Part shown: piece by piece, positions 1 through 64,000 of the stretch
Position numbering within the stretch: the first letter of the stretch is position 1
How the letters are laid out: every line of letters starts with the position of its first letter
Assembly: GCA_963787205.1 (NCBI GenBank)
Contig: CAWBCD010000021.1
Location: forward strand, 92,714 to 156,713
DNA from: an uncultured bacterium
GTDB lineage: Bacteria > Bacteroidota > Rhodothermia > Balneolales > DATFMH01
DNA length: 64,000 nt
Reading direction: 5' to 3'
Made by a program: the position numbers and the translations under genes
The notes under the pieces: model-generated
Seen by the model: the letters and a program-made list of their open reading frames with translations, nothing else
Database searches by the model: none
What the model was told of the DNA's origin: nothing

Positions 1-660
1 GAGGGAAAGGAACCCGTTATCGGCTTTAGCGAGCAGCTCGCGTTCGTACACATCCTGTGCAATCATGTGGACAAATGCCGCGGCTGAAGAGAGACCGGAC
101 ACAAGGAAAAGAATCCCCAGTATAGAGCTGTTCCATAACGGCCTTCCGGTAAGTGTGCTCAAAAGAATGCCCGTATAAACGCCCAGCATGGCGCCTAATA
201 TCATGTTGAGCACACCGATATTCTTGATTGCAAAAGGATGTTCATTTACCCTTTCAGTCAGTTGCCCGAGCTTCGGAAATCTATCCAGAATAAAATCAGG
301 GAGCCTGATGATCATATTCAGGATGAGTGCAGGATATACCAGCAAGAGGATCCACGCACCCCAAGACATGGGTGAGGTAATTTTGAACGTGGTGTAGAGC
401 CTCCAGAAATAGAGTTTATGCTCAAGATCCAGGAATAAGGCCAGCATTCCGAGGCTTAAAAATATCACGCTCAGAAACGGCAGATAGAAACAGGAACACT
501 TGGTTTCCCCGGTTCTTCCCTTGAACAAAAAATAGCCTGAGATGATCATCATGCCGGCAACGAGTCCACCTATGAACAGGTAAACCGGTATTTGCCAGCC
601 CCACATATGTAGCGTAGGGTCGATTAATTCGTTGTGGCGGGTTATCGTTAGTTCATCCAT
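1..660 (-). CDS. NrfD/PsrC-type integral membrane (quinol-interacting) subunit of the molybdopterin oxidoreductase; C-terminus cut by window edge
   Basis: Absent from the ORF track because it runs off the window. Manual translation from ATG at 660 stays open to nt 1 (220 codons): MDELTITRHNELIDPTLHMWGWQIPVYLFIGGLVAGMMIISGYFLF... It has several hydrophobic helices and starts 9 nt after the stop of the Fe-S subunit gene. Confidence 0.7.
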   Translation of the reverse strand, partial: MDELTITRHNELIDPTLHMWGWQIPVYLFIGGLVAGMMIISGYFLFKGRTGETKCSCFYLPFLSVIFLSLGMLALFLDLEHKLYFWRLYTTFKITSPMSWGAWILLLVYPALILNMIIRLPDFILDRFPKLGQLTERVNEHPFAIKNIGVLNMILGAMLGVYTGILLSTLTGRPLWNSSILGILFLVSGLSSAAAFVHMIAQDVYERELLAKADNGFLSL

Positions 661-668
661 TGTTGCCT

Positions 669-1226
669 CTATGTCAGATAAAAGATTTTTGGCTTCGTAC
701 CGGCCTCCGGAATCCGTACATGATATTTGCGTGACTGTAATAGTTGGCTTACTTCACTATCCGGATCATCAAGATCACCGAAATAAATGCTATGTGTCGG
801 ACAGACATCGACACATGCCGGGTTCTCACCTTTCACAACACGATGAAAACAGAAATCACACTTGTCAGCATATCCTTCTGGGTTTATGAATCGTGCATCA
901 TAAGGACAGGCGCCGATACAGGCCTTGCAACCAATGCATAAATCAGAATCGACCTGGACAATCTCTCCAAAATCAGAATAGTGGCTTGCTCCGGTCGGGC
1001 AAACGGTTACACAGGGGGCTTCTTCACACTGGTTGCAGCGTTCACTCCTGATTTCCATGTTCAGGTCGGGGAATTCGCCCATCACATCTTCGACAATCCA
1101 GACCCGGTTGAAACCTTCCGGGACGTTGTTTTCTGTTTTGCAGGCAACGACGCAGTCCATGCAACCGACACATTTACGGGTATCTATGACCATTCCAAAT
1201 CGTGCCATCTCATACCTCCAACTCAA
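669..1226 (-). CDS. 4Fe-4S ferredoxin-type electron-transfer subunit (PsrB/PhsB-like)
   Basis: 185-aa ORF with four cysteine clusters (CVGCMDCVVAC, CNQCEEAPCVTVCP, CIGCKACIGACP, CDFC...CVDVCP). It overlaps the end of the catalytic subunit gene. Confidence 0.9.
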   Translation of the reverse strand: MSWRYEMARFGMVIDTRKCVGCMDCVVACKTENNVPEGFNRVWIVEDVMGEFPDLNMEIRSERCNQCEEAPCVTVCPTGASHYSDFGEIVQVDSDLCIGCKACIGACPYDARFINPEGYADKCDFCFHRVVKGENPACVDVCPTHSIYFGDLDDPDSEVSQLLQSRKYHVRIPEAGTKPKIFYLT

Positions 1227-3408
1227 AAGTTACAAAGTTGACCCTCATGCCGGTCCCGCCCATGATGGGGTCTGTCTTCACTTGTGTAATCAACCGGGAG
1301 TCGTCAGCTCCTTTGAGGTACGCTCCTTTCAGCATCTTTGAAGTATGGCCAAAGCCGTGAACCATATAGACACAGTCGGGTCTGATCCTTTCAGTTACAA
1401 ATGCTTTAACATTATTGCTGATAACGCCATCCTGGTTTTTTAGTTTGATGAAGCTCCCGTTCCGTATACCATAATGCTGAGCAATATCTCTGTTTATCCA
1501 TACCTGATTGGTAGCCATCATGTCATCCAGTATCCGGTTGGTCTGCGTTCTACTGAACGTGTGGACCGGTGCCCGGCCGTAAAGCAGACGGAAATAACCC
1601 GGGGGTGGATCATCGGGTTTGGTGTATTTGGGAACGGGATCGAATCCTTTATTCTGTAGTTGCAGGGAATAGAATTCGATTTTGCCGGAAGGCGTTTCGA
1701 AATATGGTTTTACTCCGTCCTCATAATAGATCGGCTGTTTGGGCGCGATGACCACACCTTTTTTCTTCATATGTTCAAGACTCAAACCGACCTTTTTCAA
1801 GCGATAGTCGAGATATTCTTCGACGTTATTCCACGGGAACCAGGCATCCAATCCAAGCCGGGTTGCCAGTTTTTTTGCAATCCAGTAATTGGGCTTCTGA
1901 TCTCCAGGCGGGTCAATTACCGGTTGACGCAGCCCCACGTAAGGCACTTTGAAACTTGGATTGTTGAGTTCGTCATATCTCTCCAGATATACCGACTCGG
2001 GCAACACCACATCGGCCCATCCTGCAATTTCACTTCCGATCGTGTCGACAACGACAAGAAAATCCAGGTTCCTGATGGCTTCAATTGTCTTTTCCGGCTG
2101 CGGCAGGGAGTATGGCAGGTTGGTTCCGTACACAAACCATCCTTTTATCGGATAGGGTTTGCCGGTTATGGTAGCTTCCCTGACACCTGTTGTTATTTCC
2201 TCAATGGCAAAAGGATATTTTTCATCAGGATTATCCAACGGTTTCTTCGCCGATTTCGGATAAGGCGGATAAGGATACTCAGGAATATCAAGCCAGGTTG
2301 GTTGATACAACCCGCCTTTCCGTCCCCAGCTTCCAAGCAAGGCATTCAGCAAAGCGAGGGCCCGGGAACGCTGGGTATCGTCGCCATACCATGTCGAATG
2401 ACGGCCCGGGTGTACCAGTGTTGCCGGCCGGTACCGTGCCATTTCACGGGCGGTTTTTCTGATTACATCCGCTTCGATACCCGTTTCCGGATAAGCCCAC
2501 TCCGGAGTGTATGATGCGATTTCTGCTGCAAACTGTTCAAAGCCGAAACCATATTTGGCCACATAGTCTGCATCATAGAGCTTTTCATTTACCAGTACGT
2601 TCATCCACGCCAAAAGAAGAGCGAGATCTGTTCCGGGCTTGATCGGCAGATAATATTTGGCTTTGCTGGCTGCTACGGAGAAACGGGGGTCGACTACGAT
2701 GACGGAAGCATGGTTCTGGACTGCCTTCGAAAATTCCTGTACCTGGGTATTGTGCATGTTCTCCCCGATGTGCGAGCCGATCAGTACAATACATTGGGCG
2801 TTCTCGATATCGGTTCTTTCAGGACCACCGACCGTTTCCCCGTATGTCAATTTAAACGCCACATCGCGGGGACCTTTACACTGCGCGAAAGATGGCGCCC
2901 CGAAGTTGACCGTGCCGTATGCCTTCATCATATGCTGAAGAAACGTAGCCCCGATACCGTGGTGGAACATAGCCATCGATTCCGGACCGTACTTCTCCTT
3001 AATTTCAAGCATGCGTTTGGCAACGTGGTCCAGGGCTTCGTTCCAGGTCACTTCAACCCATTGTTCCTCGCCGCGTACATTCTTTCGAATCAACGGAGAA
3101 CGCAGCCTGTCCGGATCGTAATGGGCACCAACCCCACCGGTACCCCGAGGACAAAGTCTTCCCTTGCTGAGTGGATCATCCGGATGGCCTTCAATCTTCC
3201 ATAACTTGCCATCCTTTACATATGCCATAGCGCCACATCTCCAAAAACACATGGCGCAGTAGGTCGGTATTTTTTGGATACCCGTTACACTCTTTTGCGT
3301 GACTTTTTTCGCTCCTTTTGTAAAAGGACCCATCGAACCGGCCAATACAGCTGCTCCAATGGTGGTGCTTGAAATTTTCAGGAACTTACGTCTTGAAATA
3401 GAATTCAT
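1210..3408 (-). CDS. Tat-exported bis-MGD molybdopterin oxidoreductase catalytic subunit (polysulfide/thiosulfate/tetrathionate/arsenate-reductase clade; substrate unassigned)
   Basis: 732-aa ORF. It has a twin-arginine signal (SRRKFLK) and the N-terminal Fe-S ligand motif CAMCFWRCG...LCPRG. Gene order A-B-NrfD is typical of the Psr/Phs family. Confidence 0.9.
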   Translation of the reverse strand: MNSISRRKFLKISSTTIGAAVLAGSMGPFTKGAKKVTQKSVTGIQKIPTYCAMCFWRCGAMAYVKDGKLWKIEGHPDDPLSKGRLCPRGTGGVGAHYDPDRLRSPLIRKNVRGEEQWVEVTWNEALDHVAKRMLEIKEKYGPESMAMFHHGIGATFLQHMMKAYGTVNFGAPSFAQCKGPRDVAFKLTYGETVGGPERTDIENAQCIVLIGSHIGENMHNTQVQEFSKAVQNHASVIVVDPRFSVAASKAKYYLPIKPGTDLALLLAWMNVLVNEKLYDADYVAKYGFGFEQFAAEIASYTPEWAYPETGIEADVIRKTAREMARYRPATLVHPGRHSTWYGDDTQRSRALALLNALLGSWGRKGGLYQPTWLDIPEYPYPPYPKSAKKPLDNPDEKYPFAIEEITTGVREATITGKPYPIKGWFVYGTNLPYSLPQPEKTIEAIRNLDFLVVVDTIGSEIAGWADVVLPESVYLERYDELNNPSFKVPYVGLRQPVIDPPGDQKPNYWIAKKLATRLGLDAWFPWNNVEEYLDYRLKKVGLSLEHMKKKGVVIAPKQPIYYEDGVKPYFETPSGKIEFYSLQLQNKGFDPVPKYTKPDDPPPGYFRLLYGRAPVHTFSRTQTNRILDDMMATNQVWINRDIAQHYGIRNGSFIKLKNQDGVISNNVKAFVTERIRPDCVYMVHGFGHTSKMLKGAYLKGADDSRLITQVKTDPIMGGTGMRVNFVTFELEV

Positions 3409-3459
3409 AATATCCTCGAGCCGTTGGTTATGCTCTGTTTAGGGGACCCGGCAGAATTA

Positions 3460-3933
3460 TTACGCCGTTTCCGCCTTTCCCTCATGGGTTAATACCCAGT
3501 TATCGATAGCCGAAATCAGTTGTTCGATAGCATTTAAAACGGGTTGCCGGTGTTCCGGTTCAATATGACTCAAGATGTCGGCATGTAAATCATAGGAAGC
3601 CTGCCGGATATGATCGACCATCTCACTTCCCTTTTTGGTAAGATGAACATCGATGTTGCGCCGGTCTTCCGGTGATATGCGTCGTTTGATGATTCCCTTG
3701 TCCTCAAGCGACGTCAGTATTCGGGTAACTCCGCCAGATGTAATTTCAAGTCGTGAAGATAACTCCTTTACCCCCATTACATTGCTGTCGAAAAACTGTA
3801 CCAGGCATATATATTCGGAAGTGGTGATATCAAGGCTGCGAACAAAATAGTTATCCTTGAGAGCACATTTTTGACGAAGCGTGAACACCAGTTTCGCCAT
3901 TCTTGTCACATATTCCTGATTGCAGGGCATCAT
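3460..3933 (-). CDS. MarR-family transcriptional regulator
   Basis: 157 aa with a winged-helix segment LSSRLEITSGGVTRILTSLEDKGIIKRRISPEDRRNIDVHLTKKG. Confidence 0.85.
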   Translation of the reverse strand: MMPCNQEYVTRMAKLVFTLRQKCALKDNYFVRSLDITTSEYICLVQFFDSNVMGVKELSSRLEITSGGVTRILTSLEDKGIIKRRISPEDRRNIDVHLTKKGSEMVDHIRQASYDLHADILSHIEPEHRQPVLNAIEQLISAIDNWVLTHEGKAETA

Positions 3934-3948
3934 GAGGCTCCCGATTTG

Positions 3949-3961
3949 TTACAGACTGTAA
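3949..3961. promoter_or_regulatory. Candidate MarR operator palindrome TTACAG-A-CTGTAA in the divergent promoter region
   Basis: Perfect 6-1-6 inverted repeat 16 nt upstream of the MarR start. A second small palindrome, CTTACaaaGTAAG, lies at 3965-3977. Confidence 0.25.
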
Positions 3962-4170
3962 TTTCTTACAAAGTAAGATTATTAACTATATAACTAACTG
4001 ACTATGTTAAATAATGCTAAAACCACACATATCTTGTCATTGGATAAAAAAAGACCACCACCGATGTTCATTTGTCTGTGCGGGAAATATTTGTCAAGGC
4101 CCTATTTTGTATTAACTTGTTTTGCTTGTGCTAGCAACGTATTGACCATTAATTTTGTGGGAGAAAAATC

Positions 4171-4812
4171 ATGAAAAAAAGCATCTTGCTGATGTTGGTG
4201 GCCGGACTCATTATATCAGCCTGCAGCAGTCCTCAAAAGGATGAAAGCAATCCAAAAACAGAAACTGTCAGCCAAAAAACGGATAGTTCGAATCAGAAGT
4301 CAGATAATCACAGACCCACAAAGGGACCAGTAAAGGTGTCTTTCAATACACCCACAATAAAGGATTACGGTGCTGAACATTATTTCCCGGATGCGGCTGT
4401 TCAACCTGATCCTAAAATGAATTACAAGGTTGTTTTCCTGATTATTCACAATGATGCTAAGGCAGAACATAATGAGGGACTTGATCATATAGCCCGGTTA
4501 ATCAATTTGCTGCATGATGCCGGGGTAAAACCGAATCATATTAATATAGTCGGTGTTTTGACAGGTCCGGCTACAGCCGTTGCAATGGCCGACAGCACAT
4601 ACAAGAAAATGTATACTGTGCCTAATCCCAATGATAGCCTTATGACAGAATTGACAAGAGTCGGCCATGTGAAACTGTATGTTTGCGCACAGGCGCTGTC
4701 ATTCATGGGATATGGCCCGGCTTACCTGAATCCAAACGTTAAAAGGGCCCTCTCGGCGTTAACCACTGTTACGACGTATGAGCTTAAAGGGTATGCTTTG
4801 ATGCAGTTTTAG
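4171..4812 (+). CDS. DsrE/DsrF-like family lipoprotein
   Basis: 213 aa with lipobox LIISAC and a low-complexity linker. The core (YKVVFLIIHND...IVGVLTGPA...LYVCAQAL...ELKGYALMQF) resembles the DsrE-like family from memory. Confidence 0.55.
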   Translation: MKKSILLMLVAGLIISACSSPQKDESNPKTETVSQKTDSSNQKSDNHRPTKGPVKVSFNTPTIKDYGAEHYFPDAAVQPDPKMNYKVVFLIIHNDAKAEHNEGLDHIARLINLLHDAGVKPNHINIVGVLTGPATAVAMADSTYKKMYTVPNPNDSLMTELTRVGHVKLYVCAQALSFMGYGPAYLNPNVKRALSALTTVTTYELKGYALMQF

Positions 4813-5101
4813 TGGGGAATGTATAAAACTGTCATTGGGAGGAATCCCTTTAGGATGACGTGACAATCTCGTCATCAATTGGAAACGCATAATACAGAGG
4901 CATGAATAGATCGTTTCTCGCTGAAACGAGATTGCCGCGGTGTCTTCTGACTTTTGCCATAGAATCCCGCAAGAGATAGGGAACCCCCATATATCGTATA
5001 AAAGCATTTTCACAGTGAAGCCACCTCGCAATGACAATACTTTTTACTGGTGCTACAAAGAAATGTAGTCTTATCTGATTCTAACAATTTAGTTGGCAGG
5101 A

Positions 5102-6460
5102 TCAACTTCCTGCCACAGAATGTTTTCGACGATTCCTTTTAAAAAGGAGAAAAGCCGGGATGCCTGCCAATACAGTCAGTAAGGCAAAGGATGATTCAGC
5201 CGGCCTCTCAAAAAAAGCAAGCAACAGAATGAGAGTACCAGTGATTGCATAGACAATGGGGGGCACCGCTGATCCTAAATGTTCATGCTTTACTTTTCGG
5301 AGTTTGAATACCCCGAGGACTGCCAGGATCGGGAAAATTCCGAGTGAAAATCCCATGTAGGTCAGGATCTGATCGAAAGTGCCCGAAAGGACCATGATGA
5401 TGGAAAGACCACTCTGCAGGAGGATAGCTTTTGACGGAACATTATTGGCCGGATTAACATTAGAAACGAACCTGAAGAAATAGCCATCCTTTGCCATGGA
5501 ATAATAGACACGCGGACCGAGAATGATAAAGGCGCTTAGTGAGGAGAACAGTGCAAAAGAGATCAACAGAGAGAAAACCGTCTCCATTGAGCGTCCGAAC
5601 AGGGTGCCCACAGCCAGTCCCCCGATTGAAATAACGCCGCTCATATTTTGGGGTGCCACTGCATAAATGAATAACAGGTTCAAAAGAAAATAGAGCAGAA
5701 TTACACTGCCGGTTCCAATCAGCAGGGATAAAGGGATGTTTTTTGATGGATCCCGGATCTCGGATCCGATATATGTGGAGGCATTCCATCCGCTGTAAGC
5801 AAACATGATCCACATAAGTGATAATCCAATCGTTTTCCAGCCGCCGAAGTCATAAGTATACGATCCGCCCGATGTCAGGTGGTTTATATCACCATCACCC
5901 CAGGCAAAACCGATGGCGATCAGGCCGACGATCAGAGCTACTTTTAATACGGTGAGGTAGTTCTGAACCTTTGCTCCGAATTCGATGCCACGAAGGTGGA
6001 TGGCTGTGAATAACAGAATTGCGAGGAGAGCGAGTCCTTTTTTAATTGTAACCGGCGACAGAAACGGAACCGGGTTCTCCAGTACGATGATGGCAGGAAA
6101 AGCACGTACAAAATATTCGCTGAACCCAATGGCCGATGCAGCAATTGGAGCAGAGAAGCCAACGATGAATGAAATCCATCCGCTAAGAAAACCGATCATC
6201 GGATGATAGAGGCGGGATAGAAAGAGATATTCCCCGCCGGCATGAGGCATGGCAACCCCCAGCCTGCTATATGCGAATGCACCGCAGAAAGCAATAACTC
6301 CACCGGCAATCCAAAGAAAAATCATGATCATGGGATTGCGGAGATCAGCCATCAATAATCCGGAAGTCGTGAAGATCCCGGCACCAATCATATTTGCAAT
6401 GACGATATTAGTGACCGGGAACAGTCCGAGTCTCCGTTCCAATTGCACATCGGTTGCCAT
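5102..6460 (-). CDS. APC-superfamily amino acid permease
   Basis: 452 aa with about 12 predicted TM helices and a typical N-terminal motif (IANMIGAGIFTTSG). Confidence 0.85.
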   Translation of the reverse strand: MATDVQLERRLGLFPVTNIVIANMIGAGIFTTSGLLMADLRNPMIMIFLWIAGGVIAFCGAFAYSRLGVAMPHAGGEYLFLSRLYHPMIGFLSGWISFIVGFSAPIAASAIGFSEYFVRAFPAIIVLENPVPFLSPVTIKKGLALLAILLFTAIHLRGIEFGAKVQNYLTVLKVALIVGLIAIGFAWGDGDINHLTSGGSYTYDFGGWKTIGLSLMWIMFAYSGWNASTYIGSEIRDPSKNIPLSLLIGTGSVILLYFLLNLLFIYAVAPQNMSGVISIGGLAVGTLFGRSMETVFSLLISFALFSSLSAFIILGPRVYYSMAKDGYFFRFVSNVNPANNVPSKAILLQSGLSIIMVLSGTFDQILTYMGFSLGIFPILAVLGVFKLRKVKHEHLGSAVPPIVYAITGTLILLLAFFERPAESSFALLTVLAGIPAFLLFKRNRRKHSVAGS

Positions 6461-6475
6461 TTTCAGAGTCCAAAG

Positions 6476-7138
6476 CTATTCCGATTTTTTGTAACTGATG
6501 GATACCCCGGCTCCCGATTCATCTACGGTTGTTTGGTAATTGGGAAGTTTCAGAACATATCTCAGAAATTCCTGTGTGCCGCCAAAGCCGTAGTTGTTAT
6601 GAATATTGTGGACGGTGAAGCACCCGCCGACAACCAGCTTCGGATCCAGCGCTGTGAAATATTTTGTCGACCAGCCTTTATCAGCATCATGGAAAACGAA
6701 GTCGATGGGTCCGTCAAGTTTGGGGACCAATTCATGGGCGTCAGCCAGCCGCGCATCGACGTAATCGGAAAGACCTGCTTCCCTGAAATTCTTTACTGCT
6801 TCATTATGCCGGGATTCATCAATCTCGATGGTTGTAAGTTTACCTCCGGTCTTGCTGAGTGCCCACGCTATCCAAATACCCGATCGCCCGGTAGACGTGC
6901 CGATCTCGAGGGCATTCTTGTAGCCATTTTTGAGGATAATGTCGTATAACAATTTACCATCCGATTCCGGGACATTCATATCACGCCATTGGTTGCGATG
7001 ACTTTTTAAAAATTTCTCAACACGGGTGTCGAGTTCTTTGTTTTCTTTCATTTGTTGAGCCAGCGCGGGTGTGGAATATGTGGCGACTATCATTGAAAAA
7101 GAAATGAATAGCAGAAAAAGATAGGTGAAGGGTTTCAT
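6476..7138 (-). CDS. Class I SAM-dependent O-methyltransferase (family-3/caffeoyl-CoA-OMT-like) with N-terminal signal peptide
   Basis: 220 aa. Signal-like N-terminus MKPFTYLFLLFISFSMIVATYSTPALAQ. SAM-binding motif ALEIGTSTGRSG and FHDADK. Confidence 0.75.
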   Translation of the reverse strand: MKPFTYLFLLFISFSMIVATYSTPALAQQMKENKELDTRVEKFLKSHRNQWRDMNVPESDGKLLYDIILKNGYKNALEIGTSTGRSGIWIAWALSKTGGKLTTIEIDESRHNEAVKNFREAGLSDYVDARLADAHELVPKLDGPIDFVFHDADKGWSTKYFTALDPKLVVGGCFTVHNIHNNYGFGGTQEFLRYVLKLPNYQTTVDESGAGVSISYKKSE

Positions 7139-7443
7139 TTTGATCCTCCATTGGTTGTCTCTGTTTTTGAAGGCCCTGGCCGGTAATTGAAGAGATGCGA
7201 TCGTGGCCAGGTACGCTTGTCTGAATTTTTCCAGATAGAATAGATTACGCGAAAATCTAAGTATCTATATGATAATACAGGATACTGTTTAATGAAAAGT
7301 TATAGCGGAAAAACGAGGCGTTTCAGACAAAATAAGCATAAACAGTAAATTCCACGAAGGGGTCTACACTCTTCAGTGTTATGTTTGCAACCGTCCTTGT
7401 TAATTGACTTACAGTCTCACCATGGATATGGCGTGGGAGAGGT

Positions 7444-7881
7444 TCAGGGATAATTACTAAAAGCCTTAATACCTTCCAGGTATGCCGCAAATTCCTCATT
7501 GAACAGCGCCCCCGGACGTCTGTTTCTTAACAGCTCAACCGCTTCACAACCATCCATTCCCATGTAGGTGAGAATCAGCCCGGCCATCAAGGCCGAACGG
7601 TTGAACCCCAAACCACAATGTGACAGCACTTTGTACCCGTTATTTATGAGATCGCTACCCATACGTGCGACAGAATGCAGTTTCTCAAGATCCGGAAGCT
7701 CCCGGTCTATGATGGGGAAGTAGATATAAAGGAGGTGATTCGGGACCGTCGGTACGCCAATGTCCAGATCGCCATCCAGGTCTATTACGGCTGATATTTT
7801 GTTCTTTTCAATAGGATCCCAGTCGTCAACATCCGGTGAGAGGTATAAATAACCTTCACGATCAACCTGAATAATTTCCAT
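7444..7881 (-). CDS. Dual-specificity / tyrosine protein phosphatase
   Basis: 145 aa containing the CX5R active-site loop HCGLGFNRS. Confidence 0.8.
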   Translation of the reverse strand: MEIIQVDREGYLYLSPDVDDWDPIEKNKISAVIDLDGDLDIGVPTVPNHLLYIYFPIIDRELPDLEKLHSVARMGSDLINNGYKVLSHCGLGFNRSALMAGLILTYMGMDGCEAVELLRNRRPGALFNEEFAAYLEGIKAFSNYP

Positions 7882-8040
7882 TGTACAAACTTTCTGAAGT
7901 GTTCATCATTAAATCAATAACAGGTAGCCACTGGTTTCAGGCACGTCTGTAAGTGTATAGAGTGCAGGGAAAAATGAATACCTTCAACTATCATTTAATT
8001 TTTACGCGGAACTTTAACGTTTGTTTCTATCGTGGATATG

Positions 8041-9267
8041 TCACCAGCCTTTTATTTTCAATTTTAGAGCATTAGCATAACGATCAAGTGCTGTGCGCGC
8101 AGCTTTGGCACTGGCCGGCGTCTCGGGTTTGGTGGAGTCCGGACCCTCAAAATGCCAGGATAGTACGTTCAGAACCCCGGCTTTACGATCGGCTTTCAGG
8201 TCAAACCGTCCAATCAGATGTTCGCCAGCAAGAATAGGCATGCAGTAATATCCGTAGATACGTTTCGGCGCCGGTTTGAAGATTTCGAGGATCTGGTCAA
8301 AATCAAAAAGAAGCTTCACCCGATTTCGGTCCCACAGCACAGGGTCAAAAGGGGAGAGAAGCACACCCTGATCCCGACGGGGGCGTATGCGTGAGAGGCG
8401 CTTCGCCAGATCAAGGTCGTCAAATCGTATCCAACCTGCCGTTTTTTTGCCATGCGCCCGAACCAGGGCACAGGGTATGATCGTATCATTCTCGACCAGC
8501 CGGTGCAATGCAGCGGTTATTTGTTTTTGGCGGTTACGTAGTCGCCATGTCTGCGTCAGGGTTCCTGTTGTGGCCCATCCATGGCCTTGTAATGCGTAAA
8601 GGAGGAGGCGTTCAATGGCCCCCGGTTCCGGTACAGCTGATTCTCTGTGATGATCCGGAATGACATTCTCTGTGAGATCATACGTGCGCTGAAAATTACG
8701 ACGTTCTCTGATTGCCAGTTCGCCCGACGACCACATTGCCGTTGCTACACGTTTGGTTGTCTTCAGATCCCACCATCCACTGCTGCCGCTACCCTCCATG
8801 TCCAGCGATCGCAGCGGCCCCTCGTTGCGAATACGACGGCGAAGGCGGTCGGCGATATCGGGATGCTTGCCGACGAGATCTCCCCACCATGGATGTTTCA
8901 CAAACTCTTTGCGACGAAAATCCATAACCGGGTAGAGGTCCATGGGAAGCCAGCTCGCCTCGTGTCCCCAGTATTCGAAGATGGGCTCACCGGGTTGCAA
9001 CAATTCTTCAGCCAGTTGAGGGTCGAAGCCTTCCAGACGGGATAGTAAAACGATAGCGTGGCTTCGGGCACCTGCAATGGAAACGGTGTCCAGTTGAAGA
9101 TAACCGAACCTGTTGATGATTTGCCAGGCGACTTTACGTGCATGAAGACCTCTCCCGGCAGCTCGCTGGGGCAGGCCGGTCCAGGCTGGTTTTAGAAGAC
9201 CTGCGCATGTTAGTGCCAGCCGGCGTGCAGACCGGATGTCGATAGTCTCACTACGTCTGGAGGACAT
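8041..9267 (-). CDS. YcaQ/AlkZ-like winged-helix DNA glycosylase family protein (HTH_42)
   Basis: 408 aa. Length and segments such as FEYWGHEASWLP and YCMPIL match my recollection of the YcaQ family. Confidence 0.6.
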   Translation of the reverse strand: MSSRRSETIDIRSARRLALTCAGLLKPAWTGLPQRAAGRGLHARKVAWQIINRFGYLQLDTVSIAGARSHAIVLLSRLEGFDPQLAEELLQPGEPIFEYWGHEASWLPMDLYPVMDFRRKEFVKHPWWGDLVGKHPDIADRLRRRIRNEGPLRSLDMEGSGSSGWWDLKTTKRVATAMWSSGELAIRERRNFQRTYDLTENVIPDHHRESAVPEPGAIERLLLYALQGHGWATTGTLTQTWRLRNRQKQITAALHRLVENDTIIPCALVRAHGKKTAGWIRFDDLDLAKRLSRIRPRRDQGVLLSPFDPVLWDRNRVKLLFDFDQILEIFKPAPKRIYGYYCMPILAGEHLIGRFDLKADRKAGVLNVLSWHFEGPDSTKPETPASAKAARTALDRYANALKLKIKGW

Positions 9268-9556
9268 AGTTGTCTGGTTAAAAAGGATCTGGATTTATTT
9301 GAATAATTAACCAGATAAGGTAACAAAATGTATAGACAGTATGAAGATTCTATCGCTGGGGGGATTCCCGGAGAGCGGATGATGAATAGTGAATTCACGC
9401 TTCAGTTAGTGCCGTTTTTGATTGAATGAATCAAAGAAATTAGACTCATAGTGAGCTAAGAATATTGATTATCCTTATAAAGGATTTGTCCTGATCCTTT
9501 CAGAATCAATTAATGGTCGGAATGACATTTTGTAAATTTTTAAAATACCATGGTAA

Positions 9557-10003
9557 TTATGAAGCCAGAGAGGCTACACGCCGGAATGTGTTAAAAAGTA
9601 CTTTTACTTTTCCCGAAAGATTTTGTAATTCTTTATCGGCCACTTCATCACCTTCGAGCAAGCGGCTGAATCCGGTGATTTTTTGCTCTGCCATTGATGG
9701 TGTGATCTTTCTGAATCCCATTTTCCAGTCAGGAAAATCCCGCGTGTCAGAATACTCGGCCAGCAGACGGATTATGTTGGTGTGTCTCTTGTCCTTTTTA
9801 ACCACTTGAAATAGGGATTCCACCTCTTCTCTTGGTCCTTCAAGTAATTGAATAAAATTACCTCCCGAATAGAGCAATACGCCAGTGACACCCCTCCTTT
9901 TGTTATTATTTATAGATTCCTCCAGAATGGTAAGCAGCTCATGCTCATTGAATGATTCGGTTTCTGAACTCAGGTATATCAACTTGTAAATCTTGTTATC
10001 CAT
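9557..10003 (-). CDS. Stand-alone BLUF (blue-light FAD) sensor protein
   Basis: 148 aa. YKLIYLSS...RRGVTGVLLYSGGNFIQLLEGPREEVESLFQVVKKDKRH is the canonical BLUF core. Confidence 0.85.
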   Translation of the reverse strand: MDNKIYKLIYLSSETESFNEHELLTILEESINNNKRRGVTGVLLYSGGNFIQLLEGPREEVESLFQVVKKDKRHTNIIRLLAEYSDTRDFPDWKMGFRKITPSMAEQKITGFSRLLEGDEVADKELQNLSGKVKVLFNTFRRVASLAS

Positions 10004-10230
10004 CGTTTTTTTCTTTTCGGCAATCCTATGTAATTATTCGTCTGATTAGTGTAACGGATCGATACCCCGATGATTTTCGGGAAAAGCAAGAATCGAAATT
10101 GTCTCTTTTCAGACTACTGCCTCTTATCGAATTTTGGATAACAAATGTTAAAGAAGTATAGAGGAAATTAATGTTCTCGAGGCATTAGTTTATATATTTA
10201 GATATAAATGTTTTTTTTGCTAAGCCCTTT

Positions 10231-12138
10231 CTAATCTTCCTGGAAATCTTCGTAGTCGGTGAGTGTCTTTGGCGGGATGGCGACCCGCAAGGCATTGGCT
10301 ACGGCAAAGACATCGATTATCTCTTGTGCGACGGCACCGGCAACCGGTGGCAGCATGCCGACAGCGGCGAAGATCATCCCGACGAGGCTCAAAGCCATGC
10401 CACCTACGGCACTTTGCAAGGCGATGGTGCGCATCCGGCGTCCGATATGCATGAGTTCATCCACACGCTGCAGGGAGCTGTCGAGGATCACGGCCCCGGC
10501 GGCTTCTGTGATGATATCGCTGGCCTGTCCAAATGCAATTCCGACAGTTGCCGCTGTGAGGGCTGGGGCGTCGTTAATGCCATCACCCAGGAAAACCGTA
10601 TTGGCCTGTGCCGTTTCTTTTCGCACCAGTGCCAGTTTCTCTTCCGGGCTTTGCCCCGCGTAAACCTCTTTGATGCCAACCTTTTCCGCCAGGTATTTTA
10701 CTTCCGATTCCCGGTCTCCGGATATAAGAAGGATCCGCTCAAAACGGTGAAGTTTCTTCAGGTGACCAATAAACGGGGACCCTTCGGTCCGGGGTTCATC
10801 ACGGAATTGAAAAGTAGCAGCATAACGATCATCTATTAAGATCACGCACTCCATGCCACCTGATAGTGGTGGTATTTTTGAAGCAAATTCGGGTTGGATC
10901 GAAGTGAGTTTTTTGCGGCTCGTGATACGGAGGGATTGTCCTTTAACAATTCCCTGTAACCCTTCTCCGGGATGTTCACTTACCTGCCCTGCTTCAGGAA
11001 AATCAAGCTTTTCGTGCCGTGCTGCTTCAATGATGGCCGACGATAGGGGGTGCCTCGAGTAACGTTCCAGGCTGGCAACAAGCGAGAGAACTTCTTTCCG
11101 ATCGAACTCGTCTTCTATATGAATTTCCGTCAGTTTGGGCTGACCGTATGTCAGAGTACCGGTCTTGTCGAACATGGCCACACGGCATGTTTCTATCTTC
11201 TCGAGTACCGCCGGATCCTTGATGATGATGCCCCGCCGGGCAGCAAGGGATATGGATCCGATAATCGACACAGGTATAGCAATTAACAGCGGACAGGGTG
11301 TGGCAACTACAAGCACGGCAAGGAAAAGGACCGGGTTTCCACTTATCACCCACGCCAGAATAGCGATAGCGACAGCCACTGGCGTGTAAACGGCACCGAG
11401 TTGATCACCTAATCGTCGCATATGCGGCCGCTGCTGTTCCGACTCGCGCATGACCTGCATGATCTTCGCATAGCGAGAGTCGACGGGAAGCTTATCGGCC
11501 CGTATGGTGAGTGCAGTCTCTCCATTGATGGCACCTGAAAGAACCGTGGAACCTGGTGCTTTGGAGAGTACGTAGGGTTCACCCGTAAGGTATGATTCAT
11601 CCATGGATCCATGACCGTCAACAATAGTGCCGTCAACCGGGCAAATTTCGTGCGGAAAGACCACCAGCAAGTCTCCGATGACGACATCATCAAGCTGGAG
11701 ATCTTTTACATCACCGTTTTGCTTGCGATGTGCTTCCGATGGCATACGTTTGGCCAGTGCCTGAAGCACCGACGAGGCATTTTGCACAGCATATGCTTCA
11801 AGCGTTTCCCCCCCGGATAACATCAGGACGACCAGCGTTCCAGCAAGGTATTCCCCCAATAGCACCGCAGTCACAATGGAAATACCTGCCAGCAGATCTG
11901 AGCTGAATTCAAAACGAATGATATTCCGGGCGAGATCAAAAACAAGAGGTATCCCACCTAAAACGAGTGCTGCGAATAATGGGATATCGTACATGGGATG
12001 CCCAAAAACCAGCCAGTCGGTATGAAACAGATAACGCATCAAGAGATGTGAAACGATAGCCAGGATTGCTATGGCGGCTATATATCCCTCCTTAGGATAT
12101 CGTCTCAGGAAACTGTAAGAACCTTCTGGCTGGATCAT
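10231..12138 (-). CDS. P1B-type heavy-metal-translocating ATPase with TPC(P) transmembrane motif
   Basis: 635 aa with DKTGTLT, TGEP and GDGINDAP. The metal-binding helix reads [12 protein letters not shown], where CPC is replaced by TPC. There is no N-terminal CxxC/HMA domain. Confidence 0.9.
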
Positions 12139-12531
12139 TGAGCAAAGGAATTATACCGAACTATAGTCGAGGTTTTTTTGCAAAGCCTCCTAACTACCTG
12201 CGAAAAGTATCAAAAGATACATGCAGAAAAGTGAACTTTTCATGTCTCTATTATTACAAAATTGATGAATACTGATAGGCGTTTCCCATCCTCATTGATC
12301 GGAATTTCTCATGCTGGAATTACGTCAGGGGGGAGTTATCGTATTTGGAGAGGTTCCTTCCCCGCATTGTCCCTCGTGCAGGATTGAGAATACTTATATA
12401 TTAACGAATGTAATCCCTTTTACACCTTATTAAACATCGCTGTTTCTGCACCACGACTAAAAAAACGGGCAATCACATATTCGCCGGCTTTCAGACCTGA
12501 TACCGTGCCGTGAAACTGTCCGCTCTGGAAA

Positions 12532-12720
12532 TTATCTGCTCGACGTATACCGGGGTTCTTTTCCAATCCAGAAATACAGTACCATCCCGATAAACGGAAG
12601 CAGGATGATGACGGCAATCCAGAGCAACTTCTTACCGGTGCTCGCTGCACTTTTTAAGCAATCGTAGACGGCCACGATATCAAGTATCAATATGATGAGT
12701 TTTATGAGGCCAAATAACAT
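12532..12720 (-). CDS. Small membrane protein, PLDc_N (cardiolipin-synthase N-terminal-like) family
   Basis: 62 aa with two TM helices. LLWIAVIILLPFIGMVLYF is typical of the family. Confidence 0.6.
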   Translation of the reverse strand: MLFGLIKLIILILDIVAVYDCLKSAASTGKKLLWIAVIILLPFIGMVLYFWIGKEPRYTSSR

Positions 12721-13067
12721 GGTTTTTCTCTAGTGTTTATGGATGCATACACATTATACTGCTGACATGCACCACAAGTTTCATAGCCAATCCAAAAATT
12801 GAATATACAAATTGAGATGAACCCTCATGGCTGAATGTGATACCGCATGATCGGCGATTATACGAATGACGGGCTACTTCCGAAAATCCGGTTTCCAGAT
12901 AAACCCAGTTATCAGGAGTAAGAGGTTTAAATGAATAGTCCGTAGCAACAGACATATTTGTTTTCTACAGACTTATGATTCACCTACAAGTTATGGAGTG
13001 ATAATAAGATAGGATGCAAGATGATAATCTTTCGGCACAAAAATAGAGTAATAGCCATCCCCCAGAG

Positions 13068-14216
13068 TTAATCTGGTATGGTTACTTTAAGTACCTCACC
13101 CGCTCCGTCCGGGGCGCCAAAACCAAGAGCCGATACATAGATGTTCCCATCGGGACCAAATGTCATTCCGGTGGGAAGATTGAGTCCGTCGGCAATGACC
13201 ACTCTTTTACCCGAATTATCTAAGCGTATAATTTTACCAGAATTCGGAATAGGGCCCGGACTGCTCATGGAGGTGTTCTCCAGTACATAGATACGCCGAT
13301 GCTGGTCAATCAGGATTCCAAGAATTGTGGTAAACCCGCTGGCCCAGACTTTTATTTGTCCGCTAGGGGTTACCTTGAAAATGTTGGAGCTTCCCTCGAC
13401 AATCGGAAACGTGTCAAGATTTCCCAAAAAGAAATTTCCATTGTAGGCTACAACAGTAGGGACAATGTGTCCCTGCGTCGCCGACACATCGATAACCCGG
13501 TTAATTTGACCTGAAGTGGTGACACGCACCATCTCTCCATGATTGGGTTCGACAGCATAAAGGTTATCTTTCACATTGATCATGCCGTACCACGTTCCAT
13601 CGGGTTCAAAATCTTCTTCTTCAGGATGAGCGACCGGATGTGACTGCTGCCAGACACTGAGATTGGCAATCATAGTCCACGACATGTCCGGGTTGATTCG
13701 AATAATTCCATTTGGGATTGATTCAACGCCGTGAGAGCACCCCGCTCCAGCGAGAAGCGCATAGAGCGTATGATTGATGAATGCTACATCGGCCACCCCC
13801 ATTTTCAGACCCCCTGTTACTGGGGATGTTTGGCTTGATGGCAGGTTATCAACATAAGTCGTCCTTTGTCCTGATGGACTGATTCTTGAAATCCTGCTTC
13901 CATTAATACTTCCCTTGTATGGACCTATGGGGGGAATGACTTGGTCACAAGCATTAGTTGTGGAATCAGTACCGCCTATTCCTGCCTCAGCTACATATAA
14001 ATAGCCATCTGGTCCGAATTTGAGTCCGCGAGGATTATTTAACCCTGTCGCAAAGACTGTGACAGGGCCCATATTTGGTACTTCAGGACTGCTCTTATGC
14101 ACAGATAGTGGTTCCGATACCGTATTGTCCTGAGGTTTGGTGAGATCGTTTTTACAGGAGATTAGCAGAAACAGTAATCCGGTTAATAGGACGAAGACGC
14201 TTGATACACGTTTCAT
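13068..14216 (-). CDS. Beta-propeller lipoprotein (ScyD/ScyE-like / NHL-type repeats)
   Basis: 382 aa with lipobox LLISC and repeated motifs NPRGLKFGPDGYLYVAEAG and PTGMTFGPDGNIYV. Confidence 0.6.
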   Translation of the reverse strand: MKRVSSVFVLLTGLLFLLISCKNDLTKPQDNTVSEPLSVHKSSPEVPNMGPVTVFATGLNNPRGLKFGPDGYLYVAEAGIGGTDSTTNACDQVIPPIGPYKGSINGSRISRISPSGQRTTYVDNLPSSQTSPVTGGLKMGVADVAFINHTLYALLAGAGCSHGVESIPNGIIRINPDMSWTMIANLSVWQQSHPVAHPEEEDFEPDGTWYGMINVKDNLYAVEPNHGEMVRVTTSGQINRVIDVSATQGHIVPTVVAYNGNFFLGNLDTFPIVEGSSNIFKVTPSGQIKVWASGFTTILGILIDQHRRIYVLENTSMSSPGPIPNSGKIIRLDNSGKRVVIADGLNLPTGMTFGPDGNIYVSALGFGAPDGAGEVLKVTIPD

Positions 14217-15201
14217 AAAGGCCTCCTTAATTAATAAACAGTAAGAGAGAATAGAAAAAAAGGATAATGCTATACCAGCCAGGAAAGGACCTGGTCGGCA
14301 ATAGTTAAATCACCTAAGATGTTATGATGTCCCTCAACAAATCGCTTTGGTGATTAATCAACACGCGGCAAGATTCATATGGTTCGCAGAATTGAATAAG
14401 TCTAGTGATGGTTTTACCTGGTTTGAAATCCTGCTTATCATGTTACTATATAACGATACGTAAATGTATAATAAATTAATAAATAACAACATTATAAATT
14501 GTTTATTCGCATCATTGAATGATGGCCGTTATGTCTGCCAATCACAAAGTCGTTACATGCAATATAGAAATCAGTATTACTTCGATTCGTTGGTGAAGCT
14601 ATAAGTGTATTTGTTGGGTAACATATCATCTCAGAAAGAAGAATAGAGGCAATGTATATCATGTGTATAGCCCTAATCAATTGTCAGAGAACAACTCATG
14701 CTCCTTTATGGTAAACAAAGCTATTTCTTGTGATATCTTGTTATTTATCGAATAAATAATTGTTTTATTTTTGTTTGAAATTATTTTTATGGAATATATA
14801 TGTTGAAAGTATCGTACATAATTAACAATTTTTTATTGTGTTTACTAATTTTATTTTATTCACATATATGTAATTTTAAATAAAAATTACAGCCTTATTG
14901 AGTGCTTTAATATTATGTTAATATTAATATTTATGGGGATTTATATTTATTCTTGGTAAGACCATTTGTAAAGGTAATCTTTAGATATATGCGTTGCTTA
15001 TTAAGTAAAAAAAAACGATATATTACTGTATTACCTGATCTTGTCTTTACTTCGTGATTTCTATCTTATTAGGCGGCTCTAAAATAAAATATTGAGGTTG
15101 TTTGTCGGTTGTTACTTCCTGATGTGTCGCGGTAAAATAAAGTATTATTAAATACATTTTTAAATTAAATCATAATACTTTCGTGTTAAATATTTATATC
15201 T
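14217..15201. other. About 1-kb strongly AT-rich non-coding island upstream of the ECF sigma gene
   Basis: No credible ORF. Long A/T runs. AT hairpin TGTAATTTT-aaata-AAAATTACA at 14869-14891. Composition is visibly different from the flanking genes. Confidence 0.7.
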
Positions 15202-15762
15202 GTGAAAATTTTAAGAAATAGAAATTCAGATATATGTCATGACATAAGTGTTGGAAACAGGGACGCCCTGTCTTTTTTATTTAATGAATATTATTCCCAT
15301 TTGTACAATTATGGTATGAAATTGCTTCATCGAAATGATGAAATGATTAAGGATTGTATACAAGATGTTTTTTTGTCAATTTGGATCAATAGGGAGCGAA
15401 TTGCAGAAGTAAAATCAATTAAATCCTACCTGTTTTCGGCACTCAGGTTTACAGTTTATGATGAGCTTGAGAAATCCAAAACAAGGTTGATAAGGGAGAA
15501 TAAATATCATGAGGATATGGATTCTGAACTTTATGATATTGAACAACTTATGATTCATTTTGAGATTAAAATGGAGAGGAAGAATCTTGTAGAGGAGTCT
15601 TTGAAAAAACTAAGCAAAAGAAAAAAAGAGGCTATTTATCTGAGGTTTTTTCAGGGTTTGAGCAATGAGGAAATTGCAAGCGTAATGAATATAAACACGC
15701 AAAGTGTGTATAACCTGATTTCCGAATCAATTAGCCAACTGCAGCGTCTTGTTGATAAATAA
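15202..15762 (+). CDS. ECF-type RNA polymerase sigma-70 factor
   Basis: 186 aa with a GTG start. Region-2-like DCIQDVFLSIW and region-4 HTH LSNEEIASVMNINTQSVYNLISES. Confidence 0.85.
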   Translation: MKILRNRNSDICHDISVGNRDALSFLFNEYYSHLYNYGMKLLHRNDEMIKDCIQDVFLSIWINRERIAEVKSIKSYLFSALRFTVYDELEKSKTRLIRENKYHEDMDSELYDIEQLMIHFEIKMERKNLVEESLKKLSKRKKEAIYLRFFQGLSNEEIASVMNINTQSVYNLISESISQLQRLVDK

Positions 15763-15976
15763 CACAATTACGGAGTTGTTCACCAAATCCGTTTTTTGAT
15801 TTTTCCCTGTTTCATATTTCAATTATTATCAATCATTTGTCTTTGCGCGGATAAACTTTTCTCGGAGTGCGGTTAATTTTTTTTTAAAAAAAACCAGTAG
15901 AAACTCATCCAGGCCCCGACTATATACCAGAAAATCTCAGTTAGATAGCATTTTTTGGAAATATAGTTGTTAATCG

Positions 15977-17041
15977 ATGAGCAAAGAACGTAAGAATATT
16001 AATGACTTACTTAATGATGATTCTTTTATTCGCTGGGTAAATAAATCTGCCAGCGAGAAGGAGATATCATTTTGGGAAGCGTGGCTTGCATCGGATCCCG
16101 GGCATGAAAAAATCTTCTCAGCCGCACTAAAGTATTTAGGTTTTCCTTTCAAACAATTTGATATCCCGGACCGAGTTGTTCAGAGTCAGTTGCGTTCGTT
16201 GAATGCTAAAATTGACAACTACGAAGAGTCAAACTCAGCCAGAGTTCGGCCACTCGGGGACCAGATTCCGAAGAGAAAAACCCACTTCCTTAGGTATGCA
16301 TCCGCTGCTATTATTGCATTGACTATTGGAGTAATAACTATTGTTTACAACAACCAGCCTGTTCAGAAAGCGAGACAGGTTGCATATGGCAGCATTCATG
16401 TCCCATTTGGAAAGCACGAGCTGATCAGGCTTGCTGACGGATCAGAAATCATACTGAATGCCAACTCTGATCTTCGATATCCGATCAAAACAAGTAAAAA
16501 TCAATCTCTGGACATCTGGTTAAGCGGGGAAGCCTATTTTTCCGTAGTTCACAATCCCAATGGTGCCCACAGGATATTCCGGGTTCACACGGATGATGGG
16601 GTTATCAGGGATATCGGTACTCAGTTTGATGTCAGTACCCGAAATAATACAACAAGAGTGGTATTGGTCGAGGGTGAAGTGGAGCTTAAACCATCTCAGA
16701 CGAACAACGCCAATCCAGGGTATGTGAAAATGAAACCTGGTGAGATGGCAAGTTTCAGTATGGTGGATCCGACAGTAAACCTGATTCAGGTAAATACGGA
16801 AGTCTACACATCCTGGATTCACAATAAGCTTGTCTTTGACAATACCCCCCTGGATGAAGCCATTCAATCTATTGAAAATTATTACGGAGTAAAGATCGAG
16901 GTGACCAGCCGGGATGTCTTGAAACAACGGATCTCGGGTACAATCAGAAATACGGATTTAGCAACTGTATTAAAAGGACTTAGCAATATTTTGGACCTGA
17001 AAATTGAACACAAAGATAACATCATACTCTTGAATAAATGA
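15977..17041 (+). CDS. FecR-family anti-sigma factor
   Basis: 354 aa with a central TM segment (AAIIALTIGVITIV) and a FecR-like periplasmic domain. It sits between the sigma and SusC genes. Confidence 0.85.
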   Translation: MSKERKNINDLLNDDSFIRWVNKSASEKEISFWEAWLASDPGHEKIFSAALKYLGFPFKQFDIPDRVVQSQLRSLNAKIDNYEESNSARVRPLGDQIPKRKTHFLRYASAAIIALTIGVITIVYNNQPVQKARQVAYGSIHVPFGKHELIRLADGSEIILNANSDLRYPIKTSKNQSLDIWLSGEAYFSVVHNPNGAHRIFRVHTDDGVIRDIGTQFDVSTRNNTTRVVLVEGEVELKPSQTNNANPGYVKMKPGEMASFSMVDPTVNLIQVNTEVYTSWIHNKLVFDNTPLDEAIQSIENYYGVKIEVTSRDVLKQRISGTIRNTDLATVLKGLSNILDLKIEHKDNIILLNK

Positions 17042-17055
17042 TAATAGGAGTCAAC

Positions 17056-20000
17056 ATGAAAAAAAGGATACGATCCTTTCTTTTACTACTAACCATTTTG
17101 GGTTTTACCTCATGTTTGTATTCGGCAAAAGCACAGGCATATACCAATGAACAAAAGCTTTTGTCGGACAATAGTTCAGGAATAATAAGTTTGAAAAATG
17201 TCCTGAAAACGATTGAGCAAAAATATGATGTGACATTTCTGTACAAAACCGACTTGGTAACCGACAAATATGTTTCGCAGTCGAAAGCGCTTTCGACTGA
17301 TTTGTTTCAGTTACTGTATGCCACACTCAGAGACAATAACCTTCGCCTGAAGCGAATGGGGAAAACGTTGTATGTGATTCTGCCGGCCGAAGACATTAAA
17401 AAGCCGGGTAAGACCGAGATTAAGGAGTTTCCCGTTCATGGAAAAGTAACCGATGCAAAGACGGGAGAGGCTTTACCCGGAGTTAATATTATGCTAAAGG
17501 GTACGGAAAAAAAGAATATTATCGGTACTACAACAGATGGAAATGGTAATTACGCATTGAAAGTACCCGATTCTCAGGGGATATTACTGTTCTCATACAT
17601 CGGGTATAAAACGGCTGTTATACACATTAATGGTCACGAAGTGATCAATGTTGGTCTGCAGGATACGACTATCGGAGGGAAGGAAGTTGTCGTGACGGCT
17701 CTTGGCATTAAACGACATGAGAGATCTCTCGGATATTCTGTTCAAACTGTGAAGGGCAGTTCACTGCAAAAGGTTCAGGGGGTGGATGTTGAAACCTCGT
17801 TAACCGGAAAAGTCGCAGGCCTTTTGGTTGAAAATGGTACCGGATTTACTGATGAACCGACGATCACACTACGTGGGGAAACACCTTTATTGGTCATCGA
17901 CGGAGTACCTTATACCAATCTGACCTTAAGAGATGTACCCGCTGACAATATCAAGAATATCAGTGTTCTGAAGGGTGCAACTGCCTCTGCGTTGTATGGA
18001 GACCGGGGCGCAAGTGGTGCTATTATGGTGACCACCAAAAACGGCAGCGGTGCAAAGAAGGGCTTGACGGTATCCTATAATGCCAACACAATGTTTAATG
18101 CCGGATTTTTGGCCATTCCCAAAGTGCAATCGACTTATGGGCGGAAAGTTAATACGGCGACAAATACGTATGCACGTACAGCCGACGGGTCCTGGGGGGT
18201 TCCAATGGATGGAAGACAGGTCATTCAGTGGGATCCAATTTCTAAATCTTTAAAATCAATGCCGTACCTGCCAATAGGCAAGAATAATTTTAAGAATTTT
18301 TTACAGCCAGGTTACATAATGAATAATAACCTGAGCGTGACCGAAAATGGCGATTTAGGGAGTCTTCGTGCCGCAGCATCGTGGCTGCAAAATAAGGGGC
18401 AATATCCTAACTCGATGTTTAACAAGATCACTTATAATCTGGCTGGAGAAATGCAGAAGAATCAGTTTTCTTTATCCTCCAGCCTTTCCTTTACCCATCA
18501 GTACACTCCTAATATGGGATTCAGAGGATATACAGGTTATAATCCAATGTACAGCATGCTCATCTGGGGGTCTCCCGATTATAATGTTCTCCAATACAAA
18601 AATTACTGGCTCGTGCCCAACGAATCTCAAAATGACAGTTATACCTCTGCAGTGAATAATCCCTATTTCAATGCCTATCAAAGAACACATAGCGAAAGCC
18701 GGGACGTATTCAATGGAAGTCTTGCTTTAAAATATGATATCAGGCCTTGGCTTAAAGCGACATATCGCGTGGGCTTTGATACCTATAATGACAAGCAGGA
18801 AATAACGATTTCGGAGGGTTCGCTGGTAAGTGCTGGTTCCGCCACTGTATTGTTAAATGGATCACAGGTGTGGGGCGAGTCCAAAAAAGGATCTTATAAC
18901 ATGGGTCTCGGCAGAGGCTACGGCGTGAATAACGACCTGTTATTATCCGGCGAAAAAACCATAAAAGACTTTAAAGTGAGCGGTTTTGTCGGCGGTACAA
19001 TTTATTATAAGCAAGATGAAGGTATGGAAGCCCTGACAAGAAGCGGCCTTTCGATTCCGGGATTTTACTCTCTCGCGTCGTCGATAAATCCCGTCAAGGT
19101 TGATTCAAGAATATACAGGCAACAAGTAAACAGTTTGTACGGGCAATTGGCATTGTCATGGAGAAATTTAGTGTATGCCGATGGTACCCTTCGGAACGAT
19201 TGGAGTTCCACAATGCCGGCTTCTAACAGCTCATATATGTATCCATCCGCCTCGTTGAGTTTTGTTGCTTCTCAATTGTTGCCCAAGATGGATTGGCTTT
19301 CATTTTGGAAGCTGAGAGCTTCATGGGCTTCATCGAAAACCCCACCTTCCATTTACGAGGTTAATTCGGTGTATAATATTGATAACAATGCCTGGGGTAA
19401 TTTAAACTCGGCTTCTTATCCCACAACAATTCGGGGAAATAATGTCTTGCCTCAGGCTTCCTCAACGTTAGAATTAGGAACAGCTTTCGATGTTTTTCAA
19501 AACAGGGCTTCGCTGGATGTGGCCGTCTACAAGAAGAGAATGTATGACTTTTTGGTTGCAACAGGTGTTGATCCTGCTTCCGGCTTTTACAGTAATTATG
19601 TGAATACCCAAGAAGAAACTGCACGGAAAGGTGTTGAAATTACAGCCAATGTTACCCCGGTAAGGACTTCAGACTGGCAATGGGACCTGTCGTTGAACTG
19701 GTCGGCATATGCAGAATTCTATACGAAATTGGACTCTGTTTACTCACCGGACAACTCATGGGTGAAAGTTGGAGCAAGAACAGATGCGCTCGTTTTGCAT
19801 GATTTTCTGAGGGATCCTCAGGGGAATATCATTTTCAGCAATGGCTTACCTCAATTTTCCCATTACCTGTCAAAATACGGCAATACGAATCCCGACTGGA
19901 TTTGGGGCGCCAGCACAACGGTTAGCCATAAGAGCTGGACGTTTAGTATCTCCTTTGACGGACGTGTTGGCGGGTTGATACCATCCACTACGGCAATGTA

Positions 20001-20481
20001 CATGTGGATTTCCGGTGCAATGCCAGCCTCAGTTACCCAGGCCCGTTATTTGGACGTAACAAATCCCGGTTCGGCCAATTATGTTGGGAAAGGCGTCAAA
20101 GTTATATCAGGAACGGTCACATACGACACCTATGGCAATATTACGAGTGATACGCGCAAATATGCACCCAATGATGTTGCGGTAACGTACGAGCGATATA
20201 TCAAGGCATTGCATAAAGGAACAGCCTGGGGTGGCTCACCTTCGCCGGTCGATGTCTATAATGCTACGTTTTTTAAGATTAGGGAGATATCGATCACCTA
20301 TAACCTGCCTAAATCTTTATATGGAAAGTTGAATATCAGCGGTGCATCAATTTCTGCAATTGGTCAGAATGTATTCCTGTGGGCGAAACAGTTTAAATAC
20401 TCCGATCCGGACGGGGGTCACGAAAACTTTAGCGCCCCTTCGCAACGCTATCTTGGTTTCAATCTGAAGCTTGATTTCTGA
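17056..20481 (+). CDS. SusC/RagA-family TonB-dependent outer-membrane transducer with N-terminal signalling (STN-like) extension
   Basis: ORF 17038-20481. The likely start is ATG 17056 (MKKRIRSF), preceded by AGGAG. It contains the carboxypeptidase-regulatory-like VHGKVTDAKTGEALPGVNIMLKG, plug and barrel domains, and a terminal F. Confidence 0.9.
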   Translation: MKKRIRSFLLLLTILGFTSCLYSAKAQAYTNEQKLLSDNSSGIISLKNVLKTIEQKYDVTFLYKTDLVTDKYVSQSKALSTDLFQLLYATLRDNNLRLKRMGKTLYVILPAEDIKKPGKTEIKEFPVHGKVTDAKTGEALPGVNIMLKGTEKKNIIGTTTDGNGNYALKVPDSQGILLFSYIGYKTAVIHINGHEVINVGLQDTTIGGKEVVVTALGIKRHERSLGYSVQTVKGSSLQKVQGVDVETSLTGKVAGLLVENGTGFTDEPTITLRGETPLLVIDGVPYTNLTLRDVPADNIKNISVLKGATASALYGDRGASGAIMVTTKNGSGAKKGLTVSYNANTMFNAGFLAIPKVQSTYGRKVNTATNTYARTADGSWGVPMDGRQVIQWDPISKSLKSMPYLPIGKNNFKNFLQPGYIMNNNLSVTENGDLGSLRAAASWLQNKGQYPNSMFNKITYNLAGEMQKNQFSLSSSLSFTHQYTPNMGFRGYTGYNPMYSMLIWGSPDYNVLQYKNYWLVPNESQNDSYTSAVNNPYFNAYQRTHSESRDVFNGSLALKYDIRPWLKATYRVGFDTYNDKQEITISEGSLVSAGSATVLLNGSQVWGESKKGSYNMGLGRGYGVNNDLLLSGEKTIKDFKVSGFVGGTIYYKQDEGMEALTRSGLSIPGFYSLASSINPVKVDSRIYRQQVNSLYGQLALSWRNLVYADGTLRNDWSSTMPASNSSYMYPSASLSFVASQLLPKMDWLSFWKLRASWASSKTPPSIYEVNSVYNIDNNAWGNLNSASYPTTIRGNNVLPQASSTLELGTAFDVFQNRASLDVAVYKKRMYDFLVATGVDPASGFYSNYVNTQEETARKGVEITANVTPVRTSDWQWDLSLNWSAYAEFYTKLDSVYSPDNSWVKVGARTDALVLHDFLRDPQGNIIFSNGLPQFSHYLSKYGNTNPDWIWGASTTVSHKSWTFSISFDGRVGGLIPSTTAMYMWISGAMPASVTQARYLDVTNPGSANYVGKGVKVISGTVTYDTYGNITSDTRKYAPNDVAVTYERYIKALHKGTAWGGSPSPVDVYNATFFKIREISITYNLPKSLYGKLNISGASISAIGQNVFLWAKQFKYSDPDGGHENFSAPSQRYLGFNLKLDF

Positions 20482-20575
20482 GATTGAAATACCAAATGTC
20501 AAATTTATTTTATATAAGATTTTGTTTTAAATATGGTTATGAAGGAACTGGAATATGTTAAAAAATAACTCAAAC

Positions 20576-29745: not shown

Positions 29746-32055
29746 TCACGGCCACTCCTGTGCAGGGATGGTTTCGTCTCTGCCCCATCTTTTATTCGGC
29801 TTGCGACCCATCCTAAATACAATCTTGCCGCCGTTTTTCAACTGATCGAAGGGCAGGAAGGGACTGTTCCATTTCTTGCCGTTCAGCACAACGGACTGGA
29901 TGTATATATTTTTAGGAGACTGGTTTTCAGCGATCATCGTAAAATCCTTGCCGTCTGAAAGGTGCATGACAGCCTTCTTAACCAGCGGACTCCCAATCAC
30001 ATAATAACTGCTTCCAGGACAGACCGGGTAAAATCCCATCGTATTAAATATATACCAAGCCGACATCTGCCCGCAGTCGTCATTGCCTTTCAGCGAGTTG
30101 GGTTTATCCCCGTACATAAGTTTCACGATCTGATGGATGCGCATTTGTGTTTTCCACGGCTGACCGGCATAGCAATATAAGAACGCGATGTGATGACTCG
30201 GTTCGTTGCCATGAGCATATTCCCCTATCAAACCTGTAATATCGAGTGTGTCCCCGTTTTGAACGGTGCCCGGACGCATGGTAAACAGGGAATCAAGTTT
30301 TTCAGTAAACCGTTTCTTCCCTCCCATAAGCTTGATCAGGCCCGGTACATCCTGCGGTACGAACCAACTGTACTGCCAGCTTGTGCCTTCGGTGAAATCG
30401 CCGCCTTCCACATATTGATGCGGATGAAATGGGGTATGCCAGTGGCCATGGGAGTCCTTGCCGCGCATCAACCCGTACGTCGGATCGAAGAGATTTTTGT
30501 AGCTTTCGGCACGTTTCATGAAGTACTGGTAGTCCTGCTGCTTGCCGAGAGCTTTGGCCATCTGTGCGATGCACCAGTCGTCGTACGCGTATTCCAGCGT
30601 TTTGGATACCGATTCGTTTTCCTCGTCGTCCGGAACGTATCCAAGTTTGGCAAAAGTCGATGCATGGTCATAGTTCGGGTTCATCGCCGTCTTCTTGATG
30701 GCTTCATAAGCTCGTTCCGGGTCAAATCCCTTAACGCCTTTCATATAAGCATCAACGATGACGGGCACGGCGTGATAACCGATCATGCACCATGTTTCAT
30801 TGCCCTGAAGCGACCATACCGGCAGCATGTGCTCCACGCTCTGATCATAGTGGGCAAGCATGGAGTTGACCATGTCTCCGTCCCGTTTCGACTGAACGAG
30901 TGCAAGGAGCGGGTGCTCGGCGCGGAACGTGTCCCAAAGTGAAAAAATCGTGTATTTGGTAAACCCTTTGGCTTTGTGTATTTCCCAATCGAGACCCCGG
31001 TACTTCCCGTTGACGTCTTCATAAAGATTGGGCGTCAGGAAAGAGTGGTAGAGCGAGGTGTAGAAGGTCTCCATCTGGTCTTTCGTGCCGTCAATCCGAA
31101 TCTTATCGAGTTGCTTTTCCCATTTATCACGGGTCTCGCGGCGGACGCGGCTGAAGTTCCAGTCTGGTATCTCCGCATCCAGGTTTTGCATGGCATCGGA
31201 CTCACTGACCGCCGATATACCCACCTTGATCATAATTTGTTCATTGGCGTGTGTCTTAAATTGGGCCAGGAATTTCAGGTCCTTACCCGACGCCTCGCGC
31301 GCACTCCGGAACCGGTAGGTATTGTAGATGACGGGCTTCCCATCCATCATGATGCGGAAGTGTTCAAACGGTTTGGAATAGCGGGCGGCAAAATAGAGAT
31401 ACCGTTCCTTTGCCCAGCCATGAACAAGATGAAAACCGGTTATGGTCGAATCGTTAAGTACACGGATATGCGACCAGATTACATTCCAGCGCAGAACGTG
31501 TTTGAGATCAGTCAGCACAAACGCACTGTCGGAGGCCGGGAACGTAAAACGCATCAATCCTGCGCGTTCAGTGCAGGTCAGCTCTACATTGATGCCCGAA
31601 TCCTGCAACCTGACCTGGTAATAACCGGGAGATGCCTGTTCATCATTATGAGAATAACGCTGGCGATGGCCCGAATCGGGATCCTGCTTCGTTCCTTCAG
31701 CGAGCAACGGACGCCCGATGTTTGGCATAAACAGGAAATCACCCAGATCGGGAATGCCCGTACCTGAAAGGTGGGTCATGCTGAAACCGATGATCGATTT
31801 ATCAGAGTATTCATATCCTGAAGCAGTGGCCCACAGCGAGTCATCCGTATCGGGACCAATCTGTACCATCCCAAAAGGGGCCGATGGTCCCGGGAACGTA
31901 TTGCCGTCACCCTCTGTGCCAACGAATGGATTTACAAAGTCGACTAGTGAAGTATCCTTATCAGCCGGTTGTTGTTTCTTTTTAGGTATCCCGGCAACAA
32001 GAAGGGAAGGGATGCATATCAATACAAAAAGCAGGGGAACTCGTTTATTGACCAT
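29746..32055 (-). CDS. GH92-family alpha-mannosidase, secreted
   Basis: 769 aa with a signal peptide. The N-terminal motif NPFVGTEGDGNTFPGPSAPFGMVQIGPDT is diagnostic of GH92. Confidence 0.9.
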   Translation of the reverse strand: MVNKRVPLLFVLICIPSLLVAGIPKKKQQPADKDTSLVDFVNPFVGTEGDGNTFPGPSAPFGMVQIGPDTDDSLWATASGYEYSDKSIIGFSMTHLSGTGIPDLGDFLFMPNIGRPLLAEGTKQDPDSGHRQRYSHNDEQASPGYYQVRLQDSGINVELTCTERAGLMRFTFPASDSAFVLTDLKHVLRWNVIWSHIRVLNDSTITGFHLVHGWAKERYLYFAARYSKPFEHFRIMMDGKPVIYNTYRFRSAREASGKDLKFLAQFKTHANEQIMIKVGISAVSESDAMQNLDAEIPDWNFSRVRRETRDKWEKQLDKIRIDGTKDQMETFYTSLYHSFLTPNLYEDVNGKYRGLDWEIHKAKGFTKYTIFSLWDTFRAEHPLLALVQSKRDGDMVNSMLAHYDQSVEHMLPVWSLQGNETWCMIGYHAVPVIVDAYMKGVKGFDPERAYEAIKKTAMNPNYDHASTFAKLGYVPDDEENESVSKTLEYAYDDWCIAQMAKALGKQQDYQYFMKRAESYKNLFDPTYGLMRGKDSHGHWHTPFHPHQYVEGGDFTEGTSWQYSWFVPQDVPGLIKLMGGKKRFTEKLDSLFTMRPGTVQNGDTLDITGLIGEYAHGNEPSHHIAFLYCYAGQPWKTQMRIHQIVKLMYGDKPNSLKGNDDCGQMSAWYIFNTMGFYPVCPGSSYYVIGSPLVKKAVMHLSDGKDFTMIAENQSPKNIYIQSVVLNGKKWNSPFLPFDQLKNGGKIVFRMGRKPNKRWGRDETIPAQEWP

Positions 32056-32186
32056 CGGTATATCAATTTAAATGAATGGGACGTGACAGAATAACAACTA
32101 GCTGTGAAAAAAACAGTAAATTTATGACTACCTCATCAATAGATGAGTGTTATAGTTAAGAATAGCTTTGTTAACTAGTAATGCTG

Positions 32187-32213
32187 TTGGTCCAGGTTAC
32201 AAACCTGAACCGG
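32187..32213. repeat. REP-like palindromic element, copy 3 (opposite loop orientation)
   Basis: TTGGTCCAGGTT-aca-AACCTGAACCGG, with one arm mismatch relative to copy 2. Confidence 0.65.
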
Positions 32214-32371
32214 GAGGTGATGCTATTTAGAGGGGGGACGTGTATGTGTGCTTGATTCCATATTATTATTACGCTGATATCATTTATTCCATGTTACTCA
32301 ATAAATTCGGGATAATTATTGAAGTCACGGATCTGAGCTGTTTTTAAAATATCGCGAAAATCAATTCCAAT

Positions 32372-32386
32372 CTGGTTCAAGTTTGC
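32372..32386. repeat. REP-like half-site, copy 4, about 87 nt upstream of the transposase pseudogene
   Basis: CTGGTTCAAGTTTGC matches the left arm of copy 1. It is followed by a small CCCCG/CGGGG hairpin. Confidence 0.45.
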
Positions 32387-32472
32387 CCCGGTAAATCGGG
32401 GGACCATAGTACCTCCTATTTCAAAAATTACTACATTCAGTAAAGCCAATATTCATCAATCGAGAGTAACAA

Positions 32473-33093
32473 ATGAGCCGGAAGTACAAATTCTGTGATT
32501 CTACGCGCCCCTATTTTGTCAGCTATGCAACCGTTCATTGGATTGATCTGTTCACAATAAGTTTCACAAATTAACCATGGAGGTGGATTGATACTTGCCG
32601 GGAATGATAAATGGGAAGCTAGCTGCCAACTCCAAGCACTACGGATGTCATCCTGAACCCTGATGGAGTGTAACTCATTAGCAATGACGTTTTTTGGGTG
32701 AAGGATCTCGTTCGCAGCCGGGAACTATCGGTGCAACTGATCCCATCGTTTAGGCCTGCAGACCAGATCCTACTTCCTCCGGCAAGCCGGAGAAAATCAG
32801 GATGACATCTTTGGGTTTGGGGTTTGCCATAGGGAGCAAGGAAAGAGTGGATTTTGAGGATGTTCAGCAGTGCAGGTTAAAAGAACTCCAATAACAAAAC
32901 CTGGCAGGTGTGGCAGCAACATAACCATCCTGTTGAATTAGCTTACAATAAAATGATCGAACAACGCCTGAATTACCTTCATATGAATCCTGTGAAAGCT
33001 GGTTATGTCGACCGTCCTGAGGATTGGCTCTATAGCAGCACCAAACAAGATGCAGGTTTACCCGGGATGCTCAAGCTTGAGCTGATTGAGTGA
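32473..33093 (+). pseudogene. Degraded Y1 (HUH) transposase gene of the RAYT/IS200-like 'MSRKYKF' family
   Basis: The frame is conserved end to end but carries about 7 in-frame stops. The N-terminus MSRKYKFCDSTRPYFVSYATVHWIDLFT and C-terminus WQQHNHPVELAYNKMIEQRLNYLHMNPVKAGYVDRPEDWLYSS match the family as I remember it. The HUH position reads TTDVIL (H to D and H to I). An extra ~70 nt is present at 32763-32826. Confidence 0.75.
32763..32826. repeat. Hairpin-containing element, locus A (homologous to 53989-54065)
   Basis: cCAGATCCTACttcctccggc-aa-gccggagaaAAATCAGGATGACATCTTTgggtttg. The flanks are shared with locus B, and the stem differs from B by paired substitutions. Confidence 0.7.
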
Positions 33094-33104
33094 TTTGATG
33101 GCGT

Positions 33105-33118
33105 GTACTGGTCCAAGT
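33105..33118. repeat. REP-like half-site, copy 5, 12 nt downstream of the transposase pseudogene
   Basis: GTACTGGTCCAAGT matches the arm of copy 2 (ACTGGTCCAGGT) with one mismatch. Confidence 0.45.
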
Positions 33119-33241
33119 ATGATAATCATAGATCAATGATATTGGTCTATTGCTATGCAATAGCTTAGATAATTGTAAGGTATGTAAGTCTTGTCTGTCA
33201 TTGTATTAGTCCCTATTATCGTTATATATAGGGAGCGAATT

Positions 33242-34426
33242 ATGGGAGAGAATGTTGATATATCCGCATTGCGCATCCGGCGTGATGCCAATCCGCCTGA
33301 AAGAAATAACCGCAGGAACCGTGGATGGATAATCATTGCCGTTTTTCTCGTCATGGCTGTTGCGGCTGGATATATTTTCGTAGTCACGGGCGCCGCTGAC
33401 CCCGAGGTTGGTGTGTCGACGGTTATCCGCTCAGGCAATAACAAGGCGCAAAGCATGCTGACTGCCAGCGGTTATGTGGTGGCACAACGTGAGGCGGCCG
33501 TCGCATCAAAAGGAACGGGACGACTCGTATATCTTGGCGTTGAAGAGGGCGATCGGGTGACCCATGGGCAGATTATTGCACGGCTGGAGGATTCCGACGT
33601 TCTTGCTTCCCTGGCCAGTGCCCGGGCCAATCTGTCTGTTGTACGTGCTGATTCGGCTGAAGCAGCATTGAACCTGCAGCGCCAACAAGCGCTGCAAGAC
33701 CAAAATCTCACTTCCCAGGCAAATCTCGATGCGGCCAAAACGGCATATCAAAAGGTTATTGCAAATATTGGTCTGGCAGCCGCAAATATTCGGGAAGCGG
33801 AAGTGGCCGTTGAAAATACGGTAATCCGTGCTCCTTTCGACGGGACGGTATTGACCAAAAATGCCGATGTTGGCGAGATTGTGGCTCCTTTTGCCGCATC
33901 GGCGAACTCCCGCGGCGCAGTGGTAACCATAGCCGACATGTCATCGCTGGAAGTGGAAGCCGATGTCTCCGAATCCAATATAACACTCGTGAAACTGAAC
34001 CAGCCATGTGAAATCGGGCTGGATGCCTATCCTGATCAGCGTTACCGGGGTTACGTGAAGAAAATCGTGCCCACCGCCGATCGCAGCAAGGCTACCGTGA
34101 TGGTCAAAGTCGCATTTGACTCGCTCGACAGCAGGGTTCTCCCCGAGATGAGCACGAAGGTTCAGTTCCTGTCTAAAGCAAGACCAGCGAATGAATACAG
34201 CGATGCAAGGATGCTCACCGTTCCCACCACCTCTATTTTGAAACGTGATCGGAGAACCTATGTACTGCTTGTCAACAGCGGAGTGATCGAGGAGCGTGAG
34301 GTCGAGTTAGGTCAGTCGTTACGTGACAGGACGGTGGTCCAGGAAGGATTGAAGCAGGGTGATCAGGTTGTGACCGAGCCGACGGTAAATCTGAAAGCAG
34401 GGACAAAAATAAGAGTGAAACGGTAA
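33242..34426 (+). CDS. HlyD/MacA-type periplasmic adaptor (membrane fusion) protein
   Basis: The track ORF begins at TTG 33191. ATG 33242 (MGENVD) follows AGGGAG. It has an N-terminal TM anchor, a coiled-coil hairpin region and a beta-barrel C-terminus. Confidence 0.85.
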   Translation: MGENVDISALRIRRDANPPERNNRRNRGWIIIAVFLVMAVAAGYIFVVTGAADPEVGVSTVIRSGNNKAQSMLTASGYVVAQREAAVASKGTGRLVYLGVEEGDRVTHGQIIARLEDSDVLASLASARANLSVVRADSAEAALNLQRQQALQDQNLTSQANLDAAKTAYQKVIANIGLAAANIREAEVAVENTVIRAPFDGTVLTKNADVGEIVAPFAASANSRGAVVTIADMSSLEVEADVSESNITLVKLNQPCEIGLDAYPDQRYRGYVKKIVPTADRSKATVMVKVAFDSLDSRVLPEMSTKVQFLSKARPANEYSDARMLTVPTTSILKRDRRTYVLLVNSGVIEEREVELGQSLRDRTVVQEGLKQGDQVVTEPTVNLKAGTKIRVKR

Positions 34427-34443
34427 CTCTAAGGTGAAAAGCA

Positions 34444-35160
34444 ATGGAATCTCCAACAAGCGGACAGGTTCTAATAGAGTTGAAAGAAATCTCAAAATCC
34501 TATTTCAAAGACAGGATTAAAATTCCTGTGCTGTCCAATATCTCGCTGTCTATTCCGGAAGGAGAGTTTATCGCGTTCATGGGGCCGTCCGGCTCTGGGA
34601 AAACCACCCTTCTAAATCTGATTGCCGGGATCGATCATCCCGACAACGGACATGTGATTATCGATGGCGTGGATATTGCAAAACTGGGGGAATCCAGACT
34701 GGCTGTCTGGCGATCGCACCATGTCGGATTTGTCTTCCAGTTTTACAACCTGATTCCGGTGCTCACCGCCTATCAGAATGTCGAGCTGCCGTTGTTGCTG
34801 ACCAATCTTTCCAGGAAGGAAAAACGGGAACATGTGAAAACGGCTTTGAAAATCGTGGGATTGGAAGACCGGATGAGCCATTTCCCACGACAACTGTCCG
34901 GCGGCCAGGAACAGCGGGTGGCCATCGCCCGGGCAATCGTCACCGATCCGACTATTATCGTAGCGGATGAACCGACCGGTGATCTCGATAAAACTTCTGC
35001 CGAAGAGGTGCTCGACCTGATGATCCAGTTAAACCGTCGGTTCAACAAGACCATTGTCATGGTGACGCACGATCCCCGCGCCGCTGAAAAGGCACACAAA
35101 GTGATCCATCTCGATAAAGGAGAACTGAAGCCGTATGAACCTACTGAAGCTGGTCTTTAA
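34444..35160 (+). CDS. ABC transporter ATP-binding protein (MacB/LolD-type)
   Basis: Walker [10 protein letters not shown], signature LSGGQEQR and Walker B IIVADEPT. Confidence 0.9.
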
Positions 35161-36292
35161 AAATATATTTCGGCACAAACTGCGATCCATGCTCACCATT
35201 ATTGGAATTGCTGTGACGATCCTGGCTTTTGGTCTGCTGCGGACACTGATAGCAGCATGGTACGCAGGGGTGGAAGCCTCAGCTGATAATCGGTTGATCA
35301 CGCGTAACTCGGTATCCTTTGTCTTTCCGCTTCCGCTGGCTTACCGCGATCAGATTGCCAATGTGCCGGGTGTGGCACAGGTAACCTATGCCAATTGGTT
35401 CCAGGGCATTTACATTGATCAGAACCAGTTTTTCCCGCGGATGGGTGTTGATGCCGAGACGTTTTTTGAAGGTTATCCCGAATTTTTGATCACTCCGGAT
35501 GAACTGACTGAATTCAAAAACGAACGCAACGCCTGTGTTGTAGGGTCGATTATAGCGCAGAGATACAACCTGCATCTGGGTGATATTATGCAGATCAAAG
35601 GGGACATCTATCCCGGAGATTATGAGTTTGTTGTTCGTGGCATTTACAGACCGCGCGATAGCAATACCGATGCCACACAGATGTTTTTTCATTGGGATTA
35701 TCTCAATGAACATGTCAAGGAAATCGGATACGATGCCAATATGGTCGGCTGGTATATCATAACCGTTAACGATCCGGATAAATCGGCGGCGATTAGTGAA
35801 TCTATCGATGCCTTATTCAGGAACTCAAGGGCTGAGACCAAGACAGAGACCGAAGCTGCTTTTGCCCACAGTTTTATAAGCATGTCAGACGCTATTCTGA
35901 AATCCATCAATGCTATATCTATCATTATTATCGGCATCATTATACTGGTACTGGCTAATACGATGGCAATGACCGCACGAGAACGAATGCAGGAATATGC
36001 AGTCTTGAAAACTCTGGGATTCTCCGGTTCATTTCTTACTTATCTTATTTATGGCGAGGCTCTGCTGATCTCAGTTTTGGGAGGCATTATCGGAATTCTA
36101 CTCACTTTCCCTCTTGCCAGGGCCGTCCAAGAGGCAGTACCGGCCGGTTATTTCCCTGTTTTTGATGTGACTGCAGGGACCATTCTGCTTTGTGGGCTGA
36201 CTGTACTGGTTGTCAGCATCTTTTCGTCGGCTTATCCGGTTTGGAAGGCACGATCGCAAACGATTGTCGATGGGTTGAGGCAAATAGGATAG
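35135..36292 (+). CDS. FtsX-like ABC permease (MacB-type), copy 1
   Basis: 385 aa. N-terminus [18 protein letters not shown], a large periplasmic loop and a C-terminal FtsX 3-TM bundle. It overlaps the end of the ATPase gene by 26 nt. Confidence 0.85.
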
Positions 36293-36308
36293 CTCCGGAG
36301 GAACAGCC

Positions 36309-37487
36309 ATGAAAAATATTCCATTTATGTATAGCATCCGGAACCTGTTTGCCCGTCGAATCACTTTCGTTTTGACGCTGTCTGGCATCGCCCTGGTCGT
36401 GTTTGTTTTTTGTGCCGTATTGATGTTGGCCCATGGATTACAAAAGACGATGGTCGACACGGGATCAAAGAATAATGTTATCCTGTATCGCAAGGGATCC
36501 GATTCGGAATTGAGCAGCGGGGTTAACAGGGAACTCGTGAACGTGATTGCCACACTCCCTCAAATCGCTGAAGACAACGCAGGTCGGCCGATGCTTTCTT
36601 CTGAAGTCGTCGTCATTATCAATCTTAACCGGAAGGGCATTGGCGACATGGGAAACGTTTCGGCACGCGGGGTAACTCCCGAAACAGCCTTTGAATTGCG
36701 TAAGGATGTGAAGATCGTGGAAGGACGCACTTTCAAACCGGGTTCACGTGAAATTATCATTGGGAGGGCAATACAGCAACGGTTTCAGAATACCGATATC
36801 GGTCAGACGATTAAATTTGGTGGAGATGAATGGACGATCGTCGGCATCCATGAAGCGAAGGGTACGGCATTCGAATCGGAGATCTGGGGAGATGCCGACC
36901 AGATGATGCAGGCGTTCAACCGTCAGGGGGCATATTCGTCGGTAATAGTACGCCTGAAGAACCCTGCCGACACGACATCACTCAGCCAAAACCTTGAGAG
37001 CGATAACCGGCTGCTGACTATTAAGGCGGAATCGGAGCCGGATTACTATCGGCGTCAGTCGCGGTTTTTGGCGATCTTTATTCGGGTATTGGGGCTATCG
37101 ATTACTTTCATTTTCAGTATTGGTGCCGTGATTGGCGCGATGATTACCATGTATACCGCTGTCGCCAATCGAACAAGGGAAATCGGCATCCTTCGGGCAC
37201 TCGGTTTCAGAAGGCGAAGCGTATTGGTGGCGTTCCTGGTTGAGTCGATTATCCTGTCTTTGATAGGTGGCGGAATCGGCATCCTGATGGCTTCATTCCT
37301 GCAGTTCCTTAGCTTTTCCACGATCAATTTTGGTACATTCTCAGATATCACCTTTGGCTATGTCCTGTCCTCTCAAACCATTATCGCTGCATTGATTTTC
37401 GCTGTCTTTATGGGGATAATCGGTGGTTTTCTTCCCGCAGTGCGTGCCTCAAGACAGGATATTCTCGGAGCATTAAGGGCGGGATAA
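36309..37487 (+). CDS. FtsX-like ABC permease (MacB-type), copy 2
   Basis: 392 aa with the same architecture as the preceding permease. REIGILRALGFRR is typical. Confidence 0.85.
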   Translation: MKNIPFMYSIRNLFARRITFVLTLSGIALVVFVFCAVLMLAHGLQKTMVDTGSKNNVILYRKGSDSELSSGVNRELVNVIATLPQIAEDNAGRPMLSSEVVVIINLNRKGIGDMGNVSARGVTPETAFELRKDVKIVEGRTFKPGSREIIIGRAIQQRFQNTDIGQTIKFGGDEWTIVGIHEAKGTAFESEIWGDADQMMQAFNRQGAYSSVIVRLKNPADTTSLSQNLESDNRLLTIKAESEPDYYRRQSRFLAIFIRVLGLSITFIFSIGAVIGAMITMYTAVANRTREIGILRALGFRRRSVLVAFLVESIILSLIGGGIGILMASFLQFLSFSTINFGTFSDITFGYVLSSQTIIAALIFAVFMGIIGGFLPAVRASRQDILGALRAG

Positions 37488-37581
37488 TCGGAGTGGAACA
37501 GGATGCAGATAACTATGTCAAAGATAAACGCAGTTACATTGGTTTTAGATGAATCTACTGTTAACTGATCATTGATCACTT

Positions 37582-38085
37582 CTATCGTCCGAAGTCGTCC
37601 TGAACTCTCACAATATCCTCTTCATCTGAGGGATTATTGGGATCGGTATGTTGCCAGATCTCGGCGACTTTTCCCCAGTTATCGAGTCCCACCAACCGAT
37701 GGCGTTCTCCCTGGTGAAGTGTTATCTGATCGCCCGATTCATATTTCTTGAGCGGGCCCTGGTCATTGGTTTCGCTGGTAATAATACCTACAGGACCATC
37801 AACCACTCTCCATATTTCAGCGCGTCGGTGATGATACTGCCATGAAAGCCTTTGATCCGGCTGAACAATCAGGATTTTGGGGCTTAATTTACCCGATATT
37901 TTCAGCTGATCCAGTGGGATACTGTCGAAGTACCTGTCTGAAAATTTTTTGGCTTGATCTTCATCTATTACAAAGAATCCGCCCCATGGCCGTTCCCTGT
38001 CCTGATCGACAATAGTGAAGCCCTGCTTTTTTAATTCTTTCTCGGTTTCATCAAACAACTTTTGTTTGGTCTGATCATCGCTCAT
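37582..38085 (-). CDS. Cupin-domain protein, type-II phosphomannose-isomerase-like
   Basis: 167 aa. ERPWGGFFVI...LSWQYHHRRAEIWRVVDG...GERHRLVG matches the PMI type-II cupin core. Confidence 0.65.
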   Translation of the reverse strand: MSDDQTKQKLFDETEKELKKQGFTIVDQDRERPWGGFFVIDEDQAKKFSDRYFDSIPLDQLKISGKLSPKILIVQPDQRLSWQYHHRRAEIWRVVDGPVGIITSETNDQGPLKKYESGDQITLHQGERHRLVGLDNWGKVAEIWQHTDPNNPSDEEDIVRVQDDFGR

Positions 38086-38229
38086 CGATAAAAAGATTTA
38101 AAGATTCATAAAGAAACAAATTATCGCCGCCCGAATTTATGAAAATTTTTTCGTCGTATGGAATTAACGAAAATGTTACCGGAACAATTCAACTTAGGAT
38201 ACGATGAACAAAACCGGATGCATCTCATA

Positions 38230-38988
38230 TTATTTTACGTGGATGATAAGTATATCATCACCCCGTAACCGTTTGCCATGATTATCTTTTGTGCCATGAT
38301 CCGTGTAACTGGCTGTCAGGATGAATACGCCATCGGGCTTGTAATTTGACGGCCGTTCCAGCCGGATAATACCTTGCAGGCCCGTTAGATAGTTAAGATC
38401 CGGATTACTGCCGTTCTGCATGATCCATCGTACTATGCTCTGTGCCTGCTGAGTTGTGAGATCGGGATGCGACGGCATCACTGCATTTCCCCAAATACCG
38501 GTTGAACCATTTATAATATGTTCTGCCAATCGTTCAATGTCAGGTTTTGTGGCGGGATATTTCCGGCTTATTGCCGTGAAAGACGGACCGATTCTGGTAG
38601 CATCAAAAGCATGGCACGTAATACAGTTTGATGTCCTGATTGCAGCAAGACCTCGCGGGTCGGGTTTTGACGCCTGAACAGTGTCTTGTGAAATTTTTGA
38701 TGGATCCGGCTCATACCGGACCTCCATAAAGACTTCGGATGGGGTGATTTCGCCGTATTTGGAATCCCCGTCTTCTTGATCCGATACCCTGATTTTATAG
38801 CGAATCTGGGTATCCCATTTGAAATCACTACTATTTTCAGGAGTGATGATCCTGACCACCGGACGGTGATTCCCCGGCTCCGATCGAAGAGGAGTTGTTT
38901 TATTTGGTAAGGCGTTCGTCACGTTTCCAACCGTAAGCAGAAGGGATAAAATCCACAAACTTTTTAGAGAGAACCTGTATTTCATCAT
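38230..38988 (-). CDS. Secreted c-type cytochrome with N-terminal beta-rich domain
   Basis: 252 aa with a signal peptide, a single heme motif CITCH and a distal Met region (GNAVMPSHP). It starts 11 nt after the stop of the amine-oxidase-like gene. Confidence 0.8.
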   Translation of the reverse strand: MMKYRFSLKSLWILSLLLTVGNVTNALPNKTTPLRSEPGNHRPVVRIITPENSSDFKWDTQIRYKIRVSDQEDGDSKYGEITPSEVFMEVRYEPDPSKISQDTVQASKPDPRGLAAIRTSNCITCHAFDATRIGPSFTAISRKYPATKPDIERLAEHIINGSTGIWGNAVMPSHPDLTTQQAQSIVRWIMQNGSNPDLNYLTGLQGIIRLERPSNYKPDGVFILTASYTDHGTKDNHGKRLRGDDILIIHVK

Positions 38989-38999
38989 TATTATTCTCT

Positions 39000-40497
39000 T
39001 CAGGCCTGGTCAATCTCCCGGGCTACCCGGTTTGCAGAGCGAAGACACGACTCCATTCCGCGGCTGAGGTTGTCGGCGTAAGTACCCGCAAAATAGATCT
39101 TCCCCTCCGGTTTCATAATTTGCGGCCAGAATTTATGCATCTCGCCAATAGGAAAGGGAAGCATCTCGCAAGTCGGGGCAAAGGTGTCCGTGGTCCAGTC
39201 TTTGGTAAGTGCCTGGACAATGGTATCGCTCTTGCCGGGATAAACTTTCCTGAAAGCAGCTAAGACGCGCAGTGGTGACAGCCCACCGGGACCATATGCC
39301 TTCAGGATAACCCGTTCCGTATCAACCTCGTTGTATTCCTGCCATATCGAAGAGATGTCAGGATGATCAAATTCCATATTGATGCTTTTAAAGCCGTCTT
39401 TAAGCCAAAATTTGGAGCTTGCCTCAAACACGTAAAAGGGATGTGAGGTATACGCCAGGTTATTCAAGACATATTGCTTCTCCGGCGACAAGGATGGGGT
39501 CACCGGGATGTTCCGGAATACCGGCAGTGAGATGCAGTTTACCAGGTAATCGGCCGCCAGTTGTTCATCCTGATCGTAGTCATATCTATTATAGGTAACG
39601 GTAACTCCATCGCTGTCCTGTTTGACTGCCGTTACGGAATGTTTGAGTTTAACCCGCGAACCAAGCCGCCGGGCGAAAGCATTTGGCAGTTCCTGGTTAC
39701 CGCCTTTCAGTCGATGCGTGACGCCCTCCCAGAGCGGAATGTCTCTTGATTTCATGACCGTCAGGCGCCATAATTCATAAAGAGCCGATGTATGCCTGCC
39801 TCCAAGGTAGCGAAGGGCCGCCTGCGATGCTCCCTTTTTCTTATAGATATCAGCTATGGGAACATTGTCCAGTTGATCATATCCCACACCGAAGGGTTGA
39901 TAAGGATCGGTAAATTTTCCAAGATAAGAATCGAGGTAGAGTCCTTTCAGCGCCCACCATCCCTGGGAAGACATAACCTTTATCTCATCAGAATGGAAAC
40001 CGAATGTGCGAAGCACAGCGGGATCTGCCAGCATCTCTCCGGTATAAAACTTACCATCAATCATTTTCAGGGAGTTCTCATCTTTCGGACTCGGGGATCC
40101 CTCGGCGTTCGGATAGGGAAGGACCGGTAGTCCAAATTCTTCAGCATATTTGAAGAAATACTCGTAACCGGGCTTCGTGATATGATCTGCGCCAAAATCG
40201 GCATATAAACCATCCGACAGTCCATCGCGGCCGGTAAACACATGACCTCCATATCGTCCGTTTGCTTCCAAGAACAACGACTTCATGGCCGCGCTTCATC
40301 AGTTCATATGCACAGCAAAGTCCGCTGATGCCGCCACCTGCAACGATTACGCTTTTACGGTTGCCTGATTTAGGGGAAAACGGATTGGTTGATTCAGTTT
40401 CTTTTGCACCTTTGATCAATCGGCGACCCACAAAAGTACTCCCGACACCGGCAATGAGTGTCGTTTTAATAAAATCCTTTCTGTTTAAATCCTTCAT
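39000..40497 (-). pseudogene. Tat-signal flavin amine-oxidase-family enzyme, interrupted by a single-base frameshift
   Basis: ORF 40141-40497 encodes the Tat-like leader (NRKDFIKTTLIAGVG) and FAD fingerprint VIVAGGGISGLCCAYELMKRGHEVVVL. ORF 39000-40286 continues EANGRYGGHV in another frame. Removing one G from GTTCTTGGAAGC (minus strand, about 40264-40275) restores ...VVVLEANGRYGG... Confidence 0.8.
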
Positions 40498-40783
40498 CTT
40501 TTTCTGAATTAATCGCAGGAATCCTTTTTCCCAACTGCATGAGTGTTACAGGTATCCGGTTTGGGTACTGAAAGTTAGCAGAATGACTAACATTCACAAT
40601 AACTAATCAAAACCAGTGTCGCTACACCCATCAATATCCCGGAATTTCATACCAACCCGGCGTTCAGCTAACGGGTAATAGCGTGTCGACAGATTTTTTC
40701 TGAAGATAAATCAGGATAAATGAATATCTTGGAAACGTTACCAGGGTGAAATAGATATTTACGAATACCACAATCAGACTATA

Positions 40784-42346
40784 ATGAAGAGCTTCAGGTT
40801 ATACCTTCCGATTCTCTTAATAGTGTTGCTTCCGTTAACGTTGCGGGCACAGATATTCCCGTCGAAGCAGTATGGTGAGTTATTCCGCAAAGTCCAGATG
40901 TCGGACATCTTCAAGGATTCAAAGACCTTTACGGATATGATCGCCTTGCATCCACCGGAAGTCATCTTGAAAAAGTATGAGGCTGAAAAAGATCAGCCGG
41001 GATTCGATCTGAGAAAATTTGTATTTGCAAATTTCAAACTCCCGCAATCCAAGCAAAGCCATTTCAAGAGCGATACGACCGCTACCGTTGTCGAACATAT
41101 CAACAGGCTCTGGCCGGTGTTGACACGTCAACCCGATAGGCATCAGCTGTCTTCACTGATACCATTGCCATATCCCTATGTGGTTCCGGGGGGACGTTTC
41201 CGGGAGATTTATTACTGGGACAGCTATTTCACCATACTGGGGCTTTGGCACTCACATCAGTCAACTCTGATAAAGGATATGGTCAAGAATTTTGCCTACC
41301 TGATCAACAAATACGGCTTTATTCCCAATGGAAACCGGACCTATTATCTCACTCGTTCTCAGCCTCCTTTTTTCCCGCTGATGGTGCAGATACTTGCCGA
41401 GGCAGAGCACAATCCTCATATCCTGATAACCTATCTGCCAGAGATGCAGAAAGAATATGATTTCTGGATGAAGGGCGCCGGCTCGCTGACTCGTTCCAAT
41501 TCTGCATATCGGAATGTGGTCCGATTGGATGGCGACGTTATTCTCAACCGGTACTGGGATAGTTCCGATCGTCCGCGGCCGGAGGCTTTTAAACACGATT
41601 CGCTGCTGGCTTTGCACTCCAGCCAAAAACCTGGCGAACTCTACAGGAACCTGCATGCAGCCGCCGAGTCGGGATGGGATTTCAGCAGCCGGTGGATGGC
41701 CGACAAGAAAGATCTCTCTACGATCATCACCACGGATATCGTGCCTGTCGACCTGAACAGCCTGCTTTATCACTATGAAAAAACGCTGGCTAAAGCCTAC
41801 AAAATGCAGGGTAATTCAACCAAGGCTGCTGATTTTGAGCAGAAGGCAAAAGAACGAATGGATGCCATGCGGAAATACTGCTGGGATCCCGACTTGCATG
41901 CTTTTACCGACTATAACTTCAGGCAGAAAAAAGTTACGGGAGTTCTATCGCTAGCCTGTATGTACCCGCTATTTTTTAAGGTCGCCACGCCGGCGGAAGC
42001 CAAAGAGACGGCTAATACCCTGAAGATGCACTTGCTCAAACCCGGTGGTGTCGTTACGACTGTCTATGACACGGGGCAGCAGTGGGACGCGCCAAACGGA
42101 TGGGCACCTTTGCAATGGATTGCCTATGAAGGATTGGTCAATTACGGCTTTACCTCGTTGGCTCATGAAATCAGGGATCGATGGATGAAAGTCAACCAGC
42201 GGGTTTTCCACCAAACTGGCAAAATGATGGAAAAGTACAACGTCGTCGATCCATACGTTAAAGCCGGTGGTGGCGAATATGCGCTGCAAGATGGTTTCGG
42301 ATGGACTAACGGGGTGTACATGCAATTCGAGGCAACAAAGAAGTAG
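40784..42346 (+). CDS. treA: Periplasmic alpha,alpha-trehalase (GH37)
   Basis: 520 aa with a signal peptide. Both trehalase signatures are present: PGGRFREIYYWDSYF and QWDAPNGWAPLQ. Confidence 0.9.
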   Translation: MKSFRLYLPILLIVLLPLTLRAQIFPSKQYGELFRKVQMSDIFKDSKTFTDMIALHPPEVILKKYEAEKDQPGFDLRKFVFANFKLPQSKQSHFKSDTTATVVEHINRLWPVLTRQPDRHQLSSLIPLPYPYVVPGGRFREIYYWDSYFTILGLWHSHQSTLIKDMVKNFAYLINKYGFIPNGNRTYYLTRSQPPFFPLMVQILAEAEHNPHILITYLPEMQKEYDFWMKGAGSLTRSNSAYRNVVRLDGDVILNRYWDSSDRPRPEAFKHDSLLALHSSQKPGELYRNLHAAAESGWDFSSRWMADKKDLSTIITTDIVPVDLNSLLYHYEKTLAKAYKMQGNSTKAADFEQKAKERMDAMRKYCWDPDLHAFTDYNFRQKKVTGVLSLACMYPLFFKVATPAEAKETANTLKMHLLKPGGVVTTVYDTGQQWDAPNGWAPLQWIAYEGLVNYGFTSLAHEIRDRWMKVNQRVFHQTGKMMEKYNVVDPYVKAGGGEYALQDGFGWTNGVYMQFEATKK

Positions 42347-42742
42347 AAAGTCAGTCTGACAAATTCTCGTCTTTTTCCTTCCTCCAATGGACAGATTCTA
42401 AACACAAGGATCTCGTGGGATCCGAAAACGATCGTTACCTGTAGTAAAAGGCATGAATCGTCATTTAGCCGGATGTCATGTCACGCAGGATATCCGCCAT
42501 GGTGGAACAATTGAATTGTCGGTTTGTCCTTTTAAAAGCTGAGGCTGTCCGAAAAGTCATTATACTTATTGAACTGCCTAAAAATAGTAGGATTTTCAAC
42601 CTTCATTATGGAACATGCCGTTTTTCCCCCTTAAAAAAGGGGGCGAGGGGGTTGTTTTCCAGCGTGACATATTCGAACCCTTAAATAAATTAGACTTAAA
42701 TTTTTTTAGTTATGCTTTTGGGATAGCCTTAGTTGCGGTGAG

Positions 42743-43000
42743 GCAAAACCATCATTTTGACCACTTCTCGTTCTGCATCACAACGCGGTATCCATCCACA
42801 TCTTCAAAAGTCTTTCCGTTGACATCCCAAAATGGATTGAAGGAGGGCAGTTCAATAAAACCGGCTGCTTTCATTCGCTCACATAATTCTATCCATTTCT
42901 GCCTTTCAGGAATATAAAATACCAACAAATGATCCGGGTCAGGGTTCTTTCCGCCGGAATGTCCTTCTTTCGTTTTATCTGACGTCGACCAACCCGCGGG
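42743..43000 (-). pseudogene. N-terminally truncated VOC/glyoxalase-fold gene remnant
   Basis: Manual minus-strand translation gives ...KEGHSGGKNPDPDHLLVFYIPERQKWIELCERMKAAGFIELPSFNPFWDVNGKTFEDVDGYRVVMQNEKWSK*. This is the C-terminal half of a VOC-family protein. An in-frame stop lies at 43001-43003 and there is no start. Confidence 0.5.
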
Positions 43001-43139
43001 TCATAATAAATTGCGAATAGCCGTAAAAGGCGTCAATAAACCGGTCAATCAATGCTCGTTTTTCCATCTCATCCATCGAATAATCTTACGACTATTAAGA
43101 AGGAGTTCCCGTAAGTACCTCTACATTGTATTGGATTTA

Positions 43140-43562
43140 TTATTTGATGCTGAGTTTAAGTGCAATCAAAGACTTGGCATATTCAACATCGTCTTTATTC
43201 GCAAATGTGACAGTCAGCCCGCGGATTTTATTATATCGCTTCCCGTTAATGAACCGATCCTTTAATTCATCAGGTATCGAACTATTTCTTATAGCTTCTT
43301 TTGCTTTGTCGGTGAAGTAGAATGTGATCCTGAATGTGTCTTCGACAAGCGATAACCAGAAGATGGTTTTTGATTTGCGCGTTACTTTCATCAACCAGTT
43401 TTTCCCGTCTTTGTAGTACCTCCACTGTGTATTTAAATCCGGGTAATTAGTGTGAATGTATTCAAAGAAAGACTCCCAAAGAATCTTTGAATTTCCAATA
43501 TGCTCAAAAATCACTTCTTCGGTCGGGTACAGATTCTCGTCTGCAAGAACATGTTGTTCCAT
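43140..43562 (-). CDS. DUF3788-family protein
   Basis: 140 aa. The pattern YPDLNTQWRYYKDGKNWLMKV...FRITFYF matches my memory of DUF3788. Confidence 0.5.
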   Translation of the reverse strand: MEQHVLADENLYPTEEVIFEHIGNSKILWESFFEYIHTNYPDLNTQWRYYKDGKNWLMKVTRKSKTIFWLSLVEDTFRITFYFTDKAKEAIRNSSIPDELKDRFINGKRYNKIRGLTVTFANKDDVEYAKSLIALKLSIK

Positions 43563-43684
43563 TTCTTATCCTCCTTATATGATGTTCCCTATTTGCTCCC
43601 TGCTGCGCCAACAGGGTTCATGTTAATTATTATGCTGAACTGGAAAAGTTGATAAAAGATTTCTTTATTCAGGGATCTGCTGGA

Positions 43685-44044
43685 TCAACCAAGCCAGTCG
43701 CCTATACCACTCCACTTCATTTCAATCCAGCGGTCGTCGCCACCGAGATGATGGGCCCTGTAACACAAGAGCTTCATTCTGTCGATCCCACCAGAATCGT
43801 TCAGTTGTTCTCCAATTTTTTTTGTTTTGGCCTCATCTTTATGGTGACTTGCCATTACCAGTTGTTTGGCAATGGATTCATCTTCATCGTTTAGCCTCAT
43901 CTTTGATCGATGATAAATAACAATTCCCCTCTCTGCGAAGGTCGATGTTGACTGCAATCCCAGTTCTTTGAGTTTTTCTTCAGGCGTGGCAAATTGATTG
44001 TAATCCGAGTCGCGACTAAAGATTTTTTTCAACCAGAAAACCAT
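43685..44044 (-). CDS. Hypothetical protein
   Basis: 119-aa ORF with no recognisable motif. Confidence 0.4.
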   Translation of the reverse strand: MVFWLKKIFSRDSDYNQFATPEEKLKELGLQSTSTFAERGIVIYHRSKMRLNDEDESIAKQLVMASHHKDEAKTKKIGEQLNDSGGIDRMKLLCYRAHHLGGDDRWIEMKWSGIGDWLG

Positions 44045-44073
44045 AGTAAACCCACTTTACAGACAAGAGATCA

Positions 44074-44301
44074 TTACGGCCTTATTTTACACATCGTGAA
44101 CACAAGTGATGTCCAGCTGGCAGCACCCGTTACCAAGACTCCCAAATAGATAATCATGGAATCATAGTGATAAAAACCGAATGTCATAATGAGTACGCCG
44201 ATCAACACGGAAATGGCCATGACCAGTGTATGTATCTCGAAACGTACAGTGTCTGATTGTCTTTTGGACATGCTTGTATGGAATTTAAAATTAGTAATCA
44301 A
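44074..44301 (-). CDS. Small two-TM membrane protein
   Basis: 75-aa ORF with two hydrophobic helices. Confidence 0.4.
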   Translation of the reverse strand: MITNFKFHTSMSKRQSDTVRFEIHTLVMAISVLIGVLIMTFGFYHYDSMIIYLGVLVTGAASWTSLVFTMCKIRP

Positions 44302-44445
44302 AAAATTCGGGATGAATCATGCCGGGATTAAAATATCCCGCGTTGTTTTCTTTGTACAAAGATAAATAACAATACTTTGTGCCGGGTAGTTCTGGAATCA
44401 ATCTAAGAATTAGATATCCCAGAATTACTGCCACCACTAGTTCTA

Positions 44446-46065
44446 TTAAACGGTTGTCTCAATCCGCAAATCCAGTAGTTTTTTTATGTCGTGTATATCA
44501 TCTTTCGATTGGACGGGAATGAACAGCCAGCGTCCTTCCGGGTAGGGAGTGGCCTTGGCGATAGCTTCCTGCGCAATTTTACCAGGATTCATAGTCTGGG
44601 CTTGTTGCCACATGCCTAATCCCATATAAGCATCACCCATAGCAGTCAGAATTTCGGCATTATTCGGCATCAGTGTATTGGCCTGTATGAATTGGTCCAG
44701 AGGCTGTTTTAAATTCCATGTTCCCCATAAGTCGATATCACCCATGACAAGATGAGCCTCCGACAGATTCGGATTTAATGTCAGGGCTTTTTCAGCCAGT
44801 GGTATTGCAGCGGTATAATCCGGGTATGAGGCAAGCAGTTGAGCCTTGCGCGCGTAGGCCAGTGCAAATTTGGGGTCCAGATCGATGGCCTGTTGATAAA
44901 GATCCAAAGCCTGATCCCTTATAGGTGATTTATAATGTACCCAGTAATTCCACCAATAATAATTGGCTCGCATATACAAGTCATAAGCCTCGGGATTCTT
45001 CGTGGGAATCTGGCGCAGTGTAGTTAGTTCCTGTGGGCTGAGTTTGGCATTCAGAGAACGCGCAACACTGTCGACCAGTTTCCCTCAACCCCAAAGATGT
45101 TGTTCAGGGTACGGGTGTAAGACTGCCCCCAAAGGTGAACGGAGTTTTGAGCATCAATAATCTGAACGTTGATCAGAACCTGGTACGCCAGCCTTTTCTT
45201 GCACGAATAATCCACGATCGGTACTCATTCTGAAACTCCTTGACAATCCGTCCGGGTTCATCGAACGTCTGAAATCGGTTGGCGGGCAGTTTGTTCAGGC
45301 ATTTGGTAATAAGGGAGGTAAGTCCGTCAGGTATCTGATCGTAGTCTGGTTCTTCGTTTAGAATGGAATAAGGCAAAGTCGGTTCATCATCACTTTTGAA
45401 GGGCAGCCGACTGGTGATCATCTCATATAATATCACTCCGAACGTCCAGATGTCTGCTTGTTTGCCCGGAGTTTTCTCTTTGATCTGTTCAGGCGGCATG
45501 TATTGGGAGACAGGTGTAGCATGCGGGGGTGTTAATCCGGCAAATCCGAAATCTAAAAGTTTTGCCGTACCCTCGTCCGTGATGAAAATAGCGATGGCTT
45601 GAGTTCACCATGTACAATTTCCTTAGCGTGTGTTTTGGTCATGGCCTGGCAAATCTGTACGGCAATATCCAGCACCTCCTCCAGTCTCAATGATCCGCGG
45701 GCGATCTTACCCTTTAAAGATTCCCCTTCATAGCAGTCCGTCACAATGAATAGTTGTCCATCTCCGGTCTCGTCGGTGTCGTGGATCGAGCAGATGTTAT
45801 TGTACTGCAGGGCAGAAGCAGCCTGTGTTTCGTGGATGAGACGGCGTTTAATGGCAGGGTCTTTGGTTAGTTCGGCCGGTAGAAACCTGAGGGCAACGGT
45901 ACGGTTGAGTTTGGTGTCCTCAGCCTTGTAGATGGTGCCCATTCCGCCTTCGCCGAGCTTTTCCAGGATCTTAAAGTGTGATATCGTCTTACCGACCATT
46001 TCCATCTTAGAAACATCCTGGCTACGGTGGTCACATACCGCTTTCGCCGGGTTCTTAATGATCAT
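44446..46065 (-). pseudogene. Ser/Thr protein kinase - periplasmic module - TPR gene broken by several frameshifts
   Basis: Fragment 45553-46065 has the Gly-loop LGEGGMGTIYKA and reads IVHGELKPS, then shifts frame. The alternate frame gives FITDEGTAKLLDFGFAG. Fragment 45173-45499 has MPPEQ...ADIWTFGVILYEM. Manual translation of 45060-45180 gives VLINVQIIDAQNSVHLWGQSY. Fragment 44446-44979 is TPR. Confidence 0.75.
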
Positions 46066-46180
46066 AAAAAAATTGATATATCTTACAGGTGTGTAGTAAC
46101 TATTATTAAATAAGTGATTCGTGGAATAAAGCCTACAAATACCGTTGGGGAGTTATTTTCTGTCGCGACTTTTTATTATA

Positions 46181-46618
46181 TCACAGATAGTATTTCTTTA
46201 CGGATGGCAGAAAAGTGAATGCGACGATCAAGACACCAACAAGTCCAAATAAAACTTGCAATGGCGGACCTGATTGATATCCGATCATCAGTATTTCGAC
46301 AAGTATCCAGATAACAAGAGCAATACCAACAATTACAGAACCAAACCAGGCCTGTCGATTACGCTTCCAGAAATGATAGACGACAATAAGCGGATAAATT
46401 CCCAGTATCGTTAAGAGGATGAACCCGGGAATGAAATAATCGGTGAATGGAGATTCACTCAGATAGGTGACAGGCATTTCCAAAGATTCTCCTGTTGGAT
46501 CAAAAACCAGATTTGCGCCACCATATATTCCGCTTATACCCTGAATGGCGAGCAAAAAAAGTAATAAGTAAGTAAACGGTGGGCGTGCAATCAAATTAAT
46601 CATACTATCCACCCTCAT
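46181..46618 (-). CDS. Four-TM membrane protein, unknown function
   Basis: 145-aa hydrophobic ORF. Confidence 0.5.
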   Translation of the reverse strand: MRVDSMINLIARPPFTYLLLFLLAIQGISGIYGGANLVFDPTGESLEMPVTYLSESPFTDYFIPGFILLTILGIYPLIVVYHFWKRNRQAWFGSVIVGIALVIWILVEILMIGYQSGPPLQVLFGLVGVLIVAFTFLPSVKKYYL

Positions 46619-47463
46619 GATTAGTTTTTTTATAAGAGACTGTAAATCTTATGAATTACATCACAAGATATACTATTTTTTGAAAGTGGTAAACAACTTA
46701 TTCCATATCGCCCCTCAGAAGTCGTGACTGACCAAATGGCTGCTGTTTGGCATACTTTCTGTCAGCGTTTGTTCTTTTCCCGGGTTTGTGGCAAATAACT
46801 ATTCCGGGTACAGCCAGGGGGTGGGGACCGAGTCCCTGGTCTCTCCAAACAGTCGAACCAAACTTGTTATCTCATTTAATCAGGTTGTGGCTGGCCTTTT
46901 TCATCAGCAGCATCCTGACCTGGCAGGTTATCTCTCCAATGTTTGCCTGTATCATAACCGGTTTATTTCAATCCGATTTCATGAGCTTTCACAGCGAATA
47001 ACTCATTTTGAATCTTTTACGGCACATCTTCCGGTGAAAGCCATTCCTGAACGTTCGAATCAGGATTCCTTCCATATCACAATAGGTTAACACCCGCCTT
47101 AACGGCCAGTTGACTGGCTTCAATATAAAATCATACACGGGATATGCAGTTGGTATGTCTTGCTGCATCTGCCGGACCACTGTGGTTATGGAACGTTTCA
47201 AAAGGATATTGAAAATCGCCGGTATAGTGATACTCATTTTCCTGGCCTCCCTGGGTATTGGCATCACCGGTGCCGCACCAATCAACATAAACAGAAGAGA
47301 CAGCAAACCGGACAACGGGACCAAAATTGAACTGGTCGAAGAGCAAAGGAAACGGTTGAAGGGATCGAAACACAAGGAGATAAAGTGAGTTAGGAATAAC
47401 GGGATCTGACTTACAAATATCTTACAACCATTCCGCATCTTCGGTTAAATGTTACAGATCGCC

Positions 47464-47928
47464 CTATACCGGTTTTCGTATGTAAAAGATAAAATCGGTG
47501 ATGATCGGTTCTCCACCTGACTCGCGCACAGCTTTTGCAATCTGTCCGCGGTGGTACCCGCTATGGATAAGAACGTGCATCAACACATCCTGCACCGAAT
47601 TTTCATATTCAGTGCCGTTGCTGTTTTTATAGCGAAAATTTTCTGTCAATTGTTCCTCCGTTACGGTGCGCAGATAATCTTTATAACCTACCCTGTTTTC
47701 CTCTATCAAGTCCCCGCATTCATCGAGATCAAGTGTTGGCCAGATACGGAGACTGGATGAGTCCTGACTGCGCAGACGGGTAAGCCAGACTTTCTTCGCC
47801 GTAAGGAGATGGGCGAAGATATTCATTGTCCTTTCGTTTATTTGCGGCAGACCACGAAGTGATTCAAGCATCTGCGCGTTAACCGTACTGTCATATTCAA
47901 ACATGTCGAGCAGATAATTGGTATCCAT
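47464..47928 (-). CDS. DinB-family (four-helix-bundle metalloenzyme-like) protein
   Basis: 154 aa with a His triad context (IFAHLL, VLMHVLIHSGYHRGQ). Confidence 0.7.
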   Translation of the reverse strand: MDTNYLLDMFEYDSTVNAQMLESLRGLPQINERTMNIFAHLLTAKKVWLTRLRSQDSSSLRIWPTLDLDECGDLIEENRVGYKDYLRTVTEEQLTENFRYKNSNGTEYENSVQDVLMHVLIHSGYHRGQIAKAVRESGGEPIITDFIFYIRKPV

Positions 47929-48030
47929 AAGCTAATTCCAGGGAAATTATGACGGGTAAAGCTGATAAACGAAAACCCATAACTAATTAGAAATATCCCG
48001 CAATGGGTATGTAATTATCAACTTAAAATA

Positions 48031-48051
48031 CAAACCGGTTGTTCCGGTTTG
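48031..48051 (-). terminator. Rho-independent terminator downstream of 48085-48783
   Basis: CAAACCGG-ttgtt-CCGGTTTG. On the minus strand it is followed by TATTTTAAG. Confidence 0.55.
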
Positions 48052-48084
48052 CTTATGACATGCCGGTCTTTTTGCGATAATAAA

Positions 48085-48783
48085 TCATCCCATATGAGGA
48101 ACATATTGTTTGCTGACATAGGATGTCCTGGCGCCAATCGTTCTCCTGTTTCGATCGACCCAATAGGCCCATAGGACAACCAACCATTGCAATTCTCCGA
48201 CCCATGCAATAGCCATTGAATTAGGCGGCGGACTTCCAAACATATTGCTGACATGTATAAAGACCAGGAAAACGATTAATCCCCAGAATCCATAGGAACC
48301 GATCTTGTTGTTTGCTTTCGTCGATCGGATATAAAACCACAGACCCACGAAAAAGATAAGGCCTTCAACGATTATTTCAGCTGTCATGTGGTTCCAGAGT
48401 CCAAACCCTACCAATGGCGAATTACCCGGATAGAGGGGCAGATCCGGTCGGTGGACCAGCAAATCCAATATCCAGTGGCTCACAACACATAACCCGAGGA
48501 TGATTGCTCCCCGTGAATTGCGTTTCATCATGAAATAGATGATCCCAAAGAGCGCTCCCCAGATACAAGCCATCAACAGGCTGTGGGAGAAGGGGTAGTA
48601 AGTGAAATCAAGCGGGGTCATTTTGGTAATTCCCGGCTGGATGGCTACCCGCTCCCATCCCAGCAACAGGAATGTCGGCCAGAGCAGGTCTAAAAACTGG
48701 GCCGCCAGGAAGAGGGTACCGAGTGAAATTTTAGGTGCAGTTTTTTTAGCACCAAGTCCGACACCAAAGTGACCTATGAACAT
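48085..48783 (-). CDS. Membrane-bound metal-dependent hydrolase-like protein (YdjM/DUF457-like)
   Basis: 232 aa. The N-terminus MFIGHFGVGLGAKK and SHWILDLLVHRPDLPL are typical of the family. Confidence 0.5.
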   Translation of the reverse strand: MFIGHFGVGLGAKKTAPKISLGTLFLAAQFLDLLWPTFLLLGWERVAIQPGITKMTPLDFTYYPFSHSLLMACIWGALFGIIYFMMKRNSRGAIILGLCVVSHWILDLLVHRPDLPLYPGNSPLVGFGLWNHMTAEIIVEGLIFFVGLWFYIRSTKANNKIGSYGFWGLIVFLVFIHVSNMFGSPPPNSMAIAWVGELQWLVVLWAYWVDRNRRTIGARTSYVSKQYVPHMG

Positions 48784-48989
48784 AGCCGTAGTAATTAAAA
48801 GTTGATTTACCTGAGTCGTATAAATCTAATAATAATAAATTTAACTGTTATAGAAATAAAACTATGTGATTAACCTTTAGAGTTAAATTTCACAGACATA
48901 TGTGATTCCTTCTCTGGATACGAGATTCGGATTTCCTGATTAAAAGGAAAATTATGAATGTTCGGTTATCGAACTGGTAGTGCAGGTGG

Positions 48990-49340
48990 TCATTGTTTCA
49001 ATAATCTGTCTCCGAACAGATAGACTAAAAGATGATGAATGACGGAAATCAATGCGAGCATCCAGCCGGGCACATGTGCACCGGCGGTATACAACGCAAG
49101 GGCTGCAAGTCCCGATATTACCAGTTCCTGGATAAGACGAAGCGGCTCGGCTACCCGGCCCAGCTGGTGGAAATCAACGGCACCCCAGAATCCGAAGCCG
49201 ATCAGCGGAGCACCAATACATAGCAAGATTCTAGAAATGTCGCTTTCACCGGTCTGGTATCCCCAGTATCCCAATCCAATGACGATCCCCAATTCCATGA
49301 TTGACCGCAAGGCCAGATTGACCCACTTCATAAAAGACAT
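48990..49340 (-). CDS. DUF2568 (YrdB-like) small membrane protein
   Basis: 116 aa with four TM helices. The pattern ELGIVIGLGYWGY is recalled from memory. Confidence 0.5.
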   Translation of the reverse strand: MSFMKWVNLALRSIMELGIVIGLGYWGYQTGESDISRILLCIGAPLIGFGFWGAVDFHQLGRVAEPLRLIQELVISGLAALALYTAGAHVPGWMLALISVIHHLLVYLFGDRLLKQ

Positions 49341-49506
49341 GACAGCAAGAACCCCCCAAACGTTTTAAAAAAACATTAATCATATGGCACACACGTATTC
49401 AACTTGATTTGAAATACATATCTGGTCAGATGTATCTCTATAAAAAAATAGGGATGCAGGGGAAACAACCAAAAATCCGGACTAATTGAGGGTGTAGCTT
49501 GATCTC

Positions 49507-49995
49507 TTATCTTGTAAAGGTCGCTTTGACACGTTTGGACAAAAACATATAGGGTGTCCACACCACAGCCCAGACCAATGTCTGGATAAATTCGCTGAGT
49601 GTGTTGGAGTTGAAGAACTGATGACTGGGAATAAAGGCTGCCAGGCCCCATGAATCCACCAAAATAAGCACCACGGTCAATATCATGATACCGATGTACC
49701 ACTTCGGAAAACTTTTTTTCTTCATAAAGAATAGATAGGCGACGTAACCGAATAGAAATATCAAAATGACACTTGTGACCATCTCACCAATCAGGACAGA
49801 TGCGAAGACAGGATCGTATGCGCTGGAACCATGAGTCATGAGTGCGCCCAAATACCCCTTGGACAGAACCGAGTAATACCCAGGAAAGGTATTTATGATG
49901 GTTACAAGCGGCGTTAAAATGATGCTTACTCCAACGAGAATGAGCCAGCCGCTCAATCCGTCAAGATCAGTAAAATCACTATTCAATTCTTTCAA
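49507..49995 (-). CDS. DUF2569-like membrane protein
   Basis: 162 aa. LSGWLILVGVSIILTPL plus further TM helices. Confidence 0.45.
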   Translation of the reverse strand: MKELNSDFTDLDGLSGWLILVGVSIILTPLVTIINTFPGYYSVLSKGYLGALMTHGSSAYDPVFASVLIGEMVTSVILIFLFGYVAYLFFMKKKSFPKWYIGIMILTVVLILVDSWGLAAFIPSHQFFNSNTLSEFIQTLVWAVVWTPYMFLSKRVKATFTR

Positions 49996-50186
49996 TAGTT
50001 CTCCTTATAAAGAGTCAGAAAAGGAAACAATTTAACAGGATGGGTATTAATAACAAGATGCGGCCGGTAATTAACTCATTTGCACATTATGGATCTGTTA
50101 TTGGACCCCGATTAATTGGGGTTGTCAAATATATTTTGCGATTTGAGATTTTCGTAGAATGGTTCATCATTTCAAACTCTCGTCAT

Positions 50187-51053
50187 TTAATACTTATAGA
50201 TCACATGCATTCTTGATACATCCGATAGTTTTATTCTGTCATTGCCGGTGCCTTCATACGACTTTATCGTATTGGAAAAGCGAAATTCATACACTTTTAA
50301 TGTGTTTGGGTCGAGTCTCACACTGCCTTTTATCATTTGTCCTCTAAAATTTCCTGTGTCCACCGGTTTAGAATGGGCTACCAAATCAGCGGTTTTGGTA
50401 TAGTATTTTTGGTATTGATTTTTATTTGGGATATATGTGAAATGCACGATCAGTGGTTTTCGGGGACCGCTGCCACGGGAGAATGTGATGTTCTGCGCAT
50501 ACAAAACCGAGTCGCCCGTTGTCTGCCTGATATAAACGCTGTCTTTCCATGTCTCCCCAACGCGGGCGGTTCGCCCGATAATCTGGCCAATGGTAAACCA
50601 GTATCTGGTTCTTTCCCTTGCCCTTAGCATGTTTCGAAAAAGAGTCGCCTTGTTAGCAGGTAGATTCTTCAGTTGTCCTTCCAGGATTTCGGGCAATTCA
50701 ATACTCCTCAGTTTACCGTCCGGATCTAAATGGTAGGTAACGGTTGCCGTCTTTAAATCGGCTTCGCTCACATTCATTTTTTTATCAAACATTTTGGGAG
50801 ACGGCGTATATAAGAAAAGGTATCCGGATTGATTTTTCCTTGCATCAACATCAATAATCTGGGTCTTATTGGTGATGGTTGAAGGATCGGGTTTCGTGTC
50901 AAATAGGTAGTATGCGCTGTAGATCGAATCGATTTCCGTGTAGGAAATATTTGATGGGAGATTGAGCCTGAAATGATACTGCTGTGCCAGCAAATGGCCG
51001 GGAAGGATAGCGACCGTGATTGTGGCACAGAAAAAGATAACAAAGTGTCTCAT
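50187..51053 (-). CDS. Secreted hypothetical protein
   Basis: 288 aa with a signal peptide (MRHFVIFFCATITVAILPGHLLAQ) and no recognised domain. Confidence 0.5.
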   Translation of the reverse strand: MRHFVIFFCATITVAILPGHLLAQQYHFRLNLPSNISYTEIDSIYSAYYLFDTKPDPSTITNKTQIIDVDARKNQSGYLFLYTPSPKMFDKKMNVSEADLKTATVTYHLDPDGKLRSIELPEILEGQLKNLPANKATLFRNMLRARERTRYWFTIGQIIGRTARVGETWKDSVYIRQTTGDSVLYAQNITFSRGSGPRKPLIVHFTYIPNKNQYQKYYTKTADLVAHSKPVDTGNFRGQMIKGSVRLDPNTLKVYEFRFSNTIKSYEGTGNDRIKLSDVSRMHVIYKY

Positions 51054-51357
51054 TCCAGGGATGTTGTATTGTTATTGAAATCCAGCAAAGAATATAATCG
51101 GCCGGTATGTCAGGTGCGAATTAACATTTACCAGTTAGACGTACCGGATATCTTCATTCTCGTGTTATGGCTATACCGATTTTCAGCTCACAATTTAGCA
51201 GGATTAGGATGCGCTACAAGCGGCAGGTCAAAAATTTGACTCGGATACAGCTCCACCCGTCCCGTAGGGACCAAATATTGGTAGATCTAAGACAAACCCT
51301 CTGTTAGCGTGCCGTCAGGTACGCAATATGGTCAGAGAACTCAGTGAGACCCCGGCA

Positions 51358-51430
51358 AACCCTGTGGTTCCTCTAAATGCCCGGAATAGAAACCACAGGG
51401 TTCACAAAGAATTCACAAAGCCCACAGAAG
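51358..51430. repeat. 12-bp perfect hairpin followed by tandem CACAAAG-type heptamers
   Basis: AACCCTGTGGTT-(21 nt)-AACCACAGGGTT, then CACAAAGaattCACAAAGccCACAGAAG. Confidence 0.6.
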
Positions 51431-51492
51431 ATAAAAACCCACATCAAGGATATGCCTGAAAGATTTAGAACCGGTTTAACCGGCTTATTTTT

Positions 51493-52047
51493 TCAAACTA
51501 TCGTACCGGCCCGGTGATGGTAGATAACCTTTATCGACGAGGATATGACCCAGACGGTCATAAAAACCCTGATCCGTTCGGAGTGACTGTAGCCCAACCC
51601 ATCTACATAGCGATTGTACAGGCTGAAGAGTGCGGCAATCAGAACCGTGTCGTGCAGTTCCATGTCCGTGGCTCCGTGTTCACGCGCCCGCTCAACCATT
51701 TCGGGTGTGACCAACCTCCCATTTTTCTGAACGGCCCGTGCGATGGTGAGAAGAGCCTTCATTTTCTCACTGACCGGAGCACTTTCCAAATCCTCTTTTA
51801 CTTTATCCGTGGTATGGTGGTCTTCGAGCAGCATATCGGCTGTGGTCGAATGAGCCGCATTGCAAAAGTTGCATTCATTGCCGTGCGAGACAACCGAAGC
51901 AATCAGCTCCCGCTCGCCTTCCGTAAGGGTCGACTCTCCGCGCAGAAGGATATGAGTCAGTTGCCTGATAGGCAGGGCGGTGTCCTTCCGGTAATCTAGC
52001 AAACCGGTGACGCCGGGCAGTTCTTCTTTTAGTGGGATGTAGGGCAT
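51493..52047 (-). CDS. Carboxymuconolactone-decarboxylase/AhpD-like peroxidase-related enzyme (probable frameshift near 3' end)
   Basis: 184-aa ORF with the CxxC..H-type motif ECNFCNAAH. After ...YNRYVDGLG the tail looks non-native. An alternative frame reads ...TDQGFYDRLGHILVDKGYLPSPGRYDSLKK* and ends at 51486. Confidence 0.7.
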   Translation of the reverse strand: MPYIPLKEELPGVTGLLDYRKDTALPIRQLTHILLRGESTLTEGERELIASVVSHGNECNFCNAAHSTTADMLLEDHHTTDKVKEDLESAPVSEKMKALLTIARAVQKNGRLVTPEMVERAREHGATDMELHDTVLIAALFSLYNRYVDGLGYSHSERIRVFMTVWVISSSIKVIYHHRAGTIV

Positions 52048-52144
52048 GGTGGGTACCTGTTTGTTTTGTGTGAAGTTAAAACCTGGAAAAGACTGTTAAT
52101 TTTTTGCTTAGGAGATAGGTAAGAAAGTTAAATGGATAAAGCAA

Positions 52145-53401
52145 TTAATCTACATTCATTCCAATTAGTCTCCAAAACTCCGGTTCGGCCAGGATTTTTA
52201 AACCATATTCCCGGGCCTTTTTGGCTTTACCAGACATGGTATTAGGGTTTGAAGCAACGAGATAATCTAATTTCTTCGATACGCTCTTTTTGATAATCAT
52301 GCCATGTTGTTGGGCTACCTTCTGAGCCAATGATCTCTCTACAATCTTTCCATTAATTCTGGATTGAAGTTGTCCCGTAAAACAAATTGATTTTCCTTCG
52401 ACCATATTATTGAAATGGAATTTATTGTTTGAAACAATTTCACCCGTCCTTGCGGTTGCAATAAGAGTTCCAATTTCGGATTGTTTAAGACCGAGTAATT
52501 GAGTTAAATCCTTAAGATCTTTCATTTCGAATTCAGAAATTTTACCGTCCAAGAGATAGACCTTAATTACTTCAGTTAAATACTGTTTATGTAATTCGAC
52601 AATTTGATCTCTTGATAGTCGGAACTCTTCAACCAATTCTTCAAGCTTAATTAATTCAGTGCGGGTAATAATCCGATCCGCCAGAATTTCAATAAGAGTG
52701 TCCAGATATTGTTTCGAGTTTTCGTCCCCGGTAATCGAATCAGTCGGTAGCCTTTTAATGAAATCCTGAAGTTTGGTTTTCTCTTTTTGGGATTCATTAA
52801 ACGCCTCACTTCTCCTGTATTCAATTCTCTTCTGAGGTCTTATCCTTTGGGTTTTGAATGAAACAGGGTTTACATATTGTTGTTCAAAATTTCTGACTCC
52901 GAAATGACTTAAAAATTCATTCTTTAATTTTATAAATAATTTTGTCGTAGCCAGAGCATCAGATAGGGCCTCATGGGAATTATTTGTTTCTATATCGTAA
53001 TACTCGCATAAAACATCAAGTCTTCTGCCTGAAAGACTTGTGTCAACCGTTCTGGAAAGTTTAATAGTACAAATTCCATCCAATTTTCTCTCCTGATCTA
53101 CAAGTTCGTTCTCAAGAAATCTCAGATCAAAAGATGCATTATGCGCAACGAGGGTTGAACCATTCAAAAATGATTTTACAAAATGTTTTACCTCCTTAAA
53201 TGGAGGTGCATGTTTAACAAGTCCCGGTTCAATTCCATGAACATAATAGTTTGATATATCACGTTCAGGGTTTATCAGCGTACTATACCGATCAATTATT
53301 TTATCATTTTCATCGATCTTGACGATGCCGATCTCTATTATTTTATCTCCTCTGAGCGGGGAAAATCCGGTCGTCTCCAGATCAAAAATACTGAACATCA
53401 T
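52145..53401 (-). CDS. DEDDh (DnaQ-like) 3'-5' exonuclease fused to a helical middle region and a C-terminal BRCT domain
   Basis: 418 aa. Exo motifs FDLETTG, AHNASFD and HEALSDA. The C-terminus GKSICFTGQL...LDYLVASNPNTMSGKAKKAREYGLKILAEPEFW is BRCT-like. Confidence 0.8.
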   Translation of the reverse strand: MMFSIFDLETTGFSPLRGDKIIEIGIVKIDENDKIIDRYSTLINPERDISNYYVHGIEPGLVKHAPPFKEVKHFVKSFLNGSTLVAHNASFDLRFLENELVDQERKLDGICTIKLSRTVDTSLSGRRLDVLCEYYDIETNNSHEALSDALATTKLFIKLKNEFLSHFGVRNFEQQYVNPVSFKTQRIRPQKRIEYRRSEAFNESQKEKTKLQDFIKRLPTDSITGDENSKQYLDTLIEILADRIITRTELIKLEELVEEFRLSRDQIVELHKQYLTEVIKVYLLDGKISEFEMKDLKDLTQLLGLKQSEIGTLIATARTGEIVSNNKFHFNNMVEGKSICFTGQLQSRINGKIVERSLAQKVAQQHGMIIKKSVSKKLDYLVASNPNTMSGKAKKAREYGLKILAEPEFWRLIGMNVD

Positions 53402-53772
53402 TTTTCTTGTGAATCACTAAATCCTTCCGAATTATTAATAAAATTGACTTTCGTCTCCGTCTTCGAACAGATAAGTATGCATTCTTTAGATAAATCAATA
53501 TCCAAATCTTCTCCTCTTAAACCTTGCCATTGTGCTAGGTATTGAAATGTGCCGATTTTATTTGCAATCTTTTTAGTGACTCCGCCTTTCCATCCCAAAA
53601 CAGGAAGTTCACCTTTCTTCGCACGTTCTGCCAACCCCGGTTCAGACTCACTTAATTTTCGCCCAACCTCCCAGCAGGTGATCAATCCCTTATCAGGACC
53701 TCTCCATCGTTCAGCGAATGTCAAATGTTCTCTAATAGGTTCGCGAATAGATCTGTAGATATGTTCCCTCAT
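53398..53772 (-). CDS. Hypothetical 124-aa protein translationally coupled to the exonuclease-BRCT gene
   Basis: ATGA stop/start overlap with the downstream gene. No recognisable motif. Confidence 0.55.
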   Translation of the reverse strand: MREHIYRSIREPIREHLTFAERWRGPDKGLITCWEVGRKLSESEPGLAERAKKGELPVLGWKGGVTKKIANKIGTFQYLAQWQGLRGEDLDIDLSKECILICSKTETKVNFINNSEGFSDSQEK

Positions 53773-53876
53773 GAATATTCCTCAAATTTTTGCCCAACGG
53801 TCCAGCGAATACACTGCGCCGGTTTGAAATATAAGTTAGTAGAATGAGCGGCAATTACAAGAGCCATTCTGAGGCA

Positions 53877-54210
53877 CTAAAGACATTTAGTCTCAATGAA
53901 AAGATGGTTTGGGTTGATCCCGAGGAGTCGTTGCGTTTGTATTAAGAAACTATTTTTGAACTTGAAAAGATTGCTGCTGAGTGCAAAACGAGATCCTACT
54001 TTTTCCCGCCACGGCGGGAAAAAATCAGGATGACATCTTTTGTTTGTGTTTGGTATGGGGTTGGTCCTCAATGCTCAGGCAAATCTCCAGGCTTGGGTCG
54101 TAGTCGATCTCCACTTTGAGTTGCTGTGAATCAGTTGTACAACACCTCCTTATACATATGTCCGGGTAAACAGATAAATCCACAGTACGGCGGTTGACTT
54201 TAGGTTTCAT
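53877..54210 (-). pseudogene. Second, heavily degraded Y1-transposase remnant (same family as 32473-33093)
   Basis: Minus-strand frames give, in family order: MKPK...DICIRR...SLEI (61-aa ORF 54025-54210), then KDVILIFSRRGGKK*DLV at the HUH position, then FKFKNSFLI and GINPN. Nucleotide strings GATGTCATCCTGA and GATCTCGTT are shared with the plus-strand copy. Confidence 0.4.
53989..54065. repeat. Hairpin-containing element, locus B (homologous to 32763-32826)
   Basis: cGAGATCCTACtttttcccgcc-ac-ggcgggaaaAAATCAGGATGACATCTTTtgtttg, with an 11-bp perfect stem. Confidence 0.7.
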
Positions 54211-54428
54211 AGACTTGCGTCTTCAGTTTGGGATTCGGAGGGATTCATGCGGCTTCGGATTGCCTGAAGATCGTCTTTTATCCCGGCAAGCCCATAGATG
54301 ACCCCTCCCAAAAAGAGTGCAAAGCTTATTGCCCCCAAACCAGCGGCCAGATTAAGCTTGCCTGTAATCATAAGTATGACCTCGAGCACGCCGGCCGCAA
54401 AAAAGAGTATGGATAGGATTCGTAACAT
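54207..54428 (-). CDS. Small two-TM membrane protein
   Basis: 73 aa with two hydrophobic helices followed by an acidic tail. Confidence 0.45.
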   Translation of the reverse strand: MLRILSILFFAAGVLEVILMITGKLNLAAGLGAISFALFLGGVIYGLAGIKDDLQAIRSRMNPSESQTEDASL

Positions 54429-54659
54429 GGTTACCTCCGTTCCAATGGTGAGAGAAAATTTCGTTATTGTCGTTTATACGTCATAGGGGGTAACTGGGTT
54501 TCTCTGCCTGTAAGGTGCGTGTGAGGCATGCTGAAGCTATGACTTGTATTGTGCCCGTGATCCTTTGAAAAGGGATTCCCACGGATGCAAAACGATAGTT
54601 GGTGCACAGATTCCCAATCGGGGCAGGCCTAGTGTTACCAGTGCCGGATTGCTTTTCGG

Positions 54660-55262
54660 TTATTTTTTAGCGCAGTCGGCACATACCTTTTTATCACCTT
54701 TAATGCGTCCGTATTCCATAACGGTCATTTCGCCGCACTCCTCGCAGACAAAACTGTTAAAGCTGTGAGGCACTTCCTGATAGTTGTAGTCGAACACGTC
54801 CGATATATTCAACAGTTGGTCTTCTGTCGTGCTCATCACTTTGGTTACGAGCGGGTTAATAACATCATCCGGTACCTGGCCGGCCAGGATGCCTTTCTCA
54901 CGGTATTTCTTGAAGAAATCGGTCTGTTTGTTAGCCAGCATTATTTCGGCTTTGGGAGTCACACGGACGGCTTTGTTCCTCTTCTTATCGATGAGAGTTA
55001 CGGCCCATTTACCCTTTTGGGTTTTGCGGATATTTCCCTTGCCGAAGGTAGTCCCCCTTATCACCTGCAGACCATCAGCATAGCAGGTTGCACAGTGATG
55101 ATCCCCAATATCGACAATGGCCACCAGTTGTCCGTCTCCGGCTCGTTCGACACCGAGTTTATTCATAGCCGCAGCGCCTGCCCGTAAACCTAAAGGCATG
55201 GCAGGACATTTATGACCGTGAAATTTTTGGCCGAATTCCAGCCAATCCTGTGGATTAACCAT
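54660..55262 (-). CDS. FmdE-domain protein with C-terminal zinc ribbon (copy 2)
   Basis: The track ORF extends to 55355. ATG 55262 (MVNPQDW) follows GGAGGA. FHGHKCPAMPLGLRAG is the FmdE N-terminal motif. C-terminal CEECGE...CADC. Confidence 0.8.
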   Translation of the reverse strand: MVNPQDWLEFGQKFHGHKCPAMPLGLRAGAAAMNKLGVERAGDGQLVAIVDIGDHHCATCYADGLQVIRGTTFGKGNIRKTQKGKWAVTLIDKKRNKAVRVTPKAEIMLANKQTDFFKKYREKGILAGQVPDDVINPLVTKVMSTTEDQLLNISDVFDYNYQEVPHSFNSFVCEECGEMTVMEYGRIKGDKKVCADCAKK

Positions 55263-55275
55263 TTTGTTCCTCCTG

Positions 55276-56319
55276 TTATTGATTAAAAAAATATTGGATT
55301 TGTACTGTTGTAAGTGAATACGTTTTATGAGTTGTAAACTGAAATTTATCATCAAAAGAAAATTTGATATCGCTTCCTTTCAGCTTGTAGGAATATCCTA
55401 TCGTATACCACGGATCATCGATGGTTGATGGATTTAAATCGTGCAATTGTTCAAGAGAAAGGATGATCAAATTCTTGGGCGTTATGCTATAATGAGTCAG
55501 GGTATAGTATCCCCAGGCTTTTCGTTTCTTCAGATATGCTTCTAAAATTTCCGTCTGAAATTCAAATTTTGATAGTTTTAACCTGGCATCGAAACCATAT
55601 CTGAAATCATCCCCGGAAAAGGTGTCGGTATTCCCAAAAATTTTGGAGAATTTTAGCTCATTATCATTGCGGTAGGCAACCGAGTACCCGATGCGGAAAT
55701 CGGTCGATTTATTTTTCAGGTTTATAAACCCGCGATTTATATAAAGGAAATTCTTTTTGTCAGATACCGAATTCGCGCCGTTCCCGTTAAACAGTCCAAT
55801 GCTGATTCCACCAAAAGGGAAATTATATATCACTTCGGCTCCGATATCCCGTCCCATCGTTTCGGCTGTAGGTAGCAGGGCATTTATCACATCAGCTCTT
55901 TCGGTCAGAGGGATAAGGTAATCCGGTTGCTTTCTCTGTAAGCTGAAATCAGGAACAAATTGGCCTGCGGTTATGGCAAATCTGTCTGCTTTGTAATCGA
56001 TGAAAACATCCTGAAGCTGGAACATAAAATTTTGTTTGTTACAGAAAATGGATTGTAATTTGAATCCCCACTTATCTGATCCGAATGGTAATTGTCCATC
56101 CATCCAAAGCTTGGCACGCCGGATGGAAAAGCCGGCCTGATCCGAATAATTATCCGAAAAGCGGTATTGAAGATACCCGTTCCAATTAACCTTTTGCTGA
56201 GCAAAGGAAACGGAACGTATGCCAAGCAAAAATGCAAAAACAAAAAGGGAAGAAAATAAAGCTCTGAAGTAACGCAGAGGGTCACGGAGATGATACCCAC
56301 AAATCATAAAACACCCCAT
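55276..56319 (-). CDS. Outer-membrane porin (O/P-type-like beta-barrel)
   Basis: 347 aa with a signal peptide ending SFAQQ, alternating strands and a terminal aromatic (YFFNQ). The exact start is uncertain. Confidence 0.6.
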   Translation of the reverse strand: MGCFMICGYHLRDPLRYFRALFSSLFVFAFLLGIRSVSFAQQKVNWNGYLQYRFSDNYSDQAGFSIRRAKLWMDGQLPFGSDKWGFKLQSIFCNKQNFMFQLQDVFIDYKADRFAITAGQFVPDFSLQRKQPDYLIPLTERADVINALLPTAETMGRDIGAEVIYNFPFGGISIGLFNGNGANSVSDKKNFLYINRGFINLKNKSTDFRIGYSVAYRNDNELKFSKIFGNTDTFSGDDFRYGFDARLKLSKFEFQTEILEAYLKKRKAWGYYTLTHYSITPKNLIILSLEQLHDLNPSTIDDPWYTIGYSYKLKGSDIKFSFDDKFQFTTHKTYSLTTVQIQYFFNQ

Positions 56320-57053
56320 ACCAACTTTACAGCTATTACAAACAGGACTACCGCAAAAACCTGTTTCACCCTGTTTGATTTTGCCCTGGTAACCATGAAA
56401 TTACTTCCCAGAAATGCCCCGATAACAACAGCAACGGTTAGCACTACTGTCAGGGTCCAGTTGAAATGGCCCTGGGCAACATGACCAAGAAATCCGGAAA
56501 ATGAAGAGAAGGTAACGGCAAGTGCCGAAGTGGCGGCTGCTTTTTTAGTTTCGTATCCCATCCACATCAGAAGAGGGGCCATAATAAACCCTCCGCCTAT
56601 ACCCAGGAGGCCGGCTACAAAACCTGCGAAACTGCCTATGATTGCTCCTGTAATTACCTGTTTTTTAAATGGCATCATTTCTTTTGGCTCGGGCCGCCGC
56701 GACATGAGCAACATTCTGCCGGCGGCGACGAAAACAGCCATTGAGAAAAAGATCAAGAGTATATTTACCGGCAGCTTATCCGACACAAGCGCTCCGAGGG
56801 GAGCAAATACGAATGCAAAAATCGTCATCGCCAACCCGCCTTTGATGTCAACCAACTTATTCCTGAAATAGGCAATAAGAGCTATCAGGGTTGTAAAACC
56901 GTTCAGTAACAGAGCTAGCGGGATGGCTACCTCTTTAACTGAAAAACCTGCCCATTTGAGAACGGGCACGTAAATCAGAGCTCCGCCCAGGCCCAGCATC
57001 GAGAACAGGAAGGAGGCCGCAAGAATTATTATGGCTACGATCGTGTATAACAT
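56304..57053 (-). CDS. TauE/SafE (DUF81) family anion exporter-like membrane protein
   Basis: 249 aa with about 8 TM helices and the internal duplication typical of the 4-TM+4-TM TauE family (GLGGALIYVP / GIGGGFIMAP). Confidence 0.8.
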   Translation of the reverse strand: MLYTIVAIIILAASFLFSMLGLGGALIYVPVLKWAGFSVKEVAIPLALLLNGFTTLIALIAYFRNKLVDIKGGLAMTIFAFVFAPLGALVSDKLPVNILLIFFSMAVFVAAGRMLLMSRRPEPKEMMPFKKQVITGAIIGSFAGFVAGLLGIGGGFIMAPLLMWMGYETKKAAATSALAVTFSSFSGFLGHVAQGHFNWTLTVVLTVAVVIGAFLGSNFMVTRAKSNRVKQVFAVVLFVIAVKLVWGVL

Positions 57054-57061
57054 GTTACTCT

Positions 57062-57703
57062 CTACTTAATACCCGGCAGATGAATTACCGTCTCATCTGC
57101 TGTTCTTTCCGAACAAGAAATACAAACCTTCTTGCCATCCTTAACACGCAGGTATCTCTCGAACACATATTCCCCGCATACTTCACACTTTGCCTTGTTG
57201 AAAGAACCTTTAACCGGTGTGTACTTGAAATCGGGGAGAACCGTTACATTGAATAGTTCCTCATCCGTTGCGTCTAAGACGATATCAATAATATCTTTTC
57301 TGATTCCTTCGGGAATTTCACTCGGCTCTATTCCTTGTTTGCGGTATTTGAAGAATTCGTGGGGGGCAAGCCTATCCTGGAATTCATTTTTCAATGCAAT
57401 CCTTGCCGCATCTTTCTTTCCGGGATACCAAAAGATGGCTGCTACTTTGCCATAGTTTAATTTTTCGATCATTCCTTTGCCAAAAGTGGCACCGGTTGCC
57501 GACATAATGCCGTCTTGCATGCAACCTTGTGGATGGCCGATACCCATTTCTGAGAACACGTGCATCTCGTGATTATGACTTTTTTCAACGCCCAATCTTT
57601 CAAGTGCCAGCGTTCCCATCCGGTAGCCAATCGGCATAAAAGGGCATCGATGACCGTGAAATTCAAAGGTCCATTCCGGTAAATCGAATTTTGTTTTTTT
57701 CAT
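57062..57703 (-). CDS. FmdE-domain protein with C-terminal zinc ribbon (copy 1)
   Basis: 213 aa. FHGHRCPFMPIGYRMG. C-terminal CEVCGE...CISC. Confidence 0.8.
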   Translation of the reverse strand: MKKTKFDLPEWTFEFHGHRCPFMPIGYRMGTLALERLGVEKSHNHEMHVFSEMGIGHPQGCMQDGIMSATGATFGKGMIEKLNYGKVAAIFWYPGKKDAARIALKNEFQDRLAPHEFFKYRKQGIEPSEIPEGIRKDIIDIVLDATDEELFNVTVLPDFKYTPVKGSFNKAKCEVCGEYVFERYLRVKDGKKVCISCSERTADETVIHLPGIK

Positions 57704-57721
57704 TGTTATTTCTCCTTATTA

Positions 57722-57741
57722 TTAAGTAATCATTTACTTAC
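57722..57741. promoter_or_regulatory. Palindromic box copy 1 (tTAAGTAA-TCAT-TTACTTAC), 18 nt upstream of the FmdE start codon
   Basis: The 19-nt core TAAGTAATCATTTACTTAC is identical to the copies at 58870-58888 and 59230-59248. Confidence 0.6.
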
Positions 57742-57820
57742 AATAGTGGATAAATTTTTTTACTTATCCTCTTTTACGATACGTTCAACAAAATGCCCTG
57801 TACGGGTATATATTTTCAGA

Positions 57821-58033
57821 TTAGTTTTTTTCAATATTTGTTTCTTGTCGAATATCATTCCATTCTTGTTCCAATGCGCACAATTCATCCAGTACATCAT
57901 ACTCATTCATCTTTTGGGTAAACCAGACGATATAGGAAACAAGAGTATCCTTATCAAAAGCCATCAGGTCGGTATGTTGACGGATTTCCTTCCGGATGGT
58001 TTTCCAATCTAAATTAAGAACGGAGTTTTTCAT
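57821..58033 (-). CDS. Hypothetical 70-aa protein
   Basis: Small acidic ORF between a beta-barrel gene and box copy 1. Confidence 0.4.
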   Translation of the reverse strand: MKNSVLNLDWKTIRKEIRQHTDLMAFDKDTLVSYIVWFTQKMNEYDVLDELCALEQEWNDIRQETNIEKN

Positions 58034-58222
58034 TTTGTTCCTCCTTCCAGGCTCTTATAATCGAATATGGAGAATAAGAGCAATGATGATTATTATTAGT
58101 ACCAACTTATTGATTTGTTGAATTTTTGCATGTAAACCTTCTGAAAGTCCATTGGGGAAAAGGAGTTGGTGACTCGATCACCAACTCCTTTTCGATTGTT
58201 AGCAGCTCCTGCCTTTCCGGGC

Positions 58223-64000: not shown

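Follow-up and report, generated by a model that had tools for sequence, protein, structure and literature searches.

A dispersed palindromic repeat of Balneolales within the remains of a RAYT-type transposase gene

The window, by which is meant the whole stretch of 64,000 nucleotides analysed here, comes from an uncultured member of the Balneolales and contains a pseudogene of a RAYT-type Y1 transposase (32473-33093). A hairpin-bearing segment inside this pseudogene is the right-hand unit of a non-coding palindromic repeat of about 200 nt, here called element E. The element is an inverted dimer, with a palindromic spacer between its hairpin units, and it belongs to a dispersed multi-copy family in Balneolales. 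It is highly probable that the segment is a copy of this repeat and not gene sequence. The overall explanation, in which this identity is joined to recognition of each unit as a single strand, is considered reasonably likely. The family seems to be undescribed so far, and it is of a familiar kind of bacterial repeat.

The Two Copies of Element E in the Window

Copy A is a complete inverted dimer at 32626-32823, running from the terminal repeat CCAACTCCAAGCACTACGGATGTCATCCTGA to TCAGGATGACATCTTTGGGTTTGGGG, and is about 89.5% identical to positions 10596-10841 of a related contig, L001, in which the orthologous transposase gene is intact. The left unit (32635-32715, minus strand) is of a long type with the tag TGTC, the foot ATCCT/AGGAT and a module at 32657-32701 closed by ACCC/GGGT; the unit model R1 matches it with 31.2 bits (E = 8e-6). 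The right unit (32758-32818, plus strand) consists of GATCCTAC, a hairpin at 32774-32795 (TTCCTCCGGCAAGCCGGAGAAA) and ATCAGGATGACATC at 32796-32809, and is matched by R1 with 76.4 bits (E = 2e-18). A central palindromic arm, AGGATCTCGT ... ACCAGATCCT (32702-32771), is found between the units, and its 10-bp base stem is present in 18 copies. The predicted fold of copy A has a z-score of -5.8.

Copy B (53863-54052) was recognised by R1 and by its resemblance to locus L013. Its right unit (53984-54046) is intact, with a hairpin at 54000-54023 followed by ATCAGGATGACATC at 54024-54037, and is matched by R1 with 72.6 bits. The left unit (about 53863-53932, GCCATTCTGAGGC...GATCCCGAGGAGTCGTT) is degenerate and resembles the long-type left unit of L013. 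Locus B is thus a second, partly decayed copy of E and not a gene. Its orthologues in L024, L040 and L046 are all filled. At E-values of about 1e-18 and 1e-17, chance is excluded for the two copies.

The original prediction that the two loci are homologous is borne out by an identity of 80.6% over 67 columns between 32762-32826 and 53988-54052 (blastn E = 2.8e-8), and the shared flanks GATCCTAC and ATCAGGATGACATCTTT do bracket near-perfect hairpins of differing sequence. At least three two-sided changes had been counted between the hairpins of A and B; two of these are clear, while the third is one-sided in an alignment of 23 copies. It was also correctly noted that the 13-mer TCAGGATGACATC (32797-32809) is the exact reverse complement of 32644-32656, and that AGATCCT (32765-32771) is complementary to AGGATCT (32702-32708). 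The left unit of copy A holds the partner of the 13-mer as well as AGGATCT. These inverted matches reflect the build of E, in which a palindromic spacer separates two hairpin units in inverted orientation; both 13-mers belong to a single palindromic element, as its terminal repeats.

Structure of the Element

Read on its own strand, a unit has the form 5'-(CCAAACACAAn)GA-TGTC-ATCCT-G-AT-[variable 8-11 bp stem with 4-nt loop, or long module]-GT-AGGAT-CTCGT-3'. It carries a tag, which among 57 units is TGTC in 50 and CGTC in three, although in about 23 of the tagged units the search pattern itself fixed the tag. A 5-bp foot follows, in which the first pair is A-U in 61/61 units and the second U-A in 58/61. 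The foot is succeeded by a bulge and a conserved T.G wobble, after which there is either a module 35-45 nt long or a second stem, 8-11 bp in length and with a loop of 4 nt; this stem is free in sequence as long as it is paired. In the long units the closing stem also covaries among copies (ACCC/GGGT, GGCCC/GGGCC, GCCCC/GGGGC and ACCCC/GGGGT). The tail after the foot, CTCGT, appears as TCGTT, TCGTG or TCGTC in 35 of 52 units and pairs with the tail of the partner unit, forming the base of the central arm. Strictly conserved across species are the unpaired tag, the bulge, the tail and also the loop motif, which is mostly nAAG.

The tags of a dimer point outwards, and both ends of the element carry the terminal inverted repeat CCAAACACAAnGATGTCATCCTGA, a consensus drawn from 33 dimers. 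Spacer length between the units falls into three classes (22-24, 40-47 and 91-97 nt), apart from a single outlier of 72 nt. RNAalifold supports only the 10-bp base stem of the central arm, the interior being a conserved but imperfect palindrome. Copy-specific pairing was also looked for past the terminal repeat; cognate flanks paired at 6.5 and non-cognate flanks at 7.0 of 14 positions, so the flanks are a conserved consensus and show no covariation.

A GTAG adjacent to the hairpin on the complementary strand had been pointed out. It occurs in some units only, solely 3' of the variable stem, and is the variable part of an internal loop (TAC, TTC, TAA) that differs between copies; the conserved tag, TGTC or CGTC, is at the other end of the unit.

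Covariation

The suggestion that the hairpin is maintained by compensatory change is strongly supported. In the first 23 copies, in which two conserved blocks are invariant by construction because the search pattern prescribed them, all nine pairs of the variable stem show two-sided changes, and 92% of the cells are paired. When the 3' partner is slid out of register, the pairing falls to 37-52%. The number of double-change cells was 79, against 24 +/- 3.6 after shuffling, and 186 against 59 +/- 6 for 61 distinct units, with 0 of 500 shuffles as high in either case; many copies share descent, and these statistics therefore overstate independence.

The foot behaves in the same way. In nine units ATCCT/AGGAT has changed to ATTCT/AGAAT inside one and the same unit. 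Pairing of the foot within a unit can be told from pairing across the element in 14 of 31 dimers, and all 14 favour the former. The large snap-back structure originally proposed is consequently not the conserved fold.

Stem imperfections are found to be wobbles when each unit is read on its tag strand. C.A and A.C mismatches outnumber G.T and T.G ones by 24 to 7 on the model strand, an asymmetry whose independence is again overstated because of shared descent. The junction position, which is C.A in nearly all short units, becomes T.G on the tag strand.

Distribution and Genomic Context

The pattern GATCCTAC-N(12-40)-ATCAGGATGACATC matches 22 loci in GTDB genomes, 20 of them in two Balneolales-type MAGs, and 23 loci in JGI metagenomes, so the further copies that the original prediction called for do exist. 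Model R1 gave 63 unit matches in the GTDB loci (E up to 1) and 55 in the JGI loci (E up to 0.01), or 118 in all, some of which represent one strain sampled twice. These are arranged as 36 inverted dimers, 22 unpaired units and tandem arrays, and heterodimers of two unit types occur. The stem sequences vary widely even within one genome, where only subfamilies recur.

Many copies start 3-16 nt past a stop codon or sit between genes on the same strand. When it comes to the polarity of E relative to the neighbouring genes, the motif rule was too weak to assign it. An all-against-all comparison of the ORFs in the E loci returned only orthologous neighbours and one large paralogous family, none of them a transposase, and no transposase or recombinase recurs in the approximately 330 kb of E-bearing loci. 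No RAYT gene is found near E in 45 loci, nor is any phage or recombinase associated with it in the loci examined.

No clean filled-versus-empty site was found among the locus pairs compared. L004 and L018 differ by half an element and give no empty site, and between L008 and the window at 47.1-47.6 kb the synteny is lost at the element. Beside the ends of E no target-site duplication is visible, and no transposase gene recurs in the loci examined. Rfam gave nothing at gathering thresholds, and permissive scans of three copies returned chance-level matches and a sub-threshold match to WsnRNA46. A full-text literature search for E strings retrieved only unrelated PCR primers.

Relationship to Known Repeats

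By analogy, the closest known kinds are the dimers of CGTC-tagged REPs and the Neisseria dRS3/NIME repeats. The CGTC-tagged REPs are defined by a CGTC end tag (TGTC or CCTC being allowed), one stem, 8-9 bp long, that closes on a loop of 4-5 nt, and a short unpaired tail of consensus CCA (PMC3733652). Together with TGTC-tagged repeats they have stems opening with AT and a heterogeneous stem sequence, and are mostly dimers (Di Nocera, De Gregorio and Rocco 2013, PMC3733652); the superfamily takes in Neisseria dRS3 as well as Rickettsia RPE-4 and RPE-6 (PMC3733652). E resembles them in having a (C/T)GTC tag at one end of the unit, in the first two stem pairs, A-T and T-A, and in the 4-nt loops. 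It is likewise found mostly as inverted dimers with spacers of 20-100 bp and heterogeneous stems, is intergenic and occasionally located in genes, and has no dedicated transposase known. However, the unit of E has a foot, a bulge, a wobble and a second stem or module instead of a single 8-9 bp stem, and its tail is CTCGT and not CCA. The outward tags, the spacer that is itself a conserved palindrome and the Balneolales host are further differences.

A phage recombinase makes use of dRS3, in which a conserved foot surrounds a centre that varies (PMC1797815). The foot has been proposed, and for filamentous phage shown, to be a recombinase or transposase site (PMC1797815). What E has in common with dRS3/NIME is a short conserved foot formed by inverted repeats on either side of a free centre (ATCCT...AGGAT in E and ATTCCC-N8-GGGAAT in dRS3), as well as the occurrence in intergenic arrays. 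While E is a fixed dimer with a conserved spacer, NIME form open-ended arrays with more than 100 spacer families.

Like REPINs and the E. coli BIMEs, E forms inverted doublets of palindromic units (36 dimers), is present in tens of copies per genome and persists for long at orthologous sites; its heterodimers of two unit types are comparable to the Y and Z REPs of the BIMEs. In L001 and in the window it is also close to a RAYT gene, as in REPIN-RAYT systems. It differs from these in lacking a 5' GTAG tag (53 of 57 units have TGTC or CGTC), in that its copies do not cluster as near-identical variants of a master sequence, and in that the RAYT gene is flanked in nine loci by another palindrome and not by E.

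An IS200/IS605-type end was among the original suggestions for the hairpin. Such ends carry two subterminal hairpins in direct orientation on the same strand, the left end being distinct from the right, whereas the units of E are inverted in 36/36 dimers and each of the two folds well on a different strand. With miniature inverted-repeat (DDE) elements E has terminal inverted repeats in common. The small Wolbachia RNA WsnRNA46 (RF02625) has nearly the same terminal repeat (CACAAAGgTGTCATCCgaG ... GGATGACAcC) around some 90-100 nt, and on L022:3663-3817 the match spans the full model length. This single copy reaches only 23.7 bits against a gathering threshold of 65.3, only the termini match, and the copies in the window give no match. 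An integron attC site was also considered; reading the sequence revealed neither RYYYAAC/GTTRRRY boxes nor a cassette array or an integrase.

Putative Function

It is tentatively proposed that each unit acts as a folded single strand, most likely of DNA, given that within a dimer the strand on which one unit folds well is opposite to that of the other. The conserved tag, foot and tail would probably be recognised by a recombinase or transposase acting in trans, with any paired stem tolerated, and copies whose stems no longer pair would cease to be propagated or maintained, which would lead to the observed covariation. The CGTC-tagged REPs and the Neisseria dRS3 sites are thought to be recognised likewise, through conserved parts and with a free stem. 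The REP-like recognition hairpin of the original prediction is the best available analogy.

The element could alternatively work mainly as RNA, although this seems rather unlikely. E would then be a 3' untranslated or inter-cistronic element that stabilises or processes mRNA, or the precursor of a small RNA, and the covariation would reflect RNA folding. E. coli REP/BIME and ERIC sequences stabilise or process mRNA. The position of many copies shortly after stop codons or between same-strand genes fits such a role, as do the very stable predicted folds (z = -5.8 and -7.3) and the match of one short copy to WsnRNA46, which is made via the terminal repeat CACAAAGgTGTCATCC with E = 0.01, below the threshold. 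However, the wobbles of the two units in a dimer are on opposite strands, and any single transcript would therefore have C.A mismatches in one of them. Neither a promoter nor an intrinsic-terminator consensus is present, no Rfam family matches at threshold, and unpaired units and half elements persist.

It is improbable that E is a miniature inverted-repeat element moved as double-stranded DNA, by cut and paste, by a DDE transposase acting on its ends of about 24 nt, the hairpins being incidental. The conserved terminal inverted repeat, the size and copy number, and the similar terminus of the Wolbachia element would all agree with this. The ends lack visible target-site duplications, though, and no insertion sequence with such ends is present in any locus examined. 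The unpaired units, the heterodimers and the unit-level covariation indicate that the unit, and not the whole element, is the functional entity, and covariation at 9/9 positions would not be expected of incidental hairpins.

Palindrome self-correction, where an extruded hairpin is repaired off its other arm, would keep the arms complementary without selection on function. This process, already raised in the original prediction, is an equally improbable explanation on its own. It would account for the sharp differences between stems even of orthologues (L014 and L022) and for the scarcity of mismatches (92-94% of the cells are paired). It leaves unexplained why the unpaired tag, the bulge, the loop motif and the tail are conserved across species, and it should erase the T.G wobble, which is conserved. 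Self-correction is compatible with recognition of the folded single strand, and the two can coexist.

The Transposase Pseudogene and Its REP Hairpins

The pseudogene consists of two fragments, both on the plus strand. The 5' fragment (32473-32561, codons 1 to about 30) was identified by its match to L001; over 160 nt, counting the flank upstream of it, it shares 91.9% identity with L001:9930-10089, where the intact gene for the 182-aa protein P0001 starts. The 3' fragment (32827-33093) with 25 nt past the stop codon is 86.4% identical to L001:10283-10574 and carries its own nonsense codon at 32878-32880. The NCBIfam family REP_Tyr_transpos matches residues 136-188 of the conceptual product (E = 7e-12), while Pfam gives no match on it. 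An exact look-up of the 394-aa protein encoded downstream returned no record.

As originally remarked, the conceptual product is about 24 codons too long, 206 aa compared with 182 aa in the family. The excess is not confined to 32763-32826, however. In fact 265 nt (32562-32826) replace 193 nt of the middle of the gene, including the HUH motif, which gives a net gain of 72 nt. In L001, DNA with about 90% identity to these 265 nt is found downstream of the intact gene; the gene is at L001:10001-10549, while window 32602-32844 matches L001:10596-10841. The segment is absent from intact family members. Judged by this synteny, 32562-32826 is not diverged transposase sequence, but half a REP, a spacer and one full copy of E. 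The string DVIL, taken for a degenerate HUH motif, is encoded by a stretch that does not derive from the gene, as the same sequence is outside the intact gene in L001.

The REP in question is the transposase's own flanking hairpin, which L001 retains whole (CTGGTCGAAGTTACAAACTTGAACCAG, at about 10562-10588). Its right half, TTTCACAAATTAACCATGG (32562-32580, plus strand), lies within 32562-32625 (plus strand), which also comprises the spacer that precedes E in L001. This stretch aligns to L001:10574-10617, downstream of the intact gene, and its junction with the gene fragment in the window shows AAG microhomology. The left half, CTGGTCCAAGT (33108-33118, plus strand), is joined directly to downstream intergenic DNA, with the window resuming after 33118 at L001:10903. 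A repeat search of the window found another hairpin of the transposase-flanking type, CTGGTCCAGGTTACAAACCTGAACC, at 32186-32213 and further copies at 28055-28082 and 29692-29720, as well as a broken one at 32371-32410; this upstream REP is also broken in the loop.

Palindromes of this type, (C)TGGCRCAAGT...ACTTGYGCCA(G), flank RAYT genes in L001, L003, L026, L027, L028, L054, L055, L056 and L057. Six of these nine loci were run with model R1 besides L001 (L003, L026, L027, L028, L054 and L055), and none of them contains an E unit. Since the cognate REP of the RAYT family differs from E in nine loci, this family is unlikely to provide the enzyme of E.

The Rearrangement of the Locus

Going by the order of the blocks, E came to sit in the gene by local rearrangement and not by insertion of gene-derived DNA. 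L001 has the order gene 5' part, gene middle, gene 3' part with the REP left half, REP right half with E, a 61-nt stretch, and downstream DNA. In the window the two adjacent blocks 'REP right half + E' and 'gene 3' part + REP left half' are swapped, and neither the gene middle (193 nt, with the HUH motif) nor the 61-nt stretch is present any longer. The identities with L001 are 84-92% across all four blocks. Of the three junctions, two coincide at a single point in the loop of the REP that belongs to the transposase, and the third falls on a 12-nt direct repeat; GAAG is found at L001:10086 and 10570, and GAGAGCAGGAAA at L001:10289 and 10830. The product is a circular permutation of the segment. 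The direction is given as from L001 to the window because the intact gene is taken as ancestral.

Whatever the model, such a rearrangement cannot be explained by a single simple event. Its cause may have been strand exchange, mediated by the REP or by the RAYT, that passed through an intermediate which was circular or duplicated; alternatively, microhomology-mediated template switching at the hairpins might have done so. A more specific reading, which is unlikely, is that the units of E would be single-stranded DNA sites of another enzyme, each unit folding on its tag strand as marked by the conserved T.G wobble, and that the two REPs on either side of the RAYT gene, both of them broken at the loop in the window, would be a natural record of RAYT cleavage and strand transfer via a circular intermediate, by which the transposase destroyed its own gene.

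The arrangement is unusual, and repeats and hairpins are classic causes of misjoins. A repeat-caused assembly chimera is nevertheless very improbable: an independent Logan contig (run ERR11523667) is 100% identical over 27246-33324, the Logan contig L029 reproduces locus B with 99.97% identity, and the 3' fragment has a nonsense mutation of its own, as expected of a gene long dead.

The original explanation, in which locus A holds an inverted copy of the HUH-coding segment of a B-like gene, creating a large snap-back, with locus B as what is left of that gene, can hardly be correct. The 13-nt and 7-nt inverted matches behind it are real, and the translation in one frame does contain faint family-like strings (DVILN, SNDVF), but the synteny with L001 refutes it: the whole block 32602-32844 is outside the intact gene there. 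In a tblastn search with P0001 the window matched at 32473-33090 only, with no transposase remnant at locus B or elsewhere, and the HUH region of the pseudogene is deleted. The same terminal blocks are found in dozens of intergenic copies without a transposase gene nearby, the foot helices form within the unit in all 14 informative dimers, and an open frame would be kept by a one-in-three chance (+265 -193 = +72 nt). An inversion between the 13-mers was also considered; the reverse complement of 32657-32796, read by eye in three frames, had no similarity to the family.

Implications

The annotation of the locus is hereby corrected. What looked like a dead transposase is two gene fragments parted by a repeat element and half a REP, and not a decayed gene with an odd insert. 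Left unrecognised, E would go on yielding spurious small ORFs (ending in ...KMSS and a stop) and false calls of structured RNA. A REP-RAYT locus with breakpoints at the level of the loop, next to E, also bears on how REP-type repeats are processed and spread. If the RAYT-driven course of events were true, the locus would be an in vivo footprint of REP processing, and E would be a second class of palindromic repeat, without a known enzyme, beside a REP-RAYT system. E provides a clean natural site with a fixed tag, foot and wobble and a free stem, whose strand and recognition features are testable in vitro, and the description of its unit, dimer and spacer classes gives a usable model of a repeat family in a poorly studied order.

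Structure and distribution of the repeat family

The hairpin segment in the transposase pseudogene and its counterpart at locus B are indeed homologous, as was originally predicted; 32762-32826 matches 53988-54052 at 80.6% over 67 columns (E-value 2.8e-8), and both segments form a near-perfect hairpin of differing sequence flanked by GATCCTAC and ATCAGGATGACATC. The 13-mer TCAGGATGACATC lies where it was said to lie (32797-32809) and recurs as an exact reverse complement at 32644-32656, and AGATCCT (32765-32771) has its complement, AGGATCT, at 32702-32708. The observation is thus real and the covariation is strong, but the gene-centred interpretation is wrong, as the segment belongs to a repeat family and is not derived from the transposase gene.

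A search for GATCCTAC-N(12-40)-ATCAGGATGACATC gave 22 stretches in the GTDB species representatives, 20 of them in two genomes (MAG MFD05684.bin.1.137 and the Balneolales SMAG_U9247), and 23 stretches in JGI metagenomes. The similarity among the copies extends well past the segment described earlier. The full repeat, here called E, consists of a left block (CCAAACACAAn)GATGTCATCCTGA, a first variable module, (G/T)(A/T)AGGATCTCGT, a central region of ~40 nt, ACGAGATCCTAC, a second variable hairpin and ATCAGGATGACATC(nTTGTGTTTGG). Judged from this shared layout, E is an inverted dimer of a single unit, and the 13-mer and 7-mer matches are two E units facing each other.

R1, a covariance model of the unit, has 63 matches in the window, in L001 (the contig carrying an intact orthologue of the pseudogene) and in the GTDB loci. 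In the JGI loci, some of them from the same strains as the MAGs, it has 55. Among the matches are 36 inverted dimers, with spacers of 22-24, 40-47 or 91-97 nt, and 22 unpaired units. Tandem arrays are found in three contigs: L039 contains three full elements spaced by ~60 nt (1-665), L032 a cluster of eight units (4586-7081), and L004 an exact 344-nt tandem duplication with two units in each repeat (1718-2314).

The window contains three units, at 32635-32715 (minus strand), 32758-32818 (plus strand) and 53984-54046 (plus strand). A second full E copy, with a decayed left unit, makes up locus B; of its orthologues in three other contigs all keep the right unit, while two have lost the left part. 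Orthologous sites with flanking genes ~86% identical are found in two genomes (L014 6181-6345 and L022 3666-3809). Here the conserved blocks are retained, while the stems of the first module are completely different and the spacers are 42 and 24 nt, suggesting that modules are exchanged between copies or that replacement has occurred in situ.

E termini can also create or lengthen small ORFs, since two minus-strand ORFs end in them. A 61-aa ORF (54025-54210), called as a gene on a contig from Logan and having an ATGA overlap with an upstream 73-aa gene, terminates in the terminal repeat of the locus B copy (...KQKMSS*) with a stop codon provided by ATGTCATCCTGA, and the ORF at 32797-32928 ends in the same way. 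Another, partly palindromic sequence, TAAGTAATCATTTACTTAC, occurs three times within 1.5 kb (57723-57760, 58870-58907 and 59230-59267). These copies seem unrelated to E and may be an operator or a promoter-associated motif.

The conserved fold

In 23 copies of the variable hairpin two-sided changes are found at all nine stem pairs, and 92% of the cells are paired. Double-change cells number 79, compared to 24 ± 3.6 in shuffled alignments, and none of 500 shuffles reached 79. When the 3' partner is shifted by 1-3 columns, the pairing falls to 37-52%. For 61 distinct units the corresponding number is 186 versus 59 ± 6.

The 5-bp foot ATCCT/AGGAT covaries as well, being ATTCT/AGAAT in nine units, and this makes it possible to choose between foot pairing inside each unit and the large snap-back structure originally proposed, in which the left block pairs with the right block. 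Of 31 dimers 14 discriminate between the two folds, every one of them in favour of pairing inside the unit. The snap-back is therefore rejected as the conserved fold, which is three adjacent hairpins: the left unit, a central arm and the right unit. Energy minimisation by itself favours a fold in which the terminal repeats close a four-way junction (z = -5.8 and -7.3). Outside GATGTC on either side there is a conserved terminal consensus with no copy-specific pairing.

A distant E-like dimer is found at L054 3541-3716, 2.8 kb away from a RAYT-type transposase gene. The left unit has the foot ACCCT/AGGGT and the right unit ATCTT/AAGAT, so that compensation is again within the unit, a hint that repeats of the type GTCAy-foot-hairpin-foot form a wider superfamily.

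Rearrangement of the transposase gene

The ORF-like stretch 32473-33093 has a single frame throughout with eight internal stops, and the C-terminal part of its product matches NCBIfam REP_Tyr_transpos (E-value 7e-12). Nearly all of the 56 homologues are 181-185 aa long and contain PF01797. The closest is the intact P0001 (182 aa), encoded in the same neighbourhood on L001. The DNA of the window is 86-92% identical to that of L001 in four places, namely upstream of the gene, in its first 89 nt, in its last 267 nt and in the downstream DNA (L001:9930-10089, 10283-10574 and 10903-11050 corresponding to 32404-32561, 32827-33118 and 33118-33265). The middle of the pseudogene cannot be aligned to the L001 gene; 32602-32844 is instead ~87-90% identical to L001:10596-10841, downstream of the intact gene. 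Thus 193 nt of the gene (L001:10090-10282), encoding the HUH motif NHVHLI, are absent from the window and replaced by 265 nt of foreign DNA. The net gain of 72 nt accounts for the predicted excess of 24 codons, although not for its mapping to 32763-32826, and DVIL is not a degenerate HUH motif, as the same bases are located outside the gene in L001.

An assembler-specific chimera is unlikely, since 27246-33324 recurs without differences in a Logan contig (run ERR11523667) and a second one spans locus B. L001 has, in order, (1) the 5' part of the gene, (2) its middle, (3) its 3' part with the left half of the REP (the palindrome flanking the transposase gene, distinct from E), (4) the right half of the REP, a spacer and E, (5) a 61-nt stretch and (6) downstream DNA. 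The window has block 4 ahead of block 3 and lacks 2 and 5. The gene is joined to the right half of the REP (L001:10089 to 10574) at sites that both carry GAAG. E is joined to the 3' part of the gene at a 12-nt direct repeat, GAGAGCAGGAAA, found in L001 inside the intact gene (10289-10300) and just past E (10830-10841), and the left half of the REP is joined to the downstream DNA (L001:10573 to 10903). At two of the three junctions the break falls at the same point of the transposase's own REP, the top of its left arm. A break in the loop is also seen in the upstream REP of the pseudogene (32371-32410), where CTGGTTCAAGTTTG gives way to a small hairpin of unrelated sequence, CCCCGGTAAATCGGGGG, with ACCA after it; L001 has an intact CTGGTTCAAGTTTGTAACTTGGACCA here.

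As read from the junctions, the segment between the 12-nt repeats has been circularly permuted, with the opening at the loop of the REP. REP- or RAYT-mediated strand exchange through a circular or duplicated intermediate might have given this product, and template switching at hairpins could give it equally well. The change is read as going from the L001 order to that of the window only on the ground that the intact gene is ancestral. By this rearrangement E sits in a transposase gene from which it does not derive. The 45 nt after the second GAGAGCAGGAAA copy in L001 have ATTCTGA in common with the gene, so a short transposase 3' remnant may follow E there.

Relationship to the transposase

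E is probably not the substrate of this transposase, because another palindrome flanks the gene and no transposase genes were found near the other E copies at the loci examined. At nine RAYT-type loci, with a protein identity of only 55-70%, the gene lies between copies of (C)TGGCRCAAGT...ACTTGYGCCA(G), not of E. Written out as (A)CTGGnnCAAGTTnnnAACTTGnnCCAG(T), this palindrome has the conserved arms GGCRCAAGT/ACTTGYGCC and lacks a GTAG tag; the flanking copies are in inverted orientation. It is apparently the REP cognate to this transposase clade, and is found at 28055-28082, 29692-29720 and 32186-32213 in the window, at ~9905-9930 and 10562-10588 in L001, at 2885-2955 and 3590-3682 in L026, and at 153-180 and 788-815 in L054.

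Between a 195-aa gene and the transposase the window is longer than L001 by 3.6 kb (28807-32403). This stretch contains a GH92 gene (29746-32055) bracketed by inverted REPs (29695-29718 and 32188-32211, 96% complementary), and may be a REP-flanked gene insertion.

Strand asymmetry and related repeats

With the units oriented as in the model, stem imperfections are C.A or A.C in 24 cases and G.T or T.G in seven, and nearly all short units have C.A next to the foot. On the opposite strand, reading 5'-TGTC-ATCCT..., the C.A imperfections become T.G wobbles, indicating that each unit folds well only on the tag strand. Since the units of a dimer are inverted, their good strands are opposite DNA strands, and a single transcript could not suit both. 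This speaks for recognition as folded single-stranded DNA rather than for a function in RNA; as the counts include related copies, both conclusions are moderate rather than firm.

The tag is TGTC in 50 and CGTC in three of 57 units, and the foot opens with an A-T and then a T-A pair. E shares these properties with the CGTC-tagged REP superfamily (Di Nocera et al., PMC3733652), which is chiefly dimeric with heterogeneous stem sequences, has no known dedicated transposase and is found in Bacteroidetes, Chlorobi, Wolbachia and Rickettsia (PMC3733652). The Neisseria member dRS3 (ATTCCC-N8-GGGAAT), like E, combines a fixed foot with a free centre; it forms intergenic mosaic arrays and serves a phage recombinase as integration site (PMC1797815). 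Unlike both, E has a two-tier stem, a CTCGT tail and a conserved palindromic spacer. No Rfam family matched the E copies at threshold; one short copy has a sub-threshold match to WsnRNA46 of Wolbachia, based on a nearly identical terminal repeat, and this is a lead only. The feature is one unit from a family of palindromic, REP-dimer-like repeats that has seemingly not been described so far.

Follow-up and report, generated by a model that had tools for sequence, protein, structure and literature searches.

A gene for a flavoprotein that resembles amine oxidases and a gene for a c-type cytochrome lie side by side in a 64,000-nucleotide stretch of DNA (the window) from an uncultured bacterium of the order Balneolales, and the reading frame of the flavoenzyme is interrupted. 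Two questions arise from this arrangement: whether the enzyme hands its electrons to the cytochrome or to O2, and whether the interruption is a lesion of the gene or an error of the assembly. The locus is probably a two-gene operon for a periplasmic flavoprotein dehydrogenase that depends on cytochrome c and belongs to the flavoprotein amine oxidoreductase (FAO, PF01593) superfamily. In the window, the flavoenzyme gene carries a 1-nt insertion, which would be a very recent event or an error of assembly.

Organization of the locus

The flavoenzyme gene and its junction with the cytochrome gene comprise the following features.

38230..40497, minus strand: two-gene cassette, flavoenzyme, then c-type cytochrome
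40270..40497, minus strand: 5' portion of the flavoenzyme, residues 1-76, with the leader and the beta-alpha-beta motif that binds FAD, ending at VVVL
40465..40485, minus strand: Tat-like motif NRKDFIK, an RK variant of the family motif [KR]RRxF[IL]K
40321..40338, minus strand: GGGISG dinucleotide-binding fingerprint (GxGxxG)
40264..40275, minus strand: frameshift site with one extra base within GTTCTTGGAAGC (G at 40268/40269 or T at 40273/40274)
39000..40268, minus strand: 3' part of the flavoenzyme, residues 77-498 (EANGRYGG... to the stop)
39435..39446, minus strand: SHPF motif with Phe354 in the column of the flavin-N5 Lys, by phmmer alignment to 3kve/5ts5
39168..39170, minus strand: invariant Cys443, aligned with MAO-A Cys406/MAO-B Cys397, the attachment site of 8-alpha-S-cysteinyl-FAD
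38989..38999, minus strand: 11-nt spacer at the operon junction, between the flavoenzyme stop (39002..39000) and the cytochrome ATG (38988)

The minus-strand open reading frames 40497..40141 (118 aa) and 40286..39000 (428 aa) are one gene in two frames. Deletion of one base in GTTGTTCTTGGAAGC (40264-40278) yields an unbroken protein of 498 aa that reads ...HEVVVLEANGRYGGHV... across the site, and its residues 1-76 are 89% identical to the same residues of the intact protein from a close relative, L001. The repaired flavoenzyme matches the Pfam Amino_oxidase profile (PF01593) over profile positions 1-442 of 443 (E=5.7e-47, 161.4 bits, cut-off 19.8), and its neighbours in the PDB, by sequence and by structure, are all FAO enzymes. 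As judged by sequence, the FAO superfamily is the family of this flavoenzyme. The GGGISG FAD fingerprint claimed by the first-pass annotation of this DNA is present at 40338..40321, and its G54, G56, and G59 are invariant in all 201 family members. The longer FAD motif, GGGISG...VVVLEANGRYGGH, is equally constant: the acidic residue of strand 2, E77 (VLEA), and G84 of the GG motif are found in 201 of 201. The distance from the flavoenzyme stop to the cytochrome ATG is 11 nt, exactly as annotated. Between 37400 and 41000, a scan for sigma-70 promoters and terminators gave a signal not above that of shuffled sequences, and an Rfam scan gave no matches.

Conservation of the pair

The cassette is widespread among bacteria of the Bacteroidota group. 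Relatives of the flavoenzyme are present in 244 of about 185,000 species genomes, and their protein clusters number about 2,000. About 77 related loci extend far enough downstream to be informative, and 66 of them have a homologous, full-length cytochrome gene as the next gene on the same strand; the gap is about 10 nt at the median. The cytochrome is the sole conserved neighbour of the flavoenzyme among the related loci. Synteny with homologues elsewhere had been named as a check on the pairing, and this count leaves the pairing standing. The carriers belong to the Chitinophagaceae, Sphingobacteriaceae, Cyclobacteriaceae, Flavobacteriaceae, and Balneolales, together with metagenome-assembled genomes binned as Acidobacteriota or Gammaproteobacteria. 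At 11 of the approximately 77 loci, no c-type cytochrome reading frame (a CxxCH-bearing gene) lies within 6 kb.

Three Balneolales-type relatives keep the flavoenzyme-cytochrome pair. The cupin (37582-38085) and the trehalase (40784-42346) that flank the cassette in the window accompany it in these Balneolales-type relatives only and were rejected as parts of the system. At ten loci the pair sits within amino-sugar (nag) clusters. Mucilaginibacter litoreus and M. terrigena (L062/L048) are examples of cultured bacteria with this setting, and Segetibacter koreensis and Ilyomonas limi are further cultured carriers of the pair.

The cytochrome partner

The second gene of the cassette encodes a predicted secreted cytochrome with the following features.

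38230..38988, minus strand: cytochrome gene, 252 aa (Sec signal peptide, Ig-like half, c551-type haem domain, Ig-like half)
38911..38988, minus strand: predicted Sec-type signal peptide (MMKYRFSLKSLWILSLLLTVGNVTNA), read from the sequence; helix 9-26, then a low-confidence linker in the model
38704..38871, minus strand: N-terminal beta-strand part, residues 40-95 (NHRPVVRI...VSDQEDGDSKYGEI...EVRY)
38611..38625, minus strand: haem-binding CITCH (CxxCH), with C122, C125, and H126 invariant
38476..38478, minus strand: Met171 (invariant MP), the putative sixth haem ligand by analogy with cytochrome c551
38233..38406, minus strand: C-terminal beta-strand part, residues 195-252
38293..38313, minus strand: conserved ASYTDHG motif (Y228, T229, and D230 invariant), within the C-terminal strand part

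The description of this protein as a secreted mono-heme cytochrome c agrees with the CITCH motif at 38625..38611, the invariance of CxxCH, and the hydrophobic N-terminal signal. It matches the Pfam profiles Cytochrom_C/Cytochrome_CBB3, and phmmer relates it to c551/c552 proteins of the PDB (7.5e-15). In its AF2 model (pLDDT 86.5), the c551 core aligns with c551/c552 in Foldseek at a TM of 0.85 (1COR, 1YNR, 2D0S). The strands at both ends of the protein align jointly to an Ig-like domain (9kvu) in a fold search of the model, whereas Pfam returned no match for the isolated N- and C-terminal parts beyond MATH_2 (E=0.12). The model thus shows a haem domain nested in an Ig-like sandwich formed by residues 40-95 and 195-252.

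With the class I, c8-type cytochromes c551/c552 (351C, 2D0S, 1YNR), the partner shares CxxCH, the Met-Pro motif of the sixth ligand, and a helical fold of about 80 residues at 28-37% identity. Those are free-standing small proteins, whereas the haem domain of the partner interrupts a seven-strand Ig-like sandwich between its strands 3 and 4, and the sandwich bears invariant motifs of its own (VSDxEDG, ASYTDHG). As a correction to the CycN-like reading of the first-pass annotation, the partner is no small protein of the CycN kind: it has 252 aa, with additional conserved N- and C-terminal parts.

The entire nested module is also found in one stretch (profile positions about 25-248) in GSDH-PKD-cytochrome c-CBM6 proteins of Bacteroidota, in which GSDH is a PQQ glucose/sorbosone dehydrogenase. 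In those proteins it forms a single chain with a quinoprotein and a carbohydrate-binding module, whereas here it is a separate protein beside a flavoprotein. Because the GSDH-PKD-CBM6 proteins contain the whole module, their architecture suggests that it is a built-in electron acceptor of periplasmic dehydrogenases.

The flavin site and the closest known enzymes

Closeness to the characterized clades was judged from the bit scores of the family profile, which are 139 for snake LAAO, 88 for MAO-A, 63 for NicA2, and 43 for Pnao. The best PDB matches are likewise snake LAAO (1.2e-39, over the full length) and MAO-A (6e-24). An AF2 model built from the intact orthologue P0001 and 35 close homologues is poor (pLDDT 66.8, below 50 in residues 349-447/the substrate domain), and its use was therefore restricted to fold ranking, without active-site geometry. 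In that ranking, the snake-venom/vertebrate LAAOs (1F8R, 3KVE, 5TS5) are again the best match (7.8e-24, TM about 0.65), and they share a three-part layout with the flavoenzyme, including a helical region at 130-250. The C-terminal 70 residues, in contrast, match human MAO A/B best, with Cys443 aligned with the SGGCY cysteine, Cys406 of MAO-A/Cys397 of MAO-B, at an identical spacing of 26 residues to the FAG motif.

Despite these likenesses, the residues that define the active sites of the known oxidases differ. The carboxylate-binding Arg90 of LAAO is His105 in 201 of 201 members; Tyr372, which binds the carboxylate as well, had no confidently aligned column. At the positions of the aromatic-cage residues Tyr407 and Tyr444 of MAO-A stand Glu444 and Gly480, the second of these next to an invariant Arg479, and the C-terminal membrane anchor of MAO is absent. 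The family also differs from LAAO in being bacterial, predicted to be exported by a Tat leader, and paired with a cytochrome.

A further substitution sets the family apart from both groups of oxidases and from NicA2 and Pnao. Phe354 occupies the column of LAAO K326, MAO-A K305, MAO-B K296, and NicA2 K340, and Phe is found there in 200 of 201 members; the spacing K/F-x8-FW, read from the sequences, is the same in the flavoenzyme and the compared enzymes. The lysine, which contacts flavin N5 through a water in the FAO superfamily, has been called nearly universally conserved and O2-promoting (PMC12224317). Its absence marks the family as an atypical FAO member, and the membership stands because the other features of the superfamily are present.

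The predicted export leader

The Tat-type leader reported by the first-pass annotation calls for a correction. In 187 of 193 family leaders, RRxF[IL]K stands together with a hydrophobic stretch, and the window protein has a Tat-like motif in this position. Its motif is RK and not twin-arginine, a variant that six of the 193 leaders have and that is seen in the lineage of the window; P0001 and P0003 carry it as well. The TIGR01409 Tat model gives a typical RR member 14.4 bits (cut-off 16.7) and leaves the window leader unscored.

Dehydrogenase or oxidase

A published precedent bears directly on the arrangement. In three clades of the superfamily, a Tat leader combined with an adjacent Sec-exported cytochrome c is a kinetically validated predictor of dehydrogenases, which react with their own CytC at 10^4-10^6 M-1 s-1 and slowly with O2 (Akram et al. 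2025, PMC12224317). This kind of system is therefore already known. The window family shares with NicA2/Pnao and CycN of Pseudomonas putida S16, and with clades 1-3 of that study, the FAO fold, a predicted Tat-type leader at the N terminus of the flavoenzyme, and an operon that also encodes a c-type cytochrome with a Sec signal. Electrons are expected to flow from the substrate through FAD and cytochrome c into the respiratory chain. The family also differs from those systems. The hosts are a Bacteroidota/Balneolota group and not Proteobacteria, and no Bacteroidota genera are named in the text or in one supplementary file of PMC12224317. The window family has the MAO-type Cys at the position of covalent FAD, and its partner is a 25-kDa Ig-nested c551, whereas theirs is an 11-kDa class I cytochrome or a 20-kDa dihaem c4. 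NicA2 and Pnao both keep the N5 Lys that is Phe here, and their similarity to the family is low. The first-pass annotation had proposed a NicA2/CycN-like pair: the dehydrogenase/cytochrome logic is supported in silico by synteny, the RRxF[IL]K leaders of the family, the published precedent, and the Lys-to-Phe replacement, but the flavoenzyme is not a close relative of NicA2 (63 bits, against 139 for LAAO).

The competing explanation, that the flavoenzyme is a periplasmic, H2O2-forming oxidase such as an L-amino-acid or monoamine oxidase and the cytochrome a mere neighbour or a protein with another role such as peroxide handling, is improbable. It draws on the top PDB matches, which are true oxidases, and on the finding that Tat-FAOs with no CytC nearby are mostly fast with O2 (PMC12224317), a situation mirrored by the 11 loci that lack a cytochrome here. 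Against it, the two genes are almost contiguous, and the pairing is kept across families, and across phyla as binned, while all other neighbours change. The loss of the O2-promoting Lys and the replacement of the LAAO arginine and the MAO tyrosines also speak against an oxidase of either type. Proteins with a monohaem c551 fold and His/Met ligation carry electrons and are not peroxidases, which does not fit a role in peroxide handling. The argument from Lys to Phe is suggestive only, since residues near the flavin are not reliable predictors of oxidase or dehydrogenase behaviour (PMC12224317).

As a dehydrogenase, the enzyme, of about 50 kDa, would fold and take up FAD in the cytoplasm, probably bound covalently through Cys443, and its RR/RK leader would direct it through the Tat pathway. 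In the periplasm it would oxidise a C-N bond of some polar amine, a chemistry suggested by its family. Synteny, the published precedent, and the loss of the N5 lysine point to re-oxidation of the reduced flavin by the Sec-exported c551-type cytochrome in two one-electron steps, and not by O2. The Ig-nested cytochrome may then pass the electrons to the respiratory chain.

A more specific proposal is speculative and unlikely. It would have the family arise independently, as a fourth lineage of FAO dehydrogenases that depend on cytochrome c, specific to Bacteroidota/Balneolota, with covalent FAD (Cys443), a flavin site blind to O2 (Lys to Phe), and electrons delivered to the respiratory chain through a dedicated Ig-nested c551 module that PQQ sugar dehydrogenases also use. 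Its reaction would be the oxidative deamination of a periplasmic amino sugar, such as glucosamine or a chitosan-derived amine. A literature search turned up nothing relevant on this family in Bacteroidetes or on a flavin enzyme that deaminates glucosamine.

The frameshift

The first-pass annotation placed a one-base frameshift at 40264-40275, and alignment with two intact relatives (L001 and L002, 92% amino acid identity) bears this out, as the window has exactly one extra base. A tblastn alignment of an intact orthologue passes from frame -2 to frame -3 at 40264..40275. The extra base had been described as a G; a single extra base is present, but removal of the G and removal of the T give the same peptide, so that "extra G" and "extra T" describe the lesion equally well. 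The frameshift severs the leader and the FAD-binding motif from the remainder of the protein, and the flavoenzyme as assembled is, on its sequence, non-functional. After repair, the gene has a dN/dS of 0.067 against L001, similar to that of neighbouring genes, and the window branch is no longer than the branches of L001 or L083. The isolation of the frameshift and this dN/dS therefore indicate a very recent lesion or an assembly error. The annotation had left the choice between fresh inactivation and an assembly indel open, rightly, since sequence without reads does not separate the two.

A real and very recent inactivation, which would make the gene a young pseudogene and deprive the strain of the enzyme while the cytochrome gene stays intact, stands at about an even chance. 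A sequencing or assembly error, with an intact gene and a working cassette in the organism, is held at a little below even. In favour of the error, the repaired gene has no further stop or indel in its 498 codons, its dN/dS is low, the window branch is not lengthened, the cytochrome gene is undamaged, and the source appears to be a 165.7-kb contig of a metagenome-type record. Conversely, constraint shows no detectable relaxation, so that the inactivation, if real, must be very young. The site itself has runs of two bases only and no long homopolymer, which argues against an error. So do the 12 further genes that the window and L001 have in common: over about 11 kb of coding DNA they show no frame change, which indicates that the assembly is not prone to indels. 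The frameshift is thus a lone one amid an otherwise clean assembly. The truncated 428-aa product is present in the public protein set, and the indel is therefore part of the deposited record. Genuine decay is found nearby in comparison with L001, in the form of methyltransferase and glyoxalase remnants (42750-43030) and a kinase in pieces (split over 45173-46065). Moreover, 11 related genomes have the flavoenzyme with no adjacent cytochrome, which indicates that the pair is dispensable or can be rearranged and is consistent with a loss.

Programmed +1 ribosomal frameshifting at CUU-G, in which the P-site Leu tRNA would slip from CUU to UUG in the manner of prfB, is highly improbable. As read from the sequence, a +1 slip at CTT|G would rejoin the frames as ...VVVLEANG.... 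However, the A site holds no in-frame stop or obvious stall codon, no Shine-Dalgarno-like stimulator lies upstream of the site, and the protein is encoded in one frame in all 200 relatives examined, including those of 92% identity. The gene in the window is broken or mis-assembled, and it should not be counted as functional without read support.

Significance

The "amine oxidases" of this superfamily are now being re-read as a mixture of oxidases and respiratory dehydrogenases. The dehydrogenases shown experimentally so far are related to NicA2, and the tests have been done mostly in Proteobacteria. If the window family is a dehydrogenase, it would carry the principle to an abundant group of soil and water bacteria. 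The combination of Phe in place of the N5 lysine with an MAO-type cysteine offers a natural experiment on how O2 reactivity is switched off, and the modular, Ig-nested cytochrome would serve both flavo- and quino-dehydrogenases. Should the amino-sugar lead prove true, the family would add an energy-conserving periplasmic step to the nitrogen turnover of chitin and chitosan.

Conserved pairing of flavoenzyme and cytochrome

The pair in the window consists of two genes:
39000-40497 (-): flavoenzyme of the Amino_oxidase fold (FAO)
38230-38988 (-): c-type cytochrome partner

The GGGISG and CITCH motifs and the 11-nt intergenic spacer lie where the first-pass annotation had placed them. A synteny scan with one genome per species found 244 flavoenzyme loci, 80 of which were retrieved. 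A full-length cytochrome homologue occurs directly downstream on the same strand in 66 of the ~77 loci with enough downstream DNA, at a median gap of ~10 nt and with CxxCH in 67/67 copies. The cytochrome is thus syntenic with its homologues elsewhere, on which the first-pass annotation had staked the pairing. It is also the only conserved neighbour when all neighbouring ORFs are clustered. In eleven loci, most of them from Mucilaginibacter, no c-type cytochrome lies within 6 kb of the flavoenzyme. Carriers belong to Chitinophagaceae, Mucilaginibacter, Cyclobacteriaceae, Flavobacteriaceae, and Balneolales, and include MAGs binned as Acidobacteriota and Gammaproteobacteria.

Flavoenzyme family and active site

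The frame-repaired flavoenzyme matches Pfam Amino_oxidase along the entire model (E=5.7e-47). Its family is large and tight: a cut-off of E<=1e-10 gives 1,956 protein clusters, the best 120 of which are 66-92% identical, and the mean column identity is 78%. Among solved structures, snake-venom and vertebrate L-amino-acid oxidases (LAAO) rank highest (1.2e-39, 139 bits), followed by MAO-A (88 bits), MAO-B (78), NicA2 (63), and Pnao (43). This order is the same from the single sequence and from the family profile. Foldseek with a mediocre AF2 model (pLDDT 66.8) also returned LAAO > MAO > NicA2 > Pnao.

Residue columns across 201 sequences set the family apart from these enzymes. The carboxylate-binding Arg90 of LAAO is replaced by His105 in 201/201, and the flavin-N5 lysine (LAAO K326, MAO-A K305, NicA2 K340) by Phe354 in 200/201, with the same x8-FW spacing after this column as after the lysine. 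Conversely, Cys443, which never varies, falls in the column of the cysteine that carries the flavin in MAO-A/B (Cys406/Cys397), and MAO is the best match for the C-terminal 70 residues. The alignment therefore shows that the N5 lysine is absent and that a Cys occupies the MAO position. However, the two MAO cage tyrosines are replaced by Glu444 and Gly480, the latter adjoining an invariant Arg479. These differences and the score pattern rule out an orthologue of LAAO, MAO, or NicA2; judged by sequence, the flavoenzyme is a distinct clade with a predicted polar active site.

A putative Tat-type leader, as proposed earlier, is seen across the family, in which 187/193 flavoenzymes carry [KR]-R-R-x-F-[IL]-K, but the window reads NRKDFIK, with RK instead of RR. 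RK occurs in 6/193, including the window, its intact orthologue P0001, and the 76%-identical P0003, and is therefore a stable variant of that lineage.

A haem domain within an Ig-like sandwich

The partner had been described as a secreted mono-haem cytochrome. CITCH is in place, and at 252 aa the protein is not small. Its class I haem domain, of c551/c552 type (phmmer 7.5e-15), spans residues 113-192, and CxxCH and Met171-Pro are invariant across homologues. About 55 conserved residues flank this domain on either side, with the motifs NHPPVVKI..., VSDxEDGxSK..EI, and ASYTDHG. A confident AF2 model (pLDDT 86.5) has three strands, a helical haem domain, and four strands. In Foldseek, the core superposes on c551/c552 (TM 0.85), and the flanking strands, taken jointly across the gap, match the Ig-like domain 9kvu (probability 1.0). 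Because the strands of both ends align together, the haem domain is predicted to be nested inside an Ig-like sandwich.

Most proteins with the whole module in an exhaustive profile search are stand-alone and 230-270 aa long. The complete module also occurs inside GSDH(PQQ dehydrogenase)-PKD-module-CBM6 proteins (P0375, P0385, P0386, P0337, P0365). To our knowledge, such quinohaemoprotein-like architectures are uncharacterised. These fusions lend independent support to the idea that the module may act as an electron-acceptor module of periplasmic dehydrogenases. Giant proteins (P0241, P0243, P0258, P0382; 1,700-5,900 aa) contain 14-32 tandem stretches that resemble the N-terminal strand segment (profile ~25-72), which therefore probably originated from a common Ig-like repeat of the adhesin type.

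Between the window and its relatives L001 and L083, the cytochrome is 77-80% identical and the enzyme 92-97%; the cytochrome dN/dS is 0.19-0.23 versus 0.02-0.08 for neighbours. This several-fold faster evolution is in line with co-adaptation of surfaces specific to each partner, which has been reported for other pairs of FAO and CytC (PMC12224317).

The frameshift

The flavoenzyme gene is split into two overlapping minus-strand ORFs in different frames, 40497..40141 (118 aa) and 40286..39000 (428 aa). Deletion of one base within GTTGTTCTTGGAAGC (40264-40278) merges the two frames, and the resulting product of 498 aa contains ...GHEVVVLEANGRYGGHVF... DNA alignment with the intact loci L001 and L002, from other samples (92% protein identity), reveals exactly one surplus base in the window. 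This agrees with the frameshift first annotated, where the extra base was given as a G. Removing G (40268/40269) or T (40273/40274) yields an identical peptide, so the extra base cannot be named.

Very recent inactivation and an assembly indel, the two options of the first-pass annotation, are about equally likely. The window and L001 have twelve further genes in common (~11 kb of coding sequence), all of which can be aligned gap-free in one frame; the assembly is therefore not indel-prone, and no homopolymer is present at the site in the alignment with L001 and L002. Both observations argue for a very young pseudogene and against an assembly error, and local decay in the window relative to L001 points the same way. 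However, the repaired gene shows no sign of relaxed selection by dN/dS or branch length: its dN/dS against L001 is 0.067 (neighbours 0.02-0.08), and the window branch is no longer than those of relatives. Constraint like that of its neighbours instead favours an assembly error. Programmed +1 frameshifting at CUU-G would restore the flavoenzyme and is chemically conceivable, but the site has neither a stimulatory element nor conservation. The window's copy is either broken or mis-assembled.

Genes around the pair

Other features of the neighbourhood are as follows:
44446-46065 (-): Ser/Thr protein kinase gene in pieces
46065..45553 (-): kinase N-lobe ORF, degenerate catalytic loop HGELKPS
45499..45173 (-): kinase C-lobe ORF, in a different frame from the N-lobe
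44979..44446 (-): TPR-containing ORF, C-terminus matching an L001 DUF3788 protein
43029-42955: 25-aa remnant of an ICMT/PEMT-type methyltransferase (versus syntenic L001)
42973-42755: truncated YycE-like glyoxalase (versus L001)
40784-42346 (+): 520-aa trehalase, TreA/TreF family (598 bits), N-terminal signal-like sequence
37582-38085 (-): 167-aa cupin, Pfam MannoseP_isomer C-terminal, no signal peptide, 144 nt after the cytochrome
33191-37487 (+): MacB-type efflux cluster (membrane-fusion protein, ABC ATPase, two FtsX/MacB_PCD permeases), 88-93% identical to L001 and L083

The kinase region appears to be a gene that has decayed or been fused. The SnoaL-like gene of L001 is missing from 42750-43030, a local gene loss beside the trehalase. 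The trehalase is divergent from the flavoenzyme (286-nt spacer) and syntenic in the closest relatives only. The cupin is 95% identical in Balneolales-type relatives (L001, L083-L085) and is not retained in other pair carriers.

Candidate substrate

The pair is embedded in co-directional amino-sugar clusters in 10/80 loci from two unrelated groups.

Amino-sugar (nag) cluster loci and their content
Cyclobacteriaceae-like group: L024, L035, L036, L041 (1-13482), L052
Mucilaginibacter group: L048, L057, L059, L062
Further locus: L015
Transport and amino-sugar proteins: NagP-like transporter; NagB or NagB-PIG-L; NagX-like proteins; NagA (231 bits, exceeding the TIGR00221 cut-off)
Other enzymes: Tat-signal Gfo/Idh/MocA oxidoreductases; DUF1080 3-keto-disaccharide hydrolases; SGNH esterase

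Periplasmic glucosamine use is genetically tied to NagX clusters (PMC9007349). These clusters and the polar active site (Glu444, Arg479, His105) make an amino sugar a reasonable candidate substrate. However, sugar genes have a high base rate in carrier genomes, and the window has only the trehalase and cupin near the pair; we regard this assignment as rather improbable.

Proposed mechanism and published precedent

The enzyme would be covalently flavinylated and exported by Tat with FAD loaded. It would then oxidise a C-N bond in the periplasm and pass electrons to the cytochrome in two one-electron transfers, for delivery to the respiratory chain. For the family, this model as a whole is probably correct.

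Akram et al. (Biochemistry 2025, PMC12224317) derived two signposts from NicA2/Pnao/CycN: a Tat leader and a neighbouring gene for a Sec CytC. Applied to the top 5,000 BLAST matches of NicA2, these gave >100 candidates, which fall into three clades. In stopped-flow experiments, the candidates react with their own CytC at 10^4-10^6 M-1 s-1 and poorly with O2, and CytC adjacency is the better dehydrogenase predictor. Systems that follow NicA2/CycN-type logic are thus an established kind by now. Monohaem cytochromes of 11 kDa or dihaem c4 cytochromes of 20 kDa serve as partners in that study, which describes the N5 lysine as almost universal and finds that Glu in its place coincides with the lowest O2 reactivity (PMC12224317). 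No Bacteroidota genus is named in the article or in one of its supplementary files. Both signposts appear to apply to the family of the window, which by score lies outside the NicA2 neighbourhood. Conserved pairing, the Tat-like leader motif, and the kinetic precedent support the first-pass prediction that the enzyme may act as a NicA2/CycN-like dehydrogenase. The kind of system is already known; the family described here is an uncharacterised, widespread variant of it that differs in lineage and flavin-site residues and has a new partner architecture.

Follow-up and report, generated by a model that had tools for sequence, protein, structure and literature searches.

A gene for a small, highly conserved protein and a gene for an exonuclease form a two-gene cassette on the minus strand of the window, the whole 64,000-nucleotide stretch of Balneolales DNA that was analysed, and we put slightly short of an even chance on this cassette being a horizontally spread two-component conflict or defence module. 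The small 124-aa protein, termed SP, is encoded at 53398..53772 (minus strand), and the 418-aa exonuclease, whose domains are arranged in the order DEDDh, TerB-like and BRCT, is encoded at 52145..53401 (minus strand). The ORF coordinates agree with the original prediction that the two reading frames overlap by ATGA (53398..53401, minus strand), in which the stop codon TGA of SP meets the start codon ATG of the exonuclease gene. This overlap is kept in an 84% relative (L089/L090), and the arrangement of a small SP gene overlapping a larger nuclease gene suggests translational coupling.

Judged by its profile match, the 418-aa protein is a full-length member of the PADLOC candidate PDC-S48. It aligns with model PDLC05027 over residues 2-414 and model positions 5-406 of 411 (E 1.3e-97, 325.5 bits). 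PDC-S48, which is represented by models PDLC05027 and PDLC05028, has the same layout of DEDDh domain, middle domain and BRCT domain, and both the window protein and a Balneolaceae relative match it end to end. It had been stated at the outset that no named defence system is known to have such a composition, and this statement must be corrected, because the exonuclease is already listed as that candidate. PDC-S48 is catalogued as a single-gene system, whereas the gene in the window overlaps the conserved SP gene, for which PADLOC holds no model. A literature search found no published work on PDC-S48 or on the combination of TerB, BRCT and exonuclease domains.

The DEDDh domain (RNase_T, a DnaQ/epsilon-like 3'-5' exonuclease) occupies residues 5-156 (52934..53389, minus strand; Pfam RNase_T E 5e-31), and its catalytic residues D7, E9, D92, H143 and D148, which make up the ExoI, ExoII and ExoIII motifs, are invariant in 54 homologues. 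The AF2 model of the protein has a pLDDT of 90.2. Foldseek matched it to E. coli epsilon (TM 0.82, rmsd 2.3-2.4 Å), including the epsilon-Hot complex 2ido (TM 0.82), and to the exonucleases of PolC and DinG and to ExoX. On this model the exonuclease domain is predicted to be closest in fold to the DNA-proofreading exonucleases, with epsilon nearest. At the other end of the protein lies a LigA-like BRCT domain (residues about 338-413; 52163..52390, minus strand), recognised by Pfam (PF00533, residues 354-413, E 2.9e-7, 31.1 bits against a gathering cut-off of 21.3) and by a sequence match to the DNA ligase 1dgs in the PDB (E 7e-4). A complete DnaQ-like exonuclease joined to a C-terminal BRCT domain, as originally predicted, is therefore present. 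The BRCT segment is basic (pI 10.1), and its residues T342, G343, S390 and K392 are invariant in the same 54 homologues; by analogy, these may be the phosphate-pocket residues of the (S/T)-G...K type.

Between these two domains is a helical middle domain (residues about 197-319; 52445..52813, minus strand) for which AF2 predicts seven helices. When the whole protein was used in the fold search, matches to the exonuclease domain predominated. A TerB-like fold had been suggested for the middle region, and Pfam TerB (PF05099) matches 11 of the 54 homologues at E <= 0.01 (best 2.3e-6), but the window protein itself scores 18.2 bits (E 0.003), below the 24.4 cut-off. We regard the TerB-like assignment as modestly supported by these profile matches.

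SP is an uncharacterised, highly conserved family with no recognisable fold. Its 1076 homologues at 54-67% identity are spread across phyla, and they share 30 invariant alignment columns and the motifs GLITCWEVGR, GELPVLGWKGG and YLAQWQGLRGEDLDIDL. The family is compact (338 clusters among 1.84 billion protein representatives), patchily distributed (299 of 185,579 species genomes) and more conserved than its partner, with 52-61% identity versus 26-39%. Defence sensors tend to evolve fast, and conservation above that of the partner is uncommon among them; it rather suggests a cellular ligand that is itself conserved. No match was obtained with SP in Pfam, NCBIfam or PADLOC; a Pfam search at E <= 10 over 26 members gave noise only, and the SP profile found no PDB sequence at E <= 10. 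One of five AF2 models was confident (pLDDT 75.5), and fold searches rest on this moderately confident model. A macrodomain was considered as the fold and rejected, as the best Foldseek matches in PDB and BFVD had E > 2 and a TM of 0.18. WYL domains have been reported in fusion with 3'-5' exonuclease, SF1 helicase, BRCT and TerB domains (PMC4012209). WYL and Sm-like domains were likewise discarded for SP, with 0 of 26 members matched by Pfam at E <= 10, no hit of the profile in the PDB and nothing from Foldseek at E < 2. The median pI of SP is 8.5 (range 5.4-9.6), so that the protein is not strongly basic. SP had no match in 72,556 plasmids and was present in one of 50,697 GenBank phage records.

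The association of SP with a partner extends far beyond the window. Outside Pseudomonas, 33 of 40 species have SP next to a protein with a BRCT domain, as do 50 of 53 viral contigs. At 31 of the 40 species loci the immediate neighbour, encoded on the same strand and either before or after SP, is a DEDDh-BRCT exonuclease; the rest of the linkage is made up of a TerB-BRCT protein (2/40) and a GajB fusion (1/40). On the 53 viral contigs, SP stands beside a TerB-BRCT protein in 47, beside an exonuclease in three and within an exonuclease-SP fusion in one. The shorter exonuclease-BRCT and TerB-BRCT partners match the PDC-S48 model only in part, and the constant companion of SP is the BRCT/TerB part rather than the exonuclease domain. 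SP and the exonuclease are also fused in both orders (SP-RNase_T-BRCT, SP-RNase_T, RNase_T-SP and RNase_T-BRCT-SP), and these fusions are independent of one another. Because adjacency crosses phyla, gene order is flexible and fusions recur, SP and its partner can be taken as a functionally coupled module, as had been proposed for the pair in the window. No third gene is conserved across taxa, since the clustering of neighbours yielded only antisense shadow ORFs and lineage-specific synteny.

One further fusion ties SP to a known defence enzyme. At one homologous locus (L083), the GajB protein of a Gabija operon carries SP in frame at its C-terminus. A second GajB-SP fusion was absent from a collection of 5.8 billion proteins, Gabija occurs at no other examined locus, and the window contains no gajA/gajB pair. 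As a singleton from a MAG, this fusion was weighted as a single observation.

Among 45 full-length exonucleases of the PDC-S48 type, only about 3 have an SP partner and about 42 (about 93%) stand without one; SP is optional for this type of exonuclease, and it is SP, not the nuclease, that forms the conserved core. These counts bear on another reading of a small gene that overlaps a larger nuclease gene, namely a toxin-antitoxin-like addiction module in which SP would neutralise a toxic exonuclease and the pair would stabilise a mobile island. Toxin-antitoxin genes are indeed frequent neighbours of homologous loci, and an AT-rich gene with a patchy distribution would fit. We nevertheless consider this reading very improbable, because the pair is not obligatorily linked. 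The many PDC-S48-type exonucleases that lack SP imply that the nuclease is not intrinsically toxic, and the closest relative (L089/L090) has a frameshifted SP gene beside an intact exonuclease gene. Furthermore, conservation is higher in SP than in the putative toxin, some SP partners have no nuclease domain, and SP is also found fused to its partner.

The composition and position of the cassette agree better with horizontal spread. The cassette has a GC content of 0.370 (0.360 for the exonuclease gene) against 0.451 for the whole window, which places it within the lowest 3% of windows of the same length. The GC3 values of its two genes, 0.320 and 0.328, compare with a gene mean of 0.486 (sd 0.067). 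The AT-richness first noticed by eye is thus borne out by the GC profile, and the cassette is compositionally foreign. Of 35 homologous loci, 25 show a higher AT content in the exonuclease gene than in the flanking sequence. Among Balneolales relatives the exonuclease gene lies at differing loci, where SP is present, frameshifted, in reversed order or absent. In one population the pair is located within a parAB-gidAB-purD region. Orthologues do not share one conserved core position and the composition does differ, so that on both counts the original reading is not refuted.

Homologous loci often lie among genes of defence or of mobile elements. One set is flanked by HicAB, SocA/Panacea, HEPN-ApeA and a HaeIII restriction-modification pair, and others by HNH, UvrD and a DruE-like 2131-aa helicase, by a P4-like integrase, Phage_GPA and an AAA_15 pair, or by TIR/SEFIR genes and IS elements. 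The original interpretation is supported by these surroundings, in which several loci have toxin-antitoxin, restriction-modification or TIR genes as neighbours, or genes of Druantia-like and P4-like islands. In the window the neighbours are ordinary genes (AhpD-like, DUF2569, FmdE-like, porin and TauE). We found no direct or inverted repeats flanking the cassette, no Rfam matches at 50-56 kb, no tRNA within the window and no excess of promoter- or terminator-like sites over shuffled sequence. The cassette and its flanks are conserved at about 81% in a related genome, which indicates that acquisition was not recent. A horizontally moving module is favoured by foreign composition and by varying positions in relatives, but not by the weak transposase scar or the ordinary neighbours in the window. 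Overall the original observation is partly confirmed and its interpretation partly supported. In weighing a defence module, we counted against it the non-defence neighbours in the window, the parAB-gidAB-purD locus, solitary SP genes, the scarcity of exonucleases with SP (about 3 of 45), the non-recent acquisition, the singleton GajB-SP fusion and the high conservation of SP.

If the cassette is a conflict or defence module, SP would be the constant specificity or sensor subunit that works with a BRCT-bearing partner. It would dock on this partner, probably via the BRCT/TerB part, and may direct or license it where invading or replicating foreign DNA has 3' ends or nicks. Here the partner would be a functional 3'-5' DNA exonuclease of the epsilon-like kind that also carries a TerB-like domain, and by digesting DNA from its 3' ends it would block the replication of phages or plasmids. 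Other DEDDh exonucleases are known to act against phages. TONDOs, which were found as homologues of ISG20, are ISG20-like DEDDh exonucleases with catalytic residues located deeper in the sequence (D91-D191) that act on the 3' ends of RNA phages, and their anti-phage activity needs variable auxiliary domains or, once, an adjacent small ORF (PMC13344964). We took this dependence on an auxiliary domain or small ORF as a precedent for SP and exonuclease (PMC13344964). In contrast to TONDOs, the window protein has an N-terminal exonuclease domain predicted to be closest to DNA proofreaders.

The likeness to proofreading exonucleases is the starting point for the main rival explanation, in which the pair serves as a DNA repair or replication accessory and the small SP, much as theta or Hot does for epsilon, stabilises or targets an exonuclease that acts in alternative proofreading or trims ends. 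We judge this rather unlikely. In DNA polymerase III, too, a DEDDh exonuclease (epsilon) has a small protein dedicated to it (theta), for which phage P1 encodes a counterpart (Hot), and the fold of the window exonuclease is nearest to epsilon, including that in the epsilon-Hot complex. In contrast to theta and Hot, SP (about 123 aa, predicted alpha/beta) has no sequence or fold similarity to the PDB, 2ido included. The mycobacterial DnaQ, which consists of DEDDh and BRCT domains, is a clamp-bound alternative proofreader (10.1101/2023.10.24.563508) and lends weight to a repair role. Proteins of this type (Rv3711c), as well as PRK06063 and PRK06195, likewise have an N-terminal epsilon-like exonuclease and a C-terminal BRCT domain, but the window protein carries an additional TerB-like helical insert of about 130 aa between them. 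Moreover, it falls below every NCBIfam equivalog threshold for DnaQ (TIGR01406, 101.3 against 222.7; PRK05711, 94 against 196) and for DnaQ-BRCT proteins (128.7 against 389 and 94.5 against 373 for PRK06063 and PRK06195), and inspection of its C-terminus revealed no Q[Y/L]ALF clamp-binding motif. DnaQ is a core gene, whereas the cassette is patchy and compositionally foreign.

A repair role could take the form that the LigA-like BRCT domain brings the complex to nicks, 5'-phosphate ends or replisome proteins, a detail to which we assign the same rather low probability. In keeping with it, the partners of SP (exonuclease, UvrD-type helicase and LigA-like BRCT) act at DNA 3' ends or nicks, and the high conservation of SP would be expected for contact with a conserved cellular target. 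An AhpD-like neighbour in the window and a bleomycin-resistance-like neighbour elsewhere also fit. Set against this are the occurrence of SP in so few species genomes (299 of 185,579), the atypical composition, positions that vary among close relatives, and neighbourhoods that are often defence or mobile-element regions.

In 31 of 40 Pseudomonas species SP is kept by itself at one fixed place in the chromosome (GH15-SP-AraC), and a solitary SP gene lies between histidine kinase genes in Desulfobulbales; this looks like vertical, housekeeping-like inheritance, and such retention at fixed loci in both groups favours a repair accessory. The conservation of SP, together with its solitary survival in many Pseudomonas, again suggests a conserved ligand. 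LexA/SOS control of the Pseudomonas SP genes was rejected, as no CTG-N10-CAG box lies upstream, a result that weakens the case for repair.

The phage versions of SP bring in a different partner and a different setting. In temperate Pseudomonas-type phages the partner is a nuclease-free TerB-BRCT protein, with the same TerB-like domain and BRCT domain as in the window exonuclease. Phage PG1 and some 20 viral contigs share one gene order, an S24 repressor gene followed by SP and then by TerB-BRCT, divergent from a Cro/YdaS-like gene. The rexAB genes of phage lambda are lysogen-expressed exclusion genes located downstream of the CI repressor gene. By analogy, and for the phage version of SP only, the arrangement resembles rexAB in being a two-gene cassette directly downstream of, and co-oriented with, a CI-like repressor gene, with no sequence relationship. 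From this position the phage cassette would act in the lysogen, where SP and TerB-BRCT may, for example, exclude other phages. If the pair instead serves repair, the copy beside the S24/LexA-like repressor, being nuclease-free, might tune host repair or the SOS response, which again seems to us unlikely.

The same order of S24 repressor, SP and TerB-BRCT could also mean that SP regulates the life cycle of a prophage or element, through repressor cleavage, induction or element replication, with the link to the exonuclease being secondary. The fusion of SP to HTH_3 (P0301) and, possibly, to sigma region 4 (P0486) points in this direction, as does the conserved leader of orphan SP genes, which bears a palindrome distinct from the LexA box. 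We hold a regulatory role of this kind to be improbable, since most non-phage SP genes stand beside an exonuclease gene with no repressor nearby, and SP has neither a recognisable DNA-binding fold nor a strongly basic charge.

Returning to a conflict or defence module, we tentatively propose a wider role that is possible but somewhat doubtful. SP may be an undescribed, widely transferred adaptor or sensor family that, together with its BRCT partner, makes up a new two-gene system against phages or plasmids, this partner being the exonuclease in bacteria and TerB-BRCT in the immunity region of temperate phages. SP could also be attached to defence enzymes such as GajB, and PDC-S48 would then provide just the effector of a modular system, the constant component of which had escaped notice. 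To our knowledge, BRCT domains have barely been explored in bacterial immunity. Should the cassette be a defence system, it would represent a new two-component family whose architecture is mediated by BRCT and whose small protein has a new fold, and it would give the catalogue candidate PDC-S48 a defined partner. As SP links chromosomal exonucleases, repressor-proximal genes of temperate phages and, once, Gabija, it offers a route to study the recombination of defence modules. Should the pair be a repair accessory, SP would play the part of theta for non-replicative DnaQ-BRCT exonucleases, a class that is widespread.

The decayed Y1 transposase that had been read beside the cassette at 53877-54210 is weakly supported. 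Pfam finds no Y1_Tnp match there in any frame, but 53988-54060 gives a 75-nt match of 77% identity (E 3e-9, against the whole window) to 32762-32834, midway along a decayed RAYT/IS200-like gene (32467-33093, plus strand) whose C-terminal fragment matches TnpArep (PDB 4er8, E 0.004). A colinear, weak N-terminal resemblance (MSGNYKSH.. versus MSRKYKFC..) begins at 53843 on the plus strand. These matches delimit a possible short RAYT/IS200-like Y1 transposase remnant at 53843..54060 (plus strand), outside the module, with a palindrome at 53993-54031. Any such remnant, a weakly supported feature, would be short, would lie on the opposite strand from the cassette and would be of the type that is domesticated and REP-associated, and for these reasons it is poor evidence for mobilisation of the cassette. 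The intergenic sequence that carries it is kept to about 81% in the Balneolales relative L089.

Both ORFs of the cassette lie on the minus strand at exactly the coordinates originally proposed: a 124-aa ORF (53398..53772), whose product and its family we call SP, and a 418-aa exonuclease ORF (52145..53401), which share an ATGA at 53398-53401. The cassette is also AT-richer than its surroundings, as had been judged by eye. With a GC content of 0.370, where the window as a whole has 0.451, it falls within the lowest 3% of equal-length windows, and the two genes have GC3 values of 0.320 and 0.328 (gene mean 0.486, sd 0.067). In 25 of 35 loci the exonuclease gene exceeds its flanks in AT content, by 8-20 points in several, the Balneolales relatives of the window included. 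The window and the relative with an 84% identical exonuclease match at 81-86% from 54485 to 51305 and again over the DUF2569 gene; any acquisition is therefore older than their split. The adjoining segment of about 1.3 kb (51305-49983), which carries a 288-aa ORF without a Pfam match (50187-51053, minus strand), is missing from this otherwise syntenic relative (L089), indicating a local insertion or deletion beside the cassette. AT content peaks elsewhere in the window, at 13700-15300 (GC 0.29-0.31, more extreme than the cassette), a stretch that carries an ECF sigma factor gene (15202-15762, GC 0.32, GC3 0.33).

The decayed Y1 transposase predicted beside the cassette survived only in weak part. 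Pfam searches of the region in all frames returned nothing. Over 75 nt (77% identity, E 3e-9), 53988-54060 matches the central part of a decayed RAYT/IS200-like Y1 transposase gene at 32467-33093 (plus strand). The N- and C-terminal fragments of that gene lie in different frames, and the C-terminal one (..YLHMNPVKAGYVDRPEDWLYSS) matches E. coli TnpArep (PDB 4er8) with E 0.004. REP-like palindromes (GGTCCAGGTT..AACCTGGACC) at 29695-29718 and 32188-32211 lie near it and bracket a 769-aa gene (29746-32055). Any remnant beside the cassette would be short, on the plus strand and of the domesticated REP-associated kind. As the region is conserved along with the cassette in a related genome (about 81%), it tells little of how the cassette arrived.

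The 418-aa protein, whose nearest homologues come from Balneolales/Balneolaceae MAGs, carries an RNase_T/DEDDh domain (residues 5-156, Pfam E 5e-31) and a BRCT domain (residues 354-413, 31.1 bits, cut-off 21.3), and its confident AlphaFold model (pLDDT 90.2) places a seven-helix region between them (residues ~197-319). The modelled exonuclease domain superposes on E. coli epsilon (TM 0.82, rmsd 2.3-2.4 Å), with further structural matches to the PolC and DinG exonucleases and ExoX. Residues D7, E9, D92, H143 and D148 are invariant among 54 homologues, and with its catalytic residues kept the protein is predicted to be an intact epsilon-like 3′-5′ exonuclease. A TerB-like middle region had been guessed at, and homologues lend this modest support: Pfam TerB is below threshold in the window protein (E 0.003) and matches 11 of the 54 (best E 2.3e-6). 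The BRCT domain is LigA-like and basic (pI 10.1), and its conserved T-G...S-x-K suggests a phosphate pocket. Identity as a DnaQ equivalog was rejected on score, as none of the NCBIfam equivalog cut-offs for DnaQ, DnaQ-BRCT (PRK06063, PRK06195) or DinG/PolC was reached. By HMM, the protein is a member of the candidate family PDC-S48, whose PADLOC-DB model PDLC05027 aligns to it over the full length (E 1.3e-97). The PDC label stands for candidates for phage defence put forward on genomic context, and 'S' denotes a single-gene candidate; in the window PDC-S48 is not 'single-gene'. No mention of the family was found in the literature searched.

The more informative member of the pair is SP. Its 1076 homologues (54-67% identity, typical length 123 aa) occur in Planctomycetota (Kuenenia), Gammaproteobacteria, Desulfobacterota, Omnitrophota and others, in 299 of 185,579 species genomes, and form a compact family (338 clusters at 50% identity, 1.84 billion representatives searched). 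The alignment has 30 invariant columns and the motifs GLITCWEVGR, GELPxLGWKGG and YLAQWQGLRGEDLDIDL. Compared across the same loci, identity is 52-61% for SP and 26-39% for the exonuclease; SP changes at about half its partner's rate. No match was found among Pfam, NCBIfam and PADLOC models or PDB sequences, and the moderately confident structure model (pLDDT 75.5, one of five models good) has no fold neighbour in PDB or BFVD.

We classified the gene adjoining SP in three sets of loci. Among 40 non-Pseudomonas species, 31 have a DEDDh exonuclease partner (about 25 short, ~291 aa; six long and window-like), including two added by hand (L011, exonuclease cut by the contig end; L027, SP uncalled); the order is SP then exonuclease in 24 and the reverse in five. 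Two others have TerB-BRCT without nuclease, one a GajB fusion, one was not assessable, and five Desulfobulbales SPs stand partnerless between histidine kinase genes. In 53 IMG/VR viral contigs the partner is mostly TerB-BRCT without nuclease (47, ~200-230 aa), with three DEDDh exonucleases, one exonuclease-SP fusion and two lacking a partner. Of 40 Pseudomonas species, SP is alone in 31, beside TerB-BRCT in seven and beside a convergent exonuclease-BRCT gene in two. A BRCT domain, with or without TerB, is the partner's constant feature; the nuclease is not. SP and its association with BRCT appear to be undescribed in the libraries and literature searched. Independent fusions join SP and exonuclease in both orders: SP-RNase_T-BRCT (P0262, P0271), SP-RNase_T (P0263), RNase_T-SP (P0272, L144, P0484) and RNase_T-BRCT-SP (P0291, P0483). 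No third gene conserved across taxa was found at SP loci.

In Pseudomonas, SP always occupies one locus, GH15-SP-(variable)-AraC; the TerB-BRCT gene lies downstream in the seven species, and elsewhere an alpha/beta hydrolase gene or nothing. The leader of the orphan SP is almost invariant in the P. fluorescens group (L039-L087, ~5870-6000 of each locus), with a palindrome, ACAGC-GGA-GCTGT, directly before the ribosome-binding site; no LexA box was found in it.

The dependence between SP and exonuclease is one-sided, SP adjoining just three of about 45 full-length, metagenome-drawn PDC-S48-type exonucleases. Among relatives of the window protein, P0010 (56% identity) is encoded before SP, P0003 (65%) and P0012 (56%) lack SP and lie at unrelated genomic positions, and beside P0002 (84%) SP has a one-base deletion in an A-run. 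This deletion, identical in two assemblies (L089 1945-2324, L090 2072-2451), splits SP into two frames next to an intact exonuclease gene, and may reflect either genuine pseudogenization or a sequencing error in the homopolymer. A toxin-antitoxin-like module is very improbable, because most exonucleases have no SP and, in the closest relative, a frameshifted SP accompanies an intact exonuclease.

In Pseudomonas phage PG1 (OQ504958), an S24 (CI/LexA-like) repressor gene is followed by SP and a 181-aa TerB-BRCT protein annotated 'NAD-dependent DNA ligase'. The block runs divergently to a Cro/YdaS-like gene and the replication genes, with early genes and the integrase after it; about 20 viral contigs repeat this layout. 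We take the SP/TerB-BRCT slot, by textbook analogy, to be the rexAB position of lambda. That the pair regulates the life cycle of its element seems quite unlikely. DEDDh-BRCT exonucleases of 310-360 aa, without middle domain or SP, are encoded by many viral contigs (L145-L224), several of which come from a single very large metagenome, so such fusions are common in phages independently of SP.

Neighbours of bacterial SP-exonuclease pairs include HicAB, SocA/Panacea, HEPN-ApeA, a HaeIII restriction-modification pair, HNH, AAA ATPase, UvrD, a 2131-aa DEAD/MZB helicase of DruE type, a P4-like integrase, a Phage_GPA replication gene with an AAA_15 ATPase pair, a TIR/SEFIR protein and IS elements. 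In a Cellvibrionaceae MAG (L083 1870-6293), a bona fide Gabija operon (GajA E 1e-280, GajB E 7e-230) has SP joined in frame to the GajB C-terminus; no second protein spanning both halves was found in a 5.8-billion-protein collection, making the fusion a singleton. Ordinary-looking contexts occur elsewhere (parAB-gidAB-purD; GGT/XerC-like/GroEL). A role as an accessory to repair or replication, comparable to epsilon-theta/Hot or mycobacterial DnaQ-BRCT, is a somewhat unlikely reading. For a cassette with an intact exonuclease, LigA-like BRCT, TerB-like domain and a small partner that is both tightly linked and more conserved, we consider a conflict or defence role possible, at close to an even chance.

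In such a role, SP would bind the BRCT/TerB part of its partner, a contact that covalent fusions would replace, and may serve as a constant subunit, for specificity or sensing. Activity at DNA 3′ ends or nicks would come from the partner, since 3′-5′ exonuclease, UvrD-type helicase and ligase-like BRCT all act there. The window version would then degrade foreign replicating DNA in the 3′-5′ direction. Its phage counterpart has no nuclease and so must work differently, perhaps by occupying nicks or ends or recruiting host factors. A functional precedent for defence by a DEDDh enzyme with an auxiliary ORF is provided by TONDO exonucleases (PMC13344964), compared by description only, which are ISG20-like and have RNA as their substrate. 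WYL domains reportedly have the same set of fusion partners as SP (3′-5′ exonuclease, SF1 helicase, BRCT, TerB; PMC4012209); a WYL identity for SP was rejected, no test run giving WYL similarity. We regard the SP/BRCT-partner pair as a well-delimited, testable candidate, neither proven nor a categorically new system.

One population (L306-L313; L306 7001-9156) encodes a 161-aa unknown protein, SP, a 288-aa exonuclease-BRCT and a glyoxalase/bleomycin-resistance-like protein near parAB-gidAB-purD, with a DUF433-PIN toxin-antitoxin pair downstream in some contigs only. In the window the neighbours look ordinary (AhpD-like, DUF2569, DUF2568, YdjM, FmdE-like, porin and TauE genes). Paralogues combining FmdE-like and DksA/TraR zinc-ribbon parts (54660-55355, 57062-57703) enclose the porin and TauE exporter genes, and just beyond them an intergenic 19-nt sequence, TAAGTAATCATTTACTTAC, occurs three times (57723, 58870, 59230), perhaps serving as a common operator or promoter.

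Follow-up and report, generated by a model that had tools for sequence, protein, structure and literature searches.

A conserved FmdE-TauE-porin gene cassette with a candidate role in stress-induced export across the cell envelope

Introduction

The locus analysed here raises the question of what two FmdE-domain proteins, a TauE/SafE-type permease and an outer-membrane porin do together in one compact gene cassette. The cassette lies within a 64-kb stretch of DNA, hereafter the window, for which a sequence-only reading had proposed that a small anion or metal(loid) species is moved or processed across both membranes by a combination of proteins that is not a described system. Its novelty agrees with the literature, in which neither a published description of an FmdE-TauE-porin cassette nor a paper naming both FmdE and TauE was found; the function of FmdE is still termed undetermined in a 2026 paper.

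Results

The open reading frame (ORF) listing of the window places the four genes on the minus strand in the order FmdE1, TauE, porin and FmdE2, with coordinates unchanged from the sequence-only reading (Table 1). The packing is as tight as had been claimed (no gap or overlap longer than 16 nt): 8 nt separate FmdE1 from TauE, the porin ORF begins 16 nt before the end of TauE (a start at the second ATG of the porin would shorten this overlap to 4 nt, ATGA), and 13 nt separate the porin from FmdE2. The FmdE2 ORF spans 54660-55355; translation probably begins at position 55262, an ATG preceded by AGGAGG. Translational coupling is suggested by the 8-nt spacing of FmdE1 and TauE and by the TauE-porin overlap in either form, and the four genes are probably co-transcribed. 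The FmdE, TauE/SafE and porin assignments were verified by Pfam profiles, with all four proteins exceeding the curated cut-offs, by a PDB match and by a structural model of the porin searched with Foldseek. All four genes are under purifying selection, with dN/dS values of 0.04-0.34 (TauE 0.04, FmdE2 0.21, and FmdE1 0.34 against locus L093).

Table 1. Features of the cassette and of its upstream region in the window.
Feature	Position	Strand	Remarks
FmdE2	54660..55262	-	200 aa; PF02663 4.6e-27 and zinc finger
Outer-membrane porin, OprO/OprP Pfam family	55276..56319	-	347 aa; Porin_O_P 9e-16
TauE/SafE (TSUP-family) inner-membrane permease	56304..57053	-	249 aa; PF01925 1.6e-47, end-to-end match
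FmdE1	57062..57703	-	213 aa; PF02663 1.4e-29 and zf-dskA_traR 2.4e-8
Operator box 1 (putative)	57723..57740	.	exact match; ~20 nt upstream of FmdE1 start
70-aa ORF	57821..58033	-	between barrel gene and box 1; kept in L001 and L093
Terminator-like hairpin	58158..58192	-	17-bp stem; -26.8 kcal/mol, z = -6.3; after barrel gene
Outer-membrane beta-barrel protein	58223..58837	-	204 aa; OMP_b-brl 7e-6, slightly under Pfam cut-off
Operator box 2 (putative)	58870..58887	.	exact match; upstream of 204-aa barrel gene
TetR-family repressor gene remnant	58877..59218	-	113-aa ORF; aligned to 37 full-length 196-aa TetRs
Operator box 3 (putative)	59230..59247	.	exact match; upstream of TetR remnant
Cytosolic thioredoxin-like protein	59308..59898	-	CGGC motif; Thioredoxin_2 and Thioredoxin_7 matches
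RND efflux permease, multidrug (MdtB/MexB/AcrB-like) type	59923..63039	-	best PDB matches MdtB, MexB
Membrane-fusion protein of RND pump	63036..64000	-	HlyD_3 and HlyD_D23 matches; ORF extends to 63998 and continues past window edge

FmdE1 and FmdE2 are cytosolic proteins that share 35% identity, and both carry the FHGH.CP motif (FHGHRCP or FHGHKCP) and the CxxC...CxxC ribbon previously read from the sequence. FmdE1 is an orthologue of Thermoplasma Ta1109 (PDB 2GVI; E = 7e-58), which binds zinc through H16, H18, C20 and C61 and also in its zinc finger, and a homologue of which binds both zinc and nickel (PMC2954224). The same His2Cys2 site (H16, H18, C20 and C61) is present in FmdE1 together with a C-terminal Cys4 zinc finger (C173, C176, C194 and C197), and FmdE2 carries the canonical Q at the position of FmdE1 M67. 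These eight ligand positions are invariant in an alignment of 76 FmdE1 and 35 FmdE2 orthologues, except in a few gapped sequences and for one H-to-Y substitution. The closest homologues of FmdE1 are 72-88% identical to it. Each paralogue is expected to carry a Cys4 zinc finger and to be dimeric, its His2Cys2 metal site lying open to solvent.

The TauE of the window contains no cysteines, and across the TauE alignment, examined for conservation and hydropathy, cysteines average approximately 0.1 per protein and histidines are few. The porin carries a signal peptide, and its AlphaFold2 model (pLDDT 79.6) is a barrel of 16 strands whose constriction loop is helical. Foldseek matches to this model are classical trimeric porins; OprP (2O4V) ranks fourth, and OprP/OprO give the highest sequence identity (15-16%). 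An alignment of 41 close homologues contains eight invariant arginines and three invariant lysines. AlgE-like/Alginate_exp barrels or an OEP-MFP-RND pump stand in for the OprP-type porin in some species.

Dozens of species from Ignavibacteria, Bacteroidales and related lineages carry the cassette or its FmdE-TauE core, and the cassette recurs in independent metagenomes. A gene-neighbourhood census, which the sequence-only reading had suggested, was run on 60 species-level loci with enough flank. The synteny is strongly conserved, contrary to the lack of synteny that would have refuted that reading: FmdE1 and TauE are adjacent in 48/60 loci, the porin is also present in 37/60, and all four genes are present in 29/60. 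A porin-seeded search found TauE directly upstream in 23/23 loci and FmdE2 directly downstream of the porin in every locus with enough flank. The FmdE-TauE pair is also present in the archaea Thermoplasma and Acidiplasma, in a Firmicute (Peptococcaceae), on the Sulfuricella plasmid pSCD, and on IncHI2/IncP plasmids of Citrobacter and Klebsiella; in the archaea and the Firmicute there is no porin beside it. The conserved core is the FmdE-TauE pair, and the porin is an add-on of double-membrane bacteria.

A palindromic box, TAAGTAA-N4-TTACTTA (TAAGTAATCATTTACTTA), has three exact copies in the window, against a chance expectation of 0.23 even with two mismatches allowed; the copy claimed to head the operon is real. 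In many species the same box lies upstream of FmdE1 and flanks a TetR gene, and it is found in 31/37 loci with the TetR gene and in 4/43 without it (Fisher p = 5e-12), with 47/52 boxes at most 80 nt from a TetR gene end. This arrangement across species suggests that the box is the operator of a 196-aa TetR (TetR_N and TetR_C_4 domains), which would bind it; two cysteines and one histidine are conserved in the ligand domain of the 37 full-length TetRs aligned. Box 3 occupies the position that is autoregulatory in relatives with an intact TetR gene. The 113-aa ORF behind it, whose identity was missed by the sequence-only reading, is a TetR remnant with approximately 93 aa deleted internally, a degenerate helix-turn-helix and a relaxed dN/dS of 0.55; the window has no second TetR homologue of its kind.

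As boxes 2 and 3 precede them, the small barrel gene and the TetR remnant probably belong to the cassette regulon. The barrel gene, with its own box and a hairpin past its stop, is kept in loci L001 and L093 and is a lineage-specific regulon member. The 70-aa ORF has a dN/dS of 0.37 and no family match in domain searches. The beta-barrel, thioredoxin-fold protein and RND pump reported upstream of the operon are all there, joined by a membrane-fusion protein. The thioredoxin-like gene begins 24 nt after the RND gene, and its orthologues adjoin FmdE1 in several species (L022, L025, L031 and L037). An orthologue of the RND permease (2153 bits) lies elsewhere between FmdE1 and TauE, with the same TetR gene and boxes, in the order TetR-FmdE1-OEP-MFP-RND-TauE (L006 and L044). 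A heavy-metal RND type was rejected, with no CusA or CzcA among the best 60 PDB matches listed.

Neighbouring genes were counted over 80 loci. The neighbourhoods are rich in ArsR (42), an ArsE-like thioredoxin (35), DsbD_TM (31), ArsC (22), Acr3 (21), ArsF (21), CDF (18), ArsP-like permeases (17 and 12), ArsM (11) and RND (11). The FmdE-TauE core usually lies within islands of resistance to arsenic, metals and thiol stress; the 64 kb of the window contain neither ars nor CDF genes. In six species an ArsR with an ACCYSGD...YC motif is encoded directly upstream of FmdE1, and this ArsR subtype also heads ArsE/ArsF/permease operons; the ArsR of Thermoplasma has an N-terminal cysteine and a CTC motif. 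Plasmid islands carry persulfide-type genes instead of ars genes, namely a CoA-disulfide reductase-rhodanese fusion, several TauE genes and DUF6691. Acidiplasma expresses its FmdE gene at a level 12-16 times lower with arsenopyrite, pyrite or sulfur than with Fe2+, a pattern that argues against arsenic as a universal inducer.

Discussion

The reading preferred here, which is given an even chance of being correct, is that the cassette encodes a repressor-controlled, stress-induced export route spanning the whole cell envelope. The TetR with conserved cysteines, replaced by an ArsR-family repressor in some species, would bind the box and repress the genes as long as no thiol-reactive metal(loid) or sulfur species builds up. 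The two cytosolic FmdE paralogues would then bind or sense this species and, as metal-site partners of TauE, couple it to the permease, which would carry it into the periplasm, probably in the form of an anionic complex or a small anion. Exit from the cell would be via the dedicated arginine-rich porin or, elsewhere, via an AlgE-like barrel or RND/TolC pump. This reading draws on gene content, conserved order, the conserved box and the resistance-island context, together with purifying selection and the zinc/nickel site of the orthologous crystal structure. The earlier proposal, that a small anion or metal(loid) is moved or processed across both membranes, is supported, in that we infer the same role from the cysteine-bearing TetR and ArsR regulators, the arsenic, CDF, RND and thiol-redox neighbours, the swapped porins and the zinc-site structure (PMC2954224), with which it fits.

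Export is favoured over import because the partners are efflux systems and because Alginate_exp barrels or an OEP-MFP-RND pump replace the OprP-type porin. As cargo, either a sulfur anion or a thiophilic metal(loid) is likely. The first choice would be arsenic or antimony in a trivalent compound, or a thio-anion formed from such a compound, the second sulfite, thiosulfate or a persulfide-derived anion, and the third Zn, Cd, Co or Ni. Several observations weigh against the export reading. The Cys-free, His-poor TauE differs from most As(III) carriers, and characterised TSUP-family members handle sulfite or sulfonates rather than metals. The four protein ligands at the FmdE site make it look structural or metal-transferring and not obviously substrate-binding, while the classical role of OprP-type porins is as uptake channels. 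The window is without ars and CDF genes and its local TetR gene has decayed, and the plasmid islands are of persulfide type, not ars.

It is rather unlikely that the cassette acts on sulfite or reactive sulfur species with no metal role, as CstR- and BigR-controlled operons do, with TauE exporting the sulfite or thiosulfate that arises when sulfide or persulfide is detoxified, sulfane sulfur handled at the zinc-thiolate site of FmdE and persulfides sensed by the regulators. TauE belongs to a sulfite/sulfonate exporter family, the Enterobacteriaceae plasmid pair lies beside the CoA-disulfide reductase-rhodanese fusion, an ArsR/SmtB, two more TauE genes and DUF6691, and rhodanese, OsmC, CMD, DUF169, thioredoxin and DsbD are frequent neighbours; 2GVI has an unidentified ligand 1.8 A from the Cys61 sulfur, and the FmdE1-adjacent ArsR matches the BigR profile weakly (40.7 bits, cut-off 155). 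However, neither the cassette nor the set of its commonest neighbours includes persulfide dioxygenase or sulfide:quinone reductase, Acr3, ArsM and ArsF exceed NCBIfam cut-offs in many loci and are genuine arsenic genes, CDF is often in the operon straight after FmdE2, and Acidiplasma expression drops on elemental sulfur. Divalent-metal homeostasis, in which a CDF exporter, and possibly TauE, would receive Zn/Ni/Co/Cd from FmdE proteins serving as chaperones or buffers and the metal or a counter-ion would leave through the porin, is less likely still. It is consistent with crystal His2Cys2 sites filled by zinc or by a zinc and nickel mixture and with the metal-ion transporters that adjoin most PF02663 genes (PMC2954224), as well as with a ZitB-like CDF in 18/80 loci, often directly after FmdE2 or between TauE and FmdE2, the CDF and RND systems of the Sulfuricella island, and the high Acidiplasma expression on Fe2+ along with a VIT1 gene. 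TSUP permeases and OprP-type porins are nevertheless anion systems, the window and most loci lack a CDF gene, the RND pump falls outside the Czc/Cus type, and the cysteine motifs of the regulators are typical of soft metal(loid)s, unlike the His/Asp sites of zinc sensors.

The phosphate-selective OprO/P family of the porin, the historical link of FmdE to Mo/W enzymes and the NifX-like Mo-Fe cluster-binding genes ahead of FmdE1 in eight loci would suit uptake of a beneficial anion (phosphate, sulfate, molybdate or tungstate) that outcompetes a toxic analogue such as arsenate, with FmdE as a PhoU-like permease regulator, in parallel to the pst genes of arsenic islands; phosphate-uptake genes are known from such islands (PMC3834237). 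This is very unlikely, as control is de-repressible through TetR/ArsR and not of Pho, ModE or Cys type, a riboswitch search gave no Moco or other riboswitch, secretion-type barrels and TolC/RND efflux ducts can replace the porin, and archaeal and Firmicute pairs have no porin at all. Least probable is that the FmdE proteins are metal-sensing regulators acting on RNA polymerase or DNA through a DksA/TraR-type zinc finger, their linkage to TauE reflecting only a shared regulon. The C-terminal finger does match zf-dskA_traR over the Pfam cut-off, Methanosaeta has an FmdE-transcriptional regulator fusion, and the structure paper raises transcriptional regulation as a possibility (PMC2954224), but regulators are rarely encoded as a pair of paralogues on either side of a permease and a porin with translationally coupled junctions, dedicated TetR/ArsR regulators are already there, and the 72-88% identity of the closest FmdE1 homologues suggests a constrained binding interface or chemistry.

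Compared with known systems, the cassette FmdE proteins share with methanogen FmdE/FwdE (PF02663; 2GVI, 2GLZ and 3D00) the domain, the FHGHxC and Cys metal site and the C-terminal treble-clef zinc finger. Their partner, however, is a TauE permease, and fmd/fwd catalytic genes, as found in formylmethanofuran dehydrogenase operons, are absent from the window, the commonest neighbour families and the annotated loci examined. The porin shares with phosphate/pyrophosphate-selective OprP/OprO of Pseudomonas its Pfam family, a modelled 16-stranded barrel and many invariant arginines; its gene, with no Pst genes nearby, shares a TetR-box operon with those for TauE and FmdE.

The cst operon of Staphylococcus aureus (CstR) and the BigR operon of Xylella and Agrobacterium detoxify sulfide and persulfide with a TauE-type exporter under a thiol-modified repressor. 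Some cassette loci likewise have rhodanese and CoA-disulfide reductase neighbours, whereas the cassette lacks persulfide dioxygenase and sulfide:quinone reductase and has FmdE, a porin and a TetR regulator. Unlike ars operons (ArsD; Acr3, ArsAB and ArsP), the cassette has no ArsA, ArsB or ArsD, its exporter is Cys-free and of the TSUP family, the FmdE site is His2Cys2 rather than tri-thiolate, it has a dedicated porin, and in the window no ars genes accompany it; it resembles them in ArsR-type control in several species, in its physical location within ars islands, and in encoding a small cytosolic Cys protein, of thioredoxin-like fold, beside the exporter. In two-step metal efflux (CDF or P-type ATPase, then CzcCBA or CusCFBA) there is a periplasmic metallochaperone, which the cassette lacks, and the cassette differs further in using TauE for the inner step and a passive porin or multidrug-type RND for the outer step. 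The two nevertheless have in common an inner-membrane exporter followed by a separate outer-membrane route, and CDF and RND genes are frequent near the cassette.

A conserved four-gene cassette

The four minus-strand ORFs that the sequence-only reading had grouped into an FmdE-TauE/SafE-porin-FmdE operon are all present where it placed them, and the operon is real, with a conservation far beyond what that reading could know. The junctions of the cassette are, in order, an 8-nt gap, an overlap of 16 nt or 4 nt (ATGA), and a 13-nt gap, and the likeliest start of FmdE2 is the ATG at 55262, which has AGGAGG in front of it. A profile search bore out the domain calls, with both FmdE proteins, TauE and Porin_O_P above the curated Pfam cut-offs: the FmdE proteins score 103.3 and 95.1 bits against PF02663 (cut-off 22.9); TauE scores 162.6 bits against PF01925 (cut-off 32.6), with residues 7-244 aligned to positions 2-237 of the 237-position profile; and the porin scores 58.5 bits against PF07396 (cut-off 20.9). 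A DksA/TraR-type zinc finger (zf-dskA_traR) lies above the Pfam cut-off in both flanking FmdE genes, and an NCBIfam search of the cassette proteins gave nothing specific beyond Pfam. TauE exhibits multiple hydrophobic segments by hydropathy, conserves LGLGG and GIGGGF motifs, and contains no cysteine. A sequence search for solved relatives detected none for TauE or the porin.

Positions of the cassette genes and of other features in the window
Feature	Position	Strand	Description
FmdE1	57703-57062	minus	PF02663 and zinc finger
TauE	57053-56304	minus	PF01925
Porin	start 56319 or 56307, end 55276	minus	Porin_O_P
FmdE2	55262-54660	minus	PF02663 and zinc finger
TetR remnant	58877-59218	minus	Internal deletion of ~93 aa; degenerate helix-turn-helix/recognition helix
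70-aa ORF	57821-58033	minus	Between small barrel gene and box 1; no family match
RNase_T-BRCT protein	52145-53772	minus	418 aa; RNase_T (DnaQ-like) exonuclease fused to C-terminal BRCT; overlaps an upstream 124-aa ORF of unknown function by 4 nt
AT-rich stretch	14200-15200		~1 kb, non-coding; GC about 0.32 vs about 0.45 elsewhere; between divergent genes
Large ORFs	15977-22105	plus	AT-rich stretch lies upstream

Gene order proved to be conserved across species in a gene-neighbourhood census. FmdE1 homologues across Ignavibacteria and Bacteroidales exhibit 72-88% identity, and a scan of one genome per GTDB species gave 80 loci, which were annotated with the window proteins. Sixty of these extend 3 kb or more downstream; in 48 of the 60 TauE adjoins FmdE1, in 37 the porin follows too, and in 29 all four genes are present. 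In a reverse census, seeded with the porin in JGI metagenomes (25 loci), every one of the 23 loci whose sequence extends upstream has TauE immediately before the porin, and FmdE2 comes immediately after the porin whenever enough downstream sequence is available. The forward and reverse censuses, together with the pairing of FmdE and TauE across domains, rule out that two common families merely lie side by side by chance.

The outer-membrane component is interchangeable. Alginate_exp-type barrels take the place of the porin in about ten species, and two related loci (L006 and L044) have the order TetR-FmdE1-OEP-MFP-RND-TauE, with an RND protein that is a true orthologue of the window pump (2153 bits). 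In one metagenomic locus (L116; JGI Ga0102944_1068769, 1-1289), all that separates the RND gene from the ORF otherwise found after FmdE2 is a C-terminal porin remnant of 31 aa; here the whole cassette has been deleted, and it therefore behaves as a dispensable island.

An ancient FmdE-TauE core

The core of the cassette is the FmdE-TauE pair, which is ancient. In Thermoplasma acidophilum the gene for the FmdE protein Ta1109 abuts a TauE gene, with a divergent ArsR opposite that has an N-terminal Cys and a CTC motif, and Acidiplasma possesses the same FmdE-TauE pair. An acidophilic member of the Peptococcaceae has FmdE-FmdE-TauE followed by ArsR-DUF169-TauE-DUF1634-Acr3, and a metagenomic bacterium has NifX-TauE-DGC-FmdE-TauE-AlgE-like.

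The pair is also present on plasmids. Plasmid pSCD of Sulfuricella denitrificans skB26 (L119) has the order TolC-MFP-RND-Trx-CcdA-OsmC-TauE-FmdE...CDF-TolC-MFP-RND, and the gene set on pSCD, from a cultured betaproteobacterial sulfur oxidiser, is the same as that around the window cassette. Conjugative IncHI2A and IncP plasmids of Citrobacter, Klebsiella and Enterobacter likewise carry the FmdE-TauE pair. Two of these, from clinical Enterobacteriaceae, are Citrobacter freundii p112298-catA (L118) and Klebsiella aerogenes pWP5-W18-CRE-01_1 (L120), whose FmdE is 38% identical to FmdE1. In Citrobacter and Klebsiella the FmdE of the plasmid island is WP_007372374.1, with TauE adjacent to it. The plasmid island is rich in IS and Tn3 elements and holds two more TauE genes, a CoA-disulfide reductase-rhodanese fusion, ArsR/SmtB, Dps, NifX and DUF134, and DUF6691.

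The FmdE metal site

FmdE1 and FmdE2 exhibit 35% identity and have in common the FHGHxCP motif, a distal Cys and CxxC...CxxC. Both possess the N-terminal metal-site positions H16, H18, C20 and C61, and the eight ligand positions are invariant across 76 FmdE1 and 35 FmdE2 sequences, barring one substitution and a handful of sequences with gaps or truncations. FmdE1 is distinguished from FmdE2 by Met and His residues near the site that do not vary (M62, M67, H45 and M53). The structure of Ta1109 (PDB 2GVI) matches FmdE1 with E = 7e-58, in an alignment that extends to the zinc finger.

Axelrod et al. (PMC2954224) solved three PF02663 structures, in which the dimer is intertwined and has a long cleft where the HxHxC motif and distal Cys hold zinc or mixed zinc/nickel. 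In Ta1109 an unidentified ligand sits on this distal Cys. The same authors described a treble-clef zinc finger and remarked that most PF02663 members adjoin metal-ion transporter genes (PMC2954224). A role in methanogenesis as part of formylmethanofuran dehydrogenase was rejected, as no fmd/fwd catalytic genes occur in any locus examined: the catalytic subunits A, B, C and D are absent from the window, from the 45 commonest neighbour families of the 80 loci and from the annotated loci. The solved Fwd complex also lacks FmdE, and FmdE is fused to a regulator in some archaea. A 2026 paper describes the function of FmdE as undetermined and reports stress-induced FmdE paralogues.

The porin

An AlphaFold2 model of the porin (pLDDT 79.6, pTM 0.73) consists of a signal-peptide helix and 16 strands, with a helical loop (residues 123-152) between strands 5 and 6 that fits the inward-folded constriction loop of OprO/OprP-type barrels. 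A Foldseek search with the model matched classical trimeric porins, the most sequence-identical of which are OprP (2O4V) and OprO (4RJX), and homologues of the porin carry the source name 'phosphate-selective porin'. Eight Arg and three Lys are invariant in the alignment of the homologues, residues that may correspond to the arginine ladder and lysine cluster that confer phosphate selectivity on OprO/OprP porins. A broad porin alignment contained no conserved stretch suited to a metagenome query, and closer sequences served as the query.

A palindromic box and a decayed TetR gene

The palindromic box at the head of the operon had been identified in the sequence-only reading, and its sequence, TAAGTAATCATTTACTTA, indeed occurs three times, exactly, in the 64 kb, against an expectation of 0.23 matches in the window even with two mismatches allowed; its invariant core is 19 nt. 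The copies lie just 5' of the start codons of FmdE1, of a 204-aa OMP_b-brl barrel gene and of a 113-aa ORF. The last is homologous to a 196-aa TetR-family regulator, full-length orthologues of which possess TetR_N and TetR_C_4, that is, a TetR helix-turn-helix and a ligand domain. A Pfam search of the window copy, however, gave no match, and its dN/dS of 0.55, measured against L093, a metagenomic version of the locus with 93% identity, exceeds the 0.04-0.34 obtained in the same way for the four genes of the cassette. No second TetR of this type is present in the 64-kb window.

Across loci the box tracks the TetR gene, which immediately precedes FmdE1 in 28 of 73 related loci. Of 80 species loci, 37 have a TetR gene and 31 of these the box, against 4 of the 43 that have no TetR gene (Fisher p = 5e-12). 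Of 52 boxes, 47 are no more than 80 nt from an end of a TetR gene, 15 TetR genes have a box on both sides, and independent metagenome loci exhibit the same pattern. We therefore infer from this co-occurrence that the box (TAAGTAAATGATTACTTA) is a putative operator of this TetR and that the window boxes would mark three transcription units. Two Cys and one His are conserved in the ligand domain of full-length TetRs, such as that at L044 9357-9947, and the solved relatives SlmA, FadR and KstR2 provide no clue to the ligand. The three window boxes are perfectly conserved despite the decay of the local TetR gene, which implies that repression was lost very recently or that another copy of the repressor, encoded outside this locus, acts in trans.

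The 204-aa barrel gene ends in a strong hairpin that was spotted by eye and then folded (-26.8 kcal/mol, z = -6.3). A scan for sigma-70 promoters and terminators gave the same counts as shuffled controls, and no Rfam family (gathering threshold) or tRNA gene was found anywhere in the 64-kb window. Two independent metagenomic copies of the locus retain the 70-aa ORF, with a dN/dS of 0.37; no counterpart turned up in the other species examined.

Genomic neighbourhoods of the cassette

Neighbours of the 80 loci were clustered, and representatives were annotated with Pfam and NCBIfam. TetR or ArsR is present in 62 of the 80 loci, and genuine ars genes (at least one of ArsC, Acr3 and ArsM) lie within 10 kb in 25.

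Families found beside the cassette in the 80 related loci
Neighbour	Loci	Remark
ArsR	42	
ArsE-type thioredoxin	35	
DsbD_TM	31	
Thioredoxin	28	
ArsC	22	
Acr3	21	passes equivalog cut-off
ArsF family	21	passes NCBIfam cut-off
CDF (ZitB-like)	18	
ArsP_1 permeases	17 + 12	
DUF169	12	
ArsM	11	passes NCBIfam cut-off
RND	11	
OsmC	10	
NifX-like	8	
DGC	7	

An ArsR with an ACCYSGD...YC motif sits directly upstream of FmdE1 in six species, and this subtype also heads ArsE-ArsF-DsbD-permease operons. In two loci (L019 and L027) the cassette directly follows Acr3, with no TetR and no box. CDF genes often lie after FmdE2 or between TauE and FmdE2. In eight species, among loci L009-L088 (e.g. L017, L021, L029, L051 and L053), a small NifX/NifB-type (Nitro_FeMo-Co) gene sits between TetR and FmdE1, a slot that DGC, DUF169 or OsmC genes fill in other species; all of these encode small proteins, either cysteine-rich or metal-cluster-binding.

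The whole 64-kb window contains no ArsR, ArsC, Acr3, ArsM, ArsP or CDF homologues, and the window locus is thus not an ars operon. The window cassette adjoins an RND operon and a thioredoxin-like CGGC gene, and the genes downstream of FmdE2 are unrelated. A heavy-metal (HME, CzcA/CusA) type was rejected for the neighbouring RND pump, whose best solved relatives are MdtB, MexB and AcrB and whose TM4 motif, GLLADDAIVVIEN, is of the AcrB-type DD form.

Proposed function and substrate

The cassette best fits a de-repressible export route, in which cytosolic FmdE proteins would bind or sense a thiophilic species, TauE would carry that species, probably as a small anion, to the periplasm, and exit from the cell would take place through the dedicated arginine-rich porin or, elsewhere, through an AlgE-like barrel or RND/TolC duct. 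Three features favour export over import: the kind of regulator, the efflux systems encoded nearby, and the fact that efflux ducts can stand in for the porin.

Three kinds of substrate can be weighed. The ArsR subtype and the location within ars islands speak for an arsenical or antimonial, but a simple arsenic model is disfavoured by the cysteine-free TauE and by expression data from Acidiplasma YE-1, where expression of the FmdE gene on Fe2+ is 12-16 times that on sulfur, pyrite or arsenopyrite, a pattern shared by a VIT1 gene and by peroxiredoxin genes. This transcriptome also weakens arsenic as a universal inducer. A sulfur oxyanion or persulfide-derived species is favoured by the plasmid islands and by the TauE family; for the TSUP family, the papers found speak of sulfonate and sulfite roles alone. 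A divalent metal is favoured by the Zn and Ni bound in the crystals and by the adjacency of CDF genes.

The export route can be taken further, in a proposal that we hold tentatively and consider rather unlikely as it stands: FmdE and TauE would form an ancient two-part transporter across prokaryotes, with the FmdE zinc-site homodimer, or FmdE1/FmdE2 heterodimer, as the obligate cytosolic loading or gating subunit of a TSUP channel. The resulting chaperone-coupled secondary exporter of thiophilic metal(loid) or sulfur species would have gained an anion porin in double-membrane bacteria and would now be spreading on clinical IncHI2 plasmids. If true, this would provide the first function for FmdE, an orphan since the 1990s, and define a new kind of chaperone-coupled secondary exporter.

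FmdE has had solved structures since 2010 and no known function, and its pairing with TauE across domains provides a first concrete, testable partner. In Ignavibacteria and Bacteroidales, abundant anaerobes of sediments and digesters, the cassette sits within islands for arsenic, metal and thiol stress, and it may be a component that has so far been missing from the known means of metal(loid)/sulfur detoxification in sulfidic habitats. The presence of the pair on Citrobacter, Klebsiella and Enterobacter conjugative plasmids makes it readily accessible to genetics and may point to selection in man-made settings, and the conserved 18-bp putative operator and cysteine-bearing TetR could serve directly for finding the inducer.

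The suspicion that the gene combination is not a described system has held up: no published description of FmdE with TauE was found, a literature search returned no paper naming the two together, and the literature on transporters in arsenic operons does not mention the pair. In kind, the cassette would be a stress-inducible detoxification/efflux operon, a familiar type of system; what is new is that it combines a dedicated porin with an orphan family of metalloproteins and a family of permeases that is poorly understood.
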